Shown: positions 1-64,000, numbered from the stretch's first letter. The stretch: DNA of 64,000 bases from Rubrivivax sp. (GCA_021298085.1 JAJTDE010000005.1:456-64455), one strand, 5' to 3'. Made by a program: numbers and translations. Notes: generated by a model from the letters alone, not told the origin.

Positions 1-285
1 CCGAGTGGCCCGTCGAGGAGGCTGGGTCGACCGGTATCGCCCTGCCGCCCGGCCCGCGGGACAGCGTGGTGTCGGACACGGCTGCTGACGCCACACCGGG
101 CCCAGTGCTCGGCACCGCCTTGGGTACGCCGTGAGGCCGCTGGGGCGCACCATCCATCGCGTGCGGGTGCGGTTCATCGCGTCTTGTCCGCAGCCTGTCG
201 CACATCGGTGGCGGGCAGTGGGCGTGCTTTCTACAGTCCACCCATCGACACACCACTGGCCCCCAGCGGCCTCACAGGACACACC

Positions 286-480
286 ATGAACGCCACCTTC
301 AGCCAACGTTTCACTGCAGTCACCTTTGCCGTGGTGATGACACTCGGCATGCTGGTGGGTGTGGACGGCCTGGCCACCCAGGACACGTCAGCCTCTGCCG
401 GCTGGGCTCAGCAGCAGCCCACCGTGCCGGCGCGCGCTGCGGCCGCCAATGAGCCGGTCAAGGCCGCCAAGTCTGCCTGA
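286..480 (+). CDS. Small hypothetical protein (64 aa) with N-terminal hydrophobic/signal-like segment
   Basis: ATG at 286 preceded by AGGA-like RBS; hydrophobic stretch FTAVTFAVVMTLGMLVGV then Ala/Pro/Gln-rich tail; followed by a terminator. Confidence 0.6.
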   Translation: MNATFSQRFTAVTFAVVMTLGMLVGVDGLATQDTSASAGWAQQQPTVPARAAAANEPVKAAKSA

Positions 481-560
481 GGCGCGTGCCTGAAGCGCCC
501 GAAACACCCGACAGGATCGACACGCATGGTTTGACTCTGTATTCGTCCTCCAGAGTTGGC

Positions 561-595
561 CCCCCCAGCCGCCAGGCTGCGGGGGTCTTTTTTTT
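561..595 (+). terminator. Rho-independent terminator
   Basis: CCCCCCAGCC-GCCA-GGCTG(C)GGGGG stem followed by TC and 8 T. Confidence 0.8.
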
Positions 596-620
596 GGGCG
601 GGTCACTGCCGCGCGGTGCG

Positions 621-1493
621 TCAGGCCAGCACGCCGCGCCGGAAGTCGTCCAGGGCCTGGTAGAGCTCTTCCTGGCGGTTCATCACAAAGGGGCCGTACT
701 GGGCAATCGGTTCGTTCAGCGGTTGGCCCGCCACCAGCAGAACACGCGCGGCGCCTTGAGTGGCCTGCAGCCGGACGCCGCTTGGCGAGGTGTCATCGGC
801 TGACGGGTTGGCCAGGATGGCCATGCGCTGGGCGGGCACCGGGGTGCCCGCGATGTCCACGTGGCCCTGGTACACATACACCAGGACGTTATGGCTGGCC
901 GGCAGCGGCTGCTCCAGGCTGGCGCCGGCATCGAGGTGGATGTCCAGCACGGTGGGCTGCGTGGCGGCACGGTCGATCAGGCCCCGCACCCCCAGCGCCT
1001 GGCCGGCGATCACCTTGACACGCAGGCCCGGGCCCTGTGCCTCGGGCAGCTCGGCCGGGCTGATGTCGCGGTACCAGGGGGCACACAGCTTGTCGCGGGC
1101 CGGCAGGTTCAGCCAGAGCTGGAAACCCGCCATGCGGCCTTCCTGCTGCTCGGGCATCTCGCTGTGGACAACCCCGCGGCCGGCGGTCATCCACTGCACG
1201 CTGCCCGATACCAGCAGCCCTTCGTTGCCGGCGCTGTCGCGGTGGCGCATCCGGCCCTCGAGCATGTAGGTGATGGTCTCGAAGCCGCGGTGGGGGTGGT
1301 CGGGAAAGCCGCCGATGTAGTCGCTGGCGCTGTCGGAGCCGAAGGCGTCGAGCATCAGGAAGGGGTCGAGGCGGCGCTGCAGGTTCTGTGTCAGTACCCG
1401 GGTGAGCCGCACGCCATCGCCGTCGCTGGTGGCCTGGCCGGCGATCAGGCGCTCCACGCGGCGCGGGGTGAAGGGGAGTGCAGGGTTGTCCAT
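621..1493 (-). CDS. Pirin family protein
   Basis: Motifs DPFLMLD, GFPDHPHRGFETITY, HRDS.GN, QWMTAGRGVVHSEMP, GPFVMN. Confidence 0.95.
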   Translation of the reverse strand: MDNPALPFTPRRVERLIAGQATSDGDGVRLTRVLTQNLQRRLDPFLMLDAFGSDSASDYIGGFPDHPHRGFETITYMLEGRMRHRDSAGNEGLLVSGSVQWMTAGRGVVHSEMPEQQEGRMAGFQLWLNLPARDKLCAPWYRDISPAELPEAQGPGLRVKVIAGQALGVRGLIDRAATQPTVLDIHLDAGASLEQPLPASHNVLVYVYQGHVDIAGTPVPAQRMAILANPSADDTSPSGVRLQATQGAARVLLVAGQPLNEPIAQYGPFVMNRQEELYQALDDFRRGVLA

Positions 1494-1527
1494 GCGCAGA
1501 TCCTAAGCCGACGCCGCGGTCGCCGGT

Positions 1528-2412
1528 GTGAAAGGCTTTGAGCACAGCGTTCTGGGTAAGCTTGTGGCTGTGTCGCTGAATCCCTCGCTGTCCCCGCTCA
1601 AGCTCGGTCTGGCCCACCGGCGCCGCCTGCGCGACATCTGGCGCTCGGCGGGCTGGCCCTGCCAGGACCTGCTGGAGGCCGAACTGCTGGCCAGCGGCTG
1701 GCTGGAACGGGTGCGCGACGCCCATGGGCGCGACAGCCTGCGGGTGACGGACGCCGGCGTCGAACAGCTGGTTCACACTCTGCAGCACAACCGCGCGGCG
1801 CGTGACGAGCACGAGCAGTTGGTGGCACGGGTCGCGCGTGAGATGCAGCGGGCCGGACGCATCGTCTGGCGTGGGCTCAGCCTGCGGGCGCCGCTGGTGG
1901 ATGGGCCTGTCGAGTCGGCCGACCGGCGCGACGGGGATGCTGAGGTGGACGGCGACGAGGCCATGGGGTGCGATCCGGTCGTGGGCCGCTCAGGTGCCGC
2001 CGTGCAGTGGGTGATGGCCATGCCCGACGTCTTCTCGGTGCGCCACACCACGGTGGAGGCCTACCTGCAGCCCGTGGTGCACGAGATCAAGGTGCGCCGT
2101 TCCGACCTGCTGTCCGACCTGCGCCAGGTGCGCAAGCGCAAGGCCTACCTGGCGCTGGGGGGTGAGTGCTGGTATGTGCTGGCGGCCGGCGTGGGCGGTG
2201 CTGACGACGTGCCGCCGGATTGCGGTGTGATGCTGGCACACCGCGGTCCCGCCAGCGTGGCGGCAGAGCCGGGGGCGCAGGCCTTTGGCGCGCTGGAGGT
2301 CCTGCGGCCGGCGCCGCGCCGGGCGGTGGCCCTGTCGTTTGGCACCTGGATGAGCCTGGCCAGGGCAAACGCCGAACCTGCACTGGACGCTGATGAGCAG
2401 GGGCTGCTGTAA
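1528..2412 (+). CDS. Hypothetical protein with PD-(D/E)xK-like (MmcB-like) nuclease motif; start uncertain
   Basis: PDVFS...HEIKVRRSDLLSDL...K.KAY...CWYV pattern in the C-terminal half. Confidence 0.6.
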   Translation: MKGFEHSVLGKLVAVSLNPSLSPLKLGLAHRRRLRDIWRSAGWPCQDLLEAELLASGWLERVRDAHGRDSLRVTDAGVEQLVHTLQHNRAARDEHEQLVARVAREMQRAGRIVWRGLSLRAPLVDGPVESADRRDGDAEVDGDEAMGCDPVVGRSGAAVQWVMAMPDVFSVRHTTVEAYLQPVVHEIKVRRSDLLSDLRQVRKRKAYLALGGECWYVLAAGVGGADDVPPDCGVMLAHRGPASVAAEPGAQAFGALEVLRPAPRRAVALSFGTWMSLARANAEPALDADEQGLL

Positions 2413-2440
2413 TCCAGGTCTTGCCCCTGACCTGAGCGCC

Positions 2441-4096
2441 ATGACCGCTGCCCTGAACCGAGTTGTCGCCCCTGACCAGTCCGCCGTGCTGTGGCCACGC
2501 CCCCCGCGCCTTCGGTCGTGGCGCGCCGTGGCATTGACGCTGACGCTGGCCGCCAGCTTGGTGCCGCTGACAGCCCACCCCAACCCGGCGGCGGTGGCCG
2601 CCCCGGCCGCGCCATCGTTTCCGTCGACCAATGTCGCTTGGCAGGCCGCGGCGGTGGATGCCGACGTCGACCGCCTGCTGGCCCAGGCGCGCCGCGAGAA
2701 CAAGCCCTTGCTGCTGTACTGGGGCGCGACCTGGTGCCCACCCTGCAACCGGCTGAAGGCCAGTTTCTTCAACCAGCAGGAATTTGCCGTGCAGGCGCGT
2801 TCGCTGCTGGCGGTGCACGTGGATGGCGACCGCCCCGGCGCGCAGAAGCTGGGTGCCCGCTTCAAGGTGCGCGGCTACCCCACCGTCATCGTCTTTGACG
2901 CCGGTGGCGCGGAGCTCAGCCGCCTGCCCGGCGAAGCCGAGCCAGCGCAGATCCTGGCCGTGATGCGCAACGCCCTGGCGGGTGGGCGCCCGATCAAGGC
3001 CGTGCTCGCCGACGCGCGCGCAGGCCGCACGCTGAGTGCCAACGAATGGCGGTTGCTGGCCTACTACGGCTGGGAGATCGACGAAGACCAGCTGGTGCCG
3101 GCCAATGACCGGCCCGCCCTGCTGGCCGAGCTGGCCTCGCGCAGCGGCAGCGTGGCCGACGCCGAGACGTCCATGCGACTGTGGCTGAAGGCACTGGCGG
3201 CCAGCGACGACGGCAAGGGCCTCAAACCCGATGCTGCGCTGCGCCAGCGAGTGCAACGGGTGCTCAGCGAACCCGCGGTCGCGCGGGCCCAGGTGGACGT
3301 GCTGCTGTACGGTGCCGACGACATGCTCAAGGCCCTGACCGAGGCCGAATCACCCGAGCGCAAGGCCCTGGGGGCGCAGTTTGACGCGGCGCTCGCCCGA
3401 CTGCAGGCCGACCAGAGCCTCTCCCGCGATGACCGGCTCAGTGCGCTGCTGGCCCGTGTCAGTGTGGCGCGGGTGGACACCGCCCGCACGGACACCCAGC
3501 CCAAGCTGCCCGAGCCCTTGCTGCGCGAGGTGCGTGAGCTCAGCACCCGGATGGACCGCGAGATCACCGACGGCTACGAACGGCAGAGCGTGATCACCTC
3601 GGCCGCCCACCTGCTTTCCCAGGCTGGGCTGTGGGCCGACAGCGACGCCTTGCTGAAGGCCAACCTGAGCCGCAGCCACTCGCCCTACTACCTGATGAGC
3701 CAGCTGGGTGGCAATGCGCGGCGCCTGGGCCGCAAGGAAGAGGCCCTGCGCTGGTACGAGCAGGCCTACCAGCAATCCAGCGGGCCGGCCACGCGGCTGC
3801 AGTGGGGCGCCAGCTACGTGTCGGCCCTGGTGGAGCTGTCGCCACAGGACGCCCCGCGCATCGAGCGCGCCGTCAGCGCAGTGCTGACGGATGCTGCCCA
3901 GGACAAGGCGGCGTTCTACGAACGCAGCGCGCGTTCCCTGCAGCGGGTGGGCACCCAGCTGCAGAAGTGGAACGAGTCCGGCCAGCACGCCGCCGTGCTG
4001 CAGCGCTTGCGCCGACAGCTGGACGGCGTGTGCGGCAAGCTGGACAGCGCCGATGCGCAGAAGGCCGCGTGCGAGCGGGTGCTCAAGCCGGCCTGA
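2441..4096 (+). CDS. Exported thioredoxin-family protein with C-terminal helical/TPR-like repeats
   Basis: Signal-like N-terminus, YWGATWCPPC CxxC motif, RFKVRGYPTVIVFD, TPR-like GRKEEALRWYEQAY; start 2441 chosen over 2393. Confidence 0.75.
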   Translation: MTAALNRVVAPDQSAVLWPRPPRLRSWRAVALTLTLAASLVPLTAHPNPAAVAAPAAPSFPSTNVAWQAAAVDADVDRLLAQARRENKPLLLYWGATWCPPCNRLKASFFNQQEFAVQARSLLAVHVDGDRPGAQKLGARFKVRGYPTVIVFDAGGAELSRLPGEAEPAQILAVMRNALAGGRPIKAVLADARAGRTLSANEWRLLAYYGWEIDEDQLVPANDRPALLAELASRSGSVADAETSMRLWLKALAASDDGKGLKPDAALRQRVQRVLSEPAVARAQVDVLLYGADDMLKALTEAESPERKALGAQFDAALARLQADQSLSRDDRLSALLARVSVARVDTARTDTQPKLPEPLLREVRELSTRMDREITDGYERQSVITSAAHLLSQAGLWADSDALLKANLSRSHSPYYLMSQLGGNARRLGRKEEALRWYEQAYQQSSGPATRLQWGASYVSALVELSPQDAPRIERAVSAVLTDAAQDKAAFYERSARSLQRVGTQLQKWNESGQHAAVLQRLRRQLDGVCGKLDSADAQKAACERVLKPA

Positions 4097-4135
4097 ACAC
4101 GGCCTGCGGCCCCCCCCCCCTCTGCGTCGTGCTCC

Positions 4136-4744
4136 TTACTTCAGGAAACCTTCGGCCCGCAGCGCCGCCTGCACGGCCGGGCGGGCGCGTACACGCGCCA
4201 GGAAGGCGACCAGGCGGCTGTAGGCCGACAGGTCCACACCCACCAGGTGGCCCCAGCCGGCCACGGTGAACAGGTAGCCGTCGGCGACGGTGAAGCGGTC
4301 GCCCAGCAGGTAGTCGCGCCCCTCGAGCTGGCTGTCCACCCAGCGGAAGCGGTCCTGCAGCTTGGCGCGGTACAGCGCCTTGCCTTCGTCCGGCATCGCC
4401 GGGTTGAACAAGGGGCTGAAACCCTTGTGCAGTTCGCTGGTGATGAAGTTGAGCCACTCGATGAGCCGGTAGCGCGCCATCGTGCCGGCAGGCGGGGCGA
4501 GGCCGGACTCTGGTGCCAGGTCAGCGATGTACTGGACGATGGCCGGGCCTTCCGACAGGCGTTCGCCGTTGTCGAGCTCCAGCAGCGGCACGTAGCCCTT
4601 GGGGTTGAGCGTGTAGAAGTCGGTGCCATCGGCCAGCTGGTGGGTCTTGGTGCTGGCCAGCACGGCGTCGAAGGGCAGGCCGGCTTCGCGCAGGGCGATA
4701 TGCGGGCTGAGTGAGCAGGCGCCGGGGCTGTAGTAGAGCTTCAT
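4136..4744 (-). CDS. gstA: Glutathione S-transferase (beta class)
   Basis: MKLYYSPGACSLSPHIAL, NPKGYVPLL, LSEGPAIVQY, FTVADGYLF. Confidence 0.93.
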   Translation of the reverse strand: MKLYYSPGACSLSPHIALREAGLPFDAVLASTKTHQLADGTDFYTLNPKGYVPLLELDNGERLSEGPAIVQYIADLAPESGLAPPAGTMARYRLIEWLNFITSELHKGFSPLFNPAMPDEGKALYRAKLQDRFRWVDSQLEGRDYLLGDRFTVADGYLFTVAGWGHLVGVDLSAYSRLVAFLARVRARPAVQAALRAEGFLK

Positions 4745-4872
4745 GGTGGGTCCTTCCGCAGTGGAAAAGCAGCACAAGCCGGCGACGTTACGCGCAAGTG
4801 GGGCGGCAGTGGCCGGGGAGATTTGTCGTGAGCATTCAAGGTGGTGCAATGCCGGGCCGAGAATCACCCTTG

Positions 4873-6435
4873 ATGAGCACCCACGCTGACCCAGCGGGCC
4901 ACCGCCCTCCACGCGCCTGGCCAGGCGCCGCCGCCTGGCCGCTGCCGCGCCGGTGGCGTTGGGTGGTGCTGATGGCCCTGGCGGGCCTGGGCCTAGCCGG
5001 TGGTGCATGGGCACAGCCTGGGCCAGACCCCTTGCTCAAGCCCTGCCGCCTCAAGGGCTTGTCCCAGGACGCCTGGTGCGGCAGCCTGCCGCGCCCTCTG
5101 GACCCCGCCGTACCGTCGGGGCCGCAGATTGACGTGCAGTTTGTGGTGCTTCCAGCGCTGGCCCGCCACAAGAAGCCAGACCCGATCGTTTTCCTGGCCG
5201 GTGGCCCTGGCCAGAGCGCAGTGTCCTTGGCGCCGATGGTGGCCCGGCAGTTCTCGCGCAGCCTGAACCGCCGCGACCTGGTCCTGGTGGACCAGCGCGG
5301 CACCGGACGCAGTGCGCCACTGGACTGCGGCGATGAAAGCCCCGGTCGTCCGCTGGCCGATGCCAGCATCGACACCCAGCTGCGTGAACTGGCCCAGTGC
5401 CGGGAGCGCTTGCAGCGCCTGCCCCATGGCCAGCTGCAGCACTACAGCACCACCGTGGCGATGGCCGACCTGGACGCCGTGCGCGCGGCGCTGCAGGCCC
5501 CCCGCATCAACCTGGTGGGCGCCTCTTACGGCACCCGCGCGGCACTGGAGTACCAGCGGCAGTTTCCCGAACGGGTGCGCCGCACCGTGCTGGACGGCGT
5601 GGCACCGCCTGACATGGTGCTGCCGCAGAGCTTCGGGCAGGACACGCAGACCGCCCTGAAGACGCTGTTTGCTGCCTGTGATGCCGATGCGATGTGCGCG
5701 GCCCGGTATGGCCCCTTGCGGCCCAAGTGGGACGGCCTGCTGGCCAGCCTGCCACGCACCGTCATCCTGACGCACCCGCTGACCGCGGTGCAGGAAACCG
5801 TCACGCTGACACCCGACATGCTCACGAGCTGGGTGCGCTTGCCCTTGTACGTGCCCAGCCTGACCGCTGCGCTTCCACAGGCCTTGCACGAGGCGTCCCA
5901 AGGCCGCTTTGCGCCCTTGCTGGGCCTGGCCAGCAGCCTGGGCGGCGGACGCTCGCGGGCCACGCGGCTGGCCATGGGCCAGCACTTTTCGGTGGTCTGC
6001 GCCGAGGACGTGCCGCGCATGGCGCCCGGGGGTTCGGGCTTCTCCGACCTGTACCGGCGCGCCTGCGCCGATTGGCCGCGGGCGACCATTCCCGACGCGT
6101 TTTACACCGTGCCACCGGCGAAGACACCGGTGCTGGTCTTCAGTGGGGGCGCTGACCCGGCCACGCCCCCGCGCCACGGCGAGCGCGTGACGCAGGCGCT
6201 GGGCGCGCAGGCTCGGCACCGGGTGGTGCCTGGTGCTGGCCACGGTGTGATGAGCCTGCCCTGCCTGCGCGATGCCGTGCACCGCTTCATCGACGCCGAC
6301 GACCCTGCCGCCGCGCTGGCCACCGACCTCAGCTGCGCACAGCAGGTGCCGCGCGCCACCATCTTCCAGCCGGTGCAGCCGGCGACGCGCGCCGCGTCTG
6401 CGGCGGGCCAGGGCGGCGGGCAGGAGCGGCCATGA
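4873..6435 (+). CDS. Exported alpha/beta hydrolase, TAP-like peptidase family
   Basis: LAGGPG oxyanion motif, DQRGTG, GASYG nucleophile, DPATP (Asp), GHGV (His), paired Cys; N-terminal TM/signal; start uncertain. Confidence 0.85.
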   Translation: MSTHADPAGHRPPRAWPGAAAWPLPRRWRWVVLMALAGLGLAGGAWAQPGPDPLLKPCRLKGLSQDAWCGSLPRPLDPAVPSGPQIDVQFVVLPALARHKKPDPIVFLAGGPGQSAVSLAPMVARQFSRSLNRRDLVLVDQRGTGRSAPLDCGDESPGRPLADASIDTQLRELAQCRERLQRLPHGQLQHYSTTVAMADLDAVRAALQAPRINLVGASYGTRAALEYQRQFPERVRRTVLDGVAPPDMVLPQSFGQDTQTALKTLFAACDADAMCAARYGPLRPKWDGLLASLPRTVILTHPLTAVQETVTLTPDMLTSWVRLPLYVPSLTAALPQALHEASQGRFAPLLGLASSLGGGRSRATRLAMGQHFSVVCAEDVPRMAPGGSGFSDLYRRACADWPRATIPDAFYTVPPAKTPVLVFSGGADPATPPRHGERVTQALGAQARHRVVPGAGHGVMSLPCLRDAVHRFIDADDPAAALATDLSCAQQVPRATIFQPVQPATRAASAAGQGGGQERP

Positions 6436-7205
6436 TCGACGTGCAGTCCTTGCACAAGCGTTTTGTGCAGGCCGGTGGCCTGCCCTGGCGGCGCAGCACG
6501 CGCACCGTGCACGCCGTGCAAGGGGTGGCCTTCCAGGCGGCCGATGGCCAGATCCTGGGCCTGCTGGGCCCCAACGGCGCTGGCAAGACCACCAGCCTGC
6601 GCATGGTGGCAGGCTTGATCCGACCTGACGAGGGTGCCGTGCAGGTGGATGGCGTAGACGTGGCCCGCGAGCCCGCGGCGGCCTTGGCGCGCCTGGGTGT
6701 GCTGTCAGACGCCCGAGGCCTGTATGCGCGGCTGACCGCGCGCGAGAACATCCGCTACTTTGCGCGGCTGCAGGGCATGGACGCAGGCCGCACCGAGCAA
6801 CGCATCGACGAACTGGCCGAGGCGCTGGACATGCGCCCGCTGCTGGACCGCCGCACCGACGGCTTCAGCCAGGGCGAACGCATGAAGACCTCGCTGGCTC
6901 GCGCCCTGATCCACGATCCGCCCAACATCATCCTGGACGAGCCGACCAACGGGCTCGATGTGCTGGCCACGCGGTCGTTGCGCGAGGTGCTGCGCCGGCT
7001 GCGGGATGAACACCACAAGTGCATCGTCTTCTCGACCCACATCATGCAGGAGGTGGAGCGCCTGTGTGACCGCGTGGTGGTGGTCGCCCACGGGAAGACG
7101 GTTGCCCAGGGAACGGTGGCCGAACTCTCGCAGCAGGCCGGCACCGACGACTTCGAGGACGCCTTTGTGCGCCTGGCCTTTGCCGGCACGGAGCGGCAGC
7201 CATGA
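6432..7205 (+). CDS. ABC transporter ATP-binding protein (NatA-like)
   Basis: Walker A GPNGAGKTT, signature FSQGE, Walker B IILDEPT, H-loop STH; 4-nt overlap with upstream gene. Confidence 0.92.
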   Translation: MIDVQSLHKRFVQAGGLPWRRSTRTVHAVQGVAFQAADGQILGLLGPNGAGKTTSLRMVAGLIRPDEGAVQVDGVDVAREPAAALARLGVLSDARGLYARLTARENIRYFARLQGMDAGRTEQRIDELAEALDMRPLLDRRTDGFSQGERMKTSLARALIHDPPNIILDEPTNGLDVLATRSLREVLRRLRDEHHKCIVFSTHIMQEVERLCDRVVVVAHGKTVAQGTVAELSQQAGTDDFEDAFVRLAFAGTERQP

Positions 7206-8374
7206 CCGGGTCTCGTGTGGCCTGGTCGGTCTTCACCAAGGAGCTGCTGGATGCGCTGCGCGACCGGCGCACCTTGCTGATCGTGCTGTTGAGCTCGGTG
7301 GTGCTCGGGCCGCTGGCGCTGCTGCTGATCTCGTCGCTGGTCGCGGGGCTGGAGCAGCGCGCCGAGGCGCGCAAGCTGGTGGTGCAGGGCATCGAGCACG
7401 CCCCGACCTTGCGCAATTACCTGGAGCGCCAGACCTATGTGATCGAGGCCCCGCCGGCTGACTTCGAGCGGCTGCTGCGCGACAGCAAGCTCGGTGAGCC
7501 GGTGCTGGTGGTGCCTGAGGGTTTTGAAGAGGGCTTGCGCACGGCCGACCCGCCGATGCTGGAGGTGGTCAGCAGCAGTGGCAACCAGCGCGCCCAGGCC
7601 GGGGTGGGGCGGGTGCAGCGTCTTTTGCAAGGTTTCGCCCAGGAACAGGCGGCTTTGCGCCTGGGTTCGCGCGGGGTCGCCAGTGCCCTGCTGGAGCCCA
7701 TCGTGGTGGACGAACGCGATGTGGCCACGCGTGCCTCGCGCGCGGCCCAGTTGGCGGTCATCGTGCCCTTCTGTGTGCTGATGGCCGTGCTGTATGGGGC
7801 CATGGGCGCGGCGCTGGACACCACCGCCGGCGAGCGGGAGCGGGGCTCTCTGGAGCCGCTGCTGATGAACCCGGCCACGCCGGTGCAGCTGACGCTGGGC
7901 AAGTGGGCGGCCGTGGCCAGTGTGGCGATGCTGATTGCGGCGCTGAGCTGCCTGTCCTTCATCCCGGCGCAGTGGCTGGTCAAGAGTGAATCGGTGTCGG
8001 CCATGTTCCAGTACGGGCTGGGTGAGGCCGGCCGCTTCTTGACCATCCTGTTGCCCCTGGCGGGTGCCCTGGCGGCGCTGCTGATGGCGGTGGCCATTCG
8101 CTGCAAGAGCTTCAAGGAAGCCCAGGCGAATGCCGCGGTGGTGCTGTTTGCGGTGTCCTTGACGCCGCTGTTCAGCATGTTCAGCCAGAGCGGCGAGGAG
8201 CCCTGGCACCTGTGGGTGCCGGCGCTGGGCCAGACGGTGCTGATGGCGCGGGTGCTGCGGGGCGAAGCCAGCCCGGTGGGTGACCCGCTCACGGCCCTGG
8301 TTGTCTGCCTGGTGCTGTGCCTGCTGTGCCTGGTGTATGTGGCCAGCAGCCTGCGGTCGGCCGCGCTGAAGTGA
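7202..8374 (+). CDS. ABC-2 type permease (NatB-like)
   Basis: KELLDALRDRRT start, AGERERGSLEPLL motif, multiple TM segments; 4-nt overlap. Confidence 0.88.
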   Translation: MTGSRVAWSVFTKELLDALRDRRTLLIVLLSSVVLGPLALLLISSLVAGLEQRAEARKLVVQGIEHAPTLRNYLERQTYVIEAPPADFERLLRDSKLGEPVLVVPEGFEEGLRTADPPMLEVVSSSGNQRAQAGVGRVQRLLQGFAQEQAALRLGSRGVASALLEPIVVDERDVATRASRAAQLAVIVPFCVLMAVLYGAMGAALDTTAGERERGSLEPLLMNPATPVQLTLGKWAAVASVAMLIAALSCLSFIPAQWLVKSESVSAMFQYGLGEAGRFLTILLPLAGALAALLMAVAIRCKSFKEAQANAAVVLFAVSLTPLFSMFSQSGEEPWHLWVPALGQTVLMARVLRGEASPVGDPLTALVVCLVLCLLCLVYVASSLRSAALK

Positions 8375-8414
8375 GCCGGCGCGGCGCCCTGTCGCCCGCG
8401 TTCCCCCGCGCGGG

Positions 8415-8684
8415 TCAGCGCGGGGTGGGTGACGGCGCGGTGGCGCGTTCGAGCCGCATCAGCCCCTGCAGCGCAGCATCGGCCGACTGAGCGCACAGCC
8501 CTGGCGAGGGCTGAAGTGAGCGGCACACGGCGGGGCGGCGAGCGTCGCCAAACAGGCGGCAGCGAAGCTGTTCATCAAGTTGTATGCAGCGCACCCCCGC
8601 GGGCTTGCCGTTGGGCATGCCCGGGATGGGCGACGAGATGGAGGGGGCGATGCAGCAGGCGCCGCAAGACGGTCGGCATTCCAT
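8415..8684 (-). CDS. YkgJ family Cys-cluster (Zn/Fe-chelating) protein
   Basis: CRPSCGACC...RC...RC...RPAVC pattern. Confidence 0.85.
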
Positions 8685-8965
8685 GGTGGTTGGGGTGAAT
8701 CTTTTGATAGCGCTTTGCGATTAAAAAGAACGCAGCGATTGTCAAAAACTCTCGCATGGCGGCCTGGCGGCGGTGCGGGCTTCGCCAGCAAAGGTCAAGT
8801 TCATGGCCCTGGGTGACGTCCACGGCATCATCGCATTCAGGGTGGGCGAAGATTGGGTGACGTACCGTGTGGCCGCGGCGGGGTTGCTGGCCCTCAAGGC
8901 CCTGCTGGCGCCTCGGCACGCAGGTTCCTAAAATCGCGGGTTTGGCCTCGCGCACAAGGAACCCC

Positions 8966-11023
8966 ATGCGTTTTCCCCGCAGTTTTGACGTGATCGTGGT
9001 GGGTGGCGGCCATGCCGGTACCGAAGCCGCGCTGGCCGCGGCGCGCATGGGTTGTTTGACGCTGCTGCTGACGCACAACATCGAGACGCTGGGCCAGATG
9101 AGCTGCAACCCCAGCATCGGTGGCATCGGCAAGGGCCACCTGGTCAAGGAGGTCGATGCGCTGGGCGGGGCGATGGCCACCGCCACCGATGAAGCCGGTA
9201 TCCAGTTCCGTATTCTCAATGGGTCCAAGGGTCCGGCGGTGCGGGCGACACGTGCGCAGGCCGACCGTGTCCTGTACAAGGCCGCCATTCGGCGACGCAT
9301 CGAGAACCAGCCAGGGTTGTGGCTGTTCCAGTCGGCCGTGGATGACCTGGTGGTCGAAGGCGGGCGCGTGGTGGCAGCGGTCACGCAGACGGGCATCCGG
9401 TTCGACACCCGCACGGTGGTGCTCACGGCGGGCACTTTCCTCGACGGTCGGGTCCACATCGGGTTGCAGAACCATTCGGCGGGCCGCGCGGGTGACGCGC
9501 CGGCGGTCGCCTTGTCGGCCCGGCTGAAGGAACTGAAGCTGCCGCAGGGCCGGCTGAAGACGGGTACGCCGCCCCGCATCGACGGGCGAAGCATCGATTA
9601 CGGCCGGCTGCAGGAGCAGCCCGGTGACCTGGACCCGGTCCCGGTGTTCAGCTTTCTGGGCCGTGCCAGTGACCACCCGCAGCAGGTGCCGTGCTGGATC
9701 ACCCACACCAGCGATAAGACCCACGAGATCATCCGCAGCGGCTTTGACCGAAGCCCGATGTTCACCGGAGTCATTGAGGGGGTGGGGCCGCGGTACTGCC
9801 CGAGCATCGAGGACAAGGTCAATCGCTTTGCCGACAAGTCCAGCCACCAGATCTTCCTCGAGCCTGAGGGCCTGAGCACCCACGAGGTCTATCCCAACGG
9901 CATCTCGACCTCCTTGCCGTTTGATGTGCAGGTGGCGGCGGTGCAGTCGATCGCCGGCCTGGAGCAGGCGCACATTCTGCGCCCGGGTTATGCCATCGAG
10001 TACGACTACTTCGACCCCCGCTCGCTGCGCGCCAGCTTTGAGACGCGCGACATCGGCGGGCTGTTCTTTGCGGGCCAGATCAACGGCACCACCGGGTATG
10101 AAGAGGCGGCGGCCCAGGGGCTGTTTGCCGGGGTGAATGCCGCGCTTCAGGTGCGGGGTGATGCCCCTTGGCTGCCAGCGCGCCATGAGGCTTACCTCGG
10201 TGTGCTGGTCGATGACCTCATCACCCGCGGCGTGACCGAGCCATACCGGATGTTCACCAGCCGCGCCGAGTACCGCCTTCAGCTGCGGGAAGACAACGCC
10301 GACTTGCGCCTGACCGAGGTGGGCCGGCGATTGGGCTTGGTGGACGATGAGCGCTGGTCGGCCTTTGCCCGCAAGCGGGATGCCATCGCGCGTGAGACCG
10401 AGCGGCTGAAGTCGGTGTGGGTTCACCCGGGCGTGCTCCCGGTGGCCGATGCCGAGCGCCTGTTGGGCAAGGCGATGGAACACGAACACAGCCTGTTGGA
10501 CCTGTTGCGGCGGCCGGGTATCGGGTACGACACCGTCGCTGAAGTGGCGGCAGTGGCGGCCGGTGCGGGGGCGCGTTCAGACGTCCCCAAGGTTTCACGT
10601 GAAACCTTGTTGGCGGAAATGGAGGGTGACCCTCTGCTGACCCAAGCCGTCATCGAGCAGGTCGAGATCGCCACACGTTATGCGGGCTACATCGACAAAC
10701 AGCAGGATGAAGTGGCCAGGGCCCAAGCCTACGAAAACCTGGTCCTGCCCGCGGACCTGGACTACACCGCCGTCAAGGCCTTGTCGTTTGAGGTGCGGCA
10801 GAAGTTGGCCCGCCACAAACCAGAGACCCTGGGGCAGGCCTCGCGCATTTCAGGGATGACGCCGGCGGCGATCTCCTTGCTGCTGGTTCACCTGAAGAAG
10901 GGCCGGCTGAAGGGCGCGCGTGCGTTGACCGAGGCCGGCAGTGCGGTGCCGGGTTTGGCGTCAACAGACAGCGAGAACCTGGCGGCCCCGGCGGCCGCCC
11001 CTGGGCAACACGATGCTGCCTGA
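8966..11023 (+). CDS. mnmG: tRNA uridine-5-carboxymethylaminomethyl(34) synthesis enzyme MnmG (GidA)
   Basis: [64 protein letters not shown]; AAGGA RBS before ATG 8966. Confidence 0.97.
10588..10609. promoter_or_regulatory. parS: parS site (ParB-binding centromere) inside mnmG
   Basis: Perfect 22-bp palindrome CAAGGTTTCACGTGAAACCTTG containing core GTTTCACGTGAAAC. Confidence 0.9.
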
Positions 11024-11750
11024 GAACGCGGCCCGACTCGACACGGCGCTTCAGCACTGGGGGCTCGAGCTGTCGTCGGAACAGCGTTCACAGCTTCAAG
11101 CCTTTCTGGACCTGCTGCTGCGCTGGAACCGGGTCTACAACCTGACAGCCATCCGCAGCCCGCAAGAGGCGTTTACTCACCACTTGCTGGACTGTCTCGC
11201 GGTGGTGCCGCCAATGGCCCGGCGTTGGCAGCAGAGGCTGGCGCCGCTGCCATCTGATCCTGCAACCACAGCATCGTCGGCGCCTTTGCAGGGCGGTGCG
11301 TCTGCGCAGGTACTCGACGTGGGCAGTGGTGGTGGGCTGCCCGGTGTGGTGCTGGCCGTTGTCTGCCCCCAGTGGCAGGTGTGTTGCGTCGACGCGGTGG
11401 CCAAGAAGGCGAGTTTTGTGCGGCAGGCCGCGGCGGAGCTGGGCTTGCCCAATCTGCGCGCAGAGCATGCACGGGTGGAGGACCTGGCGCCGCAGCCGCA
11501 ACGGGCCGGTGCCGTCGGCGGCTTCGACTGGATCACCAGCCGGGCGTTTGCGTCGTTGTCAGACTTTACGGCGCTGACGCGGCCGCTCTTGGCTCCGGGT
11601 GGGGAGTGGGTCGCGATGAAGGGGCGGCTGCCCGATGACGAGTTGGCAGCCTTGCCAACCGACGTGCAGATGTTTCACGTGGAACCTCTGGAGGTTCCGG
11701 GCCTCGACGCCCAGCGGTGCCTGGTCTGGATGCGACCCGCGTCTGCCTGA
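11013..11750 (+). CDS. rsmG: 16S rRNA (guanine(527)-N7)-methyltransferase RsmG (GidB)
   Basis: [40 protein letters not shown]; follows mnmG. Confidence 0.95.
11671..11686. promoter_or_regulatory. parS: Second parS site (variant) inside rsmG
   Basis: TGTTTCACGTGGAACC, near match to consensus TGTTTCACGTGAAACA; encodes MFHVEP. Confidence 0.8.
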
Positions 11751-11811
11751 CGCCGGGTGGATACCCCGTCTGCACTACAGTCCAACCGGCCGCCACGAAC
11801 CGGACACGACC

Positions 11812-12543
11812 ATGCACCCCCTCGACGCCTTTCCTTCCTTGTTGGCGGCGAAGTCCGCCTCAACGTCACGCCTGGCTGTGGGCCGGCATGTTCATGCGGT
11901 CACGACAGCCCGCCTTGGCAGGCTGGTTACCCGCACCGCCATCGGCGTGGCGGCCGCCACGCTCTGGGCCGGGGTGCCCGCATACGCCCAACAGTCCGGG
12001 ACCACTCCAACCACTGCCGGCACAGCAACTCCAGTGCCCTTGAGCGCCCTCCCTGAGCTTCAGCTTCAACCCTACCTGGGCACCTGGTACCAGGTGGCAC
12101 TCTTCCCCAACCGCTTTCAGCGACAGTGCGTCAGCGACACCACCGCCACCTACCGCCTGAAGGACAACGGACGCCTCGAAGTGCGCAACCGCTGCCGCCA
12201 GGCCGATGGCAGCCTCGACGAGGCCGTGGGTGAAGCCCGCACTGTGCGGCCGGTTGAGCAAGGTGTGGTTCGGCCTGCGCAGCTGCGCGTGAGCTTCCTG
12301 CCCAGTTGGCTGCGGTGGCTGCCGGTGGGTGAGGGCGACTATTGGGTCATCCAGCGCCCCGACGACGGACGCTATGCGGTGATCAGTGAACCCACCCGCC
12401 GCTACCTGTGGGTGCTGTCGCGCACGCCTCGGCTGTCGCCTGACGATGAATCTGCGATACGCTCCCGTCTCCAGGCACAGGGCTTTGACCTGACCGCCTG
12501 GACGGCCCACCCTCAAGGTCCTTCAGCGGCCGCCCCCCGTTGA
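11812..12543 (+). CDS. Lipocalin family protein (Blc-like), exported
   Basis: YLGTWYQVA, C...TATY, V.NRC, YWVI, YLWVLSRTP motifs; AYA signal-peptidase-like site; start uncertain. Confidence 0.88.
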   Translation: MHPLDAFPSLLAAKSASTSRLAVGRHVHAVTTARLGRLVTRTAIGVAAATLWAGVPAYAQQSGTTPTTAGTATPVPLSALPELQLQPYLGTWYQVALFPNRFQRQCVSDTTATYRLKDNGRLEVRNRCRQADGSLDEAVGEARTVRPVEQGVVRPAQLRVSFLPSWLRWLPVGEGDYWVIQRPDDGRYAVISEPTRRYLWVLSRTPRLSPDDESAIRSRLQAQGFDLTAWTAHPQGPSAAAPR

Positions 12544-12670
12544 GCGCCACCACGCGTTGCCTGGCAGACCGCGGTGTTCGCCGGCAGGGCGGTGGCGCGG
12601 CGATGCGCGCTGCAGGCCCACAAGGGGAGGAGTCGGCGTCTTCGTTCAGCGACTACTCCTGGGTGCCCTG

Positions 12671-13282
12671 ATGTTCGGTATTGCCGATTACCCCGCCTTC
12701 TGCGCCGCCATCCTGCTGTTCCTGGCCTTGCCCGGGCCCGGCACCTTGGCGCTGCTGACCTCCACCGCCAAAGGGGGCATGCGGGGCGGCGCTGCCGCCA
12801 CGCTGGGCGTCATCCTGGGTGACCAGGTCCTGCTGTGGCTGGCCGTCGCCGGTGTGGCCGCCTTGCTGGCGGCGCACCCTGGTTGGCTGCAGGGCCTGCA
12901 GTGGCTGGGTGCCGCCTACCTGGCGTGGATCGGCCTGAAGCTGATGACGGCCAAGGAGGGCAGCGCGCCAGTGGTCCACATCCACGTGGGCCACTACCTG
13001 CGGCAGGCCTTCTTCATCACCCTGCTCAACCCCAAGGCCATCGTCTTCTACATGGCCTTCTTTCCGCTGTTCATCGACCCTGCACAGCACCGCGGCATGC
13101 TCACCTTTGTGGTGATGGCCGTCACCATCGCGGTGATCACGGCGGTCTACTGCTTGCTGCTGTGTGCGCTGGCCGAGCGGGTGCGTGCACAGGTCCAGGC
13201 GCATCGTCGCCTCGCCAAGGGCCTGGAGCGAGCAGCCGGCGCCTTGCTCATCGCCTTTGGCATCAAACTGGTTCAGTCATGA
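12671..13282 (+). CDS. LysE/RhtB family translocator
   Basis: LALPGPG, GAAYLAWIG, FFITLLNPKAIVF motifs; TM-rich. Confidence 0.9.
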   Translation: MFGIADYPAFCAAILLFLALPGPGTLALLTSTAKGGMRGGAAATLGVILGDQVLLWLAVAGVAALLAAHPGWLQGLQWLGAAYLAWIGLKLMTAKEGSAPVVHIHVGHYLRQAFFITLLNPKAIVFYMAFFPLFIDPAQHRGMLTFVVMAVTIAVITAVYCLLLCALAERVRAQVQAHRRLAKGLERAAGALLIAFGIKLVQS

Positions 13283-14049
13283 CGCGCATCTTCTGCATCG
13301 CCAATCAAAAGGGGGGCGTGGGCAAGACCACCACCACGGTCAACCTGGCGGCGGGCCTGTCCCGTATTGGCCAGCGGGTCCTGGTGGTCGACCTCGACCC
13401 CCAGGGCAACGCCACGATGGGGTCGGGCATCGACAAGCGAGCGCTGGACCCCAGTGTCTACGACGTGCTGCTGGAATCGGTGGGTGTCGCTGAAGCCCGC
13501 CTGCGCAGCGAAAAGGGCGGCTACGACGTGCTCGGCGCCAACCGCGAGTTGGCCGGTGCCGAGGTGGAGCTGGTGTCGCTGGAGCGGCGCAACGAGCGGT
13601 TGCGCACTGCACTGCTTCCCGTGCAGGCTGATTACGACTTTGTGCTGATCGACTGCCCGCCCTCACTCAGCCTGTTGACGCTGAACGGCCTGTGCTGCGC
13701 GCATGGTGTCATCGTGCCGATGCAGTGTGAGTACTTTGCGCTGGAGGGCCTGTCCGACCTCGTCAACACCATCAAGCAGGTCCACGCCAACCTCAACCGT
13801 GACCTGCAGCTGATCGGGCTGCTGCGGGTGATGTACGACCCCCGCATCACGCTGCAGACGCAGGTGAGCGAGCAGCTCAAGTCACACTTTGGCGACAAGG
13901 TCTTCAACAGCGTGATCCCGCGCAACGTGCGGCTGGCCGAGGCGCCCAGCTATGGCCAGCCCGGGGTGGTGTTTGACCCCAGCGCCAAGGGTGCCGTGTC
14001 GTATGTCGAGTTTGCGCATGAATTGGTGCGCCGTGTGGCCAGCTGGTGA
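13279..14049 (+). CDS. parA: Chromosome partitioning ATPase ParA
   Basis: NQKGGVGKTTT, DLDPQGNAT, IDCPPSL, QCEYFALEG, IPRNVRLAEAPS. Confidence 0.96.
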   Translation: MTRIFCIANQKGGVGKTTTTVNLAAGLSRIGQRVLVVDLDPQGNATMGSGIDKRALDPSVYDVLLESVGVAEARLRSEKGGYDVLGANRELAGAEVELVSLERRNERLRTALLPVQADYDFVLIDCPPSLSLLTLNGLCCAHGVIVPMQCEYFALEGLSDLVNTIKQVHANLNRDLQLIGLLRVMYDPRITLQTQVSEQLKSHFGDKVFNSVIPRNVRLAEAPSYGQPGVVFDPSAKGAVSYVEFAHELVRRVASW

Positions 14050-14193
14050 ACCCGGCCTGGGCATCAAAGGCTGGCCAGCCCATCCGGCCCATCGTGCGAG
14101 GCCAGTACCTCGGTTCCGCTAACGCTTGATCTCAGCGGATGATGGTGGGCGGACGCGAGGGCGGGCCCAAGGCGCCGCCGGAAGGGCGCCCCG

Positions 14194-15135
14194 TTACAGC
14201 CCCAGCCCCTCGTCGACGCCCAGGTGGATGTTCATGGCCTGAACCGCAGCGCCACTGGCGCCCTTGCCCAGGTTGTCCAGCCGGCACAGCAGCAGGACCT
14301 GGTCGTCGCTGCCGAAGACAAAGATCTCGGCGCGGTTGCTGCCGTTGCAGGCCTGCACGTCAAACTCGCCCTCGGCCAGGACGGCAGGGTCACGCAGCGG
14401 CATCACCTTGACGAATCGCTCACCGGCATAACGCTCTTCCAGCGCCGCGTGCAGGCTGGCTGCCGACGCCCGGCGGTCCAGTTGGCACAGCTGCAGCGGC
14501 ACCATCACGCCCATGCCCTGGTAGAACGGCCCCACGACCGGCACAAAGTGCGGCTTCACGGCCAGGCCGGTGTAGGCCTGCATCTCCGGCAGGTGCTTGT
14601 GCGTCAGCCCCAGCGCATAGGGCCGCGGCGACTGCAGGGCCGGCTGTCCGCCGGCCTGGTAGCGTTCGATCATCTTCTTGCCGCCGCCGGAGTAGCCCGT
14701 CAGCGACGTGCTGTGCACGGGCAGCTCGCGGGGTATCAGGCCGGCGTCGACCAGCGGGCGCAGCAGCAGGATGAAGCCGGTGGAATGGCAACCCGGGTTG
14801 GCAATGCGCTTGGCCTCACGCAGCTTCGCGCGGTGGTCGCGCGTGAGCTCGGCCAGACCGAATGTCCACCCCGGCGCCGTGCGGTGCGCCGTGCTGGCGT
14901 CGATGATGCAGGTGCTGGGGTGGGTGGCCAGCGCAGCACTTTCCTTGGCCGCCGCATCGGGCAGGCACAGGAAGACGACGTCGGCGGCGTTGATCAGGCG
15001 GGCGCGCTCGGCCGGGTCCTTGCGGCGCTCGGGGTCGATGCGCAGGACTTCCACGTCGCGGCGCTCCGCCAGCACTTCGTGGATGCGCAGCCCGGTGGTG
15101 CCGTCCTGACCATCAACAAAGACTCGTGCGCTCAT
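14194..15135 (-). CDS. argC: N-acetyl-gamma-glutamyl-phosphate reductase (type 2)
   Basis: VFVDGQDGTTGL, IDASTAHR, IANPGCHSTG, SGYS-like TGYSGGGK, LDNLGKGASGAAVQ. Confidence 0.95.
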   Translation of the reverse strand: MSARVFVDGQDGTTGLRIHEVLAERRDVEVLRIDPERRKDPAERARLINAADVVFLCLPDAAAKESAALATHPSTCIIDASTAHRTAPGWTFGLAELTRDHRAKLREAKRIANPGCHSTGFILLLRPLVDAGLIPRELPVHSTSLTGYSGGGKKMIERYQAGGQPALQSPRPYALGLTHKHLPEMQAYTGLAVKPHFVPVVGPFYQGMGVMVPLQLCQLDRRASAASLHAALEERYAGERFVKVMPLRDPAVLAEGEFDVQACNGSNRAEIFVFGSDDQVLLLCRLDNLGKGASGAAVQAMNIHLGVDEGLGL

Positions 15136-15336
15136 CAGTGTTCCTTCTGCGTGGGGAGGGGGCGCGGGTGCCGGCGTGCGGGGTTGCAGGCCCGCTCAGG
15201 CCAGCCTTGGCTCGCATGGAAGCATACGGCAAGGCGACGGTGCACGCCGCGGGCCCATCGGCAACGACAATGCGGACTTCGCCACTTGTCGCTGTGCGGG
15301 TGTTGTCACTGCGCACCGCTGACCCTCTGCGTCACC

Positions 15337-16233
15337 ATGGTCACCAAGAAACCCAAAGGTCTGGGCCTCGGGCTCGAGGCCCTGCTCGGGCCCACCGTCT
15401 CTGCCGGCACCGCCGCCAGCGGCAGTGATGCGCCGCGTGCGCTGAAGCTTGTCCACCTGCAGCCTGGCAAGTACCAGCCGCGCACCCGCATGGACGAGGG
15501 CTCGCTCTACGAGTTGGCCGAGAGCATCCGCTCGCAGGGCGTCATGCAGCCCATCCTGGTGCGGCCGGTGGGCAGTGGGCGCTACGAAATCATCGCGGGT
15601 GAGCGCCGCTTCCGTGCGGCCCGGCTCGCGGGCCTGGACGAAGTCCCGGTCCTGGTGCGTGAGGTTCCCGACGAAGCCGCCGCGGTGATGGCGCTGATCG
15701 AGAACATGCAGCGCGAGGACCTCAATCCGCTGGAAGAGGCCCAGGGGCTGCAGCGGCTGGTGGATGAGTTTGGCCTGACGCACGAACAGGCCGCGCAGGC
15801 GGTGGGCCGTTCCCGCAGCGCGGCCACCAACCTGTTGCGCCTGCTCAAGCTCGCCGCTCCCGTTCAACAGCTGCTGATGGCGGGTGACCTGGAAATGGGC
15901 CATGCCCGGGCCCTGCTGCCGCTGGACGCCGCCCGGCAGATCCTGGCAGCCCACGAGGTGGTGGCCAAGAAGCTGTCGGTGCGCGATACCGAACGGCTCG
16001 CCGCGAGGGCCGGCGTAGCCGGCGGCCCGGCGCCAGCGGCACGCGCCCCGGAGGAGAAGCCGCGCGACATCGCCCGGCTGGAAGAGCAGTTGGCCGACAA
16101 GCTGGCCGCGCCCGTCGACATCCGTCTGCAGGCTGGCAAACGAGCACCGCACAAGGGCGAGATTGCGATTCAGTTCAGCACGCTGGAAGAACTCAACGGC
16201 CTGCTCGAACGCCTGGGTGCACGCGACGCCTGA
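15337..16233 (+). CDS. parB: Chromosome partitioning protein ParB
   Basis: KGLGLGLEALL, QPR, GVMQPILVR, YEIIAGERRFRAA, ENMQREDLNPLEEA, GRSRSAATNLLRLL. Confidence 0.96.
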   Translation: MVTKKPKGLGLGLEALLGPTVSAGTAASGSDAPRALKLVHLQPGKYQPRTRMDEGSLYELAESIRSQGVMQPILVRPVGSGRYEIIAGERRFRAARLAGLDEVPVLVREVPDEAAAVMALIENMQREDLNPLEEAQGLQRLVDEFGLTHEQAAQAVGRSRSAATNLLRLLKLAAPVQQLLMAGDLEMGHARALLPLDAARQILAAHEVVAKKLSVRDTERLAARAGVAGGPAPAARAPEEKPRDIARLEEQLADKLAAPVDIRLQAGKRAPHKGEIAIQFSTLEELNGLLERLGARDA

Positions 16234-16384
16234 ACGTCTGTGTGGCCTGGGTTTCGGGCGCGGCTTGGCCGCGGCCTTGTGCGGGTATCACCGACATGCC
16301 GTCCAAGGCCGTCATGTTGCCTAACGGAATGATCAATGTTCTCCCGAGGACAATCGCCGGGCTCGGGTGCCGGCCCGGATGGAC

Positions 16385-17566
16385 TCACCCAGCCGAGGCG
16401 CTCCGGCGCTGCGACGGATGCCGCGTGAGCCACAGCAGTGCCACACACACCACGGCAATGGGCAACAACGAACCCAGATTCAGCCAGGTCCAGCCCTGGG
16501 TCGTCACCAGCGCACCCGAGGCGAATGACGTGAAGGCCATCGTGGCAAAGACGCAAGTGTCCATGGCACCCTGGGCCTTGTTCTTTTCCTCGGGGGTGTA
16601 GCTGCGCGTCAGCAAGGTGCTGGTGCCGGTATAGAGGAAGTTCCAGCCGACGCCCAGCACCAGCAGCGCGGCCAGAAACTGCATCAGCTCGACGCCCGAC
16701 AGCGCAATCAGCACGCAGACGATGTTCAGCAGCGCCCCGGCGCCCATCACCGGCAAGGCCCCCACACGCTTGATCAGGTGCCCGGTGAAGAAGCTCGGCA
16801 CAAACATGCCCAGCACATGCCACTCGAGCACCAGGGCGGCGTTCTCGAAGGGGTGCTTGCACTGCTGCATGGCCAGCGGCGTGGCGGCCATCAACAGGTT
16901 CATGACCCCATAACCGACAGCGGCACCCAGCACGGCCACGATGAAGATGGGCTGACGTGCAATCTCCGCCAACGGACGGCCTGACGATGCCCCGGGCGCT
17001 GGGGGCTGGTGTTCAGGAAAACGGATGGCGCTGAGTGCCAGCAGTGACACCGCCGACACCGCCACCAGCGCCAGGTAGGCGCCGGCAAAGGGAACGTCCA
17101 GCCAGTGGCGTGTCCACTGAGCCAGATTGGGCCCGGCAAAGGCGCCGATGATGCCGCCCGCCAGCACCCAGGACAGCGCCTTTTCCTTGTACTCTGGCTT
17201 CACCAGTTCAGGGCCGGCGAAGCGGTAGAGGCCGGCGTTGGCGTTGTAGAAGCCGGCCAGCAGGGTGCCCAGCACCAGCAGCCAGAACTGCCGGCTGCTG
17301 ACGGCATAGGCGCACAACGCTGCGGTGGCCATGGCCACCACCAGCCCCCACTGGAAGCTTCGCTTGCGGCCCTGCATGCGCTGCAGGCGTGCCACCCAGG
17401 GGGCGGCCAGTGCACCGCCCACCACATAGCCCATCACCGGCAGCGTGGCCATCCATCCGTACGGCGCCAGGGCCAGCCCGACCAAGCCGTTGATGGCGAT
17501 GAAGGTCACGTTGTGGGTCAGGAACATCCCCTGGCACAGCGACAGGAGCAGCAGGTGGCGATTCAT
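16385..17566 (-). CDS. MFS transporter
   Basis: ~12 hydrophobic segments over 393 aa; YRFAGPE, WHVLGMFVPSFFTG, GWNFLY. Confidence 0.85.
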   Translation of the reverse strand: MNRHLLLLSLCQGMFLTHNVTFIAINGLVGLALAPYGWMATLPVMGYVVGGALAAPWVARLQRMQGRKRSFQWGLVVAMATAALCAYAVSSRQFWLLVLGTLLAGFYNANAGLYRFAGPELVKPEYKEKALSWVLAGGIIGAFAGPNLAQWTRHWLDVPFAGAYLALVAVSAVSLLALSAIRFPEHQPPAPGASSGRPLAEIARQPIFIVAVLGAAVGYGVMNLLMAATPLAMQQCKHPFENAALVLEWHVLGMFVPSFFTGHLIKRVGALPVMGAGALLNIVCVLIALSGVELMQFLAALLVLGVGWNFLYTGTSTLLTRSYTPEEKNKAQGAMDTCVFATMAFTSFASGALVTTQGWTWLNLGSLLPIAVVCVALLWLTRHPSQRRSASAG

Positions 17567-17665
17567 GGGGCCGAGTGTCGCACCGCGTTACACCCAGACG
17601 TCCGGCGCCTGTCAGCCAACCGCCAGCCCGCGCGTTGAGACTGAAGCGGGCCACGAGTCGTGGCA

Positions 17666-17681
17666 AGGCATGAAGCTTGCT
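17666..17681 (+). promoter_or_regulatory. Putative sigma-54 (-24/-12) promoter for yeaG-yeaH-ycgB
   Basis: AGGCATGAAGCTTGCT: GG at 17667-8 and GC at 17679-80 with exact 10-nt spacing; matches TGGCAC-N5-TTGC. Confidence 0.7.
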
Positions 17682-18001
17682 CTCATACCGCGGGCCCGAC
17701 TCGCCGCATGAAGTGGCCGCTGTTCGCCCGTTTGATCCAAGGAACCCGACCCCCCTGAACGCGAGACGCTATGCCTGCAGCAGGGTTCACGCCAAAGGTC
17801 TACAGTCAGGTCACTGACCCGACACACACACCCGAGACAGCCCCCACACGCTCCATCACCGCCTCCGTTGGAAAGCTCTGATGGCGCCCATGGCCCGCAG
17901 TGCCCGGCACTGCGCCCAAGGACGCCATCACAACTTCCCGGCATCCGCCAGCCTCACCCGGCCGGTGGCTGCCTCACCCGCCACGTTGGAGGCCCTGCGT
18001 C

Positions 18002-19924
18002 ATGAGCGTCATCAACCACTTCGCCGCCCGCTACGAGCGCACCCGCGAAGAAGAAATCTCCCTCGAAGACTACCTGGCCGAATGCAAGCGTAACCCGCTG
18101 GCTTATGCAACGGCCGCCGAGCGCATGCTCAAGGCCATCGGCGAGCCGCAGCAGATCGACACCCGCAACGACACTCGCCTGTCGCGCATCTTCCAGAACA
18201 AGGTCATCAAGATCTACCCGGCCTTCGCCGAGTTCTACGGCATGGAGGACGCCATCGAGCAGGTCGTCAGCTACTTCCGCCATGCCGCGCAGGGACTGGA
18301 AGAAAAGAAGCAGATCCTCTACCTGCTGGGCCCGGTGGGCGGTGGCAAGAGTTCGATCGCCGAGCGGCTGAAGCAGCTGATGCAGGAAGTGCCGTTCTAT
18401 TCCATCAAGGGCAGCCCGGTCAATGAGTCGCCGTTGGGCCTGTTTGATGTCGACGAGGACGGTGCGCTGCTGGAGCAGGAGTACGGCATCCCGCGCCGCT
18501 ACCTCAACCGCATCATGAGCCCCTGGGCTGTCAAGCGCCTGGAAGAGTTTGGCGGCGACATCCGCCAGTTCAAGGTGATCAAGCGCTACCCCAGCATCCT
18601 CAAGCAGGTGGGCGTGGCCAAGACCGAGCCAGGCGACGAGAACAACCAGGACATCTCCAGCCTGGTGGGCAAGGTCGACATCCGCAAGCTCGAGACCTAC
18701 GCCCAGGACGACCCCGACGCCTACAGCTATTCCGGCGGCCTGTGCCTGGCCAACCAGGGTCTGCTGGAGTTTGTGGAAATGTTCAAGGCGCCCATCAAGG
18801 TGCTGCACCCGCTGCTGACGGCCACCCAGGAAGGCAACTTCAAGGGCACCGAAGGCTTTGGCGCCATCCCGTTTGACGGCGTGATCCTCGCGCACAGCAA
18901 CGAAAGCGAGTGGAAGGCCTTCCGCAACAACAAGAACAACGAGGCCTTCCTGGACCGCATCTACATCGTCAAGGTGCCGTACTGCCTGCGGGTGTCGGAA
19001 GAGGTCAAGATCTACGAGAAGCTGCTGCGCGGCAGTTCGCTGGCACAGGCGGTCTGCGCCCCGGGCACGCTGAAGATGATGGCGCAGTTCTCGGCCCTCA
19101 CACGCCTGAAGGAGCCGGAGAACTCGTCGCTGTACTCCAAGATGCTGGTCTACGATGGTGAGAGCCTGAAGGACACGGACCCGCGCGCCAAGAGCATCCA
19201 GGAGTACCGGGACTACGCCGGCGTTGACGAGGGCATGAGCGGCATTTCCACCCGCTTTGCCTTCAAGATCCTGTCCAAGGTCTTCAATTTCGACACCACC
19301 GAGGTGGCGGCCAACCCCGTCCACCTGATGTACGTGCTGGAGCAGCAGATCGAACGCGAGCAGTTCCCGTCGGATGTCGAACAGAAGTACCTGGGTTTCA
19401 TCAAGGAACACCTGGCCACGCGTTATGCAGAGTTCATCGGCAAGGAAATTCAGACAGCTTATCTGGAAAGTTATTCAGAGTACGGCCAGAATATTTTTGA
19501 CCGTTATGTCACCTACGCCGACTACTGGATCCAGGACCATGAATACCGCGACACCGACACCGGCGAGGTCTTCGACCGAGCGTCGCTGAACGGCGAACTC
19601 GAGAAGATCGAGAAGCCTGCGGGCATTGCCAACCCGAAGGACTTCCGCAACGAGATCGTCAACTTCGTGCTGCGGGCGCGGGCCAACAACCAGGGCAAGA
19701 ACCCGCTGTGGACCAGCTACGAGAAGCTGCGTACGGTGATCGAGAAGAAGATGTTCTCGAACACCGAGGAGCTTCTGCCGGTGATCAGCTTCAATGCCAA
19801 GGCCAGCGCCGACGAGGCCAAGAAGCACGAGGACTTTGTCACCCGCATGGTGCACAAGGGCTACACGCCCAAGCAGGTGCGCCTGCTGTGCGAGTGGTAC
19901 CTGCGTGTGCGCAAGTCCAGCTAG
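18002..19924 (+). CDS. yeaG: PrkA/YeaG family AAA+ serine protein kinase
   Basis: Walker A GPVGGGKSS, KTEPGDENNQDISSLVGK, EFVEMFKAPIK, DEGM.G.STRF; 640 aa. Confidence 0.96.
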   Translation: MSVINHFAARYERTREEEISLEDYLAECKRNPLAYATAAERMLKAIGEPQQIDTRNDTRLSRIFQNKVIKIYPAFAEFYGMEDAIEQVVSYFRHAAQGLEEKKQILYLLGPVGGGKSSIAERLKQLMQEVPFYSIKGSPVNESPLGLFDVDEDGALLEQEYGIPRRYLNRIMSPWAVKRLEEFGGDIRQFKVIKRYPSILKQVGVAKTEPGDENNQDISSLVGKVDIRKLETYAQDDPDAYSYSGGLCLANQGLLEFVEMFKAPIKVLHPLLTATQEGNFKGTEGFGAIPFDGVILAHSNESEWKAFRNNKNNEAFLDRIYIVKVPYCLRVSEEVKIYEKLLRGSSLAQAVCAPGTLKMMAQFSALTRLKEPENSSLYSKMLVYDGESLKDTDPRAKSIQEYRDYAGVDEGMSGISTRFAFKILSKVFNFDTTEVAANPVHLMYVLEQQIEREQFPSDVEQKYLGFIKEHLATRYAEFIGKEIQTAYLESYSEYGQNIFDRYVTYADYWIQDHEYRDTDTGEVFDRASLNGELEKIEKPAGIANPKDFRNEIVNFVLRARANNQGKNPLWTSYEKLRTVIEKKMFSNTEELLPVISFNAKASADEAKKHEDFVTRMVHKGYTPKQVRLLCEWYLRVRKSS

Positions 19925-20023
19925 TCATGCGGACACCTCGTCCGACGAGTGCGTCGGCCGGCACCCTGGTGGGCGCCGGCTGGCGTGGGGCGCCTCGGCG
20001 CCCGGCCCGTGTGGAGTGACCTG

Positions 20024-21310
20024 ATGCTGCAATCCATCATCGACCGACGACTGGCGGGCAAGAACAAGTCCATCGGCAACCGTGAGCGCTTCCTGCGCCG
20101 CTACAAGGAGCAGGTCAAGGACGCCGTCAAGCGTGCCATCGATGGCCGTGGCATCCGCGACATCGAACGCGGCGAAGAGATCCGCATCCCCAAGAAAGAC
20201 ATCAGCGAACCCGTCTTTGGCCACGGTCAGGGCGGCAAGCGCGAGATGGTGCACCCTGGCAACCAGGAATACATCCAGGGCGACCGCATCGATCGCCCCA
20301 AGGGCGGTGGCCAGGGCAAGGGCAGCGGCAAGGGGCAGGCCAGCGACTCGGGCGAGGGCGAAGACGACTTCACCTTTGGCCTGAGCAAGGAAGAGTTCAT
20401 GCAGGTCTTCTTCGAGGACCTGGCCTTGCCGCACCTCGTGCGCACGCAGCTGGCCGAGGTGCCCGAATGGAAGAGCCAACGCGCTGGCTACAGCCACGAC
20501 GGCACGGCCAACAACCTGCATGTGGTGCGCAGCCTGCGCGGCGCCATTGGGCGGCGCCTGGCCATCGGAGCAGGGTCGCGTGCGGCCCTGCTCGAACTCG
20601 AGGCGCACCTCCTGACGCTCAAGCGCTCGGCGGGCGACCCTGTCGTTGACCAGGAAATCGCCGAGGCCGAGAGCCGTATCGAAGCCCTGCGAGCCCGCCT
20701 GAAGCGCATTCCCTACCTGGACCCGATCGACCTGCGCTACCGCAGCCGTGTCCGTGTTCCGGTGCCCACCAGCAAGGCGGTGATGTTCTGCCTGATGGAC
20801 GTCTCGGGTTCGATGGACGAGCAGCGCAAGGAGTTGTCCAAGCGCTTCTTCATCCTGCTCTACCTGTTCCTCACGCGCCACTACGAGAAGATCGACATCG
20901 TCTTCATCCGCCACCACACGCAGGCCCAGGAGGTGGACGAGGAGGCGTTTTTCCATGCGCGCGAAACCGGTGGCACGGTGGTGTCCAGTGCGCTGGTCCT
21001 GATGGACGAGATCATCCGCGCCCGCTACAACCCCAGCGAATGGAACATCTACGGCGCCCAGGCCAGCGATGGCGACAACTGGCACCACGACAGCGGCCGC
21101 TGCCGCGAGCTGCTGGCCGACAAGATCCTGCCGATGTGCCGCTACTACGCCTATGTGCAGGTGGCTGAGGAAGAACAGAACCTCTGGGACGAGTACGCCC
21201 AGCTGCAGGCCGCGCAGCCGCACTTTGCGATGCGCAAGGCGGTGGAGGCCAGTGCCATCTACCCGGTGTTCCGTGATCTCTTCAAGAAAGAGGGGGCCAA
21301 GGCCGCATGA
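20024..21310 (+). CDS. yeaH: YeaH/YhbH family (DUF444, vWA-like) protein
   Basis: IDRR..GKNKSIGNRERFLRR, MDVSGSM (MIDAS-like), ETGGT.VSSAL, QASDGDNW. Confidence 0.94.
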   Translation: MLQSIIDRRLAGKNKSIGNRERFLRRYKEQVKDAVKRAIDGRGIRDIERGEEIRIPKKDISEPVFGHGQGGKREMVHPGNQEYIQGDRIDRPKGGGQGKGSGKGQASDSGEGEDDFTFGLSKEEFMQVFFEDLALPHLVRTQLAEVPEWKSQRAGYSHDGTANNLHVVRSLRGAIGRRLAIGAGSRAALLELEAHLLTLKRSAGDPVVDQEIAEAESRIEALRARLKRIPYLDPIDLRYRSRVRVPVPTSKAVMFCLMDVSGSMDEQRKELSKRFFILLYLFLTRHYEKIDIVFIRHHTQAQEVDEEAFFHARETGGTVVSSALVLMDEIIRARYNPSEWNIYGAQASDGDNWHHDSGRCRELLADKILPMCRYYAYVQVAEEEQNLWDEYAQLQAAQPHFAMRKAVEASAIYPVFRDLFKKEGAKAA

Positions 21311-22863
21311 ACTACACGCTCAAAGCCGTTCCCGAGAGCCCCAGGCCCTTGCTGCAGCGGCCCGCCGAGCCCCTGCCTGGGCCCAGCGACTGGACCTTCG
21401 AGCTCGTCGAGGATTACCACCGTGTCATCCGGGCGACGGCCGATCGCTTTGGCCTGGACACCTACCCGAACCAGCTGGAGATCATCACGGCTGAGCAGAT
21501 GATGGATGCCTATGCCAGCGTGGGCATGCCCGTCAACTACCGCCACTGGAGCTACGGCAAGGAGTTCATCGCCACCGAGAAGAACTACAAGCGTGGCGCG
21601 ATGGGCCTGGCCTACGAGATCGTCATCAACTCGAACCCCTGCATCAGCTACCTGATGGAGGAAAACACGATGGCCATGCAGGCCCTCGTGATCGCCCACG
21701 CGGCCTACGGCCACAACAGCTTCTTCAAGGGCAACTACCTGTTCAGGATGTGGACCGACGCGTCGTCCATCATCGACTACCTGGTCTATGCCAAGGACTA
21801 TGTCGCCAAGTGCGAGCAGAAGCACGGCCTGGAAACGGTGGAGCTGTTCCTCGATTCCTGCCACGCGCTGGCCAACCATGGGGTCGACCGTTATCGCCGC
21901 CCGACGAAGAAGACCCTTGCCCAGGAGCTGTCCGAGCGCCAGGAGCGCGAGGCCTACGCGCAGCAGCAGGTCAACGACCTCTGGCGCACCCTTCCGCGCC
22001 GCGCCGACCGGGAAGATACCGCCGCCGACGCCAAGCGCTTTCCCGACGAGCCGCAGGAAAACCTGCTGTACTTCATCGAGAAGAATGCGCCGCTGCTGGA
22101 ACCCTGGCAGCGTGAGCTCGTGCGCATCGTGCGCAAGGTGGCGCAGTACTTCTACCCGCAGCGCCAGACCCAGGTGATGAACGAGGGATGGGCCACCTTC
22201 TGGCACCACCGCATCCTGAACACGATGTACGACGACGGCTACCTGACCGACGGCGTGATGATCGAGTGGCTGAAGTCACACACCAACGTGGTGTACCAGC
22301 CCAGGGTGTCCGACCGAGGCTATTCGGGCATCAACCCCTATGCGCTGGGTTTTGCGATGTACACCGACCTGCAGCGCATCTGCGAACGGCCCACCGACGA
22401 GGACCGCGCCTGGTTTCCCCAGTTTGCGGGCAAGCCGTGGCTGCCGGTGCTGCACGAGGCCATGCGCGAGTACAAGGACGAGAGCTTCGTCGGGCAGTTC
22501 CTCAGCCCCAAGCTGATGCGCGACCTGCGGCTGTTTGCCATCCGCGACGACGAGTCCGATGCCCAACTGGAAATTTCAGCCATCCATGATGACGCCGGTT
22601 ACCGGCGTCTGCGCGAATCGCTGTCGCACCAGTACGACCTGGGCTCGCGTGAACCCAACATCCAGGTCTGGAATGTCAACCTGCGCGGCGACCGTTCACT
22701 GACGCTGCGCCACTTCCAGCACAACGATCGGCCGCTGCACGACAACGCACAGGAAGTGCTCAAGCACGTCGCCCGGCTGTGGGGCTTTGGCGTGCAGCTG
22801 GAGAGTGTCAACGGCCGCGGCGACGTGACGCGGCACCTCAGCGTTCAGCCACCGACGGCCTGA
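21307..22863 (+). CDS. ycgB: SpoVR family protein
   Basis: YRHWSYGKEF, AYEIVINS.PC, HAAYGHNSFFK, QTQVMNEGWATFWH, INPYALG; 4-nt overlap with yeaH. Confidence 0.95.
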   Translation: MNYTLKAVPESPRPLLQRPAEPLPGPSDWTFELVEDYHRVIRATADRFGLDTYPNQLEIITAEQMMDAYASVGMPVNYRHWSYGKEFIATEKNYKRGAMGLAYEIVINSNPCISYLMEENTMAMQALVIAHAAYGHNSFFKGNYLFRMWTDASSIIDYLVYAKDYVAKCEQKHGLETVELFLDSCHALANHGVDRYRRPTKKTLAQELSERQEREAYAQQQVNDLWRTLPRRADREDTAADAKRFPDEPQENLLYFIEKNAPLLEPWQRELVRIVRKVAQYFYPQRQTQVMNEGWATFWHHRILNTMYDDGYLTDGVMIEWLKSHTNVVYQPRVSDRGYSGINPYALGFAMYTDLQRICERPTDEDRAWFPQFAGKPWLPVLHEAMREYKDESFVGQFLSPKLMRDLRLFAIRDDESDAQLEISAIHDDAGYRRLRESLSHQYDLGSREPNIQVWNVNLRGDRSLTLRHFQHNDRPLHDNAQEVLKHVARLWGFGVQLESVNGRGDVTRHLSVQPPTA

Positions 22864-23019
22864 GCCGGCCGCCGCCGACATCGACCGCCTCGGTGCCCGA
22901 ACCCACAGGCAGGGCTGCCTCATGGGTGCTCTCGTTGATGCCGCCGTGGCTGAGCATCCCCGGCGGGTCGGTCAGGCGGCCCCACAGGACCACCGTGTGG
23001 TCGGGCGGCCGGAAGCGGA

Positions 23020-23542
23020 AGGAGGCGGCTTGTTCGCCTTCCAGCTGGCGAATCAGGCCGATGGGGCCGTCACCGTCGATGTAGAGGCCCAGGTAGGCGT
23101 TTTCCGGCAGGCTCGGCAGGTTGAAGGCGGCGTTGTCCGACAGGCCCGGCGCAAAGTGCAGGTAGGAGCTGGCCTAGACCTCGAGCTGCCCGAAGGGCGA
23201 GTGATCGAGCAGCGGGCGCTGGCTGTCGGGAAACTTGCGGGCGCAGGAGACACCTTTGTACTCGGACACGGCCAGGCTGGGAATGCCCAGCGCCTGGGGC
23301 AGCAGCAGGTGAGCGCCACCACTGGCCAGCACCAGCACGCCCAGCGCTGCCAGCGCGCGCCGCAAGCGCAGCGCCTTGAACCACAGCGCGCTGCCCACGG
23401 CCCACAGCAGCAGCGGCACGACGATCAGCTCCTGGGGCGGCAGCCACCACATGGCGGCCAGGCGCCACGTCTGCATCGGGTCGGCCACCAGGAAGATGGG
23501 GTTGAGGGGCAGCTGCTGCGCCAGCAGGTTAGCTCCCACCAT
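23020..23542 (-). pseudogene. Fragmented membrane protein remnant (possibly spermidine-synthase-like family); 3' boundary approximate
   Basis: Hydrophobic ORF 23174..23542 ends at TAG, but the frame stays open and coding-like (ASSYLHFAPGLSDNAAFNLP...YIDGDGPIGLIR). Confidence 0.5.
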
Positions 23543-24271
23543 CAGCGCGCATGATGCCGATCTGCAGCGCGATGATGGCGCCGGCCACCAACGCCACCGA
23601 GGACGGCACCACCCGCTGCGAGCCCGGCGCGCCCACGGGGATCACCATCACGCCGCCCACCTTCAGCTGCTGCAGCCGCGGCGGCAGGATGTGGTCGATG
23701 CCGCAGGTGACGATGATCTTGTCGAACGGGCCGGCCTCGACCCAGCCGATGTAGCCGTCGGAGAGGCGGCTCTGGATGACCTTGTATTCGCTGTAGCCGC
23801 GGCGGATCAGCGCGTCGTAGACCGCGCGTGTGCGTTCGGCCAGCGGCTTGATGATCTCCACCGTCCAGACCTTGTCGGTCGGCTGGGCCAGGTAGGCCGC
23901 CTGATAGCCCGAGCCGGTGCCCACCTCCAGTGCCTTTTCGCCGGGCTTGACGTCCAGCACGCTGGTCATGCGCCCGACCAGGTGCGGGCCGGAGATGGTG
24001 ACGCCCCAGCCAATGTCCAGGAAGGCGTGTTCGTTGCGTTTGTCCCAGAGGTCCTTGTGGCGCACCAGCGCCACACAGCGGGCATAGCGCTCGGCCAGGA
24101 GATTGTCAGCCTCGCTGTGCCGTGCTGGATGCCCCATTCGACAAAGGCCTGCGCGGCCTGTACGGGCGGCACGGCATTGGCCGGGAAGGCCTTGGGGGCC
24201 GCCGCCCAGGCGCCAGACGGCACCGCCGTGGCCAGGCTCAGGGCGGGTGTGGCAAACGCCGCGTGGCGCAT
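23529..24271 (-). pseudogene. pcm: Frameshifted/truncated protein-L-isoaspartate O-methyltransferase-like gene with signal peptide
   Basis: GVTISGPHLVGRM, LEVGTGSGYQAAYL, DGYIGW..GPFDKIIVT, LKVGGVMVIPVG in one frame; signal-peptide-like N-terminus in another frame (shift near 24105-24125); normal C-terminus missing. Confidence 0.7.
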
Positions 24272-24338
24272 GACAGCGGTTGTTACGGAAGAAAGCCGAG
24301 CCGGGCGATCGTGCCTTCGGTGCGCAGGGCCCCTGGCC

Positions 24339-25760
24339 TCACAGGCTGAAGATCTTGCCGGGGTTCAGGATGTTGTGCGGGTCCAGTGCGCGCTTGATCT
24401 GTCGCATCATGGCCACGCTGCCGTCGCCGGCTTCCTCCAGCAGGAAGCCCATCTTGTGCAGCCCGATGCCGTGTTCTCCGGTGCAGGTGCCTTCCAGCGC
24501 AATGGCCCGGCGCACCATCTGCATCGACAAGCGCTCGGCCGTCTCGCGCTGGGCCAGGTCACCGTCCTTGACCAGGTAGGCCAGGTGGAAGTTGCCATCA
24601 CCGACGTGGCCGACGATGTAGTACGGCAGCCCGCTGGCGTCGGCTTCCTGGATGGACACCATCAACAGCTCACCCAGCCGGGAGATGGGCACACAGGTGT
24701 CGGTGGTCACGGTGCGGCAGCCCGGGTTGGTCTGCATGCCGGCAAAGTAGGCCTTGTGGCGTGCCGTCCACAGCCGGGAGCGTTCCTCGGGTGTGGTGGC
24801 CCATTCAAAGGCCTGCCCGCCCAGCTCGCCGGTGATGTCCTGCACCGTCTTCGCCTGTTCCTGCACGCCCGCCGGTGAGCCGTGAAACTCCATCAGCAGC
24901 ATCGGCAGCTCGCGCAGGCCCAGCTTGCTCTGCGCATTGACGGCGCGCACGGCGTTGGTGTCGAGCAGCTCGCACCGCGCGATCGGCACACCCATCTGGA
25001 TGATCTGCATCACCGCCTGGACAGCGCCTCTCACCCCGTCGAAGTGGCACACCGCGGCGCTGACCGCCTCGGGCAGCGGGTACAGGCGCACCGTCAGCTC
25101 GGTGATCACACCCAGCGTGCCTTCGCTGCCCACCATCAGGCGCGTGAGGTCGTAGCCGGCGCTGCTCTTGCGGGCGCGGGTGCCGGTTCTGATCAGTTCG
25201 CCCTGGGCGGTGACGACCTGCAGCCCCAGCACGTTCTCGCGCATGGTGCCGTAGCGCACCGCGTTGGTCCCGCTGGCGCGGGTGGCGGCCATGCCGCCCA
25301 GTGACGCGTTGGCGCCAGGGTCGATCGGGAAGAACAGGCCCAGGTTGCGCACTTCCTGGTTGAGCTGTTCACGGGTCACGCCGGGCTCGACCGTCGCGGT
25401 GAGGTCTTCGGCGTGGATGTGCAGCACCCGGTTCATGCGGCTGACATCGAGGCTGATGCCGCCTTGGACAGCCAGCAGGTGGCCCTCGAGCGACGAGCCC
25501 ACGCCAAAGGGGATGACCGGCACGCGGTGTTCGGCGGCCAGTCTGACGGCCGCCTGCACGTCGTCCGCGCTTTCGCAGAAGAGCACCACCTCGGGGGGTG
25601 TCGCCGGGAAGGGTGATTCGTCGCGACCATGCTGTTCACGCACTGCGGCCGCGGTCGAGCAGCGGGCGCCGAAACGGTCGGTCAAGGCCTGCAGGAGGGC
25701 TGGCGGGACGGGGCGCAGCTGCAGCTCGGGCATCAGCTGGCCGGGCAAGGGGGCGTTCAT
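24339..25760 (-). CDS. FAD-linked oxidase (D-lactate dehydrogenase/GlcD-like)
   Basis: PFGVGSSLEGH, DPGANASLGGM, GYDLTRLMVGSEGTLG, GHVGDGNFH, GEHGIG, DPHNILNPGK. Confidence 0.92.
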   Translation of the reverse strand: MNAPLPGQLMPELQLRPVPPALLQALTDRFGARCSTAAAVREQHGRDESPFPATPPEVVLFCESADDVQAAVRLAAEHRVPVIPFGVGSSLEGHLLAVQGGISLDVSRMNRVLHIHAEDLTATVEPGVTREQLNQEVRNLGLFFPIDPGANASLGGMAATRASGTNAVRYGTMRENVLGLQVVTAQGELIRTGTRARKSSAGYDLTRLMVGSEGTLGVITELTVRLYPLPEAVSAAVCHFDGVRGAVQAVMQIIQMGVPIARCELLDTNAVRAVNAQSKLGLRELPMLLMEFHGSPAGVQEQAKTVQDITGELGGQAFEWATTPEERSRLWTARHKAYFAGMQTNPGCRTVTTDTCVPISRLGELLMVSIQEADASGLPYYIVGHVGDGNFHLAYLVKDGDLAQRETAERLSMQMVRRAIALEGTCTGEHGIGLHKMGFLLEEAGDGSVAMMRQIKRALDPHNILNPGKIFSL

Positions 25761-25896
25761 GGGCGAGCTCCAGGGGGGGGCGCCAGCATGTCATCGGGAC
25801 GGACCAGCCCGGCGCCTCGCGATGATCGGCGCCCGTGGCCGTCCTCCCTCCGAGGGAAAGCCCTGAATCATGGCGCCGGTTGGCCGAAATCACGTC

Positions 25897-26631
25897 ATGC
25901 CTGCCTCTCCCCGCCCCGAGCGCCGCAACCTGTACCGCCAGCTCTATGTCCAGCCGGAAGCGCCGGCCGAGGTGCTCAAGGCCAGCTACCGCGCGCTGAT
26001 GAGCAGCTTGAGGCTGCACCCTGACCTGGGCGGCCCCCACGAAGTGGCCGCGCAGCTCAATGCCGCCTACGCGGTGCTGAGCGACCCGCAGCGGCGCGCC
26101 CTGTACGACCAGATGCTCAAGCGCCGCGCCCGCCAGCGCAGCGAGGCCGCCACGGCTGGCCGCCTGGCCGAGCCGGTGGCCGACCATGACCCCTTGCTGT
26201 GGCAGGAGCAGCGGCGCTGCCCGCTGTGTGCGGCGCGCCTCATGCTGCAGCCACCTCGCAACCCGCGTTGTGTGCGTTGCGACAGCCCCCTGACGCCGGC
26301 CCCGAGTGCAGCCTTGGCCGAAGGCGAACTGCTGGGCCGCCGGCGGGGCGACCGCTACCTGCGCCCTCAGGACGCCCAGCTGCGCCTGGCCGACAAGCTG
26401 GAAAGCTTCCCGGCCCGGGTGAAGGACCTCTCCATGACTGGCATCTCCCTGCTGGTGCGGGCGCCGGTGAAGCTGGGCAGCCCGTTCCGGGTGCAGGCCA
26501 GCGGCTTCGACGCCGTGGCCGTGGCCGTGGCGCTGCGGCCGCAGGGCCAGCGGGTCTGTGTGCATGCTCGTCTGGTGACCCTGCAGGTGCTGCGCCAGGC
26601 GCGCGGTACCCTGGTCGATGCCGAGGCCTGA
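25897..26631 (+). CDS. J-domain protein fused to CxxC...CxxC Zn-ribbon and PilZ domain
   Basis: HPD at 26017-26025 in J-domain context; CPLC and CVRC; RRGDR (RxxxR) and DLSMTG (DxSxxG) PilZ motifs; start 25870 or 25897. Confidence 0.8.
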   Translation: MPASPRPERRNLYRQLYVQPEAPAEVLKASYRALMSSLRLHPDLGGPHEVAAQLNAAYAVLSDPQRRALYDQMLKRRARQRSEAATAGRLAEPVADHDPLLWQEQRRCPLCAARLMLQPPRNPRCVRCDSPLTPAPSAALAEGELLGRRRGDRYLRPQDAQLRLADKLESFPARVKDLSMTGISLLVRAPVKLGSPFRVQASGFDAVAVAVALRPQGQRVCVHARLVTLQVLRQARGTLVDAEA

Positions 26632-26653
26632 GCCGCATCGGCACAATGCACCC

Positions 26654-27259
26654 ATGGGACAACGCCTGACGCAAATCGCCACCCGCACCGGAGACGGGGG
26701 CACCACTGGCCTCGGCGACGGCACCCGGGTCCCGAAGGACCACCTGCGTGTGCATGCGATGGGTGACGTCGACGAGCTGAATTCCAGCCTGGGTGTCATC
26801 CTGGCCGAACCGCTGCCCGCCGATGTGCGCGAGCTGCTGGTGGTCATCCAGCACGAGCTCTTCAACCTGGGTGGCGAGCTCTCGATCCCCGGTTTCAGCC
26901 TGCTGAAGGACGAGGCCGTCGCCCGCCTGGACGCCGCGCTGGAACAGCACAACGCCCGGCTGCCGAAGCTGCAGGAATTCATCCTGCCGGCGGGCAGCCG
27001 CAGCGCGGCGCTGGCCCATGTCAGCCGCACCGTGGCCCGGCGTGCCGAGCGTTCGCTGATCACCCTGGCCGCCCAGGAGCCGGTGAACGAGGCCCCCCGC
27101 CTTTACCTCAACCGCCTGTCGGACCTGCTGTTTGTGCTGTCGCGGGTGCTCAACCGCGCCAACCTCGACGGCCTGGGTGGCGACGACGTCTACTGGCGCA
27201 GCGAGCGTCTGGCGCGTGCCGAGGCCAGCCCCCAGGACGCCGTCGACGACACGCGCTGA
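26654..27259 (+). CDS. ATP:cob(I)alamin adenosyltransferase (PduO type)
   Basis: IATRTGDGGTT.L.DG.RV.KD, GDVDELNS, R.VARRAER, YLNRLSD.LF. Confidence 0.93.
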   Translation: MGQRLTQIATRTGDGGTTGLGDGTRVPKDHLRVHAMGDVDELNSSLGVILAEPLPADVRELLVVIQHELFNLGGELSIPGFSLLKDEAVARLDAALEQHNARLPKLQEFILPAGSRSAALAHVSRTVARRAERSLITLAAQEPVNEAPRLYLNRLSDLLFVLSRVLNRANLDGLGGDDVYWRSERLARAEASPQDAVDDTR

Positions 27260-27299
27260 CGCTCCCGCCGGCCGATGGGCCGGCCCGCGGGCAGGCCCA

Positions 27300-28415
27300 T
27301 CAACGCTGGCGACGTGCCTTCACGGCCTCGCTCAGGATGTCCAGTACCGCCAGCGAGTCGTCCCAGCCGATGCAGGCATCGGTGATGCTCTGGCCGTAGC
27401 GCAGGCTGGCCGGTTCGTCCTTGCCGGGGCTGAACTTCTGGGCGCCGGCCTGCAAGTGGCTCTCCACCATCACGCCGGTGATGCAGCGGTTGCCGGCCGC
27501 CATCTGGGCGGCCACATCGCGCGCCACATCGACCTGCCGCTGGTGCTGCTTGCTGCTGTTGGCGTGGCTGAAGTCGATCATCAGGTGGCAGTCCAGCTGG
27601 GCGCCCTCGATCTCGGCACAGGCCGCGGCCACGCTGGCGGCGTCGTAGTTGGGGGTCTTGCCACCGCGCAGGATGACGTGGCAATCCTGGTTGCCCTTGG
27701 TCTCGACGATGGCGACCTGGCCATTCTTGTGCACCGACAGGAAGTGGTGCGGCCGGGCCGCGGCCTGGATGGCGTCGATGGCGATCCTGACATTGCCGTC
27801 GGTGCCGTTCTTGAAGCCGATGGGCGCGCTCAGGCCCGAGGCCAGCTCGCGGTGGACCTGGCTTTCGGTGGTGCGCGCGCCGATGGCGCCCCAGCTGACC
27901 AGGTCACCGATGTATTGCGGGCTGATGGTGTCCAGGAACTCACCCGCGGCCGGCACGCCGTCACGGTTGATGTCCACCAGCAGCTGGCGCGCAATGCGCA
28001 GGCCTTCGTGGATGCGGTAGCTGCCGTCCAGGTAGGGGTCGTTGATCAGGCCCTTCCAGCCGACGGTGGTGCGCGGCTTCTCGAAGTACACGCGCATCAC
28101 CACCTCCAGCGTGTCGGCATGGCGCGCGCGCTGCGCCTTCAGCCGACGGGCGTACTCCATCGCCGCGGCCGGGTCGTGGATGGAGCAGGGGCCGATGATC
28201 ACCAGCAGTCGGTCATCCTTGCCATGGATGATGTCGCGCACGGCTTGCCGTGTGCGGCTGATCAGCGCTTCCACGGGCGTGCCGGCGATGGGGAAGAAGC
28301 GGATCAGGTGCTCCGGCGGCGGCAGCGGCGTCACGTCCTTGATCCGCTGGTCGTCGGTCTCGCTGGTCTTTTCGCTGAGCGCATACCAACCCTCACTGGC
28401 GCTGCGGTTTGACAT
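27300..28415 (-). CDS. aroG: 3-deoxy-7-phosphoheptulonate (DAHP) synthase, class I alpha
   Basis: IGPCSIHD, RVYFEKPRTTVGWKGLINDP, AIGARTTESQVHRELASG, GFKNGTDG, DFSHANS, SITDACI; isoenzyme specificity (aroF/G/H) not determinable. Confidence 0.95.
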   Translation of the reverse strand: MSNRSASEGWYALSEKTSETDDQRIKDVTPLPPPEHLIRFFPIAGTPVEALISRTRQAVRDIIHGKDDRLLVIIGPCSIHDPAAAMEYARRLKAQRARHADTLEVVMRVYFEKPRTTVGWKGLINDPYLDGSYRIHEGLRIARQLLVDINRDGVPAAGEFLDTISPQYIGDLVSWGAIGARTTESQVHRELASGLSAPIGFKNGTDGNVRIAIDAIQAAARPHHFLSVHKNGQVAIVETKGNQDCHVILRGGKTPNYDAASVAAACAEIEGAQLDCHLMIDFSHANSSKQHQRQVDVARDVAAQMAAGNRCITGVMVESHLQAGAQKFSPGKDEPASLRYGQSITDACIGWDDSLAVLDILSEAVKARRQR

Positions 28416-28453
28416 GTCGGGTGCTCCTGATGGTGGTGGTGGTGGTGGCGGGC

Positions 28454-28484
28454 AAAAAAAAACCGCCGGGGTTCCGGCGGTTTT
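28454..28484 (-). terminator. Attenuator terminator upstream of DAHP synthase
   Basis: Minus strand AAAA-CCGCCGG-AACC-CCGGCGG-TTTTTTTTT, 39 nt upstream of the aroG ATG. Confidence 0.88.
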
Positions 28485-28508
28485 CTGGGTGCTTCGCGTG
28501 GTCTGCGT

Positions 28509-28586
28509 TTACGCGTTTGCCTCTCCAGCCGCCAGACGGGGCGAGAACCAAAAGTACGTAAAAAAGTAGGCACGGGCGCGACGCAT
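28509..28586 (-). CDS. Aromatic-amino-acid leader peptide (25 aa, MRRARAYFFTYFWFSPRLAAGEANA)
   Basis: Hand translation; 7 of 8 consecutive codons are Tyr/Phe/Trp; stops 25 nt before the terminator; overlaps antiterminator arm. Confidence 0.85.
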   Translation of the reverse strand: MRRARAYFFTYFWFSPRLAAGEANA

Positions 28587-28592
28587 GGTGTG

Positions 28593-28601
28593 ACTGTAGC
28601 A
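28593..28601 (-). promoter_or_regulatory. Putative extended -10 element (TGn-TACAGT) giving a leaderless transcript for the leader peptide
   Basis: TGCTACAGT followed by 6 nt (CACACC) then ATG; no SD before the leader ATG. Confidence 0.5.
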
Positions 28602-28658
28602 CGCAGGCCCCGGCGCGGTGCTGACGCTTCGCGCGTCGCGCCCTCAGCGCGCGGCCGA

Positions 28659-29753
28659 TCACGGCATCTGCAGCGTGAACCGCGTCTGGGCCTCCGCCTG
28701 GCCGTTGATCAGCAGCACCAGGCCTTGTTCGCCGGCGTAGTAGCGCCGCGTGCTGATGGGCTTGATGGGGTGCTGGCGGGTGAGCACGCAGCGCTCGCCC
28801 GGCTGCAGCTCGCGTTGCCAGCCCTTGAAGACCTTGGGCGCCAGGCGACCGTCGGCCTTGCGGAAGTGCATCGCATAGTCCAGCAGCAGGCGCTGCGGCC
28901 CGGCCTCGCGGCTGGCCACCAGCGTGACGGTGATCGCCAGCGAGCCGCCCAGGCTCAGCGTGTGGGGCGCCACGTCCAGCCGGGCCTGGCCGGCCCACGC
29001 CGCGCCCACGCCCCAGAGGTCCAGCACCTCGGGGTGGCCCTGCTTGATCAGGCTGCGGCTGGCATGGCGCAGCAACACACGCCGGTGCTCGCTGGCCCCG
29101 GGCAGGTGCTGCCGCAGCCAGTCGACCAGCCGCGCCGGGTGGTCCTTGGCGATGTCGTTCAGGTGGTTGGCGACGCTGCGGCGGACGTATTCGCTGGCGT
29201 CGTCCTGCAGCGTGCGCAGCAGGGGCAGGCTGGGCGAAGGGTCCTGCACCAGGGGTTGCAGGCGTTCACCCCAGGGCAGGCGCGGGCGTGTGCCCTCGCT
29301 GACCAAGCGCCGCACATGCTCGTTCGGGTCGCTCGCCCAGCGCGCGAGGGTGCCAAAGACGAGCTCCGGGTGCCGCAGGACAAACGGGCGGATGGCCCAT
29401 TCGGCGGTGAAGCCCTGCGTCAGCCGGTGCAGTGTGCGCAAGGCCCGCTCGGGGTGGTCCAGGCCGTGGCGGCTCACCACCGACCCCACGGGCCACAGTG
29501 CCCAGCCGCGCAGGCCGTCGTCGCCGGCCATGGCGGTGTCCAGCACCGCGGCGCAGTCGTCAAAGCGGGCTGGCAGCCGTGCCTGCAGCGCATCGGCCAG
29601 GTGCTCGGCACGTGCCTTCAGGGGCAGGGCATCGAGCCCCGCCAGGGCCTGTGCCTCAAAGCCCGGCCGGTCAAAGGCTGGCCAGGCCCGCTGCAATTGC
29701 CGGCCGATGGCTTCCACGGCCTCGGCCCCCAGCAGGTGCTTCAGGGGCTCCAC
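28659..29753 (-). CDS. DNA alkylation repair protein (AlkD/AlkC-like HEAT repeat) with C-terminal beta domain
   Basis: FTAEWAIRPF, HVRRLVSEGTRPRLPW, D.SEYVRRSVANHLNDI.K; GTG start. Confidence 0.82.
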   Translation of the reverse strand: MEPLKHLLGAEAVEAIGRQLQRAWPAFDRPGFEAQALAGLDALPLKARAEHLADALQARLPARFDDCAAVLDTAMAGDDGLRGWALWPVGSVVSRHGLDHPERALRTLHRLTQGFTAEWAIRPFVLRHPELVFGTLARWASDPNEHVRRLVSEGTRPRLPWGERLQPLVQDPSPSLPLLRTLQDDASEYVRRSVANHLNDIAKDHPARLVDWLRQHLPGASEHRRVLLRHASRSLIKQGHPEVLDLWGVGAAWAGQARLDVAPHTLSLGGSLAITVTLVASREAGPQRLLLDYAMHFRKADGRLAPKVFKGWQRELQPGERCVLTRQHPIKPISTRRYYAGEQGLVLLINGQAEAQTRFTLQMP

Positions 29754-29811
29754 GCCTCAGGCCCAGCGTCGCGCCGCCCAGGCGCGGGTGTCCGGCCCGA
29801 CGCGCACCACG

Positions 29812-31275
29812 TCAGGCGGTGCCGCCGACGGTCAGGCCCTCGATCCGCAGGGTCGGCTGGCCGACACCCACGGGCACGCTCTGCCCGTCCTTGCCGCACA
29901 CACCGACACCGGTGTCGAGCTCCATGTCGTTGCCGATCATGGTCACGCGCTTGAGCGCCTCGGGCCCGTTGCCGATGATGGTGGCGCCCTTGACGGGGTA
30001 GAGGATCTTGCCCTTTTCGACCCAGAAGGCCTCGCTGGCGGAGAAGACAAACTTGCCGCTGGTGATGTCCACCTGCCCGCCGCCAAAGTTGGTGGCGTAC
30101 AGGCCGCGCTCGATGCTGGCGACGATCTCGTCGCGGCTGCGCTGGCCGCCGAGCATGTAGGTGTTGGTCATGCGGGGCATGGGCACGTGCGCATAACTTT
30201 CGCGGCGGCCATTGCCGGTGGGCTTGACGCCCATCAGGCGGGCATTGAGGCTGTCCTGGATGTAGCCCTTGAGGATGCCGTCCTCGATCAGCACGTTGCG
30301 TTGTGACGCATGGCCCTCGTCGTCGACATTCAGCGAGCCGCGGCGGTCGGGCAGGGTGCCGTCGTCCAGCACCGTGACGCCCTTGGCGGCCACCCGCTGG
30401 CCGATGCGGCCGGCAAAAACGCTGGAGCCCTTGCGGTTGAAATCGCCTTCCAGGCCGTGGCCGACGGCTTCGTGCAGCAGCACACCAGGCCAGCCCGGGC
30501 CCAGCACCACGGTCATGGCGCCAGCCGGCGCCGGGCGGCTTTCCAGGTTGGTCAGCGCCGCCTTGACGGCGTGATCGACATAGCTGGCGAGGATGTCGTC
30601 GCTGAAGGCGCCCAGGCCGAAGCGGCCGCCACCCCCGCCCGAGCCCACCTCACGACGGCCATTCTGTTCGGCGATGACGGTGACACTCACGCGCACCAGC
30701 GGGCGCACATCGGCCGCGCGCGTGCCGTCGGCGCGGGCCACCAGCACCACATCGTGTTCCGCGGCCACACCCGCCATGACCTGCACGATGCGAGGGTCCT
30801 TGGCGCGGGCCATGCGTTCCACGCGCTCCAGCAGCGCCACCTTTTGGGCGCTGTCCAGGCTGCCGATGGGGTCTGTCGGGCCGTAGAGGCTGCGGCTGGC
30901 CGACACCTTGGTCTTGGCCGGCACACGCACCCGCCGCGTCTGCCCGGCCGCCGCGATGGTGCGCACGGTGCGGGCGGCGTCCATCAGGGCCGCTTCTGAC
31001 AGGTCGTCGGAGTAGGCAAAGGCGGTCTTCTCGCCGGCCACGGCCCGCACGCCGACGCCCTGGTCGATGCTGAAGCTGCCGCTCTTGACGATGCCTTCTT
31101 CCAGGCTCCAGCCCTCGTGCCGGGTGGTCTGGAAGTACAGGTCGGCGTCGTCCACGCGGTGTTCACGGATGGTGGCCAGCGCGCGCGACAGCACGGCCTC
31201 GTCCAGGCCGAAGGGCTCCAGCATCAGCGACTGGGCAGTGGCCAGGCGTTCAAGGGTGGGTTCGCGGGAGATCAT
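29812..31275 (-). CDS. tldD: Metalloprotease TldD
   Basis: GVGVRAVAGEK, LLHEAVGHGLEGD (HExxxH), G.LNVDDEG, RMTNTYM, GGGQVD. Confidence 0.96.
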   Translation of the reverse strand: MISREPTLERLATAQSLMLEPFGLDEAVLSRALATIREHRVDDADLYFQTTRHEGWSLEEGIVKSGSFSIDQGVGVRAVAGEKTAFAYSDDLSEAALMDAARTVRTIAAAGQTRRVRVPAKTKVSASRSLYGPTDPIGSLDSAQKVALLERVERMARAKDPRIVQVMAGVAAEHDVVLVARADGTRAADVRPLVRVSVTVIAEQNGRREVGSGGGGGRFGLGAFSDDILASYVDHAVKAALTNLESRPAPAGAMTVVLGPGWPGVLLHEAVGHGLEGDFNRKGSSVFAGRIGQRVAAKGVTVLDDGTLPDRRGSLNVDDEGHASQRNVLIEDGILKGYIQDSLNARLMGVKPTGNGRRESYAHVPMPRMTNTYMLGGQRSRDEIVASIERGLYATNFGGGQVDITSGKFVFSASEAFWVEKGKILYPVKGATIIGNGPEALKRVTMIGNDMELDTGVGVCGKDGQSVPVGVGQPTLRIEGLTVGGTA

Positions 31276-31347
31276 GGGCACGGTGTCCGATCGAAGGATT
31301 CGGGAAAGTCTGATTCTAGGAAGGCCGATGGCCTTGTGGGTGACGCA

Positions 31348-32316
31348 TCAACCCTTCAGGCGCAAGGCCGCCTGGTACAACTGGTTGCGACCCAGGCCGC
31401 TGACCTTGACGGCCAGGCCGACGGCTTGTTTGAGCGGGAGCTCTTCGAGCAAGGCGCTCAGGAGGCGCTGCACGTCGGGCGCCAAGGGTGCTTCAGCCTC
31501 GCTGCCTGGTGCGCTGGCGTCGGCCGCTGACGCTGACGCTGCGGCGGGGCGCGCACGGGCATGCAGCACCAGGACGAACTCGCCGCGCTGGCGCTGCGGG
31601 TCGGCGTCGAACCAGCCGGGCAGGCCCTCGAGGGCCAGCGTGTCGACCTGCTCGAACTGCTTGGTCAGTTCCCGGCACACCGTGATTCGCCTGGCCAGCG
31701 CCTCGGCGCCCAGGGCCTGTGCGGCAGCCTGCAGTTCCCGCGCCAGGGCCTGGATGCGGTGGGGCGCTTCGAACAGGATCTGCGTGCCCGCGTCGTCCAG
31801 GCAGGCCCGCAGGGCCTGTTCACGGGCTGCGCCCTTGGCCGGCGCAAAACCGCGCAGGCGAAAGCCCTCGCCCTGCACGTCACCGGCCACGCTGAGGGCT
31901 GCCAGGGCACTGCTCGGGCCGGGGATGGGGATCACGCGGTAGCCAGCCTCCCGCACCGCGGCCACCAGCGCGGCGCCCGGGTCGCTGACGGCAGGGGTGC
32001 CGGCATCGCTCACATAGGCCACCCGCTGGCCCTGCGCGAGCCGCGCACAGACACCCTCGGCGGCCTGGTGTTCGTTATGGGCGTGCACCGCCATCAGCGG
32101 CTTGTGCAGGCCGATGTGGCGCAGCAGCGCGGCGCTGTGGCGGGTGTCTTCGCAGGCCACGCTGTCCACCCGGGCCAGCACGTGCAGCGCCCGCAGCGTG
32201 ATGTCGGCCAGGTTGCCGATGGGGGTGGCCACGACGTAGAGCGCGGCTGCGGGATACTGCTGCCCACCGGCCGCGTCTTCGGCGGCCTGCAGCAAGGTCA
32301 GTGCAGGGATGGTCAC
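31348..32316 (-). CDS. rsmI: 16S rRNA (cytidine(1402)-2'-O)-methyltransferase RsmI
   Basis: LYVVATPIGNLADIT.RAL, CEDTRHS, SDAGTPAVSDPG, FEAPHRI, RELTK.FE, GEFVLV. Confidence 0.95.
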   Translation of the reverse strand: MTIPALTLLQAAEDAAGGQQYPAAALYVVATPIGNLADITLRALHVLARVDSVACEDTRHSAALLRHIGLHKPLMAVHAHNEHQAAEGVCARLAQGQRVAYVSDAGTPAVSDPGAALVAAVREAGYRVIPIPGPSSALAALSVAGDVQGEGFRLRGFAPAKGAAREQALRACLDDAGTQILFEAPHRIQALARELQAAAQALGAEALARRITVCRELTKQFEQVDTLALEGLPGWFDADPQRQRGEFVLVLHARARPAAASASAADASAPGSEAEAPLAPDVQRLLSALLEELPLKQAVGLAVKVSGLGRNQLYQAALRLKG

Positions 32317-32704
32317 AGGAACTCCGGGCTTGGCCGGGAACAATGCCGCGGCAGGTGCAGCCGCCGAAGAGCAGGCCCTGCAACACCTGCTGGCCCAGGG
32401 CTTGGTGCTGGTCGAGCGTAATTATCGGGTCGCGCGCGGCCCGTCGGCGCGCGGTGGCGAGATCGACCTCATCCTGCGCGACGTCGACGGCACGCTGGTG
32501 TTTGTCGAGGTGCGGGAAAGGGCTGATGGCCGGCATGGTGGCGCAGCGGCCAGCGTCGGGGCCCGCAAGCAGCAGCGCATCATCCGTGCCGCGCAGCATT
32601 ACCTGATGCGTCAGCCCTCGCAGGCCGTGGCCTGCCGCTTCGATGTGGTGGCCATCGATGGCGATGTGCTCAGCTGGATACCGGGCGCCTTCCTAGCGCG
32701 CTGA
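32309..32704 (+). CDS. yraN: YraN family protein (UPF0102 putative endonuclease)
   Basis: G..AE..A..HL...GL..VERN, GEIDLI, VFVEVR, CRFDVVAI. Confidence 0.9.
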   Translation: MVTGTPGLAGNNAAAGAAAEEQALQHLLAQGLVLVERNYRVARGPSARGGEIDLILRDVDGTLVFVEVRERADGRHGGAAASVGARKQQRIIRAAQHYLMRQPSQAVACRFDVVAIDGDVLSWIPGAFLAR

Positions 32705-32775
32705 TGCCGATACGGCATGGGGTGCTTTGCGCCCTTGCCGGGGAACCCGGGTGCCAGGGCACTGTCTTATGATGC

Positions 32776-33342
32776 ATGCTCATGCTAGAACAGCGCATTC
32801 AGCAACAGTTCTACGAAGCGGCCGATCTGCACAACCTCGCAGCCCAGGAGATGGCGCGCCCATTGGCCCTGGCTGCTGAGCTTCTGGCGGCCTGCATCAC
32901 CGCCGGCGGCAAGTTGATGGTCGTCGGCAGTGGCGTCGGTCAGGTGTTAGCCCCGGTGATGTCGCTGCTGCTGTCGGGCCGCTTCGAACGGGACCGCCCG
33001 CCCCTGGCCGCACTCTCGCTGCGCGACGACAGCGTGGCCAGCCTGGCCCAACAGGTGGCCGCATTGGCCCAGCCCGGCGACCTGCTGCTGTTGCTGGATG
33101 GCGAAGGGCCATCGCAATCCCTGCTCGACGCCGCGCACGCGGCACATGCGGCCGAACTGTCGCTGGTGGTGATGTGCGCGGCCTCGCGCACGCTGTGGCG
33201 CGAGGTGCTGGCTGAAACCGATGTCCTGCTGGCCGTACCGCACGAACGTGCAGCGCGGCTGAGCGAGCTGCAACTGCTCATGCTGCATGCGCTGTGTGAT
33301 GCCGTGGATCTTCAATTGATGGGTGAACAGGAATCGCCATGA
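32776..33342 (+). CDS. SIS-domain protein (GmhA/DiaA-like), degenerate active site
   Basis: GGKLMVVG.G, GRFERDRPPLAALSL, AQPGDLLL, LHALCD; canonical position between yraN and BON gene. Confidence 0.8.
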   Translation: MLMLEQRIQQQFYEAADLHNLAAQEMARPLALAAELLAACITAGGKLMVVGSGVGQVLAPVMSLLLSGRFERDRPPLAALSLRDDSVASLAQQVAALAQPGDLLLLLDGEGPSQSLLDAAHAAHAAELSLVVMCAASRTLWREVLAETDVLLAVPHERAARLSELQLLMLHALCDAVDLQLMGEQESP

Positions 33343-34034
33343 CACAACACCATGACCCCCTCTCTCGCCAGGCCGTGCCCGGGCGGCGCACGGCGCGGCT
33401 CAGCCGTGGCGCGGTGCTGCTGGTGCTGGCCGCGTCCAGTGTCATCGGCTCAGCCTGCGCACCCCTGGTGCTGGGCGGGGCGGTGGTGGGTGGCGCACTG
33501 ATGGCCTCGGACCGCCGCACCGCAGGCACGCAGGTCGAGGACCAGAGCATCGAGCTGAAGGCCTCCAGCCGCATCCGGCAGGCCGTGGGTGACCGCGGCC
33601 ACATCAACGTGACCAGCTACAACCGGATGGTGCTGATCACCGGCGAAGCCGCCAGTGACGCCGACAAGTCGGCCATCGAACAGGCGGTCAGGGCGGTGGA
33701 AAACGTGCGTTCGGTCGTCAATGAGCTGGCCGTGATGGGCGCCAGTTCCATGACGTCCCGCTCCAACGACACCCTGGTCAGCACCCGCATCAAGGCGGCC
33801 TATGTCGACGCCAAGGACGTCCAGGCCAATGTCATCAAGGTGGTCACCGAGCGGGGCATCGTCCACCTGATGGGGCGTGTCACTGAACGTGAAGCGGCGC
33901 GTGCCACCGAGGTCGCCCGTGCCGTCAACGGCGTGCTGAAGGTGGTGCGGGTCTTCGACATCATCAGCGAGGCCGAGCTGGCGGCCATGACCAGCAGCGG
34001 CATGCCGGCAGCGCCCGCACCGGCGCCGCGCTGA
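33339..34034 (+). CDS. Dual BON-domain lipoprotein (DolP/YraP-like)
   Basis: Lipobox-like GSAC, DRRT.G.QVED..IE, two BON repeats (VLITGE; VHLMGRV). Confidence 0.88.
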   Translation: MTQHHDPLSRQAVPGRRTARLSRGAVLLVLAASSVIGSACAPLVLGGAVVGGALMASDRRTAGTQVEDQSIELKASSRIRQAVGDRGHINVTSYNRMVLITGEAASDADKSAIEQAVRAVENVRSVVNELAVMGASSMTSRSNDTLVSTRIKAAYVDAKDVQANVIKVVTERGIVHLMGRVTEREAARATEVARAVNGVLKVVRVFDIISEAELAAMTSSGMPAAPAPAPR

Positions 34035-34949
34035 TCAGGCAGGCTTGCTGAAGCGGGTGATCAGGCTGGAGGTGTCCCAGCGGCCGCCGCCGGCCGCCTG
34101 CACATCGGCGTAGAACTGGTCCACCAGCGCCGTCACCGGCGTGGTGGCGCCATTGCGGCGCGCTTCTTCCAGCACCAGGCCCAGGTCCTTGCGCATCCAG
34201 TCGACGGCAAAGCCGAAGTTGAACTGGCCGTCCACCATGGTCTTGCCGCGGTTGTCCATCTGCCAGCTCTGCGCCGCGCCCTTGCCAATGACGTCCAGCA
34301 CCAGCTTCATGTCCAGGCCGGCGTGCTGCCCGAACTGGATGGCTTCTGACAAGGCCTGCACCAGCCCGGCGATGGCGATCTGGTTGACCATCTTGGCCAG
34401 CTGACCGCTGCCGCTGTCACCGATGCGGGTCATGGCCTTGGCCATGGCCATGGCCACCGGCTTGACGCTGTCGAAGGCGGCGGCATCACCGCCGCACATG
34501 ATGGTCAGTGCCCCGTTGACGGCACCGGCCTGGCCGCCCGAGACCGGCGCGTCGATGAAGTGCAGGCCCATGCCGGAGGCGCTGGCACACAGGGACCGCG
34601 CCACTTCGGCCGACGCGGTGGTGTGGTCAACAAACACTGCGCCACGCGGCATGCCCGCGAAGGCGCCCTGTTCACCCAGGGTGACCGAGCGCAGGTCATC
34701 GTCGTTGCCCACGCAGGCAAAGACGATCTCTGCCCCGCCGCCAGACTGCGCGGCCGCCAGCGGCGTGGCCGCCATCTGGCCACCGTATTCGGCCACCCAG
34801 GCGTGCGCCTTGGCTGCCGTGCGGTTGTAGACGGTGACGTGGTGACCGGCGCGTGCCAGGTGGCCGGCCATGGGATACCCCATCACGCCCAGGCCCAGGA
34901 AGGCCACACGGCGGGGGGGAATGCTGTCGTAGGTGCGGGGTGCGTTCAT
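34035..34949 (-). CDS. NAD(P)-dependent oxidoreductase, 3-hydroxyisobutyrate dehydrogenase family
   Basis: AFLGLGVMGYPMA, VYNRT, DAPVSGGQAGA, KMVNQI, F..DWMRKDL. Confidence 0.9.
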   Translation of the reverse strand: MNAPRTYDSIPPRRVAFLGLGVMGYPMAGHLARAGHHVTVYNRTAAKAHAWVAEYGGQMAATPLAAAQSGGGAEIVFACVGNDDDLRSVTLGEQGAFAGMPRGAVFVDHTTASAEVARSLCASASGMGLHFIDAPVSGGQAGAVNGALTIMCGGDAAAFDSVKPVAMAMAKAMTRIGDSGSGQLAKMVNQIAIAGLVQALSEAIQFGQHAGLDMKLVLDVIGKGAAQSWQMDNRGKTMVDGQFNFGFAVDWMRKDLGLVLEEARRNGATTPVTALVDQFYADVQAAGGGRWDTSSLITRFSKPA

Positions 34950-35016
34950 GGCGCGGAATGCTGCCATGAATCGGCCGCGCGTGTGCGCGCCACCCCGCTC
35001 AGGGCCGCGGGCGGCT

Positions 35017-36153
35017 TCAGACGATCTTCAGGTGCTCGGTGCCTTCGGACAGGTCGGCCTTCTGCGAACGACGGCTGTTGAGCTTGATGTTCAGGCGCAG
35101 GTCGTTCACCGAGTCGGCCGAGCGCAGCGCGTCTTCGTAGGTGATGTGGTTGGCTTCGTACAGGTCGAACAGCGATTGGTCGAAGGTCTGCATGCCCAGC
35201 TCGCGCGAACGCTTCATCAGGTCCTTCACCTCGGTGACCTCACCCTTGAAGATCAGGTCGGCCATCAGCGGCGAGTTCAGCATCACCTCCACCGCCGCGA
35301 TGCGACCGCGGCCCTGCTGGCGGGCCAACAGGCGCAGCGACACGATGGCCTTGAGGTTCAGCGAGAGGTCCATCAGCAATTGCTGGCGGCGCTCTTCGGG
35401 GAAGAAGTTGATCATGCGGTCCAGCGCCTGGTTGGCGCTGTTGGCGTGCAGCGTGGCGACGCACAGGTGCCCGGTCTCAGCGAAGGCCACGGCGTGGTCC
35501 ATCGACTCGCGGTCCCGGATCTCGCCCATCAGGATGACGTCGGGCGCCTGCCGCAGCGCATTCTTCAGCGCTACTTCCCAGCTGTCGGTGTCGATGCCCA
35601 GTTCGCGCTGCGTGACGATGCAGTTCTTGTGCGGGTGCACAAACTCCACCGGGTCTTCGATGGTGACGATGTGGCCGTAGGAGTTTTCGTTGCGCCAGTC
35701 CACCAGGGCTGCCAGCGAGGTGCTCTTGCCGGCGCCGGTGGCGCCCACAAAGATCACCAGGCCCCGCTGGGTCATGGCGATGTCCTTGAGCACACGGGGC
35801 AGGCCCAGGGTGTCGATGGTGGGCAGCGTGGCGGGGATGGTCCGGAACACCAGCCCGACGTTGCCCTGCTGCTGGAACGCGTTCACCCGGAAGCGGCCCA
35901 CGCCGCCCGGTGAGATGGCGAAGTTGCATTCGCGGGTGCGCTCGAACTCGGCCGCCTGCTTGTCGTTCATCACGGCGCGCGCCAGCTGCATCGTGTGCTG
36001 GCCGTTGAGCGCCTGCGGGCTCACCTTGGTGACCTTGCCGTCCACCTTCATGGCCGGGGGGAAGTCGGCGGTGAGGAAGAGGTCCGAGCCATTGCGCGCG
36101 ATCATCAGGCGCAGCAGGTCGTGGACAAACTTTGAGGCCTGGTCGCGTTCCAT
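35017..36153 (-). CDS. pilU: Type IV pilus retraction ATPase PilU
   Basis: GATGAGKSTS, TIEDPVE, ALRQAPDVILMGEIRD, TLHANSANQ. Confidence 0.94.
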   Translation of the reverse strand: MERDQASKFVHDLLRLMIARNGSDLFLTADFPPAMKVDGKVTKVSPQALNGQHTMQLARAVMNDKQAAEFERTRECNFAISPGGVGRFRVNAFQQQGNVGLVFRTIPATLPTIDTLGLPRVLKDIAMTQRGLVIFVGATGAGKSTSLAALVDWRNENSYGHIVTIEDPVEFVHPHKNCIVTQRELGIDTDSWEVALKNALRQAPDVILMGEIRDRESMDHAVAFAETGHLCVATLHANSANQALDRMINFFPEERRQQLLMDLSLNLKAIVSLRLLARQQGRGRIAAVEVMLNSPLMADLIFKGEVTEVKDLMKRSRELGMQTFDQSLFDLYEANHITYEDALRSADSVNDLRLNIKLNSRRSQKADLSEGTEHLKIV

Positions 36154-36191
36154 GTGCTCGCTTTCAGTCGGTTTGCTTGCGCGCGCCGTGC

Positions 36192-37235
36192 TCAGCCCGG
36201 GAAGTTCTCGGGGATCTTGGCCTTGGTGCGCGCCTCGGCGGCCGACACGAGGTTGCGCCTGACCAGATCGGACAGGTTCTGGTCCAGGGTCTGCATGCCG
36301 ATGTTCTGGCCGGTCTGGATGGCCGAGTACATCTGGGCGATCTTGTTTTCCCGGATCAGGTTCTTGATGGCCGAGGTGCCGATCATGATCTCGTGTGCGG
36401 CCACGCGGCCTTGCCCGTCCTTGGTCTTGCACAGGGTCTGCGAGATCACCGCCACGAGCGATTCCGACAGCATCGCGCGCACCATCTCCTTTTCGGCCGC
36501 CGGGAAGACGTCCACGATACGGTCGATGGTCTTGGCGGCCGAGCTGGTGTGCAGCGTGCCAAACACCAGGTGGCCGGTCTCGGCGGCGGTCAGGGCCAGG
36601 CGGATGGTTTCCAGGTCGCGCATTTCGCCCACCAGGATGGCGTCGGGGTCTTCACGCAGGGCTGAGCGCAGCGCGTTGGAAAAACTCTGGGTGTGCGGCC
36701 CCACTTCACGCTGGTTGATCAGGCACTTCTTGCTCTCGTGCACAAACTCGATCGGGTCCTCCACGGTGAGCACGTGGCCGTACTCGTTCTCGTTGAGGTG
36801 GTTGATCATCGCCGCCAGCGTGGTGCTCTTGCCCGAGCCGGTGGGCCCCGTCACCAGCACCATGCCGCGCGGCTTGAGCGCGAGCTCGGCGAAGATCTTC
36901 GGGGTATTGAGCTGTTCCAGCGTCAGGATCTTGCTCGGAATCGTCCTGAAGACGGCGCCGGCACCGCGGTTCTGGTTGAAGGCGTTGACCCGGAAGCGCG
37001 CCAGGCCCTGGATCTCGAAGCTGAAGTCGCACTCCAGCGTGTCCTCGTAGATCTTGCGCTGGGCGTCGTTCATGATGTCATAGACCATGTCATGGACCTG
37101 CTTGTGGTCCAGCGGTTCGACATTGATGCGACGCACATCGCCGTGCACCCGGATCATCGGCGGCAGGCCCGATGACAGGTGAAGGTCAGAGGCCTTGTTC
37201 TTGACGGAAAAAGCCAGCAGCTGGGTGATGTCCAT
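36192..37235 (-). CDS. pilT: Type IV pilus retraction ATPase PilT
   Basis: ASDLHLS, GPTGSGKSTT, ALREDPD.ILVGEMRD, AIKNLIRENK (AIRNLIRE motif). Confidence 0.96.
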   Translation of the reverse strand: MDITQLLAFSVKNKASDLHLSSGLPPMIRVHGDVRRINVEPLDHKQVHDMVYDIMNDAQRKIYEDTLECDFSFEIQGLARFRVNAFNQNRGAGAVFRTIPSKILTLEQLNTPKIFAELALKPRGMVLVTGPTGSGKSTTLAAMINHLNENEYGHVLTVEDPIEFVHESKKCLINQREVGPHTQSFSNALRSALREDPDAILVGEMRDLETIRLALTAAETGHLVFGTLHTSSAAKTIDRIVDVFPAAEKEMVRAMLSESLVAVISQTLCKTKDGQGRVAAHEIMIGTSAIKNLIRENKIAQMYSAIQTGQNIGMQTLDQNLSDLVRRNLVSAAEARTKAKIPENFPG

Positions 37236-37341
37236 GGTCGGGTAGGGTCAGGCACAAAAGAGCACAGGCCCCATGTGCAGGCGGGTGACACAACACTGCA
37301 GGCAGACGCCAGCGGCGGCAAGGCGTTTAAGCTCGGGGATT

Positions 37342-38163
37342 ATGCAAACCATCGACACGCAGCTGCAACTCGTGAAGGGTCGCCTTTCGCAAGCATGTGC
37401 AAACGCCGGGCGCAGCGTGGACGAGGTCACGCTGCTGGCTGTCAGCAAGCTGCAGCCGGCGGCCGCCGTGCGCCAGGCGCACGCGGCCGGACTGCGCGCC
37501 TTCGGCGAGAACTACGTGCAGGAAGGGCTGGACAAGGTGGCGCAGCTGGCCGATCTGCGCCCTTCCATCGAGTGGCACCTGATCGGGCCCTTGCAGAGCA
37601 ACAAGACTCGCCCCGTGGCCGAGCAGTTCGACTGGGTGCACAGCGTCGACCGCCTGAAGATCGCCCAGCGCCTGGCCGAGCAGCGGCCTGCTGGCCTGGC
37701 GCCCTTGAACATCTGCTTGCAAGTCAATGTCAGCGCTGAGCCCAGCAAACACGGCGTGCTGCCCGCTGAATTGCCCGCGCTGGCGCTGGCCGTGGCCCGG
37801 CTGGCCGCCGAGCAGCCGCAACGCCTGCGCCTGCGTGGGCTGATGAGCATCCCGGAGCCGGCCCAGGGTGACGAGGCCCAGCGCCGGCCTCACCGGGCGC
37901 TGAAGGCGCTGTGGGCGCAGCTGAAGGCCCAGGGGCTGGACCTGGATACGCTGTCCATGGGCATGAGCGCTGACCTGGAAGCCGCGGTGGCCGAAGGCTC
38001 CACCCTGGTGCGGGTGGGCACGGCCCTGTTTGGCGAGCGGCCGATCAAGCCCGAGACGGCTGCCGCGGTGGCCACTGACCGGCCCTGCGGCTGGCCGCCC
38101 GATGCGCGCGGCTCCCCGGCCGTCAGTTCAGGTACATCCCCAGGTAACGCCGGCCATAACTGA
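37342..38163 (+). CDS. yggS: PLP homeostasis protein YggS with 40-aa C-terminal extension
   Basis: LLAVSK, FGENYVQE, WHLIGPLQSNK, LSMGMS.D, VRVGTALFGER. Confidence 0.93.
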   Translation: MQTIDTQLQLVKGRLSQACANAGRSVDEVTLLAVSKLQPAAAVRQAHAAGLRAFGENYVQEGLDKVAQLADLRPSIEWHLIGPLQSNKTRPVAEQFDWVHSVDRLKIAQRLAEQRPAGLAPLNICLQVNVSAEPSKHGVLPAELPALALAVARLAAEQPQRLRLRGLMSIPEPAQGDEAQRRPHRALKALWAQLKAQGLDLDTLSMGMSADLEAAVAEGSTLVRVGTALFGERPIKPETAAAVATDRPCGWPPDARGSPAVSSGTSPGNAGHN

Positions 38164-39001
38164 CGACGTCGGCATCGGTGCACACGGCAAACCACTCCAC
38201 CAGCTGCAGGCGCGCCTTTTCGCGCCACTCGGCCTTGTCACGCATCACCACTTCCAGCAGTTGGTCGAAGGCGGCCTTGAAGTCGCCTTCATAGACGCGG
38301 ATGGCGGCCAGCGCAAAGCGGGCGTCGAAATCCTTCTTGTTGGCCGCGATGCGGGCTTCAAGCTCGGCCGGGTTGCCGGGCGGCTTGTTGCGCGCCAGTG
38401 CGATGCGCTTGATCAGGCTGGCGTGGCGGTCGTCCTGCTGCTCCATGTCCACGGAATTCAGCAGCTTCTCGGCTTCATCGAGTGCGTCACGGGCGATCAG
38501 GCGCTCAGCCAGGTCGCCGCTGAGTCCCATGTCGCCCGGCACGTGCATCAGGCCTTCGCGCAGCATCGATTCCGCGGTCATCGGGTCGGCCTGGCGGGCG
38601 TCCTCGCGCAGGGCTTCCAACGGGTCGGCCTGTTCACCGAGGTGCTTGTCCAGGAAGGCGCGCACCTGGCCTTCCGGCAGCGCACCCATGAACTGGTCCA
38701 CCGGCCGGCCGCCGACAAACAGCACCACCAGCGGGATGCTGCGGATCTGCAGAGCGGCCGAGATCTGCGGCGCGTCGTCGGTGTTCAGCTTGGCCAGCTC
38801 GAAGCGGCCGCCATAGTCCTGGACGAGCTTTTCCAGGATGGGCTTCAGGTTGCGGCAGGGTGCACACCACGGCGCCCAGCAATCGAGCAGCACGGGCACC
38901 TCGAGCGACCGCTCGAGCACGGTCTGCCGGAAGTCAGCCTCGGTGACGTCGTAGGACAGGGCGGAGTGGGCGGCGGTGTCAGGGTTCATCATCGAGGGCA
39001 T
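38123..39001 (-). CDS. ybbN: Thioredoxin-TPR chaperedoxin (YbbN/CnoX-like)
   Basis: WAPWCAPC, IRSIP.V, TPR C-terminus (A..QLLEVV.RD, R..L...L.); start 39001/38992/38989. Confidence 0.88.
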   Translation of the reverse strand: MPSMMNPDTAAHSALSYDVTEADFRQTVLERSLEVPVLLDCWAPWCAPCRNLKPILEKLVQDYGGRFELAKLNTDDAPQISAALQIRSIPLVVLFVGGRPVDQFMGALPEGQVRAFLDKHLGEQADPLEALREDARQADPMTAESMLREGLMHVPGDMGLSGDLAERLIARDALDEAEKLLNSVDMEQQDDRHASLIKRIALARNKPPGNPAELEARIAANKKDFDARFALAAIRVYEGDFKAAFDQLLEVVMRDKAEWREKARLQLVEWFAVCTDADVVSYGRRYLGMYLN

Positions 39002-39084
39002 GTGCTGTCGGGGGTGGGACTTTCAAGCGTCCGTGGCGGTGGCCGGCGTGACGCGGTTCAGGTAGGCAACGGCGCCCAGGGACC

Positions 39085-40098
39085 TCAATCCAGGCTCACA
39101 CCCAGGCGGCGGATCACCGGGCCCCAGCGGGCCACGTCGGCGTCGATCACCCGCTTGAAATCGGCGGCGCTGCCGCCCACCACGGTCATCCCTTGCCGGG
39201 CCAGCGCGCCCTTGACGTCGTCGGTGGCCAGCAGCGCGTTGACATCGGCGTTGATGCGGGCCACGGTGGCGTCGGGCAACGAGGCCGGGCCGAGCAGGCC
39301 GTTCCAGGCAAGGGCCTCGACCTTCGGGAAGCCCGATTCCGCCAGCGTGGGCACGTCCTTCAGGGCCTCGATGCGCTGGCCGCTGCTGACGGCCAGCAGG
39401 CGCACCTTGCCCGACTGCACATGCGGCAGCAGGGCCGGCGCCACCATGAACGTGGCGTGGGCCTCGCCCTGGGCGACCGACAGTGCGGCCGGGGGCGACC
39501 CGTTGAAGGGCACATGGGTGGCCTGGGCGCCGGCTTCGCTGAGGAACAGCTCCATCGTCAGGTGCGCCGAGCTGCCGTTGCCCAGGGAGGCGTAGTTGGC
39601 CTTTCCGGCCTGCGCCTTGAGCCAGGCGGCCAACTCCGCCACCGTCCGGGCGGGCACTTTCTCGGCATTCACCGCCAGCACATTGGCCTGGCTGGTGGTC
39701 ATCACGATGGGCTTGAGGTCCTTGGCGGGGTCGTAGGGCGTCTTCTTGTAGAGGAACGGTGCGTTGGCCACCGGCCCGTTGAAGCCGATCGCCAGCGTGT
39801 GCCCGTCGGTGGCCTTGGCCGCCACGTCCAGGCCCAGCATGCCGCCGGCGCCGGGCTTGTTCTCGACCACCACGGCCTGCCCCCAGCGCGCCGAGAGCTT
39901 GTCGCTCATCAGCCGCACGATCAGGTCCAGGCTGCTGCCAGGGCCGGTTGGCACGACGATCCTGACGCTCTGGCTGGGCCAGCCAGGTGCGGAGGCCTGG
40001 GCCAGGGCCTGACCGGGGCTCAGCAGTGCGGCACCGACGGCGGTGGCGGCCACGGCCGTGGCCAGCCATGACAAGGCAATGAACGGGCGGCGCTGCAT
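39085..40098 (-). CDS. Bug/TctC family tripartite tricarboxylate transporter substrate-binding protein
   Basis: VRIVVP..PG...D, VENKPGAGG, YAS.GNGS..HL, HVPFNG, W.GL.GPA.LP. Confidence 0.92.
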   Translation of the reverse strand: MQRRPFIALSWLATAVAATAVGAALLSPGQALAQASAPGWPSQSVRIVVPTGPGSSLDLIVRLMSDKLSARWGQAVVVENKPGAGGMLGLDVAAKATDGHTLAIGFNGPVANAPFLYKKTPYDPAKDLKPIVMTTSQANVLAVNAEKVPARTVAELAAWLKAQAGKANYASLGNGSSAHLTMELFLSEAGAQATHVPFNGSPPAALSVAQGEAHATFMVAPALLPHVQSGKVRLLAVSSGQRIEALKDVPTLAESGFPKVEALAWNGLLGPASLPDATVARINADVNALLATDDVKGALARQGMTVVGGSAADFKRVIDADVARWGPVIRRLGVSLD

Positions 40099-40238
40099 GG
40101 GCGGGCTTCTCCTGCGCGGGTCAGCGGGTGGTGGTGGCCCAGCAGGTCATCTGGGCACGCGGTAAAGAGCGGTATCGTAGTGCCCCTGGCCGTGTACGCG
40201 GCGCTGTGGGGCCCCTTGTCAGGCTACCGAGCTTCATC

Positions 40239-40781
40239 ATGATCCGTTTGATTCTGGCCTTGCTGGTGGCTGCCGGCCTGGCGGCGCTGTACTTTTTTGT
40301 GGCCGTGAACTGGAGCTACTCCAGCGGCGAACGTGCCGGCTGGGTGCAGAAACTCTCGAAGAAGGGCTGGCTGTGCAAGACCTGGGAGGGTGAGCTGGCC
40401 CTGGTGTCGCTGCCCGGCAGTGCCGTGGAGAAGTTCTACTTCACGGTGCATGACGACCAGGTGGCCCAGCGCATCACGCGCCTGGTGGGCAAGCGCGTCA
40501 GCCTGCACTACGAAGAGAAGGTAGGCCTGCCCACCACCTGCTTTGGCGAGACGCGTCACTTCGTGACCGACGTGACCGAAACCCCCGACATCCCGCTGGG
40601 CCCGGGTGTGACGCTCCAGCAGCCGGCGCAACCTGCGCAACCGGTGCCATCACCCGCAGCACCCGTTGCGCCGCCGGCACCGGCCGCCCCCACCATGACA
40701 GCGCCACCGGCCGCCGCGCCTGCGCCGCTGGCGGCCCCTGCGGCCCCTGCGGCTCCTGCGGCCCCCGCAGCTTCCCGCTAG
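40239..40781 (+). CDS. Membrane-anchored hypothetical protein with Pro/Ala-rich tail
   Basis: N-terminal TM; YSSGERAGWVQKLSKKGWLCKTWEGEL conserved-looking domain; low-complexity C-terminus. Confidence 0.75.
   Translation: MIRLILALLVAAGLAALYFFVAVNWSYSSGERAGWVQKLSKKGWLCKTWEGELALVSLPGSAVEKFYFTVHDDQVAQRITRLVGKRVSLHYEEKVGLPTTCFGETRHFVTDVTETPDIPLGPGVTLQQPAQPAQPVPSPAAPVAPPAPAAPTMTAPPAAAPAPLAAPAAPAAPAAPAASR
40731..40766 (+). repeat. 4 x 9-bp tandem repeat (GCGGCCCCT-like) encoding AAP
   Basis: GCGGCCCCT GCGGCCCCT GCGGCTCCT GCGGCCCCC. Confidence 0.85.
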
Positions 40782-40833
40782 CGGGAACGCACGCCAGGCC
40801 CAGCCGGGCTGGCGGCAACCGCCGCTACCGGCA

Positions 40834-42102
40834 TCAGGGGTACAGCCCGCGTTCCTGGCGCGCCGTCAGGATGCGTTCACACGCCACCGCAAAGGTGGCC
40901 GTGCGCAGCGTGATGCGATGGCGGTCGGCGGTGTCCCAGATATTCTTCAGCGCGCCCACCATGATCTTGTCCAGACGCATGTTGATCTCGTCTTCGGTCC
41001 AGAAGAAGGAGCTGAAGTCCTGGACCCACTCGAAGTAGCTCACGGTCACGCCGCCGGCGTTGCAGATCACGTCCGGGACCACCAGCACGCCGCGATCGGC
41101 CAGCACGTCGTCGGCGCTGGGCAGCGTCGGGCCGTTGGCGCCTTCCAGCACCAGCCTGGCGCGGATGCGGTTGGCCCGGCCGGCGTTGATCTGGCCTTCC
41201 AGGGCGGCCGGGATCAGGATGTCGCAGTCCACGTCCCAGAAGTCTTCGTTGTCGATGGCGTCGGCGCCCTTGAAGCCGGCCACGCCGCCGGTGGCGCGCA
41301 GGTGCGGCATCAGTTCCGCGAGGTCGAAGCCGTGTTCGTTGAAGATGGTGCCGGTGTGGTCCTGCGCGCAGACGATGCGCGCGCCCGATTGGTTGAACAG
41401 TTCGGCTGCCGATGAGCCGACGTTGCCCATCCCCTGCACGGCAACGCGGGCGCCGTCCAGCGGCAGGCCGATGCGCCGGGCGGCTTCGCGGCCGGTCACA
41501 AACACGCCGCGCCCGGTGGACTTCACGCGCCCGAGCGAGCCACCCAGGTGGATCGGCTTGCCGGTGACCACACCCGTGGCGGTGGCGCCGACGTTCATGG
41601 AGTAGGTGTCCATCATCCAGGCCATGATCTGGCCGTTGGTATTGACGTCCGGTGCCGGGATGTCCTGCTGCGGGCCGATGATGATGCCGATCTCGCTGGT
41701 GTAGCGCCGGGTCAGGCGTTCCAGTTCCTTGGTCGACAGCTTCTTTGGCTCAACACGGATGCCGCCCTTGGCGCCGCCATAGGGCAGGTTGACGGCCGCA
41801 TTCTTGATGCTCATCCAGGCGGCCAGTGCCATCACCTCTTCCAGGGTCACGTCGGGGTGGTAGCGCACACCGCCCTTGCCCGGCCCCCGGGTCAGCGAGT
41901 GCTGTGACCGGAAGCCCTCGTAGTGGGCAACGGTGCCATCGTCGAGTTCGATGGGGATGTCGACGATCAGCGTTCGCTTGGGGCGCCTGAGGGTTTCGGC
42001 CCAACGGGCCAGCGGGCCCAGGTAGGGCACGACGCGGTCTACCTGGCTGAGGTAGGTCCCCCAAGGGCTGTCAGGGGTCGGGTGAACGTAGGACAGGCTC
42101 AT
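40834..42102 (-). CDS. gdhA: Glu/Leu/Phe/Val dehydrogenase (glutamate dehydrogenase)
   Basis: [50 protein letters not shown]. Confidence 0.94.
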
Positions 42103-42266
42103 GGTCTCTCCAGTGGGTCAGCGGCATGGGCAGCGACCGAGGCCGCACCTTTTGGGTGCAGCCCCGGCGCTTGGGGCGGGACTGTAGGAGGCGGCGAACC
42201 GTTTGTGGCGCTTCCGGCCGACCTTATGCACGCTTTGCATGGGCCGCCAGCCAGGGCTGTTGGCGT

Positions 42267-43085
42267 TCAACTCCGGCCCAGTTCCTCGGCGCGCTGGCGA
42301 GCGGCGTGCAGGGCCTGCGCAAAGTGCTGGCCAACGCCGTGCGCGTTCAGGTGGGCGAGTGCCGCGGCGGTGGTGCCACCCTTGGAGGTGACGCGTTCGC
42401 GCAGGGTCTGGGGCGATTCCGGCGATTGCATGGCCAGCGCTGCGGCCCCGGCGAAAGTCTCCTGCGCCAGTTGGCGGGCGATGGCCGCGCTGAGCCCCAT
42501 CTCGGTGCCGGCCTGGACCATGGCTTCGATGAAGTAGAAGATGTAGGCTGGCCCTGAGCCCGACAGCGCTGTCACGGCGTCCAGATCGGCTTCGTGGTCG
42601 ACCCAGACCACGCTGCCGCAGGTCTGCAGCAAGGAGGCTGCCCAATGGCGGCTGTCCGCGTCGACGGCATCCACGGCATACAGGCCCGAGATGCCACGCC
42701 CGATCAGCGCGGGGGTGTTGGGCATGGCCCGCACCAGGCGCTGTGCGCCCGTGGCCGTGCCCAGGCTCGCGCAGCGCACACCCGCCATGATGCTCAGGTG
42801 CAGCGCGCGGGTGGTCATGCCCTGGCAGGCCGCGGCGGCGTCGGCGAAGTGCTGGGGCTTGACGGCCCAGACGATCGCCTCGCAGGGCGCCAGCCGGTCA
42901 TCGGCGGCAGCCATGGCCTCCACCCCCGTGGCCTGGCGCAGACGCTCGCGTTGTTCGGGCACGGGCTCCACCACCCTCAGCCGTTCGGCGGGCACACCCG
43001 CGCGCCGCAGGCCGCCGATGATGGCCAGGGCCATGTTGCCGCCGCCGATGAAGCCGGTCAGGGGATGCGAGGTGGGGCTGCTCAT
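42267..43085 (-). CDS. proC: Pyrroline-5-carboxylate reductase
   Basis: FIGGGNMA, WAVKPQ, RAMPNTPA, TALSGSGPAY, VTSKGGTT. Confidence 0.96.
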   Translation of the reverse strand: MSSPTSHPLTGFIGGGNMALAIIGGLRRAGVPAERLRVVEPVPEQRERLRQATGVEAMAAADDRLAPCEAIVWAVKPQHFADAAAACQGMTTRALHLSIMAGVRCASLGTATGAQRLVRAMPNTPALIGRGISGLYAVDAVDADSRHWAASLLQTCGSVVWVDHEADLDAVTALSGSGPAYIFYFIEAMVQAGTEMGLSAAIARQLAQETFAGAAALAMQSPESPQTLRERVTSKGGTTAAALAHLNAHGVGQHFAQALHAARQRAEELGRS

Positions 43086-43127
43086 GGGGCTTTGCCAGGT
43101 GTCACGGTTCGTGCAGCGCGGTACGCC

Positions 43128-44478
43128 TCACTGCCGAGGTGGCAGCAGGGCAGGGGCGCCGGCGTAGATCGACCACAGGCGGATCGCGGGTGCCAGCGGG
43201 TCGTTGGTGGCCTGCGCCAGCAAGTCGGTCAGCGTCTGCTGCGCCGCGTCCTTGCGCCCGGCGGCCATTTGCGCAATGCCCAGGTGCAGGCGGATCTCGG
43301 CGGGGCGCTTGAGCCCGCCCTTGGCCACGCCTTGTTCGATCATCGTCAGCCCAGGTTCGACAGCGGCAGCGCCCGCCTGAGGTGGCAGCGCACTGATCTT
43401 GGCAAAACCCAGGTCGGCCAGCGCGGTGCCATCGGCCGCGCGGCGGGCCGCGGCTTCGGCAGCGGCCCGGTCGGCCTGGTCAGCGGCAGCCGCGCGGCGT
43501 GCCTGGTCACGCAGGCGGCCATGTTCGGCGGCGCCCGTGCCCGTGCCCAGGCTGCCATCGGCGTACCCTTCTTCCACCAGCACCAGCGCCTCGGCGGGCT
43601 GGCCGGCCCGCAGCGACAGGAAGGCCATCTCTGCGCGCATGTCGGCCGTCAGCTTGCTCCCGGTGGCGCGCAGCAGGCGGTAGAGCTCAAGCAGTGCGCG
43701 GTCGCTCAGGTTGGGTGCGCGGGACGTAGCCGAGACCAGCTCAGCCCAGTATTCCGGCCGGGGGTAGCTGTTGACCAGCCGTTCGAGCGTGGTGCTGCTG
43801 CCAGGGTCCTTGGAGCGGTACTGCAGGCTCAGCAGCAGCCGCAAGTGGCTCTCTGGTGTGCTGCGGCCGGCCTTGCCAGCCTCTTCAACGCGGGCGGCCA
43901 AGGCCTGCTTGGCCCCAGCCTCGTCGCCGCTGTCGGCCATCGCCTGGATGCGCATCACGCGCACCACATCGTTGGTGCCCTTCAGCTCCTCGTAACGGTT
44001 GGCCCAGCGCAGCGCCCGTGCGGTGTCGCGTTCGCGCAGCGACAGGCTCACCAGCGCTTCGATCAGCGACAAGGTCTCGGTGGCATCGGCCTGGCCAGTC
44101 AGCAGGGCGGCGTCGAGAGACTGGATGGTCAGGGCCGTGTTGCCGGCACGCTGGGCGGTAGACGCCCGTGTCCGCTCGATGACCCAGGTCTCCCAGGGGG
44201 TACGGTTGAGGATGGCTTCGGCGTCGGTCAGCTTGGCCAGGGCTTCGGCAAACTTGTTTTCCTGGAGAAGGCTCTGCGCGGCCTGCAGCAGCACGCCGAC
44301 TTCTGGACGCACCACGCGGGCATTGATCTCCAGCGCAGGTGTGCCGGATGCGCCTGCGCCGGGGGTGGCCGGTGCGGTGGTGGTGGCGGCCGCCTGGGCA
44401 CTCGCCGCCAGCGGCCAGGACAGGCTCAGCAACAACGCTGCGCAGGCGGGGAGGGCTCGGGATGTCAGTTCGGGCATG
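43128..44478 (-). CDS. Exported TPR/helical-repeat hypothetical protein
   Basis: Signal peptide (..WPLAASAQA), amphipathic helical repeats, TPR-like LHLGIAQMAAGRKDAA. Confidence 0.7.
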
Positions 44479-44620
44479 GTGGTGGTGCGGGCGAGGCCGC
44501 GCGCGTGCACGTGGCAGGGGTGTACTCAGGTGGCGGACAGACGCGGGAACGGCGAGGCAAGCAGGCCTGCCGGGCCGAGAGCATACCCAAGCCTGCGCTG
44601 CGCTGCGCCGTGCCCTCGGT

Positions 44621-46288
44621 TCAGGCCTGCTGCAGCAGGCGCCGCACAGTGGGCAAGAGCGCCTCGGCGGTGTTCTCCTTGGCCACGATGGCCGAGCGGC
44701 CCAGGCGGGCCAGGCTGCGTTCGATGGCAGGCGACACCGCACCCGTTACCAGGAGCAGCGGCAGTTGCGGCTGGCGCTGGCGCAGCCGCCTGCACAGTTG
44801 CAGGCCGGTCATCGTGGGCATGGACTGGTCGGTGATGAGCAGGTCGATGGTGGCAGCGCGTGTGGCGTCGAACCAGCTCAGCGCCTGCCCCGGGCCATGC
44901 AGGAGGTGGGCTTGGAAGCCGGCGCGCTCGAGCAGAAAACACAGCGTCATGCCGACCACTTCGTCGTCGTCCACCACCAGGACCTGCCGTTTGGCCGGCG
45001 GATGCCCGGAGGGCGCGGCGGCCCCTGTGTCCAGCGTCACCGGCGCCAGCGGCTCGGTGCCGGTGCCGGTGCCGGTGCCGGGCGCACGGGTGTCGGTGGC
45101 CGGCTTGGGTCTGTCAGCCTCGGCCAGGGGCAGCAGCAGGTTGAAGCGGCTGCCTTGGCCGGGCTGGGAGTTGAGCGTCACCGAGCCACCCGCCCGCGCC
45201 ATCGCCGCGGCCACCTGGGCCAGGCCCAGCCCTGCGCCTTCGCCCACCGGCCGGGTGGTGAAAAAGGGTTCGAAGATCCGGGTGTGCAGCGCGGTGGGAA
45301 TGCCCACGCCGTTGTCTTCCACCCAGAGGCTGGCCTTGATGTCGCCCTGACGCGCCAGGCCCACGGTCACCCGGGGGTCGGCGCGGCCCTTGAGCGCATG
45401 CCAGGCGTTGAGCACCAGGTTCATCAAGGCCTGTTGCAGGTCGGTGGCATCCACGCACACCCACAGGTCGTCATCGGTGAACGCGGTGTCCAGCGTGACC
45501 GTCTCGGCCGGGCCCAGCCGCAGCAGCGTCACCGCCTCCTCGACGAGTGGACGCAGGGGCTGGCATTGCGGCGCTTGGATGTCGCCCCGGCCCAAGGCCA
45601 GGTTTCGGCGGATCAGCTCCCGCCCGCGGCGTCCGGCGGCCTCGATGCGGCTGGCCGCCCCATGGCAGGGGTGTTCGGGGGGCAGGTCGGCCAGCAGAGC
45701 CGACGCGTTGCCCAGCACCGATGCCAGCAGGTTGTTGAAGTCGTGGGCCAAGCCGACCGACAGCGCCGCGAGCATTTCGAGGCGCTGAGCCTGCACACGC
45801 TGCGCCAGCGCCAGGCGCTGGGCCGTCACCGGCTGGTGAACCACCAATGCCTGCGCCGGCCCGCCCGGCGGAAGCCGCGTGACGGTGGCCACATACCAGC
45901 GCAGCTCGCGGGGGCTGTGGCACGGGTACTCGCGTTCCCGCCGCTCGGCGCGCCCTTCCAGGACGTCCCGCAAGGCCGAGTGAAAACTCTGCGCGTCGTC
46001 CTGGTCATCGCCCTGGGCCATTCCGCACAGGTGCAGGTAGTTGCTGCCGACGCCGCTGAGGGCCGGGTCGCCGCCGTTGTCGCGTGCAAAGGCTTCCCAG
46101 GCGGGGTTCACATAGACGATGGTGCCTTCAGCGTCGACCAGGCAGACCTGTTCGTGCATGGCCTCCAGCGCCATGCGCGCCGCGCCATCCGGAAGGCTCG
46201 CCGGGCGCGCTGCGGGAGGTGCGGTGGATTGGCAGGAAGACGGGCTGTTGGAGCGCATGGAATGCGGGCGCCGCTGACGGTGCGGCAC
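44621..46288 (-). CDS. Cytoplasmic hybrid sensor histidine kinase (PAS-HisKA-HATPase-REC); start uncertain (46288/46258/46174)
   Basis: PAS VCLVDAEGTIVYVN; H-box AHDFNNLL; N-box NLVLNA; DNGVGI; FEPFFTT; GAGLGL; REC VLVVDDD...ITDQSMP. Confidence 0.9.
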   Translation of the reverse strand: MPHRQRRPHSMRSNSPSSCQSTAPPAARPASLPDGAARMALEAMHEQVCLVDAEGTIVYVNPAWEAFARDNGGDPALSGVGSNYLHLCGMAQGDDQDDAQSFHSALRDVLEGRAERREREYPCHSPRELRWYVATVTRLPPGGPAQALVVHQPVTAQRLALAQRVQAQRLEMLAALSVGLAHDFNNLLASVLGNASALLADLPPEHPCHGAASRIEAAGRRGRELIRRNLALGRGDIQAPQCQPLRPLVEEAVTLLRLGPAETVTLDTAFTDDDLWVCVDATDLQQALMNLVLNAWHALKGRADPRVTVGLARQGDIKASLWVEDNGVGIPTALHTRIFEPFFTTRPVGEGAGLGLAQVAAAMARAGGSVTLNSQPGQGSRFNLLLPLAEADRPKPATDTRAPGTGTGTGTEPLAPVTLDTGAAAPSGHPPAKRQVLVVDDDEVVGMTLCFLLERAGFQAHLLHGPGQALSWFDATRAATIDLLITDQSMPTMTGLQLCRRLRQRQPQLPLLLVTGAVSPAIERSLARLGRSAIVAKENTAEALLPTVRRLLQQA

Positions 46289-46367
46289 CTTGGGCTGACC
46301 CAGTGTAGGGTCTTTGCACCGATTTGGGGCAAGGTCCCGAAGGCCTGAGCCGACTCACAATAGCGGG

Positions 46368-47288
46368 ATGACCTTGACCGAACTGCGTTACATCGTGGCG
46401 GTGGCGCGCGAACGCCACTTCGGGCGTGCAGCCGAGGCCTGTCATGTGTCCCAGCCTACGCTCAGCGTGGCCATCAAGAAGCTGGAGGACGAGTTGGACG
46501 TCAAGCTCTTCGAGCGTGGCGGTGCCGAAGTCAGTGTGACCGCGCTGGGCGAACAGATCGTGCGCCAGGCGCAGGTGGTCATCGAGCAGGCAGGGCAGAT
46601 CAAGGAGATTGCCAAGGCCGGCAAGGACCCGCTCCATGGCCCGCTGCGGCTGGGCATCATCTACACCATCGGGCCCTACCTGCTGCCCGATCTGGTGCGT
46701 CAGGCCATCGAGCGGACGCCGCAGATGCCGCTGATGCTGCAGGAGAACTTCACCATCAAGCTGCTGGACATGCTGCGCACCGGCGAGCTCGACTGCGCCA
46801 TCATGGCCGAGCCCTTCCCTGACGCCGGTCTGGCGGTGGCGCCGCTGTATGACGAGCCCTTTGCCGTGGCCGTGCCACGCAACCACGCGTTGGCGACACG
46901 AGAACACATCAGCAGCGAGGAGCTGAAGGCGCAGACGATGCTGCTGCTGGGCACCGGCCACTGCTTCCGGGACCATGTCCTGGAGGTCTGCCCGGAGTTT
47001 GCGCGCTTCTCCAACGACGCCGAAGGCATCCGCAAGAGCTTTGAAGGCAGCTCGCTGGAGACCATCAAGCACATGGTGGCCTCGGGCATGGGCATCACCG
47101 TGGTGCCGCAGCTCAGTGTTCCCGCGGAGCCGCAACCGCACGTGGTCTATGTGCCCTTCCAGGCCCCCGTGCCCACCCGGCGCGTGGTGCTGGCGTGGCG
47201 CCGCAGCTTTCCGCGCTACGAGGCCATCGCCGCCTTGCGCAATGCGGTCTACGCCTGTACCTTGCCGGGTGTCCAGCGCCTGACCTGA
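46368..47288 (+). CDS. oxyR: Hydrogen peroxide-inducible genes activator OxyR (LysR family)
   Basis: MTLTELRYIVAVA..HFGRAA..C.VSQPTLS; redox cysteines in GHCFRDHVLEVC. Confidence 0.93.
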   Translation: MTLTELRYIVAVARERHFGRAAEACHVSQPTLSVAIKKLEDELDVKLFERGGAEVSVTALGEQIVRQAQVVIEQAGQIKEIAKAGKDPLHGPLRLGIIYTIGPYLLPDLVRQAIERTPQMPLMLQENFTIKLLDMLRTGELDCAIMAEPFPDAGLAVAPLYDEPFAVAVPRNHALATREHISSEELKAQTMLLLGTGHCFRDHVLEVCPEFARFSNDAEGIRKSFEGSSLETIKHMVASGMGITVVPQLSVPAEPQPHVVYVPFQAPVPTRRVVLAWRRSFPRYEAIAALRNAVYACTLPGVQRLT

Positions 47289-47354
47289 GCGCTGGCCTAC
47301 CCGTGGACCCCAGCCGTTCGAGCGGCCGCACGACACCCACCCACGCAGCACCGC

Positions 47355-48818
47355 ATGAACACCGTGAACGAGTTTCCCTTCGACACCCGCGGCATCCTGG
47401 TGGCCGGCCGCTGGCGGCCCGCGGCGTCGGGTGCTGAGCTCGAGCTGCTCAACCCGTCTGACGGCCAGCGGCTTGCGCCCATCGCGCGCGGCCAGGCCGA
47501 GGACGTGGCCGCGGCGGTCGACGCAGCGCAGGCCGCCCTGGACGGCCCCTGGGGTGCGATGAGTGCGCTGGAGCGCGGCCGCGTGCTGCACGCGATGGGC
47601 CTGCGGGTGCTGGCCATGGCCGACGAACTCGCCCGGCTGGAAGCACTCGACGTGGGCAAGCCGCTGCGCCAGGGCCGTGCCGACGCCGTGGCCCTGGCGC
47701 GCTACCTCGAGTTCTACGGCGGCGCGGCCGACAAGGTCATGGGGCAGACCATCCCGTTTGCGAACGGCTACACCGCCTTCAGCTGGCGCGAGCCCCATGG
47801 TGTGACGGCGCACATCGTGCCCTGGAACTACCCGATGCAGATCATCGGCCGCAGCGTGGGTGCCGCGCTGGCGATGGGCAATGCCTGTGTGCTGAAACCC
47901 GCTGAAGAAGCGTGCCTGACGGCGCTGGCCTTTGCACGCATCGCCGAAGAGAGCGGCCTGCCGTCCGGGGCCCTGAACGTGGTGCCCGGGCTGGGCGAGG
48001 AGGCCGGTGCGGCCCTGGCCGCCCACCCGGGTGTGCGCCACATCAGCTTCACCGGCAGCGTCGAGGTGGGTGCGCTGATCCAGGCAGCCGCCGCCCGGCA
48101 TGCCGTCCCCGTGACACTGGAGCTGGGTGGCAAGAGCCCGCAGATCGTCTTTGACGACGCCGACCTGGACGCCGCCTTGCCCTTCCTGGTGAATGCGGGC
48201 ATCCAGAATGCCGGCCAGACCTGTTCCGCGGCCAGCCGCATCCTGGTGCAGCAGGGCGTCTACCGCCAGGTGCGGGAGCGCATGGCCGAGCGCTACCGTG
48301 CCTTGCGGGTGGCCCCGGCGCTGGACGATGGCGATGTCGGCCCCTTGATCTCGGCGCGTCAGCGCCAGCAGGTCAACCGGTGCCTGGCGCGCGCGCACCA
48401 CGACGGCCTGCCGGTGGCCGCCTCGGCCACCCTGCCATCCAGCCTGCCCGCGGGGGGCTTCTATGTGGCGCCCACCCTGGTGGCCGATGTGCCGCCAGAG
48501 CACCCCATTGCGCAGGACGAGATCTTCGGGCCGGTTCAGGCCCTGATCCCGTTCACCGACGAAGCCGATGCGCTGCGCATCGCCAACGGCACCGCCTATG
48601 GGCTGGTGGCCGGTGTCTGGACACGCGATGGTTCACGCGGCCTGCGCATGGCGCGCCGGCTGCGCTGCGGCCAGGTCTTCATCAACAACTATGGCGCCGG
48701 CGGTGGCATTGAGCTGCCGTTTGGCGGTGTCAAGTTGTCCGGCCATGGCCGCGAAAAGGGCTTCGACGCCCTGTACGGCTTCTCGGCGCTGAAGACCGTG
48801 GCCATCAAACACGACTGA
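47355..48818 (+). CDS. Aldehyde dehydrogenase family protein
   Basis: PWNYP, LKPAE, FTGS, LELGGKSP, AGQTCSA, EIFGPV, G.K.SGHGRE. Confidence 0.93.
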   Translation: MNTVNEFPFDTRGILVAGRWRPAASGAELELLNPSDGQRLAPIARGQAEDVAAAVDAAQAALDGPWGAMSALERGRVLHAMGLRVLAMADELARLEALDVGKPLRQGRADAVALARYLEFYGGAADKVMGQTIPFANGYTAFSWREPHGVTAHIVPWNYPMQIIGRSVGAALAMGNACVLKPAEEACLTALAFARIAEESGLPSGALNVVPGLGEEAGAALAAHPGVRHISFTGSVEVGALIQAAAARHAVPVTLELGGKSPQIVFDDADLDAALPFLVNAGIQNAGQTCSAASRILVQQGVYRQVRERMAERYRALRVAPALDDGDVGPLISARQRQQVNRCLARAHHDGLPVAASATLPSSLPAGGFYVAPTLVADVPPEHPIAQDEIFGPVQALIPFTDEADALRIANGTAYGLVAGVWTRDGSRGLRMARRLRCGQVFINNYGAGGGIELPFGGVKLSGHGREKGFDALYGFSALKTVAIKHD

Positions 48819-48836
48819 ACCTGCCTGGAGAACCCG

Positions 48837-49613
48837 ATGAGACTGCACAACAAGGTTGCCATCGTCACCGGAGGCGCCTCCGGCTTTGGCGCTGGCATCG
48901 TGCGCAAGTTTGTCGCCGAAGGCGCCCGCGTGCTGGTGGCCGACCTCAACCTGGGCCTGGCCGAGGCGAGTGTGGCGGCCTTGGGCGCCCAGGCCTCCCA
49001 GGCCATGGCCCTGCGGGTGGACGTGGCGCAGGCCGATGACGTGCGCCGCATGGCCGATGCGGCTGAAAGCCGCTTCGGGCCAATCGACATCCTCGTCAAC
49101 AACGCGGGGGTGACGCACCTTCCCAGCGCACTCGAGGCGGTCAGCGAGGCGGATTTCGACCGCATCTGCGCGGTCAACATGAAGGCCATCTACCTGGCCA
49201 TGTGCGAAGTCGTGCCGCGTTTCAAGGCGCGGCCGTCCGAGGGCCCGAACGACATCCGCGGGGTGGTGTTGAACATGGCCAGCACGGCGGGTGTCAGCCC
49301 CCGGCCGCGGCTGAGCTGGTACAACGCGAGCAAGGGCTGGGTCATCACGGCCACCCGCGCCACGGCGGTGGAACTGGCGCCGCACCGCATCCGGGTCAAC
49401 GCGTTGAATCCGGTGGCGGGCGAAACCCCACTGCTGAAGAGTTTCATGGGCGAGGACACACCAGAGCAGCGTGCGCGCTTCCTGGCGTCCATCCCGATCG
49501 GGCGGTTTTCTCAGCCCGAGGACCTGGGCAACGCAGCCTGTTTCCTGTGCAGCGACGAAGCTTCCATGATCACCGGCGTGTGCATGGAGGTCGACGGCGG
49601 GCGCTGCATCTGA
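48837..49613 (+). CDS. SDR family oxidoreductase
   Basis: TGGASGFG, LVNNAG, YNASK (YxxxK), RVNALNP. Confidence 0.92.
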   Translation: MRLHNKVAIVTGGASGFGAGIVRKFVAEGARVLVADLNLGLAEASVAALGAQASQAMALRVDVAQADDVRRMADAAESRFGPIDILVNNAGVTHLPSALEAVSEADFDRICAVNMKAIYLAMCEVVPRFKARPSEGPNDIRGVVLNMASTAGVSPRPRLSWYNASKGWVITATRATAVELAPHRIRVNALNPVAGETPLLKSFMGEDTPEQRARFLASIPIGRFSQPEDLGNAACFLCSDEASMITGVCMEVDGGRCI

Positions 49614-49632
49614 GGCCCGGCGTCACGCCCGC

Positions 49633-49893
49633 TCAGCGGACGTGGCGGTCGGCGGCGGCGTAGAGGTCGGCGGCAAAACGGGCATCGACATCGCGCCAGC
49701 CGTCGGCGATGCGCCGCACCTCGGCGGCTTCCTGCAGGCGCTGATCAGGGCCGCCAGCGTGTGCGACGGCGGCGGTCTGGCGCTGGCTGCGGCCTGAGAA
49801 GGTGCGCAGGATGGCAGCGGCCAGATTGGCGGCCCACAGCGCGCCGCGAGGGGCCAGGACGGTGGCGGGAGACGTGACGGTCACGGTGCTCAT
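49633..49893 (-). CDS. Small hypothetical protein (86 aa)
   Basis: ATG at 49893, coding-like codon use; C-terminal A.EVRR.AD...D.RFAADLYAAADRH. Confidence 0.65.
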   Translation of the reverse strand: MSTVTVTSPATVLAPRGALWAANLAAAILRTFSGRSQRQTAAVAHAGGPDQRLQEAAEVRRIADGWRDVDARFAADLYAAADRHVR

Positions 49894-49908
49894 GGTTCGG
49901 TTCCAGTC

Positions 49909-49935
49909 GAAGAGGGTGAAGAGGGTGAAGAGGGT
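49909..49935. repeat. 3 x 9-bp perfect tandem repeat GAAGAGGGT
   Basis: Directly visible between the two small ORFs. Confidence 0.9.
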
Positions 49936-49954
49936 GTCGCGTCGGGGTGGTGGG

Positions 49955-50185
49955 TCAGCGGGCTGACCACTCACGGGCGGTCTGGATCAGGCGCGGGCCG
50001 GCTTCATGGCCCTCGGCCGTCAGCCGTTGGCCCAGCCGGTGCAGCACCGGGGCCGCACGTCGCTGGCCCAGCCGCTCGGTCAGGGCGAAGGCATTGCGTG
50101 CCATCCACTCGAGCGTGGTCCGCAGGCTGGCGGCGCGGCGGACGGGTGCGCTCGACGGTGACAGGCTGGGGTTGAACAGGCTCAT
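49955..50185 (-). CDS. Small hypothetical protein (76 aa, Arg/Ala-rich)
   Basis: AAGGA RBS before ATG; divergent from LysR gene. Confidence 0.65.
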   Translation of the reverse strand: MSLFNPSLSPSSAPVRRAASLRTTLEWMARNAFALTERLGQRRAAPVLHRLGQRLTAEGHEAGPRLIQTAREWSAR

Positions 50186-50292
50186 GGTGTTTCCTTGGTG
50201 GCTGACGACACCGGGGCGGGATCGCTCTGGCGGCGTCAGGTCCGAAGATTAGGGTTAACACCAGTAATGTTCAACTGAATTCTGTTCACCAC

Positions 50293-50315
50293 CATCATGA
50301 GCAGCCTTCATGATG
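50293..50315. promoter_or_regulatory. Putative LysR-type operator (T-N11-A inverted repeat)
   Basis: CATCATGA-GCAGCCT-TCATGATG in an AT-richer intergenic region between divergent genes. Confidence 0.7.
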
Positions 50316-50353
50316 TGACGGTTTTCACAGCCCGTCTGGGCTGGGGTGCCGCC

Positions 50354-51304
50354 ATGAGCCTGAACTTCAGAACCTTCGACCTCAACCTGCTGCGGGTGTT
50401 TGACGCGGTCATGGCCGAGCGCAGCCTGACGCGCGCTGCGTCGACGCTGGCGATGACCCAGCCCGCCGTCAGCCATGCGATGAAGCGCCTGCACGAAGCC
50501 GTGGGTGAGCAGCTCTTCACCCGTGCGGCAGGTGGCATTCGGCCCACGCCAAGGGCCGAGCTGCTCTGGCCCCGCGTGCGTGAGACCTTGTCCGGCCTGC
50601 GCGACGCGTTGGCCCCCGACAGCTTCGACCCGCACACCAGCCCGAGCACCTTCAGGCTGGCCCTGGCCGATGCCACGGCTGCCTTGCTGAGCCCGCCAAT
50701 GCTGCACAGAATCGAACGTGAGCAATTGCTTGTGTCGTTGCGGTTCCTGCCACTGACCACCCGGGACCCACGGCGCTGGCTGGACGCCGGCGAGGTGGAT
50801 CTCGCCGTCGGCTACTTCCCTGACGTGATGGCCCAGCTGCGTGCCGAGGAACATGACGCGGCGCTGCGCCACGAGCAGCTCTATGCCACGCGGTATGTGG
50901 TGGTGATGCGGCGTGGCCATCCCCTGGCCAAGGCCCCGTTGACGCTGGACACCTACTGCGCAGCCCACCACCTGCTGGTGAGCTTCTCAGGGCGTCCGCA
51001 TGGCCTGGTTGACCGCGCGCTGGCGGGCCTGGGCCGTCGCCGGCGCATCGTCTTGACCGTGAATCAGTTTTTCACGGCCGGCCGCGCCGTCAGCCAGTCC
51101 GACCTGCTGACCGTCCTGCCCGAAGGGTTTGTCGAGGCCACGGGCTACCGCCATGAGCTCGTGACCCAGGACCTGCCGCTGGCGCTGGAGCCGGTGCACG
51201 TGGACATGCTGTGGCACCGCCGGCATGACAGCCACCCGGCGCAGCGCTGGCTGCGCGAGGCGGTGCGGGCCGCCGCCGAAGACGCCCAAGCGACGGCGGG
51301 TTGA
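50354..51304 (+). CDS. LysR family transcriptional regulator (NodD/LeuO-like subgroup)
   Basis: DLNLLRVFDAVMAERSLTRAA..L.MTQPAVSHA..RL; W.R........WLRE. Confidence 0.93.
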   Translation: MSLNFRTFDLNLLRVFDAVMAERSLTRAASTLAMTQPAVSHAMKRLHEAVGEQLFTRAAGGIRPTPRAELLWPRVRETLSGLRDALAPDSFDPHTSPSTFRLALADATAALLSPPMLHRIEREQLLVSLRFLPLTTRDPRRWLDAGEVDLAVGYFPDVMAQLRAEEHDAALRHEQLYATRYVVVMRRGHPLAKAPLTLDTYCAAHHLLVSFSGRPHGLVDRALAGLGRRRRIVLTVNQFFTAGRAVSQSDLLTVLPEGFVEATGYRHELVTQDLPLALEPVHVDMLWHRRHDSHPAQRWLREAVRAAAEDAQATAG

Positions 51305-51340
51305 ACGCGGGTTGAACGCGGGGTGAGCGCCGCGGGGGCC

Positions 51341-52543
51341 TCAGCCCTCCATCACTGCCGCCATCGCCGCCGCGGTGGCGTCGACATTGCGGGTATTCAG
51401 GCCGGCCACACACAGGCGACCTGAGCGCACCAGGTAGACGGCAAACTCGTCGCGCAGGCGGTCCACCTGCGCGGCCGACAGCCCGGTGTAGCTGAACATG
51501 CCCCGCTGGCTCAGCAGGTAGCCCAGTGGGCGCCCGGGCAAGCGGGCGGCCAGCACCCCATGCAACGCCCGGCGCATGGCCAGGATGCGCTCGCGCATCG
51601 CGGCCACGTCGCGTTCCCAGCTGGCGCGCAGGGCCGGGTCGGTCAGCACCCGGCTGATGATGCCGGCCGCGTGCAGCCCGGGGTTGGAATAGATGCGCCG
51701 CACGGTGGACTTCAGCTGCCCCAGCACCCGGTCGGCTTCAGCCGCGTCGGCACACACCACGCTCAGGCCGCCGCAACGCTCGCCGTAGACGCTCATGCTC
51801 TTGGAGAAGGAATTGCTCACCAGGAAGCTGACGCCGGCATCGGCCAGCGCCCGCACGGCAAAGGCGTCCTGGTCAATGCCGTCGCCGTAGCCCTGGTAGG
51901 CCAGGTCCAGGAAGGGCAGCAGGCCCCGGGCCTTCAGCACCGGGATCAGGGCTTCCCAGTCCGCGGGGCTGAGGTCGACCCCGGTGGGGTTGTGGCAGCA
52001 GGCGTGCAGCAACACCACGCTGCGCGGCGGCAGGGTGTTCAGCGTCTGGAGCATGTCGTCCAGCCGCAGGCCGCCGGTGGCCGGGTCGTAGTAGGGGTAG
52101 GTGTTCACGCGCAGGCCGCAGCCCTCGAACATCGCGCGGTGGTTGTCCCAGGTCGGGTCGCTGACCCACACCTCGGCGCCCGGGAACCAGCGGGCGATGA
52201 AGTCACCGCCCACCTTCAGGCCCCCGCTGGAGCCCACCGACTGCAGCGTGGCCACCCGGCCACTGCGGACAGCCTCGTGCTCAGCGCCGAACAGCAGGGC
52301 CTGGATGGCGGCGCGGGCCGCAGGGCTGCCTTCGATGGGCAGGTAGCTCTTGGCGCCACCCTCTGCCAGCAGCTGGGCTTCAGCCTGTGCCACGCAATCC
52401 AGCACCGGGATGCGCCCCTCATCGTCGAAGTAGATGCCGATGGACAGGTTGACCTTGTGCGGGCGAGGGTCCCTCTGGAAGGCCTCGTTGAGGCTGAGGA
52501 TCGGGTCGCCGGCGTAGGGGTCCAGGTGCTGGAAGACGCTCAT
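51341..52543 (-). CDS. tyrB: Aromatic amino acid aminotransferase
   Basis: [52 protein letters not shown]. Confidence 0.92.
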
Positions 52544-52580
52544 GGTGGAAAGTCGGGTTGTCGGGGTGTCGTGCGGTGTT

Positions 52581-53084
52581 TCAGGCAGCGGCTTGTGCCA
52601 GCGCTGCCTCGATGTCCTTCTTCAGCGACGAGGGTGCGTCGTTGGGTGCGTAGCGCTTGAGCACGTGGCCGTCACGGCCCACCAGGAACTTGGTGAAGTT
52701 CCACTTGATGGCCTTGCTGCCGAGAATGCCGGGCGCCTCGCTCTGCAGCCAGACCCACAGCGGGTGCGCCTGGGCGCCGTTGACATCGACCTTGGCCATC
52801 ATCGGGAAGCTCACGCCATAGTTGCGCTGGCAGTAGGCGCCGATCTGCTCATTGCTGCCCGGGTCCTGGCCGCCAAACTGGTTGCTGGGGAACCCGACCA
52901 CCACCAGGCCTTGCTCCCGGTACTGCTGCCACAGGGTTTCCAGGCCACCAAACTGCGGCGTGAAGCCACATTCGCTGGCGGTGTTGACGATCAGCAGCAC
53001 CTTGCCCCGCTGCGAGGCCAGGTCGGCGGGCTTGCCGTCGATGGACAGGGCTTGAAAGTCGTAGATGCTGTGGGGGCTGGGCAT
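52581..53084 (-). CDS. Glutathione peroxidase
   Basis: [30 protein letters not shown]. Confidence 0.94.
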
Positions 53085-53096
53085 GGCAAGGCGCTT

Positions 53097-54056
53097 TCAG
53101 GGTGGTCCGGCAGAGGCCTCCCGGCCAACGGGGGGCGGTGATGTCTGGATGGTAGCGCTGCCCTGGAAAGCCGACAGCAGCGACGCGGCGACGATCAGCA
53201 GGCCGCCCAGCACCAGCGGCCAGGTCACCACACCAGCGCCCAGTGCCACGGCCGACACCGCGGCAAACAGCACCTCGGCCACCATCACGGCGGCGGTGGT
53301 GTTGGCTGGCAGCCGCGCCGCGCCGTACTGCAGCGCCAGGTTGCCCAGCAGGAAGGCCAGTGCCAGCAGGCCGGCTGCCGGCAGCCAGGTCAAGGCCGCC
53401 GCCGGTGGCGGCCCGATTCTCCCGCTGGCCCACAACAGGCTCGCCAGCACGGCCGACACCAGCACGCCGCCCCCAAACATCGCCAGTGCGCGGGCTTCTT
53501 CGGGGGCTGCCGCCTCGCGCCGCAACAGCACGTTGTTCAAGGCAAAGCTGAACCCGCCGACGATGCCCAGCACGTCGGCCAGTGAGAGGCCCAGGCTGAC
53601 CGGCCCGGTCGAGGGTGTGCCGTGGCCGGCCTGGGCGCCAGGCCACAAGACGATCAGGGCCCCCAGCAGCGCCAGCAGCACCCGCAGCCCGGCAGCGGCG
53701 CTCAGGCGTTCGCCCAGCAGCAGGCGCGCCAGCAGCACGGCCCACACCGGCATCAGGTAGAACAGCAGCACCACCCGCACGACATCGCCGATGGTGACGG
53801 CCCAGTTGAACGCGGCATTGGTGATTCCGCTGGCCGCGATCAGCCACCACAGGCGCGGCGAGCGCAGCAGGATGCCCGGTGCACCCGGGCGCCACAGCAC
53901 GATCACCAGCACCGACAACGCGTAGACCAGCGACGTCGCCCACAGCGCGTGGAGCCCCTGCCCTTCCAGCCAGCGAAAGGGCCACCAGGACACGCCCCAG
54001 GTGAAGGCGTTGAGCAACAGCGCTGCCACAGGCAGCAGGGCGGCTGGGGCGCTCAC
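53097..54056 (-). CDS. DMT/EamA family transporter
   Basis: ~10 TM segments; LLFYLMPVW..LLA..LLGER; twofold repeat. Confidence 0.85.
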   Translation of the reverse strand: MSAPAALLPVAALLLNAFTWGVSWWPFRWLEGQGLHALWATSLVYALSVLVIVLWRPGAPGILLRSPRLWWLIAASGITNAAFNWAVTIGDVVRVVLLFYLMPVWAVLLARLLLGERLSAAAGLRVLLALLGALIVLWPGAQAGHGTPSTGPVSLGLSLADVLGIVGGFSFALNNVLLRREAAAPEEARALAMFGGGVLVSAVLASLLWASGRIGPPPAAALTWLPAAGLLALAFLLGNLALQYGAARLPANTTAAVMVAEVLFAAVSAVALGAGVVTWPLVLGGLLIVAASLLSAFQGSATIQTSPPPVGREASAGPP

Positions 54057-54066
54057 GCGGAGGGGC

Positions 54067-55341
54067 TCAGTGCGCGTCTGAGCGGGCGATGGTCAGCAGC
54101 CGCTCCAGCTCGTCGGCATGGCGCACGAGGTTGCGGTTGTGCCAGCGCCTGATCAGCTCCATCGTCAGCGCCACCAGCAGCCCGAATACCACGATGGCGC
54201 CAAAGGCCGACAGGCCAAAGCGCGTCATGGCCACGTACAGCGCGCCCAGCCCGAGGATGCAGGCCTGTTCGTTGAAGTTCTGCACGGCGATGGAGCGCCC
54301 GGCGCCCATCAGGTTGTGACCGCGGTGCTGCAGCAGCGCATTCATGGGCACGATCAGGTAGCCGCAGATGCCGCCCATCACGATCAGGAAGGGCACTGCC
54401 GACGCCAGGCTCTGAATGAAGACCAGGCCGATCATCAGGAAGCCCACCGTGATGGCCAGCGGGATGACCCGTGTGGCGCGGTCAAGCCGCGTGGTGAACG
54501 ACGCATAGATGGCCCCGAACACCGAGCCAATGACCACCACCCCCGCCAGATTCGAGGCTTGGGCGGTGGTGTAGCCCAGGGCGGCGGCGGCCCAGGCAAA
54601 CACGATCAGGCGCAGGTTGCCGAAGATGCCCCACAGCACGGTGGTGGTGGCCAGCGAGATCTGACCGAGCTTGTCGGCCCACAGCCGCGAGTTGCAGCGC
54701 GAGAAGTCACGCACCAATTCCGCCAGGCCATCCATGGGCTGCAGCGGCGCCGAGGTGCGCGGGATGCGCAGGTTGAACAGCGTGGCTGTCAGGTAGAGAA
54801 ACATGATGCAGCCGATGGCGGCTTCCGGCGCGGTGTCGATGCCTGTGTGCAGGTGGGGAATATCGATGGACAGCAGCCAGGTGGAGATCGTCGGGCCGAT
54901 GAGCTGGCCGCCCAGCAAGATGCCCAGCACGATGCTGGCCACGGTCAGGCCTTCGATCCAGCCGTTGCCCTTGACCAGCTGCGACGGTGGCAGCAACTCG
55001 GTCAGGATGCCGTACTTGGCCGGCGAGTAGGCCGCAGCCCCCAGGCCCACCACGGCATAGGCCAGCAGCGGGTGTGAACCGAACAGCATCATCAGACAGC
55101 CCACGATCTTGATGCTGTTGGCGATGAACATCACCCGGCCCTTGGGGATGGAGTCGGCAAACGCCCCCACAAATGGCGCCAGGATGACGTAGAAGAACGC
55201 AAACATCGGCGCCAGCGCGGGCACCTGCCAGGCGGGTGCCTTGGACATTCGCAGCAGCTCGACGGCGGCCACCAGCAGCGCGTTGTCAGCCAGCGAGCTG
55301 AAAAACTGCGCCGACATGATCGTGGAGAAACCTTTTTTCAT
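54067..55341 (-). CDS. lplT: Lysophospholipid transporter LplT (MFS)
   Basis: AQFFSSLADNALL, GAAAYSPAKYGILTE, GAGRSIAVQNFNE. Confidence 0.92.
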   Translation of the reverse strand: MKKGFSTIMSAQFFSSLADNALLVAAVELLRMSKAPAWQVPALAPMFAFFYVILAPFVGAFADSIPKGRVMFIANSIKIVGCLMMLFGSHPLLAYAVVGLGAAAYSPAKYGILTELLPPSQLVKGNGWIEGLTVASIVLGILLGGQLIGPTISTWLLSIDIPHLHTGIDTAPEAAIGCIMFLYLTATLFNLRIPRTSAPLQPMDGLAELVRDFSRCNSRLWADKLGQISLATTTVLWGIFGNLRLIVFAWAAAALGYTTAQASNLAGVVVIGSVFGAIYASFTTRLDRATRVIPLAITVGFLMIGLVFIQSLASAVPFLIVMGGICGYLIVPMNALLQHRGHNLMGAGRSIAVQNFNEQACILGLGALYVAMTRFGLSAFGAIVVFGLLVALTMELIRRWHNRNLVRHADELERLLTIARSDAH

Positions 55342-55477
55342 GCGCGACGAAGGGGCAGGGTGAGCGTGCGGGTGGTGGCTGCGGGGCAGCCCTGCACCGT
55401 AGGAAGGCGGGTCTCCAAGGCCGGGACGGCGGCGCGGTTATAGCATGCACCGCCTTGGGAACTTCATGAGCACCCCC

Positions 55478-56611
55478 ATGCCTCGCCCCATCGAAGCCTT
55501 GATTCACACCCCCAGCCTTGCGCACAACCTTGAGCGGGCCCGCCAGGCGGCGCCCGACGCCCGCATCTGGGCGGTGGTGAAGGCCAACGCCTATGGGCAC
55601 GGCATCGAGCGGGCCTTCGACGGCCTGCGCGCGGCCGACGGTTTTGCGCTGCTTGACCTGGCCGAGGCGCAGCGCCTGCGCGCACTCGACTGGCGCGGCC
55701 CCATCCTGCTGCTGGAAGGTGTCTTCGAGCCGCGTGACCTGGAACTGTGCTCGCGCCTGAACCTGTGGCATACCGTGCACTGCGACGCGCAGATCGACTG
55801 GCTGGCCCACCACAAGACGCACAGCCCCCACCGCGTGTTCCTGAAGCTCAACAGCGGCATGAACCGCCTGGGGTTTCGGCCCGATGCCTGGCGCGCCGCC
55901 TGGGCGCGGCTGAACGCGCTGCCGCAGGTGGATGAGATCAGCCTCATGACGCACTTCGCCGACGCCGACCTGCCCGACGGTACCCGCGCGCCGCTGGCGC
56001 TGTTTGACCGCCATGCCCGCGGCCTCAGTGGCGAGCGCAGCCTGCCCAACAGCGCAGCCCTGCTGCGCGAAGGCCATGGCAGCCTTGGCTTTGCGCAAGG
56101 CAGTGTCGCGGGTGCCGACTGGGTGCGGGCCGGCATCCTGCTGTACGGCAGCTCGCCCGATCACCCGGCGCACGACATCCGGCACTGGGGCCTGCGCCCC
56201 ACCATGACCCTGCGCACCCGCCTCATCGGCACCCAGGACCTGCAGCCCGGTGACCGTGTCGGCTACGGCAGCACCTTCACGGCACCTCAGCCCATGCGCA
56301 TCGGCATCGCTGCCTGCGGCTATGCCGACGGCTACCCGCGCCACGCGGGCACCGGCACGCCCGTCCTGGTGGATGGCCACCGCACCCGCACCGTGGGCCG
56401 GGTGTCGATGGACATGCTGGCCGTCGACCTCAGCGCCCTCCCCAGCGAACGGGCGGGTTCTGCCGGACTGGGCAGCGAGGTCACCCTGTGGGGCGAAGGC
56501 CCTGGCGGCAGCATCCTGCCCATCGACGACGTCGCGCAAGCGGCCGGCACCATCGGCTACGAGCTGATGTGTGCGCTGGCCCAGCGTGTGCCGGTGCAGA
56601 CGGTGTCCTGA
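55478..56611 (+). CDS. alr: Alanine racemase
   Basis: [58 protein letters not shown]. Confidence 0.96.
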
Positions 56612-56882
56612 ACACGGCACAGCGCAATACCCGACAAAGCCTGTCGGTGTTGAGCTACACCTGGTTGCCAGGGCTTGGCTTACTGTTGACTGACAACGAA
56701 GGGCCATCCCAATTGAACGCCTTGTCGGGCGCTTATCACGCGTTCTCGGCGCCGAGGGCCTTTCGATACTCAATACGTCGCCCCCGTGTGTGGGCCCTGG
56801 GTTGTGGCCCAGGGCGCTGCCTGGGTCCGCTGACGTCCAGAGTCTGTCGTGTCTGCTGAGCCCTGGCTCGGGGAGCCCTTGG

Positions 56883-57203
56883 ATGTTTTCCTTTCCTCGC
56901 GAACCCATCATTGCCGACCGCGCCGAGTTTGCCGAAGCCCTGCACCGCATGCGCCGCGGCCACGTGCTGGTGCGCGCCGGGGCCAGCTCCAGCGGCTGCG
57001 TGATCGACGGCGCGCCTATCTACCACTCCTTCGAGACGCTCAAGCGGTATGCACTGATCGCGCCGTTTGACAACCGCGAAGGCTTTCCGGGTGTCGAGTA
57101 CTACAAGCTCACCCCGGCCGGCCGCCACTTTGCCGACAAGGTCTGGAGCCATTGGCGCTCGCGGCCGGTGCTCGAGCGCCTGGCGGTTCGCCTCACCGGC
57201 TGA
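56883..57203 (+). CDS. Small hypothetical protein (106 aa), possible winged-helix fold
   Basis: GGAG RBS before ATG 56883; YYKLTPAGR resembles the wing end of wHTH domains. Confidence 0.65.
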   Translation: MFSFPREPIIADRAEFAEALHRMRRGHVLVRAGASSSGCVIDGAPIYHSFETLKRYALIAPFDNREGFPGVEYYKLTPAGRHFADKVWSHWRSRPVLERLAVRLTG

Positions 57204-57249
57204 GGCAGCGCGCCTCACGCGGGTTGCCGCGCCCGCCGACAATGCGCGC

Positions 57250-58614
57250 GTGGCCAAAGACAAGACCCTCTTCACCTGCCGCGAATGCGGCGGCACCAAC
57301 CCCAAATGGCTGGGCAAGTGCCCGCATTGCGGCGCCTGGAACAGCCTCGACGAAGGCCCGGCAGAGCCTGCGGCCGGCTCAGCCCGCAACCGCTTCCAGG
57401 CCTTGGCACGCACCCAGCCGGTGGCCACCCTGAGCGAGATCGAGGCCACCGATGTCGAGCGTGTGCCCACCGGCCAGGACGAGCTGGACCGGGTGCTGGG
57501 CGGTGGCATCGTCGAAGGCGGGGTGGTGCTGATCGGCGGTGACCCGGGCATCGGCAAGAGCACCTTGCTGCTGCAGGCGCTGGATGCCCTGTCCACGCGC
57601 ATCCGGGTGCTCTACGTGACGGGTGAGGAAAGTGGTGCCCAGGTGGCGCTGCGGGCGCGGCGTCTGGGGCTCTCCGGCGCACGGGTCCGGGTGCTGGCGG
57701 AGATCCAGCTGGAGCGCATCCTGGCCACGCTGGCCCAGGAGCAGCCGCAGTTCTGCGTCATCGACTCCATCCAGACGCTCTACTCAGACCAGCTCAGCTC
57801 GGCGCCAGGCTCGGTGGCGCAGGTGCGCGAATGTGCCGCGCAGCTCACCCGGGTGGCCAAGGACAGCGGCGTGGCCATCGTGCTGGTCGGCCACGTGACC
57901 AAGGAAGGCGCGCTGGCCGGCCCGCGCGTGCTGGAGCACATCGTCGACACAGTGCTGTACTTCGAGGGCGACACCCATTCCAGTTTCCGGCTGGTGCGCG
58001 CCATCAAGAACCGCTTCGGCGCCGTCAACGAGATCGGCGTCTTTGCGATGACCGAGCGCGGGCTCAAGGGCGTCAGCAACCCGAGCGCCATCTTCCTGTC
58101 CACCCATGGCGAGCCCGTGGCTGGCTCCTGCGTGATGGTCACCCTGGAAGGCACACGCCCGCTGCTGGTCGAATTGCAGGCCCTGGTGGATTCCGGCGGC
58201 CCCAGTCCGCGGCGCCTGTCGGTGGGCCTGGACCGCGACCGACTGGCCATGCTGCTGGCCGTGCTGCATCGCCATGCCGGGGTGGCGTGCGCCGACCAGG
58301 ACGTGTTTGTCAACGCCGTGGGTGGCGTGCGCATCGGCGAGCCGGCGGCCGACCTGGCCGTCTTGCTGGCCATCCAGAGTTCCTTGCGCGGCAGGCCGTT
58401 GCCGCGCGGCTTCCTGGCCTTTGGTGAGGTCGGCCTGGCCGGGGAAGTCAGGCCGGCGCCGCGTGGCCTGGAGCGCCTGAAGGAGGCCGCCAAGCTCGGC
58501 TTCAGCGTGGCCATGGTGCCCAAGGCCAATGCCCCGAAGAAGCCCATTGAAGGCCTGACCATCCACGCCGTCGAGCGCATCGAGCAGGCCGTGGACCTGG
58601 TGCGTAACCTGTGA
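57250..58614 (+). CDS. radA: DNA repair protein RadA (Sms)
   Basis: C..CG....KW.GKCP.CGAWN Zn finger, GDPGIGKSTLLLQ, KNRFG, Lon-like C-terminus; GTG start. Confidence 0.97.
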   Translation: MAKDKTLFTCRECGGTNPKWLGKCPHCGAWNSLDEGPAEPAAGSARNRFQALARTQPVATLSEIEATDVERVPTGQDELDRVLGGGIVEGGVVLIGGDPGIGKSTLLLQALDALSTRIRVLYVTGEESGAQVALRARRLGLSGARVRVLAEIQLERILATLAQEQPQFCVIDSIQTLYSDQLSSAPGSVAQVRECAAQLTRVAKDSGVAIVLVGHVTKEGALAGPRVLEHIVDTVLYFEGDTHSSFRLVRAIKNRFGAVNEIGVFAMTERGLKGVSNPSAIFLSTHGEPVAGSCVMVTLEGTRPLLVELQALVDSGGPSPRRLSVGLDRDRLAMLLAVLHRHAGVACADQDVFVNAVGGVRIGEPAADLAVLLAIQSSLRGRPLPRGFLAFGEVGLAGEVRPAPRGLERLKEAAKLGFSVAMVPKANAPKKPIEGLTIHAVERIEQAVDLVRNL

Positions 58615-58701
58615 ACAACCCTGTGGATCACCGGCTGGACAAGGCTGTGGGCCGGCCTGGGAGCAAGCCTGTGCAGGGCCTTGGGGTGCACGGTGGACAA
58701 G
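58608..58701. repeat. Degenerate 12-bp-periodic array of DnaA-box-like motifs (consensus CCTGTGGA(C/T)AA(C/G))
   Basis: Units CCTGTGAACAAC, CCTGTGGATCAC, CGGCTGGACAAG, GCTGTGGGCCGG, CCTGGGAGCAAG, CCTGTGCAGGGC in register, plus GGTGGACAAG at 58692. Confidence 0.6.
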
Positions 58702-58733
58702 CCGGTCTGCGCCAGCGCGGCTGGCACGGGCTG

Positions 58734-59174
58734 GTGCAGCGTGCCGCGACGCTGTGGCGCCTTGCCTGGCCCGCCCCCTGGACAGCGCTCGGGCTGCTCC
58801 TGGCGCTCCCAGCATGGGCCCTGGGGGCGCGTGGCCAATGGCGCGACGGTGTGCTGGAGGTCAGTGGCGGGCGCCTGGGGAGGGCCGCCGAGCACGGCTG
58901 GGCCGGTGCGTTTGCCGCTGTGACACTGGGGCATGTGGTCCTGGCTGTCAGCGCGGCGCGGCTGGATCGGCTGCGGCGGCATGAACGCTGTCATGTGCGC
59001 CAGTACGAGCGCTGGGGACTGCTGTTTGTGCCGGCCTATCTTGCGGCAGGGGCCTGGGCATGGGCCAAGGGCCAGGGCGCCCATGCCGGCAACCCGTTTG
59101 AACGGCAGGCGTGTGCGCAAGACACCGCCGATGCGGCCGCCCTGACCGGGCGCGCTCCAGGAGTGACACGATGA
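58734..59174 (+). CDS. Hypothetical membrane-associated protein with HExxH motif; start uncertain
   Basis: TLGHVVL...RRHERCHVRQYERWG; the longer ORF from 58611 only translates the repeat array. Confidence 0.65.
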   Translation: MQRAATLWRLAWPAPWTALGLLLALPAWALGARGQWRDGVLEVSGGRLGRAAEHGWAGAFAAVTLGHVVLAVSAARLDRLRRHERCHVRQYERWGLLFVPAYLAAGAWAWAKGQGAHAGNPFERQACAQDTADAAALTGRAPGVTR

Positions 59175-59566
59175 ACGTGGTGTGGGGTTGGATCCTGGCC
59201 GTGCTGGCCGTGGCCGTGGGTTATGCCAGCTATGGCTGGCCGGGTGTGGTGCTGGCCATCACCGTGATCGTCTTCTGGATGCTGCTGCAGTTCAGCCGCG
59301 TGATGCGGGTGCTGCGTCAGGCGGGCCAGGCGCCGGTGGGCCATGTGGACAACGCGGTGATGCTCCACAGCAAGCTTCACCCGGGCATGAAGCTGCTGGA
59401 GATCCTGCCAATGACCCGTTCGCTGGGCCAGAAGCTGGCCGATGACCCTGAAACTTTCGCCTGGACCGATGCCGGTGGTGACCGCGTGGTGCTCGAGCTG
59501 GTGGGCGGCCGCCTGCGCAGTGCTGCCTTGGAACGCGCTGCTGACTGCCCGTCGCCCGGGAACTAG
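59171..59566 (+). CDS. Conserved hypothetical membrane protein
   Basis: Two N-terminal TM helices; P.G.V.NAVMLHSKL..G..L..IL..T.SLG; 4-nt overlap upstream. Confidence 0.7.
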   Translation: MNVVWGWILAVLAVAVGYASYGWPGVVLAITVIVFWMLLQFSRVMRVLRQAGQAPVGHVDNAVMLHSKLHPGMKLLEILPMTRSLGQKLADDPETFAWTDAGGDRVVLELVGGRLRSAALERAADCPSPGN

Positions 59567-59645
59567 AATCTGGGGTTCGTTTTTTTCGGCGCTGCGGCCT
59601 GCCACGGCCGGGCGCCGCCCACCCCGCTCCCAAGGAAGATTCACC

Positions 59646-60569
59646 ATGTCGATGTCCGACCGCGACGGCAAGATCTGGATGGACGGCCAGATGGTTGACT
59701 GGCGTGACGCCAAGATCCATGTGCTGAGCCACACGCTGCACTACGGCTGCGGGGCCTTCGAGGGCGTGCGCGCGTACAACACGGTGAAGGGCACGGCCAT
59801 CTTCCGGCTGCGCGAGCACACCGAACGCCTGTTCAACAGCGCCAAGATCCTGCGCATGAAGATTCCCTTCACGCAGGAGCAGGTCATGCAGGCGCAGCTC
59901 GACGTGGTGCGCGCCAACGCCCTGGAAAGCTGCTACCTGCGCCCCTTGACATGGATCGGCAGCGAGAAGCTGGGTGTCAGCCCCAAGGGCAACACCATCC
60001 ACCTGATGGTCGCGGCCTGGGCCTGGGGTGCCTACCTCGGCGAAGAAGGCCTGCGACGCGGCATCCGCGTGAAAACCAGCAGCTACACGCGCCACCACGT
60101 CAACATCACGATGACGCAGGCCAAGGCGGTGAGCAATTACACCAACTCCATCCTGGCCAACATGGAAGCCACCGATGAGGGTTACGACGAGGCGCTGCTG
60201 CTGGACTCCGCGGGTTTTGTGTCCGAGGGTGCCGGCGAGAACCTCTTCGTGATCAAGAAGGGCGTGGTCTACACGCCGGACCTCTCCGCCGGTGCGCTCA
60301 ACGGCATCACGCGCGACACCATCTTTGCCATCTGCCAGGACCTGGGCCTGAAGCTCGTGGAAAAGCGCATCACCCGCGACGAGGTCTACATCTGCGACGA
60401 GGCCTTCTTCACCGGTACCGCCGCTGAAGTGACGCCCATCCGCGAACTCGACCGCATCACGCTGGGCCAGGGCGAGCGCGGGCCGATCACCGAGAAGATC
60501 CAGAGCGCGTTCTTCGACATCGTCAATGGCCGCAACCCGAAGTACGCCGAGTGGTTGACGTCGGTCTGA
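59646..60569 (+). CDS. ilvE: Branched-chain amino acid aminotransferase
   Basis: HTLHYGCGAFEGVRAY, Y.RP, QAKAVSNY, EGAGENLF, L.GITR, EAFFTGTAAEVTPI. Confidence 0.96.
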   Translation: MSMSDRDGKIWMDGQMVDWRDAKIHVLSHTLHYGCGAFEGVRAYNTVKGTAIFRLREHTERLFNSAKILRMKIPFTQEQVMQAQLDVVRANALESCYLRPLTWIGSEKLGVSPKGNTIHLMVAAWAWGAYLGEEGLRRGIRVKTSSYTRHHVNITMTQAKAVSNYTNSILANMEATDEGYDEALLLDSAGFVSEGAGENLFVIKKGVVYTPDLSAGALNGITRDTIFAICQDLGLKLVEKRITRDEVYICDEAFFTGTAAEVTPIRELDRITLGQGERGPITEKIQSAFFDIVNGRNPKYAEWLTSV

Positions 60570-60596
60570 GCATCCATCTGCAAGGCGCCTGACGAC

Positions 60597-60803
60597 ATGA
60601 GCATTGCCAGCCAACCGGCCGTGGAAGTCACGGCCAAAGACCTGCAGGGCCCCGGCGTGGTGGCCTGCCCCAACCCCCGCATGCCGCTGTGGAGCAACCA
60701 CCCGCGGGTCTTCATCGACCTCAGCGTCGAGCCGCAGGGCCGCTGCCCCTATTGCGGCACCGTCTACCGGTTGAAGGCTGGCGAAAAGCTGCACGGCCAC
60801 TGA
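60597..60803 (+). CDS. Zinc-finger domain protein (zf-CHCC type)
   Basis: CP......W..HPRVF......RCPYCGTVY. Confidence 0.88.
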   Translation: MSIASQPAVEVTAKDLQGPGVVACPNPRMPLWSNHPRVFIDLSVEPQGRCPYCGTVYRLKAGEKLHGH

Positions 60804-60831
60804 TGGCACACACGTTGCCAGGGGCCGCCCG

Positions 60832-61713
60832 ATGAGCCCGCAGGAGTTTGTGCTGACGCTGTCCTGCCGCGACACCGTGGGCATCGTCCACACGGTCTCG
60901 GGGCTGCTGTACCAGGCGGGCTGCAACATCCTGGATTCGCAGCAGTTTGGCGATGTCCAGGGTGATGACGCCACGGGCCTGTTCTTCATGCGGGTGCACT
61001 TCGCGGCGCCGCCGCACCTGGCCGACGCCAGCGTGCTGGACACCTTGTTTGCCCACGCGCGCCAGCAATTTGGCATGACGCTGCGCTTCCACGCACGGGC
61101 CCAGCGCATGCGCGTGACGTTGATGGTCAGCCGTCAGGGCCACTGCCTGAACGACCTGCTGTTTCGCCACGCGAGCGGCCAGTTGGCCATCGACATCCCG
61201 GCCGTGGTGTCCAACCACGCCGACTTTGAACCCCTGGTGCGCAGCCACGGCATCCCGTTTCACCACCTGAGCCTGGCCCCCGGGGCCAGTGCGGACGACA
61301 AGCGTCTGCAGGAGCAGCAGATCGAGGCGCTGATCGAGCGTGAGCGCGTCGACCTGGTGGTGCTGGCGCGCTACATGCAGATCCTCAGCCCGGCACTGTG
61401 CCAGCGCCTGTCGGGGCGCGCCATCAACATCCACCACAGCTTTCTGCCCAGCTTCAAGGGTGCCCGGCCTTACGCCCAGGCCCACGCCCGCGGCGTCAAG
61501 CTGATCGGTGCGACGGCGCACTACGTGACGGCCGATCTCGATGAAGGCCCGATCATCGAGCAGGACGTGGCGCGGGTGGACCACGCCCAGTCGGCAGACG
61601 ACCTGTCTGCTGTCGGCCGCGATGTTGAATGTGTGGTGCTGGCTCGTGCGCTGCGCTGGCATGCCGAGCACCGCGTGCTCATCAACGGCCACAAGACGGT
61701 TGTCTTCCGCTGA
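60832..61713 (+). CDS. purU: Formyltetrahydrofolate deformylase
   Basis: LSC.D..GIVH.VS (ACT), HCL.DLL, VVLARYMQILS, INIHHSFLPSFKGA.PY, GATAHYVT.DLDEGPIIEQ. Confidence 0.96.
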   Translation: MSPQEFVLTLSCRDTVGIVHTVSGLLYQAGCNILDSQQFGDVQGDDATGLFFMRVHFAAPPHLADASVLDTLFAHARQQFGMTLRFHARAQRMRVTLMVSRQGHCLNDLLFRHASGQLAIDIPAVVSNHADFEPLVRSHGIPFHHLSLAPGASADDKRLQEQQIEALIERERVDLVVLARYMQILSPALCQRLSGRAINIHHSFLPSFKGARPYAQAHARGVKLIGATAHYVTADLDEGPIIEQDVARVDHAQSADDLSAVGRDVECVVLARALRWHAEHRVLINGHKTVVFR

Positions 61714-61728
61714 ACAGGAACGTTTGCC

Positions 61729-62184
61729 ATGCCGCAACCGCCAGCCGCTGCCAAGGCTTCGCTGATGGCCTCGCCCGATGACACCGAGGCGCAGTTCTAC
61801 GAAGCCATGCAGACCGGGGACCTGGACAAGCTGATGGCCGTGTGGGCGGATGACGACGAGGTGGTGTGTGTGCACCCGGGCGGCGCGCGGGTGATCGGGC
61901 TGGCCGCCATCCGGGCCAGCTTTGAGGCCATCTTTGCGCACAACGCCGTGCCCGTTCAGCCGGAGCAGGTGCACCGCCTGCAGACACTGGACAGCGCCAT
62001 CCACCACCTGGCCGAGCGGGTGAGTGTCCTGACCCCGGAGGGCCCGCAGACCGCCTGGGCGCTGGCCACCAACGTCTATGTCAAGACGACGCAGGGCTGG
62101 CGCATGGCGGCCCACCACGCAAGCCCGGGCCAGCTGGGTGAAGCGCCGCCCACCTTGCGCGAAGTCCCGTCCACGCTGCACTGA
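61729..62184 (+). CDS. SnoaL/NTF2-like (nuclear transport factor 2) family protein
   Basis: FYEA...GD...LM.VW......CVHPGG, ATNVY......WRM..HHAS. Confidence 0.85.
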   Translation: MPQPPAAAKASLMASPDDTEAQFYEAMQTGDLDKLMAVWADDDEVVCVHPGGARVIGLAAIRASFEAIFAHNAVPVQPEQVHRLQTLDSAIHHLAERVSVLTPEGPQTAWALATNVYVKTTQGWRMAAHHASPGQLGEAPPTLREVPSTLH

Positions 62185-62213
62185 GCAGCCTGGCGCGACG
62201 CTGGACTACACCG

Positions 62214-63206
62214 ATGCGTGACTATGCTGCGCCGTGGTGGCTGCCAGGGGGCAACCTGCAGACCATCTGGGCCGCCAAGCTCTCGCGGCGGCATGACCCG
62301 GCCATGCTGCCTGTGCAGCAGGCTGGGGCGCCCCGCTGGCGCCGTGAACGCTGGGACACACCCGACGGCGACTTCATCGATGTCGACTTTGCTGACCATC
62401 CCGCCGCGGCGGGAGCGCCATGGGTGGTGCTGTTTCATGGCCTGGAAGGCTCGTCGGAGAGTCACTCCTCGCAGGCGATGGCCGTTGAAGCCGCGCGGCT
62501 CGGCTTGCCCTGCTGTGTGCCGCACTTCCGGGGCTGCTCGGGCGAGCTGAACCTCGCGCCCCGCGCCTACCACTCGGGCGACCACGAAGAGGTGGGCTGG
62601 ATCCTGCAACGGCTGCGGGCACGTGCGCCGGGCCCGTTGTGGGCCATGGGGGTCTCGCTCGGCGGCAATGCCCTGTTGCGCTGGGCCCAGGAAGCGGGCA
62701 CCACGGCGTCGTCCGTGGTGCGCGCGGTGGCGGCGGTGTCGTCACCCATCGACCTCGCCGCCGGAGGGCATGCCATTGGGCAAGGTTTCAACCGCTGGGT
62801 CTACACCCGGATGTTTCTGGCGTCGATGAAGCCCAAGGCGCTGCAGAAGCTGCAGCAGCATCCGGGGCTCTTTGATGGCCAGGCGTTGCAACGTGCCCGC
62901 ACGCTCTACGAATTCGACCAGATCTTCACCGCGCCCCTGCACGGCTTCAGCAGCACCGAGGACTACTGGCGCCGGGCCTCGGCCAAACCAGGCTTGCGCA
63001 ACATCCGTGTGCCGGCCTTGGTGCTCAATGCACTGAACGACCCCTTTGTGCCCGCGGCCAGCCTGCCCACGCCCGACCAGGTCGGTGACTGGGTGACGCT
63101 GTGGCAGCCCGCGCACGGCGGGCATGTGGGCTTTCCGGCCGGGGCGTGGCCCGGGCATGTGCAGACGGTGCCGCAGCAGTTGCTCAGCTGGATGGCCGCA
63201 CTCTGA
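62214..63206 (+). CDS. YheT family alpha/beta hydrolase
   Basis: FHGLEGSS.S, FRGCSGE, AYHSGD, GVSLGG, DDPF-like NDPF, GGHVGF. Confidence 0.88.
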   Translation: MRDYAAPWWLPGGNLQTIWAAKLSRRHDPAMLPVQQAGAPRWRRERWDTPDGDFIDVDFADHPAAAGAPWVVLFHGLEGSSESHSSQAMAVEAARLGLPCCVPHFRGCSGELNLAPRAYHSGDHEEVGWILQRLRARAPGPLWAMGVSLGGNALLRWAQEAGTTASSVVRAVAAVSSPIDLAAGGHAIGQGFNRWVYTRMFLASMKPKALQKLQQHPGLFDGQALQRARTLYEFDQIFTAPLHGFSSTEDYWRRASAKPGLRNIRVPALVLNALNDPFVPAASLPTPDQVGDWVTLWQPAHGGHVGFPAGAWPGHVQTVPQQLLSWMAAL

Positions 63207-63236
63207 CGCCGGGCGCCGGTCGGCGCACCCGCGTGC

Positions 63237-64000
63237 TCAGTTCGAGGCGGGCATCTTCAGCACCTGGCGCGCCCGCGCGCGCAACTCGTCGCGACGGCTG
63301 GCATGCACGGCGAAGTAGTTGGTCGAGCGCCGCGGGTAGAGATGGCTTTCCAGGAAGCCTTCCAGCGACAGGCCGTCGTCGTAGTGCGCCAGGCGCTGAG
63401 GCAGCACCACGCGGTAGTCCAGGTTGCGCAGGTGCTCGTACAGCTTGGCGGTCGAGTCGTCGTTGATCGGGCCGCTCTCGAACATCAGCGTCGGCCGTGA
63501 CTGGGTGAGCAGCCGCTGCGCGCCGCGCAAGGCGGGCAGCTCGGGCCCTTCCACATCGATCTTCATCAGGTCGACATGCTGCGGGTTGACCAGGTCGTCC
63601 AGGCGCTGCATGGGCACGCGGATCGTGCGGGCACTGGGGCCTTGCGGAAACAGCGAGCTGTAGCCGGACTTTTCAGTGTTGACGTAGAAGTCCACATGGC
63701 CGGGTGACTCACCCACGGCGCAGGCGTGCACCTTGACGTCAGGGAAGCTGCTGCGCAGCGTGTCGACCTTCTCAGGAATCGCTTCCACCGCCTCGATGGA
63801 CATCGACGGGCAGGCCTGTCGGACCTGGCTCAGCACCGAGCCGATGTGGGCGCCGACGTCGACAAAGGTCTTGCCCGGCAACCCGAGCCGGCTGACCAGC
63901 CGCAATGCCAGCACATCGTTGGCCACCGTGCCTGCGGCTTCGGGGTTGTTGCGGACTGCCAGAAACAGGTCCACGGTTTCCCGGGCACTGATGGCTAACG
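63237..64000 (-). CDS. FkbM family SAM-dependent methyltransferase, 5' end beyond window
   Basis: FVDVGAHIG, E..PE, MKIDVEG.E..AL.GA; frame open to the window edge. Confidence 0.88.
   Translation of the reverse strand, partial: LAISARETVDLFLAVRNNPEAAGTVANDVLALRLVSRLGLPGKTFVDVGAHIGSVLSQVRQACPSMSIEAVEAIPEKVDTLRSSFPDVKVHACAVGESPGHVDFYVNTEKSGYSSLFPQGPSARTIRVPMQRLDDLVNPQHVDLMKIDVEGPELPALRGAQRLLTQSRPTLMFESGPINDDSTAKLYEHLRNLDYRVVLPQRLAHYDDGLSLEGFLESHLYPRRSTNYFAVHASRRDELRARARQVLKMPASN

Follow-up and report, generated by a model that had tools for sequence, protein, structure and literature searches.

The window (the whole 64,000-nt stretch of DNA that was analysed) carries on its minus strand a gene for DAHP synthase (3-deoxy-7-phosphoheptulonate) and, upstream of it in the same orientation, a HEAT/DNA-alkylation-repair-like gene. 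The 244-nt intergenic gap between the two holds all of the regulatory parts described here. Read 5′ to 3′ on the minus strand, these are an extended −10 promoter, a short leader ORF, a 1:2 hairpin, a spacer, region 3, an intrinsic terminator and a Shine-Dalgarno sequence, after which the DAHP synthase gene begins (Table 1). From the end of the terminator to the start of the gene at position 28415 there are 38 nt, with the AGGAG in between. An earlier reading, made from the DNA sequence alone (the sequence-only reading), had placed five items on this strand, namely the leader ORF, the terminator, an antiterminator, a possible upstream protector hairpin and the extended −10, and each of them is found where it had been placed. 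A simple consensus scan of the locus for promoters and terminators returned nothing, which is put down to a miss by the scanner because the hairpin and its U-run are plain in the sequence, in the folds and in the alignment.

Table 1. Features of the DAHP synthase leader and its flanking genes, in window coordinates
Feature	Position	Strand	Basis and remarks
Upstream gene, HEAT/DNA-alkylation-repair-like	28659..29753	minus	Pfam PF08713
Extended −10 promoter, TGcTACAGT	28593..28601	minus	Sequence; spacer CACACC (6 nt) to the leader ATG
Leader ORF, 25 codons + TAA, MRRARAYFFTYFWFSPRLAAGEANA	28509..28586	minus	Sequence and conservation in 78 loci
Regulatory codon block, codons 7–14, TAC TTT TTT ACG TAC TTT TGG TTC	28545..28568	minus	4 Phe, 2 Tyr, 1 Trp
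Region 1, UUCUCGCCCC, 5′ arm of the 1:2 anti-antiterminator hairpin	28538..28547	minus	MFE folds; begins at the last Phe codon
1:2 hairpin, UUCUCGCCCC/GGCGGCUGGAGAG	28547..28519	minus	MFE folds and covariation
Region 2, UCUGGCGGCUGGAGAG, alternative partners region 1 or region 3	28519..28536	minus	Invariant GGCGG core; duplex and covariation tests
Antiterminator, UCUGGCGGCUGG with CCAG(AAAA)CCGCCGGA	28536..28525 with 28488..28473	minus	Footprint-constrained fold
Spacer hairpin, CGCGU(A...)ACGCG, over the leader stop codon	28495..28515	minus	Fold; weakly supported
Region 3, CCAG-AAAA-CCGCCGGA	28473..28488	minus	Partner of region 2 in the antiterminator; also the terminator 5′ arm
Intrinsic terminator, AAAACCGCCGG-AACC-CCGGCGGUUUU + further U, 9 U in total	28454..28484	minus	13-bp hairpin, MFE and centroid folds
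Shine-Dalgarno sequence of the DAHP synthase gene, AGGAG	28424..28428	minus	8 nt upstream of the gene ATG
DAHP synthase gene, 371 aa	27300..28415	minus	TIGR00034 profile score

Judged by its sequence, the regulated enzyme is an AroG-like DAHP synthase of class I-alpha. It scores 539 bits against TIGR00034, where the cut-off is 173.2, and 553.4 bits against the AroG equivalog model (NF006723, the Phe-sensitive isozyme), slightly under the curated cut-off of 568; its nearest solved structure is the Phe-sensitive AroG of Escherichia coli (467 bits), with the Tyr-sensitive AroF at 396 bits. The gene is the only DAHP synthase gene of its genome (5.06 Mb, 99.4% complete), which contains a single class-I match and, on a search for class-II DAHP synthase (PF01474), none of that class. 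One further PF00793 match exists in the genome and no others, a 321-codon open frame scoring 228.6 bits, which we take for a candidate KdsA. Many congeners possess a paralogous second DAHP synthase (58–60% identical), and upstream of that paralogue there is neither a leader ORF nor a terminator.

To follow the element beyond the window, the orthologous DAHP synthase was located in 24 genomes of the same genus and in 16 other families of the order, and 80 named loci from public genomes were added. A covariance model (R1), built from a 24-sequence alignment (A1), was searched against 96 related DAHP-synthase loci at E < 1e-5 and found the element in 78 of them; these 78 sequences, aligned on the covariance model, form alignment A3. 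The conserved aromatic-codon leaders that the sequence-only reading proposed to look for upstream of DAHP synthase orthologs are present, the leader ORF being kept in 78 loci. In nearly all same-genus genomes the DAHP synthase gene comes after a leader ORF rich in aromatic residues and a terminator, in that order, and the same arrangement recurs at loci of Rhizobacter, Roseateles, Aquabacterium, Rubrivivax, Variovorax, Acidovorax, Polaromonas, Hydrogenophaga, Ramlibacter, Limnohabitans, Comamonas, Simplicispira, Curvibacter, Rhodoferax, Ottowia, a Bordetella-labelled MAG, Burkholderia, Paraburkholderia, Caballeronia, Janthinobacterium, Massilia, Rugamonas and Oxalobacter. The element is absent upstream of the DAHP synthase homologue in Polynucleobacter, Rhodocyclaceae, Dechloromonas, Methylotenera and Ferrovum.

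Among genomes drawn evenly from the order, R1 found the element in 75 of 301 genomes and in 50 of 143 genera, under some 18 family labels, a few of which are represented by weak matches alone. There was a single R1 match in 74 of the 75 genomes, and the lone second match lay at the E-value limit (9.9e-4). A class-level search of 300 genomes added two carriers, both from a single family that lies outside the order; there too the element stands before a DAHP synthase gene, whose enzyme is 61% identical, and the leader reads MNAARASFYFWYYFPKPLAEEGLRSP. Two weak matches from the class-level search (genomes G409 and G382) consisted of terminators only, with no DAHP synthase nearby, and were discarded.

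The leader ORF had been read from the sequence as a frame running from 28586 to 28509, and this proved correct. Its aromatic cluster is not a product of chance: in a six-frame translation of the whole 5.06-Mb genome, no 8-residue window other than YFFTYFWF contains 7 or more aromatic residues, and the leader ranks first in a genome-wide scan for a biased short ORF followed by a hairpin and a T-run, a scan that produced no second convincing leader. Same-genus leaders favour TTT over TTC (41 versus 28), and in the DAHP synthase gene TTC occurs 8 times and TTT never. Scans of four of the leader peptides against NCBIfam and Pfam matched no family.

The sequence just upstream of the leader bears on how it might be transcribed and translated. 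The extended −10 that had been noticed six nucleotides before the ATG is not peculiar to the window, since TGnTAnnnT stands 6–8 nt upstream of the ATG in 53 of 78 loci, those of the window's genus and of Comamonadaceae-type genera, and at these loci no Shine-Dalgarno sequence is present upstream of the leader ATG. Transcription usually starts at the seventh base after a −10 box, and in the window that base is the A of the ATG; the 6-nt distance between the −10 and the ATG therefore predicts a transcription start on the first base of the leader. The predicted start suggests that the leader ORF is leaderless in this clade, and without a Shine-Dalgarno sequence its translation would have to rely on this putative leaderless start. 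Burkholderia, Caballeronia, Paraburkholderia and Oxalobacteraceae have instead a TATAAA or TATAGT about 35 nt upstream, which implies a 5′ UTR of about 30 nt as estimated from the position of the −10, and the leaderless design is for this reason regarded as clade-specific.

All three helices (terminator, 1:2 hairpin and antiterminator) covary across A3, and the structure as a whole exceeds all 500 column shuffles as well as all slid controls. The terminator, a 13-bp hairpin with U9 in the window, is 97% paired, and one of its pairs is G-C in 56 sequences and A-U, by a compensatory swap, in 21. In the 1:2 hairpin, which corresponds to the protector hairpin of the sequence-only reading, the outer CUC:GAG helix is about 90% paired, and each of its three pairs has changed on both sides. 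The core of the antiterminator, GGCGG:CCGCC, in which CCGCC belongs to the 5′ arm of the terminator, is essentially invariant and 87–99% paired, and the signal of covariation lies in its flank. The pair that borders the core on the outside is C-G in 43 sequences, with U-A in its place in 14 and U-G in 7, and it tracks a G-to-A change that is also compensated in the 3′ arm of the terminator. The covariation is accordingly three-way: a U occupies the leader position in 14 of the 21 sequences with A in the arm, as against 7 of the 57 with G. Taken column by column the whole antiterminator is 77.6% paired, and the slid controls reach at most 45.5%.

The second helix of the antiterminator is less fixed in place. 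It is CUGG:CCAG here and GGAGA:UCUCC, GAGG:CCUC or GGAAA:UUUCU in other lineages, and because its position shifts between lineages, so that column-wise pairing comes to just 57%, an alignment-free duplex test was used for it. Duplexes between a leader's own region 2 and region 3 had a mean energy of −22.75 kcal/mol, 2.5 better than the −20.2 kcal/mol obtained with permuted partners, and none of 5000 permutations reached the observed value. With its invariant core, covarying flank and matched duplexes, the proposed antiterminator is borne out, as are the terminator and the protector hairpin. In the spacer hairpin, GCGU:ACGC or GCGC:GCGC recur in relatives, and the fold is not better than shuffles (mean z −0.38).

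The placement of the codons was compared with the RNA structure under an assumed ribosome footprint that extends about 12 nt past the first base of the A site. On that assumption, a ribosome at Tyr11, Phe12, Trp13 or Phe14 masks region 1 (nt 40–49), its footprint ending at nt 43–52, and the antiterminator helix begins at nt 51 with the GGCGG core at nt 54. A ribosome held further upstream at Phe8 would leave the 1:2 hairpin intact, and one at the stop codon would cover the 3′ part of region 2. When the nascent transcript is folded without region 4 and with the footprint on Trp13 as a constraint, the minimum free energy structure is the 2:3 antiterminator (−27.6 kcal/mol); with no ribosome on it, this RNA forms the 1:2 hairpin and region 3 stays unpaired. 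As soon as region 4 is included, the terminator becomes the equilibrium MFE structure in every case, even with a stalled ribosome. A thermodynamic switch was rejected on these grounds, and the switch must instead be kinetic, as are the classical trp and phe attenuators. Five of the six defining features of leader-peptide attenuators were tested and all five were found: a cluster of aromatic codons (7 in 8), an intrinsic terminator located after the leader ORF and before the structural gene, an antiterminator that is mutually exclusive with the terminator, a competing 1:2 hairpin that starts at the last aromatic codon, and a spacing of codons and stop that fits the assumed footprint. The sixth, a translated leader with read-through that rises when the cognate amino acid is short, is predicted.

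Very probably the element is a classical ribosome-mediated attenuator that tunes the sole DAHP synthase to the supply of charged aromatic tRNA. From its anatomy we infer where transcription starts, that the leader is translated and that read-through is regulated, and the events may be pictured as follows. Transcription would begin at or beside the A of the leader ATG, directed by the extended −10, and a ribosome would translate the 25-codon leader as RNA polymerase proceeds. With Phe-, Tyr- and Trp-tRNA all plentiful, the ribosome would reach the UAA and cover region 2, or have unwound it; alternatively, the 1:2 hairpin may re-form after the ribosome is released. Region 3 would then be free to form the 3:4 terminator, and transcription would end at the U9 tract. 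If any of the three tRNAs were scarce, the ribosome would stall in codons 11–14 (Tyr-Phe-Trp-Phe), and its footprint would hide region 1 and stop just short of region 2. Region 2 (UCUGGCGGCUGG) would pair with region 3 (CCAG..CCGCCGGA) once the latter emerges, and the 2:3 pairing would sequester the 5′ arm of the terminator, permitting read-through into the DAHP synthase gene.

The identity of the signal is a separate matter from the existence of the switch. The main signal is most likely Phe, which is found in all 78 leaders and is by far their commonest residue (18.6% of all leader residues). The same attenuator might on that account be a Phe-only sensor like pheL, in which the T-rich Tyr and Trp codons are tolerated bystanders that meet constraints on the RNA or the peptide and cause no regulatory stalls. 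Such a sensor would suit an enzyme whose nearest relative of solved structure is the Phe-sensitive AroG, and it would suit the 12 of 78 leaders, Oxalobacteraceae-type and Bordetella-type ones included, that are without Trp. There is also a precedent in the aroR leader of Corynebacterium glutamicum, with its F-Y-F codons, where Phe limitation and not Tyr limitation raised transcription, according to the account of Neshat et al. 2014 that is given in PMC11802643. The distribution of the other two residues tells against a bystander role, as Tyr occurs in 76 and Trp in 66 of the 78 leaders, and the aromatic codons as a whole span −36 to −12 nt relative to the GGCGG core. Within this span Trp is position-specific, falling in a narrow slot 14–18 nt upstream of GGCGG in 52 leaders, and a ribosome stalled there would leave the antiterminator core free. 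A genome with a sole DAHP synthase would, moreover, have a shortage of Tyr or Trp go unsensed at the entry to the pathway if Phe were the only signal. A Phe-only sensor is thus an unlikely reading. The placement of the codons argues that Tyr and Trp count too in the attenuator proposed here, and codon content and placement together point to signalling by all three amino acids.

A different view would be that the gap encodes a structured 5′ RNA, riboswitch-like or TRAP-like, that is read by a protein or a small ligand, in which case the ORF would be untranslated and its aromatic codons incidental to a U-rich motif. The missing Shine-Dalgarno sequence and the unusually invariant primary sequences GGCGG and CCGCC could be accommodated in this way, and since other frames, too, stay open across so short a GC-rich stretch in 50–56 of the 78 sequences, the openness of the leader frame alone is no proof of translation. 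Other properties of the frame speak against an untranslated RNA. In 76 of 78 loci an ATG occupies the same column of the alignment; the stop codon, which may be TAA (37 loci), TGA (22) or TAG (19), falls within a narrow window after region 2, 6–37 nt after the start of GGCGG; and frame 0 has a mean of 7.0 aromatic residues, compared with 2.3–2.6 (about 2.4) in the other frames. The codons TTT and TTC, and likewise TAC and TAT, swap freely among the leaders while the amino-acid class is retained. Furthermore, no Rfam family matches at threshold, and an attenuator read by a ribosome has exactly the three mutually exclusive helices seen here. RNA recognition by a ligand or protein is, for these reasons, very improbable.

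Least credible of all, to the point of being negligible, is the idea that the parts are unrelated, the hairpin being a constitutive insulator or the terminator of the co-oriented gene that it lies downstream of and the ORF a chance frame, for a conserved promoter separates that gene from the ORF, and nowhere else in the genome is there such an aromatic window. The comparative data, too, contradict a terminator of the upstream gene: this gene adjoins in only 1 of 109 related loci, whereas the unit of leader and terminator stands beside DAHP synthase in 78 of 96, so that the element goes with the DAHP synthase gene and not with its neighbour.

With regard to known systems, a leader-peptide attenuator of DAHP synthase has been described in C. 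glutamicum, where the aroF gene is preceded by a leader ORF with Phe-Tyr-Phe codons (Mentz et al. 2013, PMC4046766) that was later named aroR (PMC11802643). The two leaders are alike in that a short mixed-aromatic ORF and attenuation precede a DAHP synthase gene, so that a stalled ribosome would govern shikimate entry, and the resemblance is functional only. The aroR leader has 3 regulatory codons and no Trp, whereas the present one has 7 or 8 with a position-specific Trp. In addition, C. glutamicum belongs to a different phylum and has two DAHP synthases (PMC4046766), while the gene regulated here is the only one.

The E. coli attenuators of pheL-pheA and pheM-pheST likewise combine a Phe-rich leader with alternative 1:2, 2:3 and 3:4 hairpins and an intrinsic terminator, but they control a terminal-branch gene or a tRNA synthetase and not a DAHP synthase. 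A pheL-type leader also has a Shine-Dalgarno-led start. At a permissive threshold, a search of Rfam returned only sub-threshold matches to Leu_leader and Phe_leader on the terminator. Phe_leader (RF01859), whose gathering score is 55, reached 21.8 bits (E = 0.85), most of it from the terminator, and Leu_leader (RF00512) scored 21.8 bits, on the terminator only, against a gathering score of 50; with scores so far under the gathering scores, the element lies outside both families.

Multivalent leaders are exemplified by thrL, with Thr and Ile codons, and by ilvL, with Leu, Val and Ile codons. As in these, one leader here would integrate the charging of several tRNAs that share a pathway, although the amino acids and genes concerned are others in thrL and ilvL and those leaders are not leaderless. 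Leaderless leader-peptide attenuators are represented by the poly-Cys leaderless uORFs of mycobacteria. The actinobacterial examples share with the design predicted here a regulatory short ORF that starts at the 5′ end of the transcript and has no Shine-Dalgarno sequence, but they come from high-GC Gram-positive bacteria in which the leaderless start was shown experimentally, whereas the start proposed here, in a proteobacterial clade, is predicted from the −10 spacing. A leader peptide formed without a ribosome binding site is also mentioned for ilvBNC of C. glutamicum, in work that is cited in PMC4046766.

A full-text literature search on betaproteobacterial aroG leaders found no description of the element, though an earlier mention is possible. 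The sequence-only reading had called it the best candidate for an undescribed system, which goes too far, since the mechanism is classical and has a published DAHP synthase counterpart in C. glutamicum (PMC4046766; PMC11802643); the family itself is uncatalogued in Rfam, Pfam and NCBIfam. The element is apparently a new and uncatalogued example of a well-known type of switch. What sets it apart is its control of a sole DAHP synthase, its mixed Phe/Tyr/Trp sensor with a fixed Trp position and its breadth within the Burkholderiales, and probably also the leaderless start.

As a tentative and less probable proposal, a single uncatalogued RNA family may gate entry to the shikimate pathway in most Burkholderiales and also in one or more other gammaproteobacterial families. 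It would be truly trivalent, responding to Phe, Tyr and Trp, its Trp codon would be held where a stall works best, and its ORF would be leaderless in the Comamonadaceae-type clade. If that were so, genomes with one DAHP synthase would have in this element their only sensor that adjusts transcription to all three aromatic amino acids, and it would represent a proteobacterial case in which initiation by 70S ribosomes on a 5′-AUG is coupled to attenuation. The element also offers a clean natural system for asking if leaderless translation couples to attenuation in proteobacteria.

The element could allow bacteria with a single DAHP synthase to match entry into the pathway to the demand for all three aromatic amino acids. 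E. coli, by contrast, has three separately repressed DAHP synthase isozymes, a solution that is absent in single-enzyme bacteria. As a widespread cis-regulatory RNA family, found in 50 of the 143 genera sampled, it could be added, together with its small ORF, to Rfam, Pfam and NCBIfam. For strain engineering, deletion of the leader should de-attenuate aroG in Burkholderiales hosts that make aromatic compounds.

The RNA family formed by the attenuator upstream of the DAHP synthase gene extends beyond Burkholderiales. It is also present at related loci L123 (genome:contig G557:C8) and L124 (G340:C33), which come from two genomes of a single family outside the order; there it comprises a leader peptide containing ...SFYFWYYFPKP... 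and the sequences CUGGCGG / GCCGCCAG / CUGGCGGC-U8, and precedes a DAHP synthase that is 60-61% identical. Orthologues that are 74-76% identical to that of the window lack the leader at four loci (L053, L059, L060 and L062). Three of these (L059, L060 and L062) belong to the streamlined Polynucleobacter, in which the absence suggests secondary loss of the leader; L053, which is labelled Cupriavidus necator EM36 and lies on a 5.8-kb contig, suggests a mis-binned contig. A second, paralogous DAHP synthase (L113-L122; 58-60% identical) is encoded by many congeners and is missing from the window genome. In these same-genus genomes it is preceded by neither a leader ORF nor a terminator, and 6 of the 10 loci read have a -10-like box (GACAAT, CACAAT or GAGAAT) 7-8 nt before the ATG, a spacing from which the gene itself may be leaderless.

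The predicted mode of initiation of the leader ORF is clade-dependent. In the Burkholderia group (L080, L081, L088, L089, L093 and L098) and in Oxalobacteraceae (L095, L100 and L103), a TATAAA or TATAGT box is positioned ~35 nt upstream of the leader ORF rather than 6-8 nt, which implies an estimated 5′ UTR of ~30 nt; no obvious Shine-Dalgarno sequence was found in the 5′ UTRs of these nine loci. A GTCAGC / TGTCAG motif recurs ~21-25 nt upstream of the -10 box, at an equivalent position in the window and in L002, L003, L009, L010, L013, L042, L043, L056 and L069. At this distance the motif is too far from the -10 box to be a normal -35 element. It contributes to an inverted repeat in some Comamonadaceae loci, such as GACAGgtaCTGTC in L056, and it may be an additional transcription-factor site.

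Among same-genus leaders, Phe is specified by TTT 41 times versus 28 times by TTC; in the neighbouring DAHP synthase gene, all eight Phe codons are TTC and none is TTT. The TTT preference in leaders may provide sharper stalling through a wobble-read, rare Phe codon, or it may be caused by a constraint on the RNA.

The spacer between terminator and ribosome-binding site is occupied by a microsatellite in the window; the spacers of relatives are likewise C/A-rich, have other sequences and vary greatly in length, with 7-155 nt separating the terminator from the gene. Among the 109 related loci, the PduO gene neighbours that of DAHP synthase in 23.

Features of the attenuator region and neighbouring genes, in window positions
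Feature	Position	Strand	Remark
FAD-linked oxidase	24339-25760	minus	
PduO-type cob(I)yrinic acid a,c-diamide adenosyltransferase	26618-27259	plus	convergent with aroG
(CCA)6 microsatellite CCACCACCACCACCACCA	28431-28448	minus	between attenuator terminator and DAHP synthase Shine-Dalgarno
Leader codon block	28545-28568	minus	
GTCAGC / TGTCAG motif	about 28625-28635		
HEAT/DNA-alkylation-repair-like protein	28659-29753	minus	
TldD	29812-31281	minus
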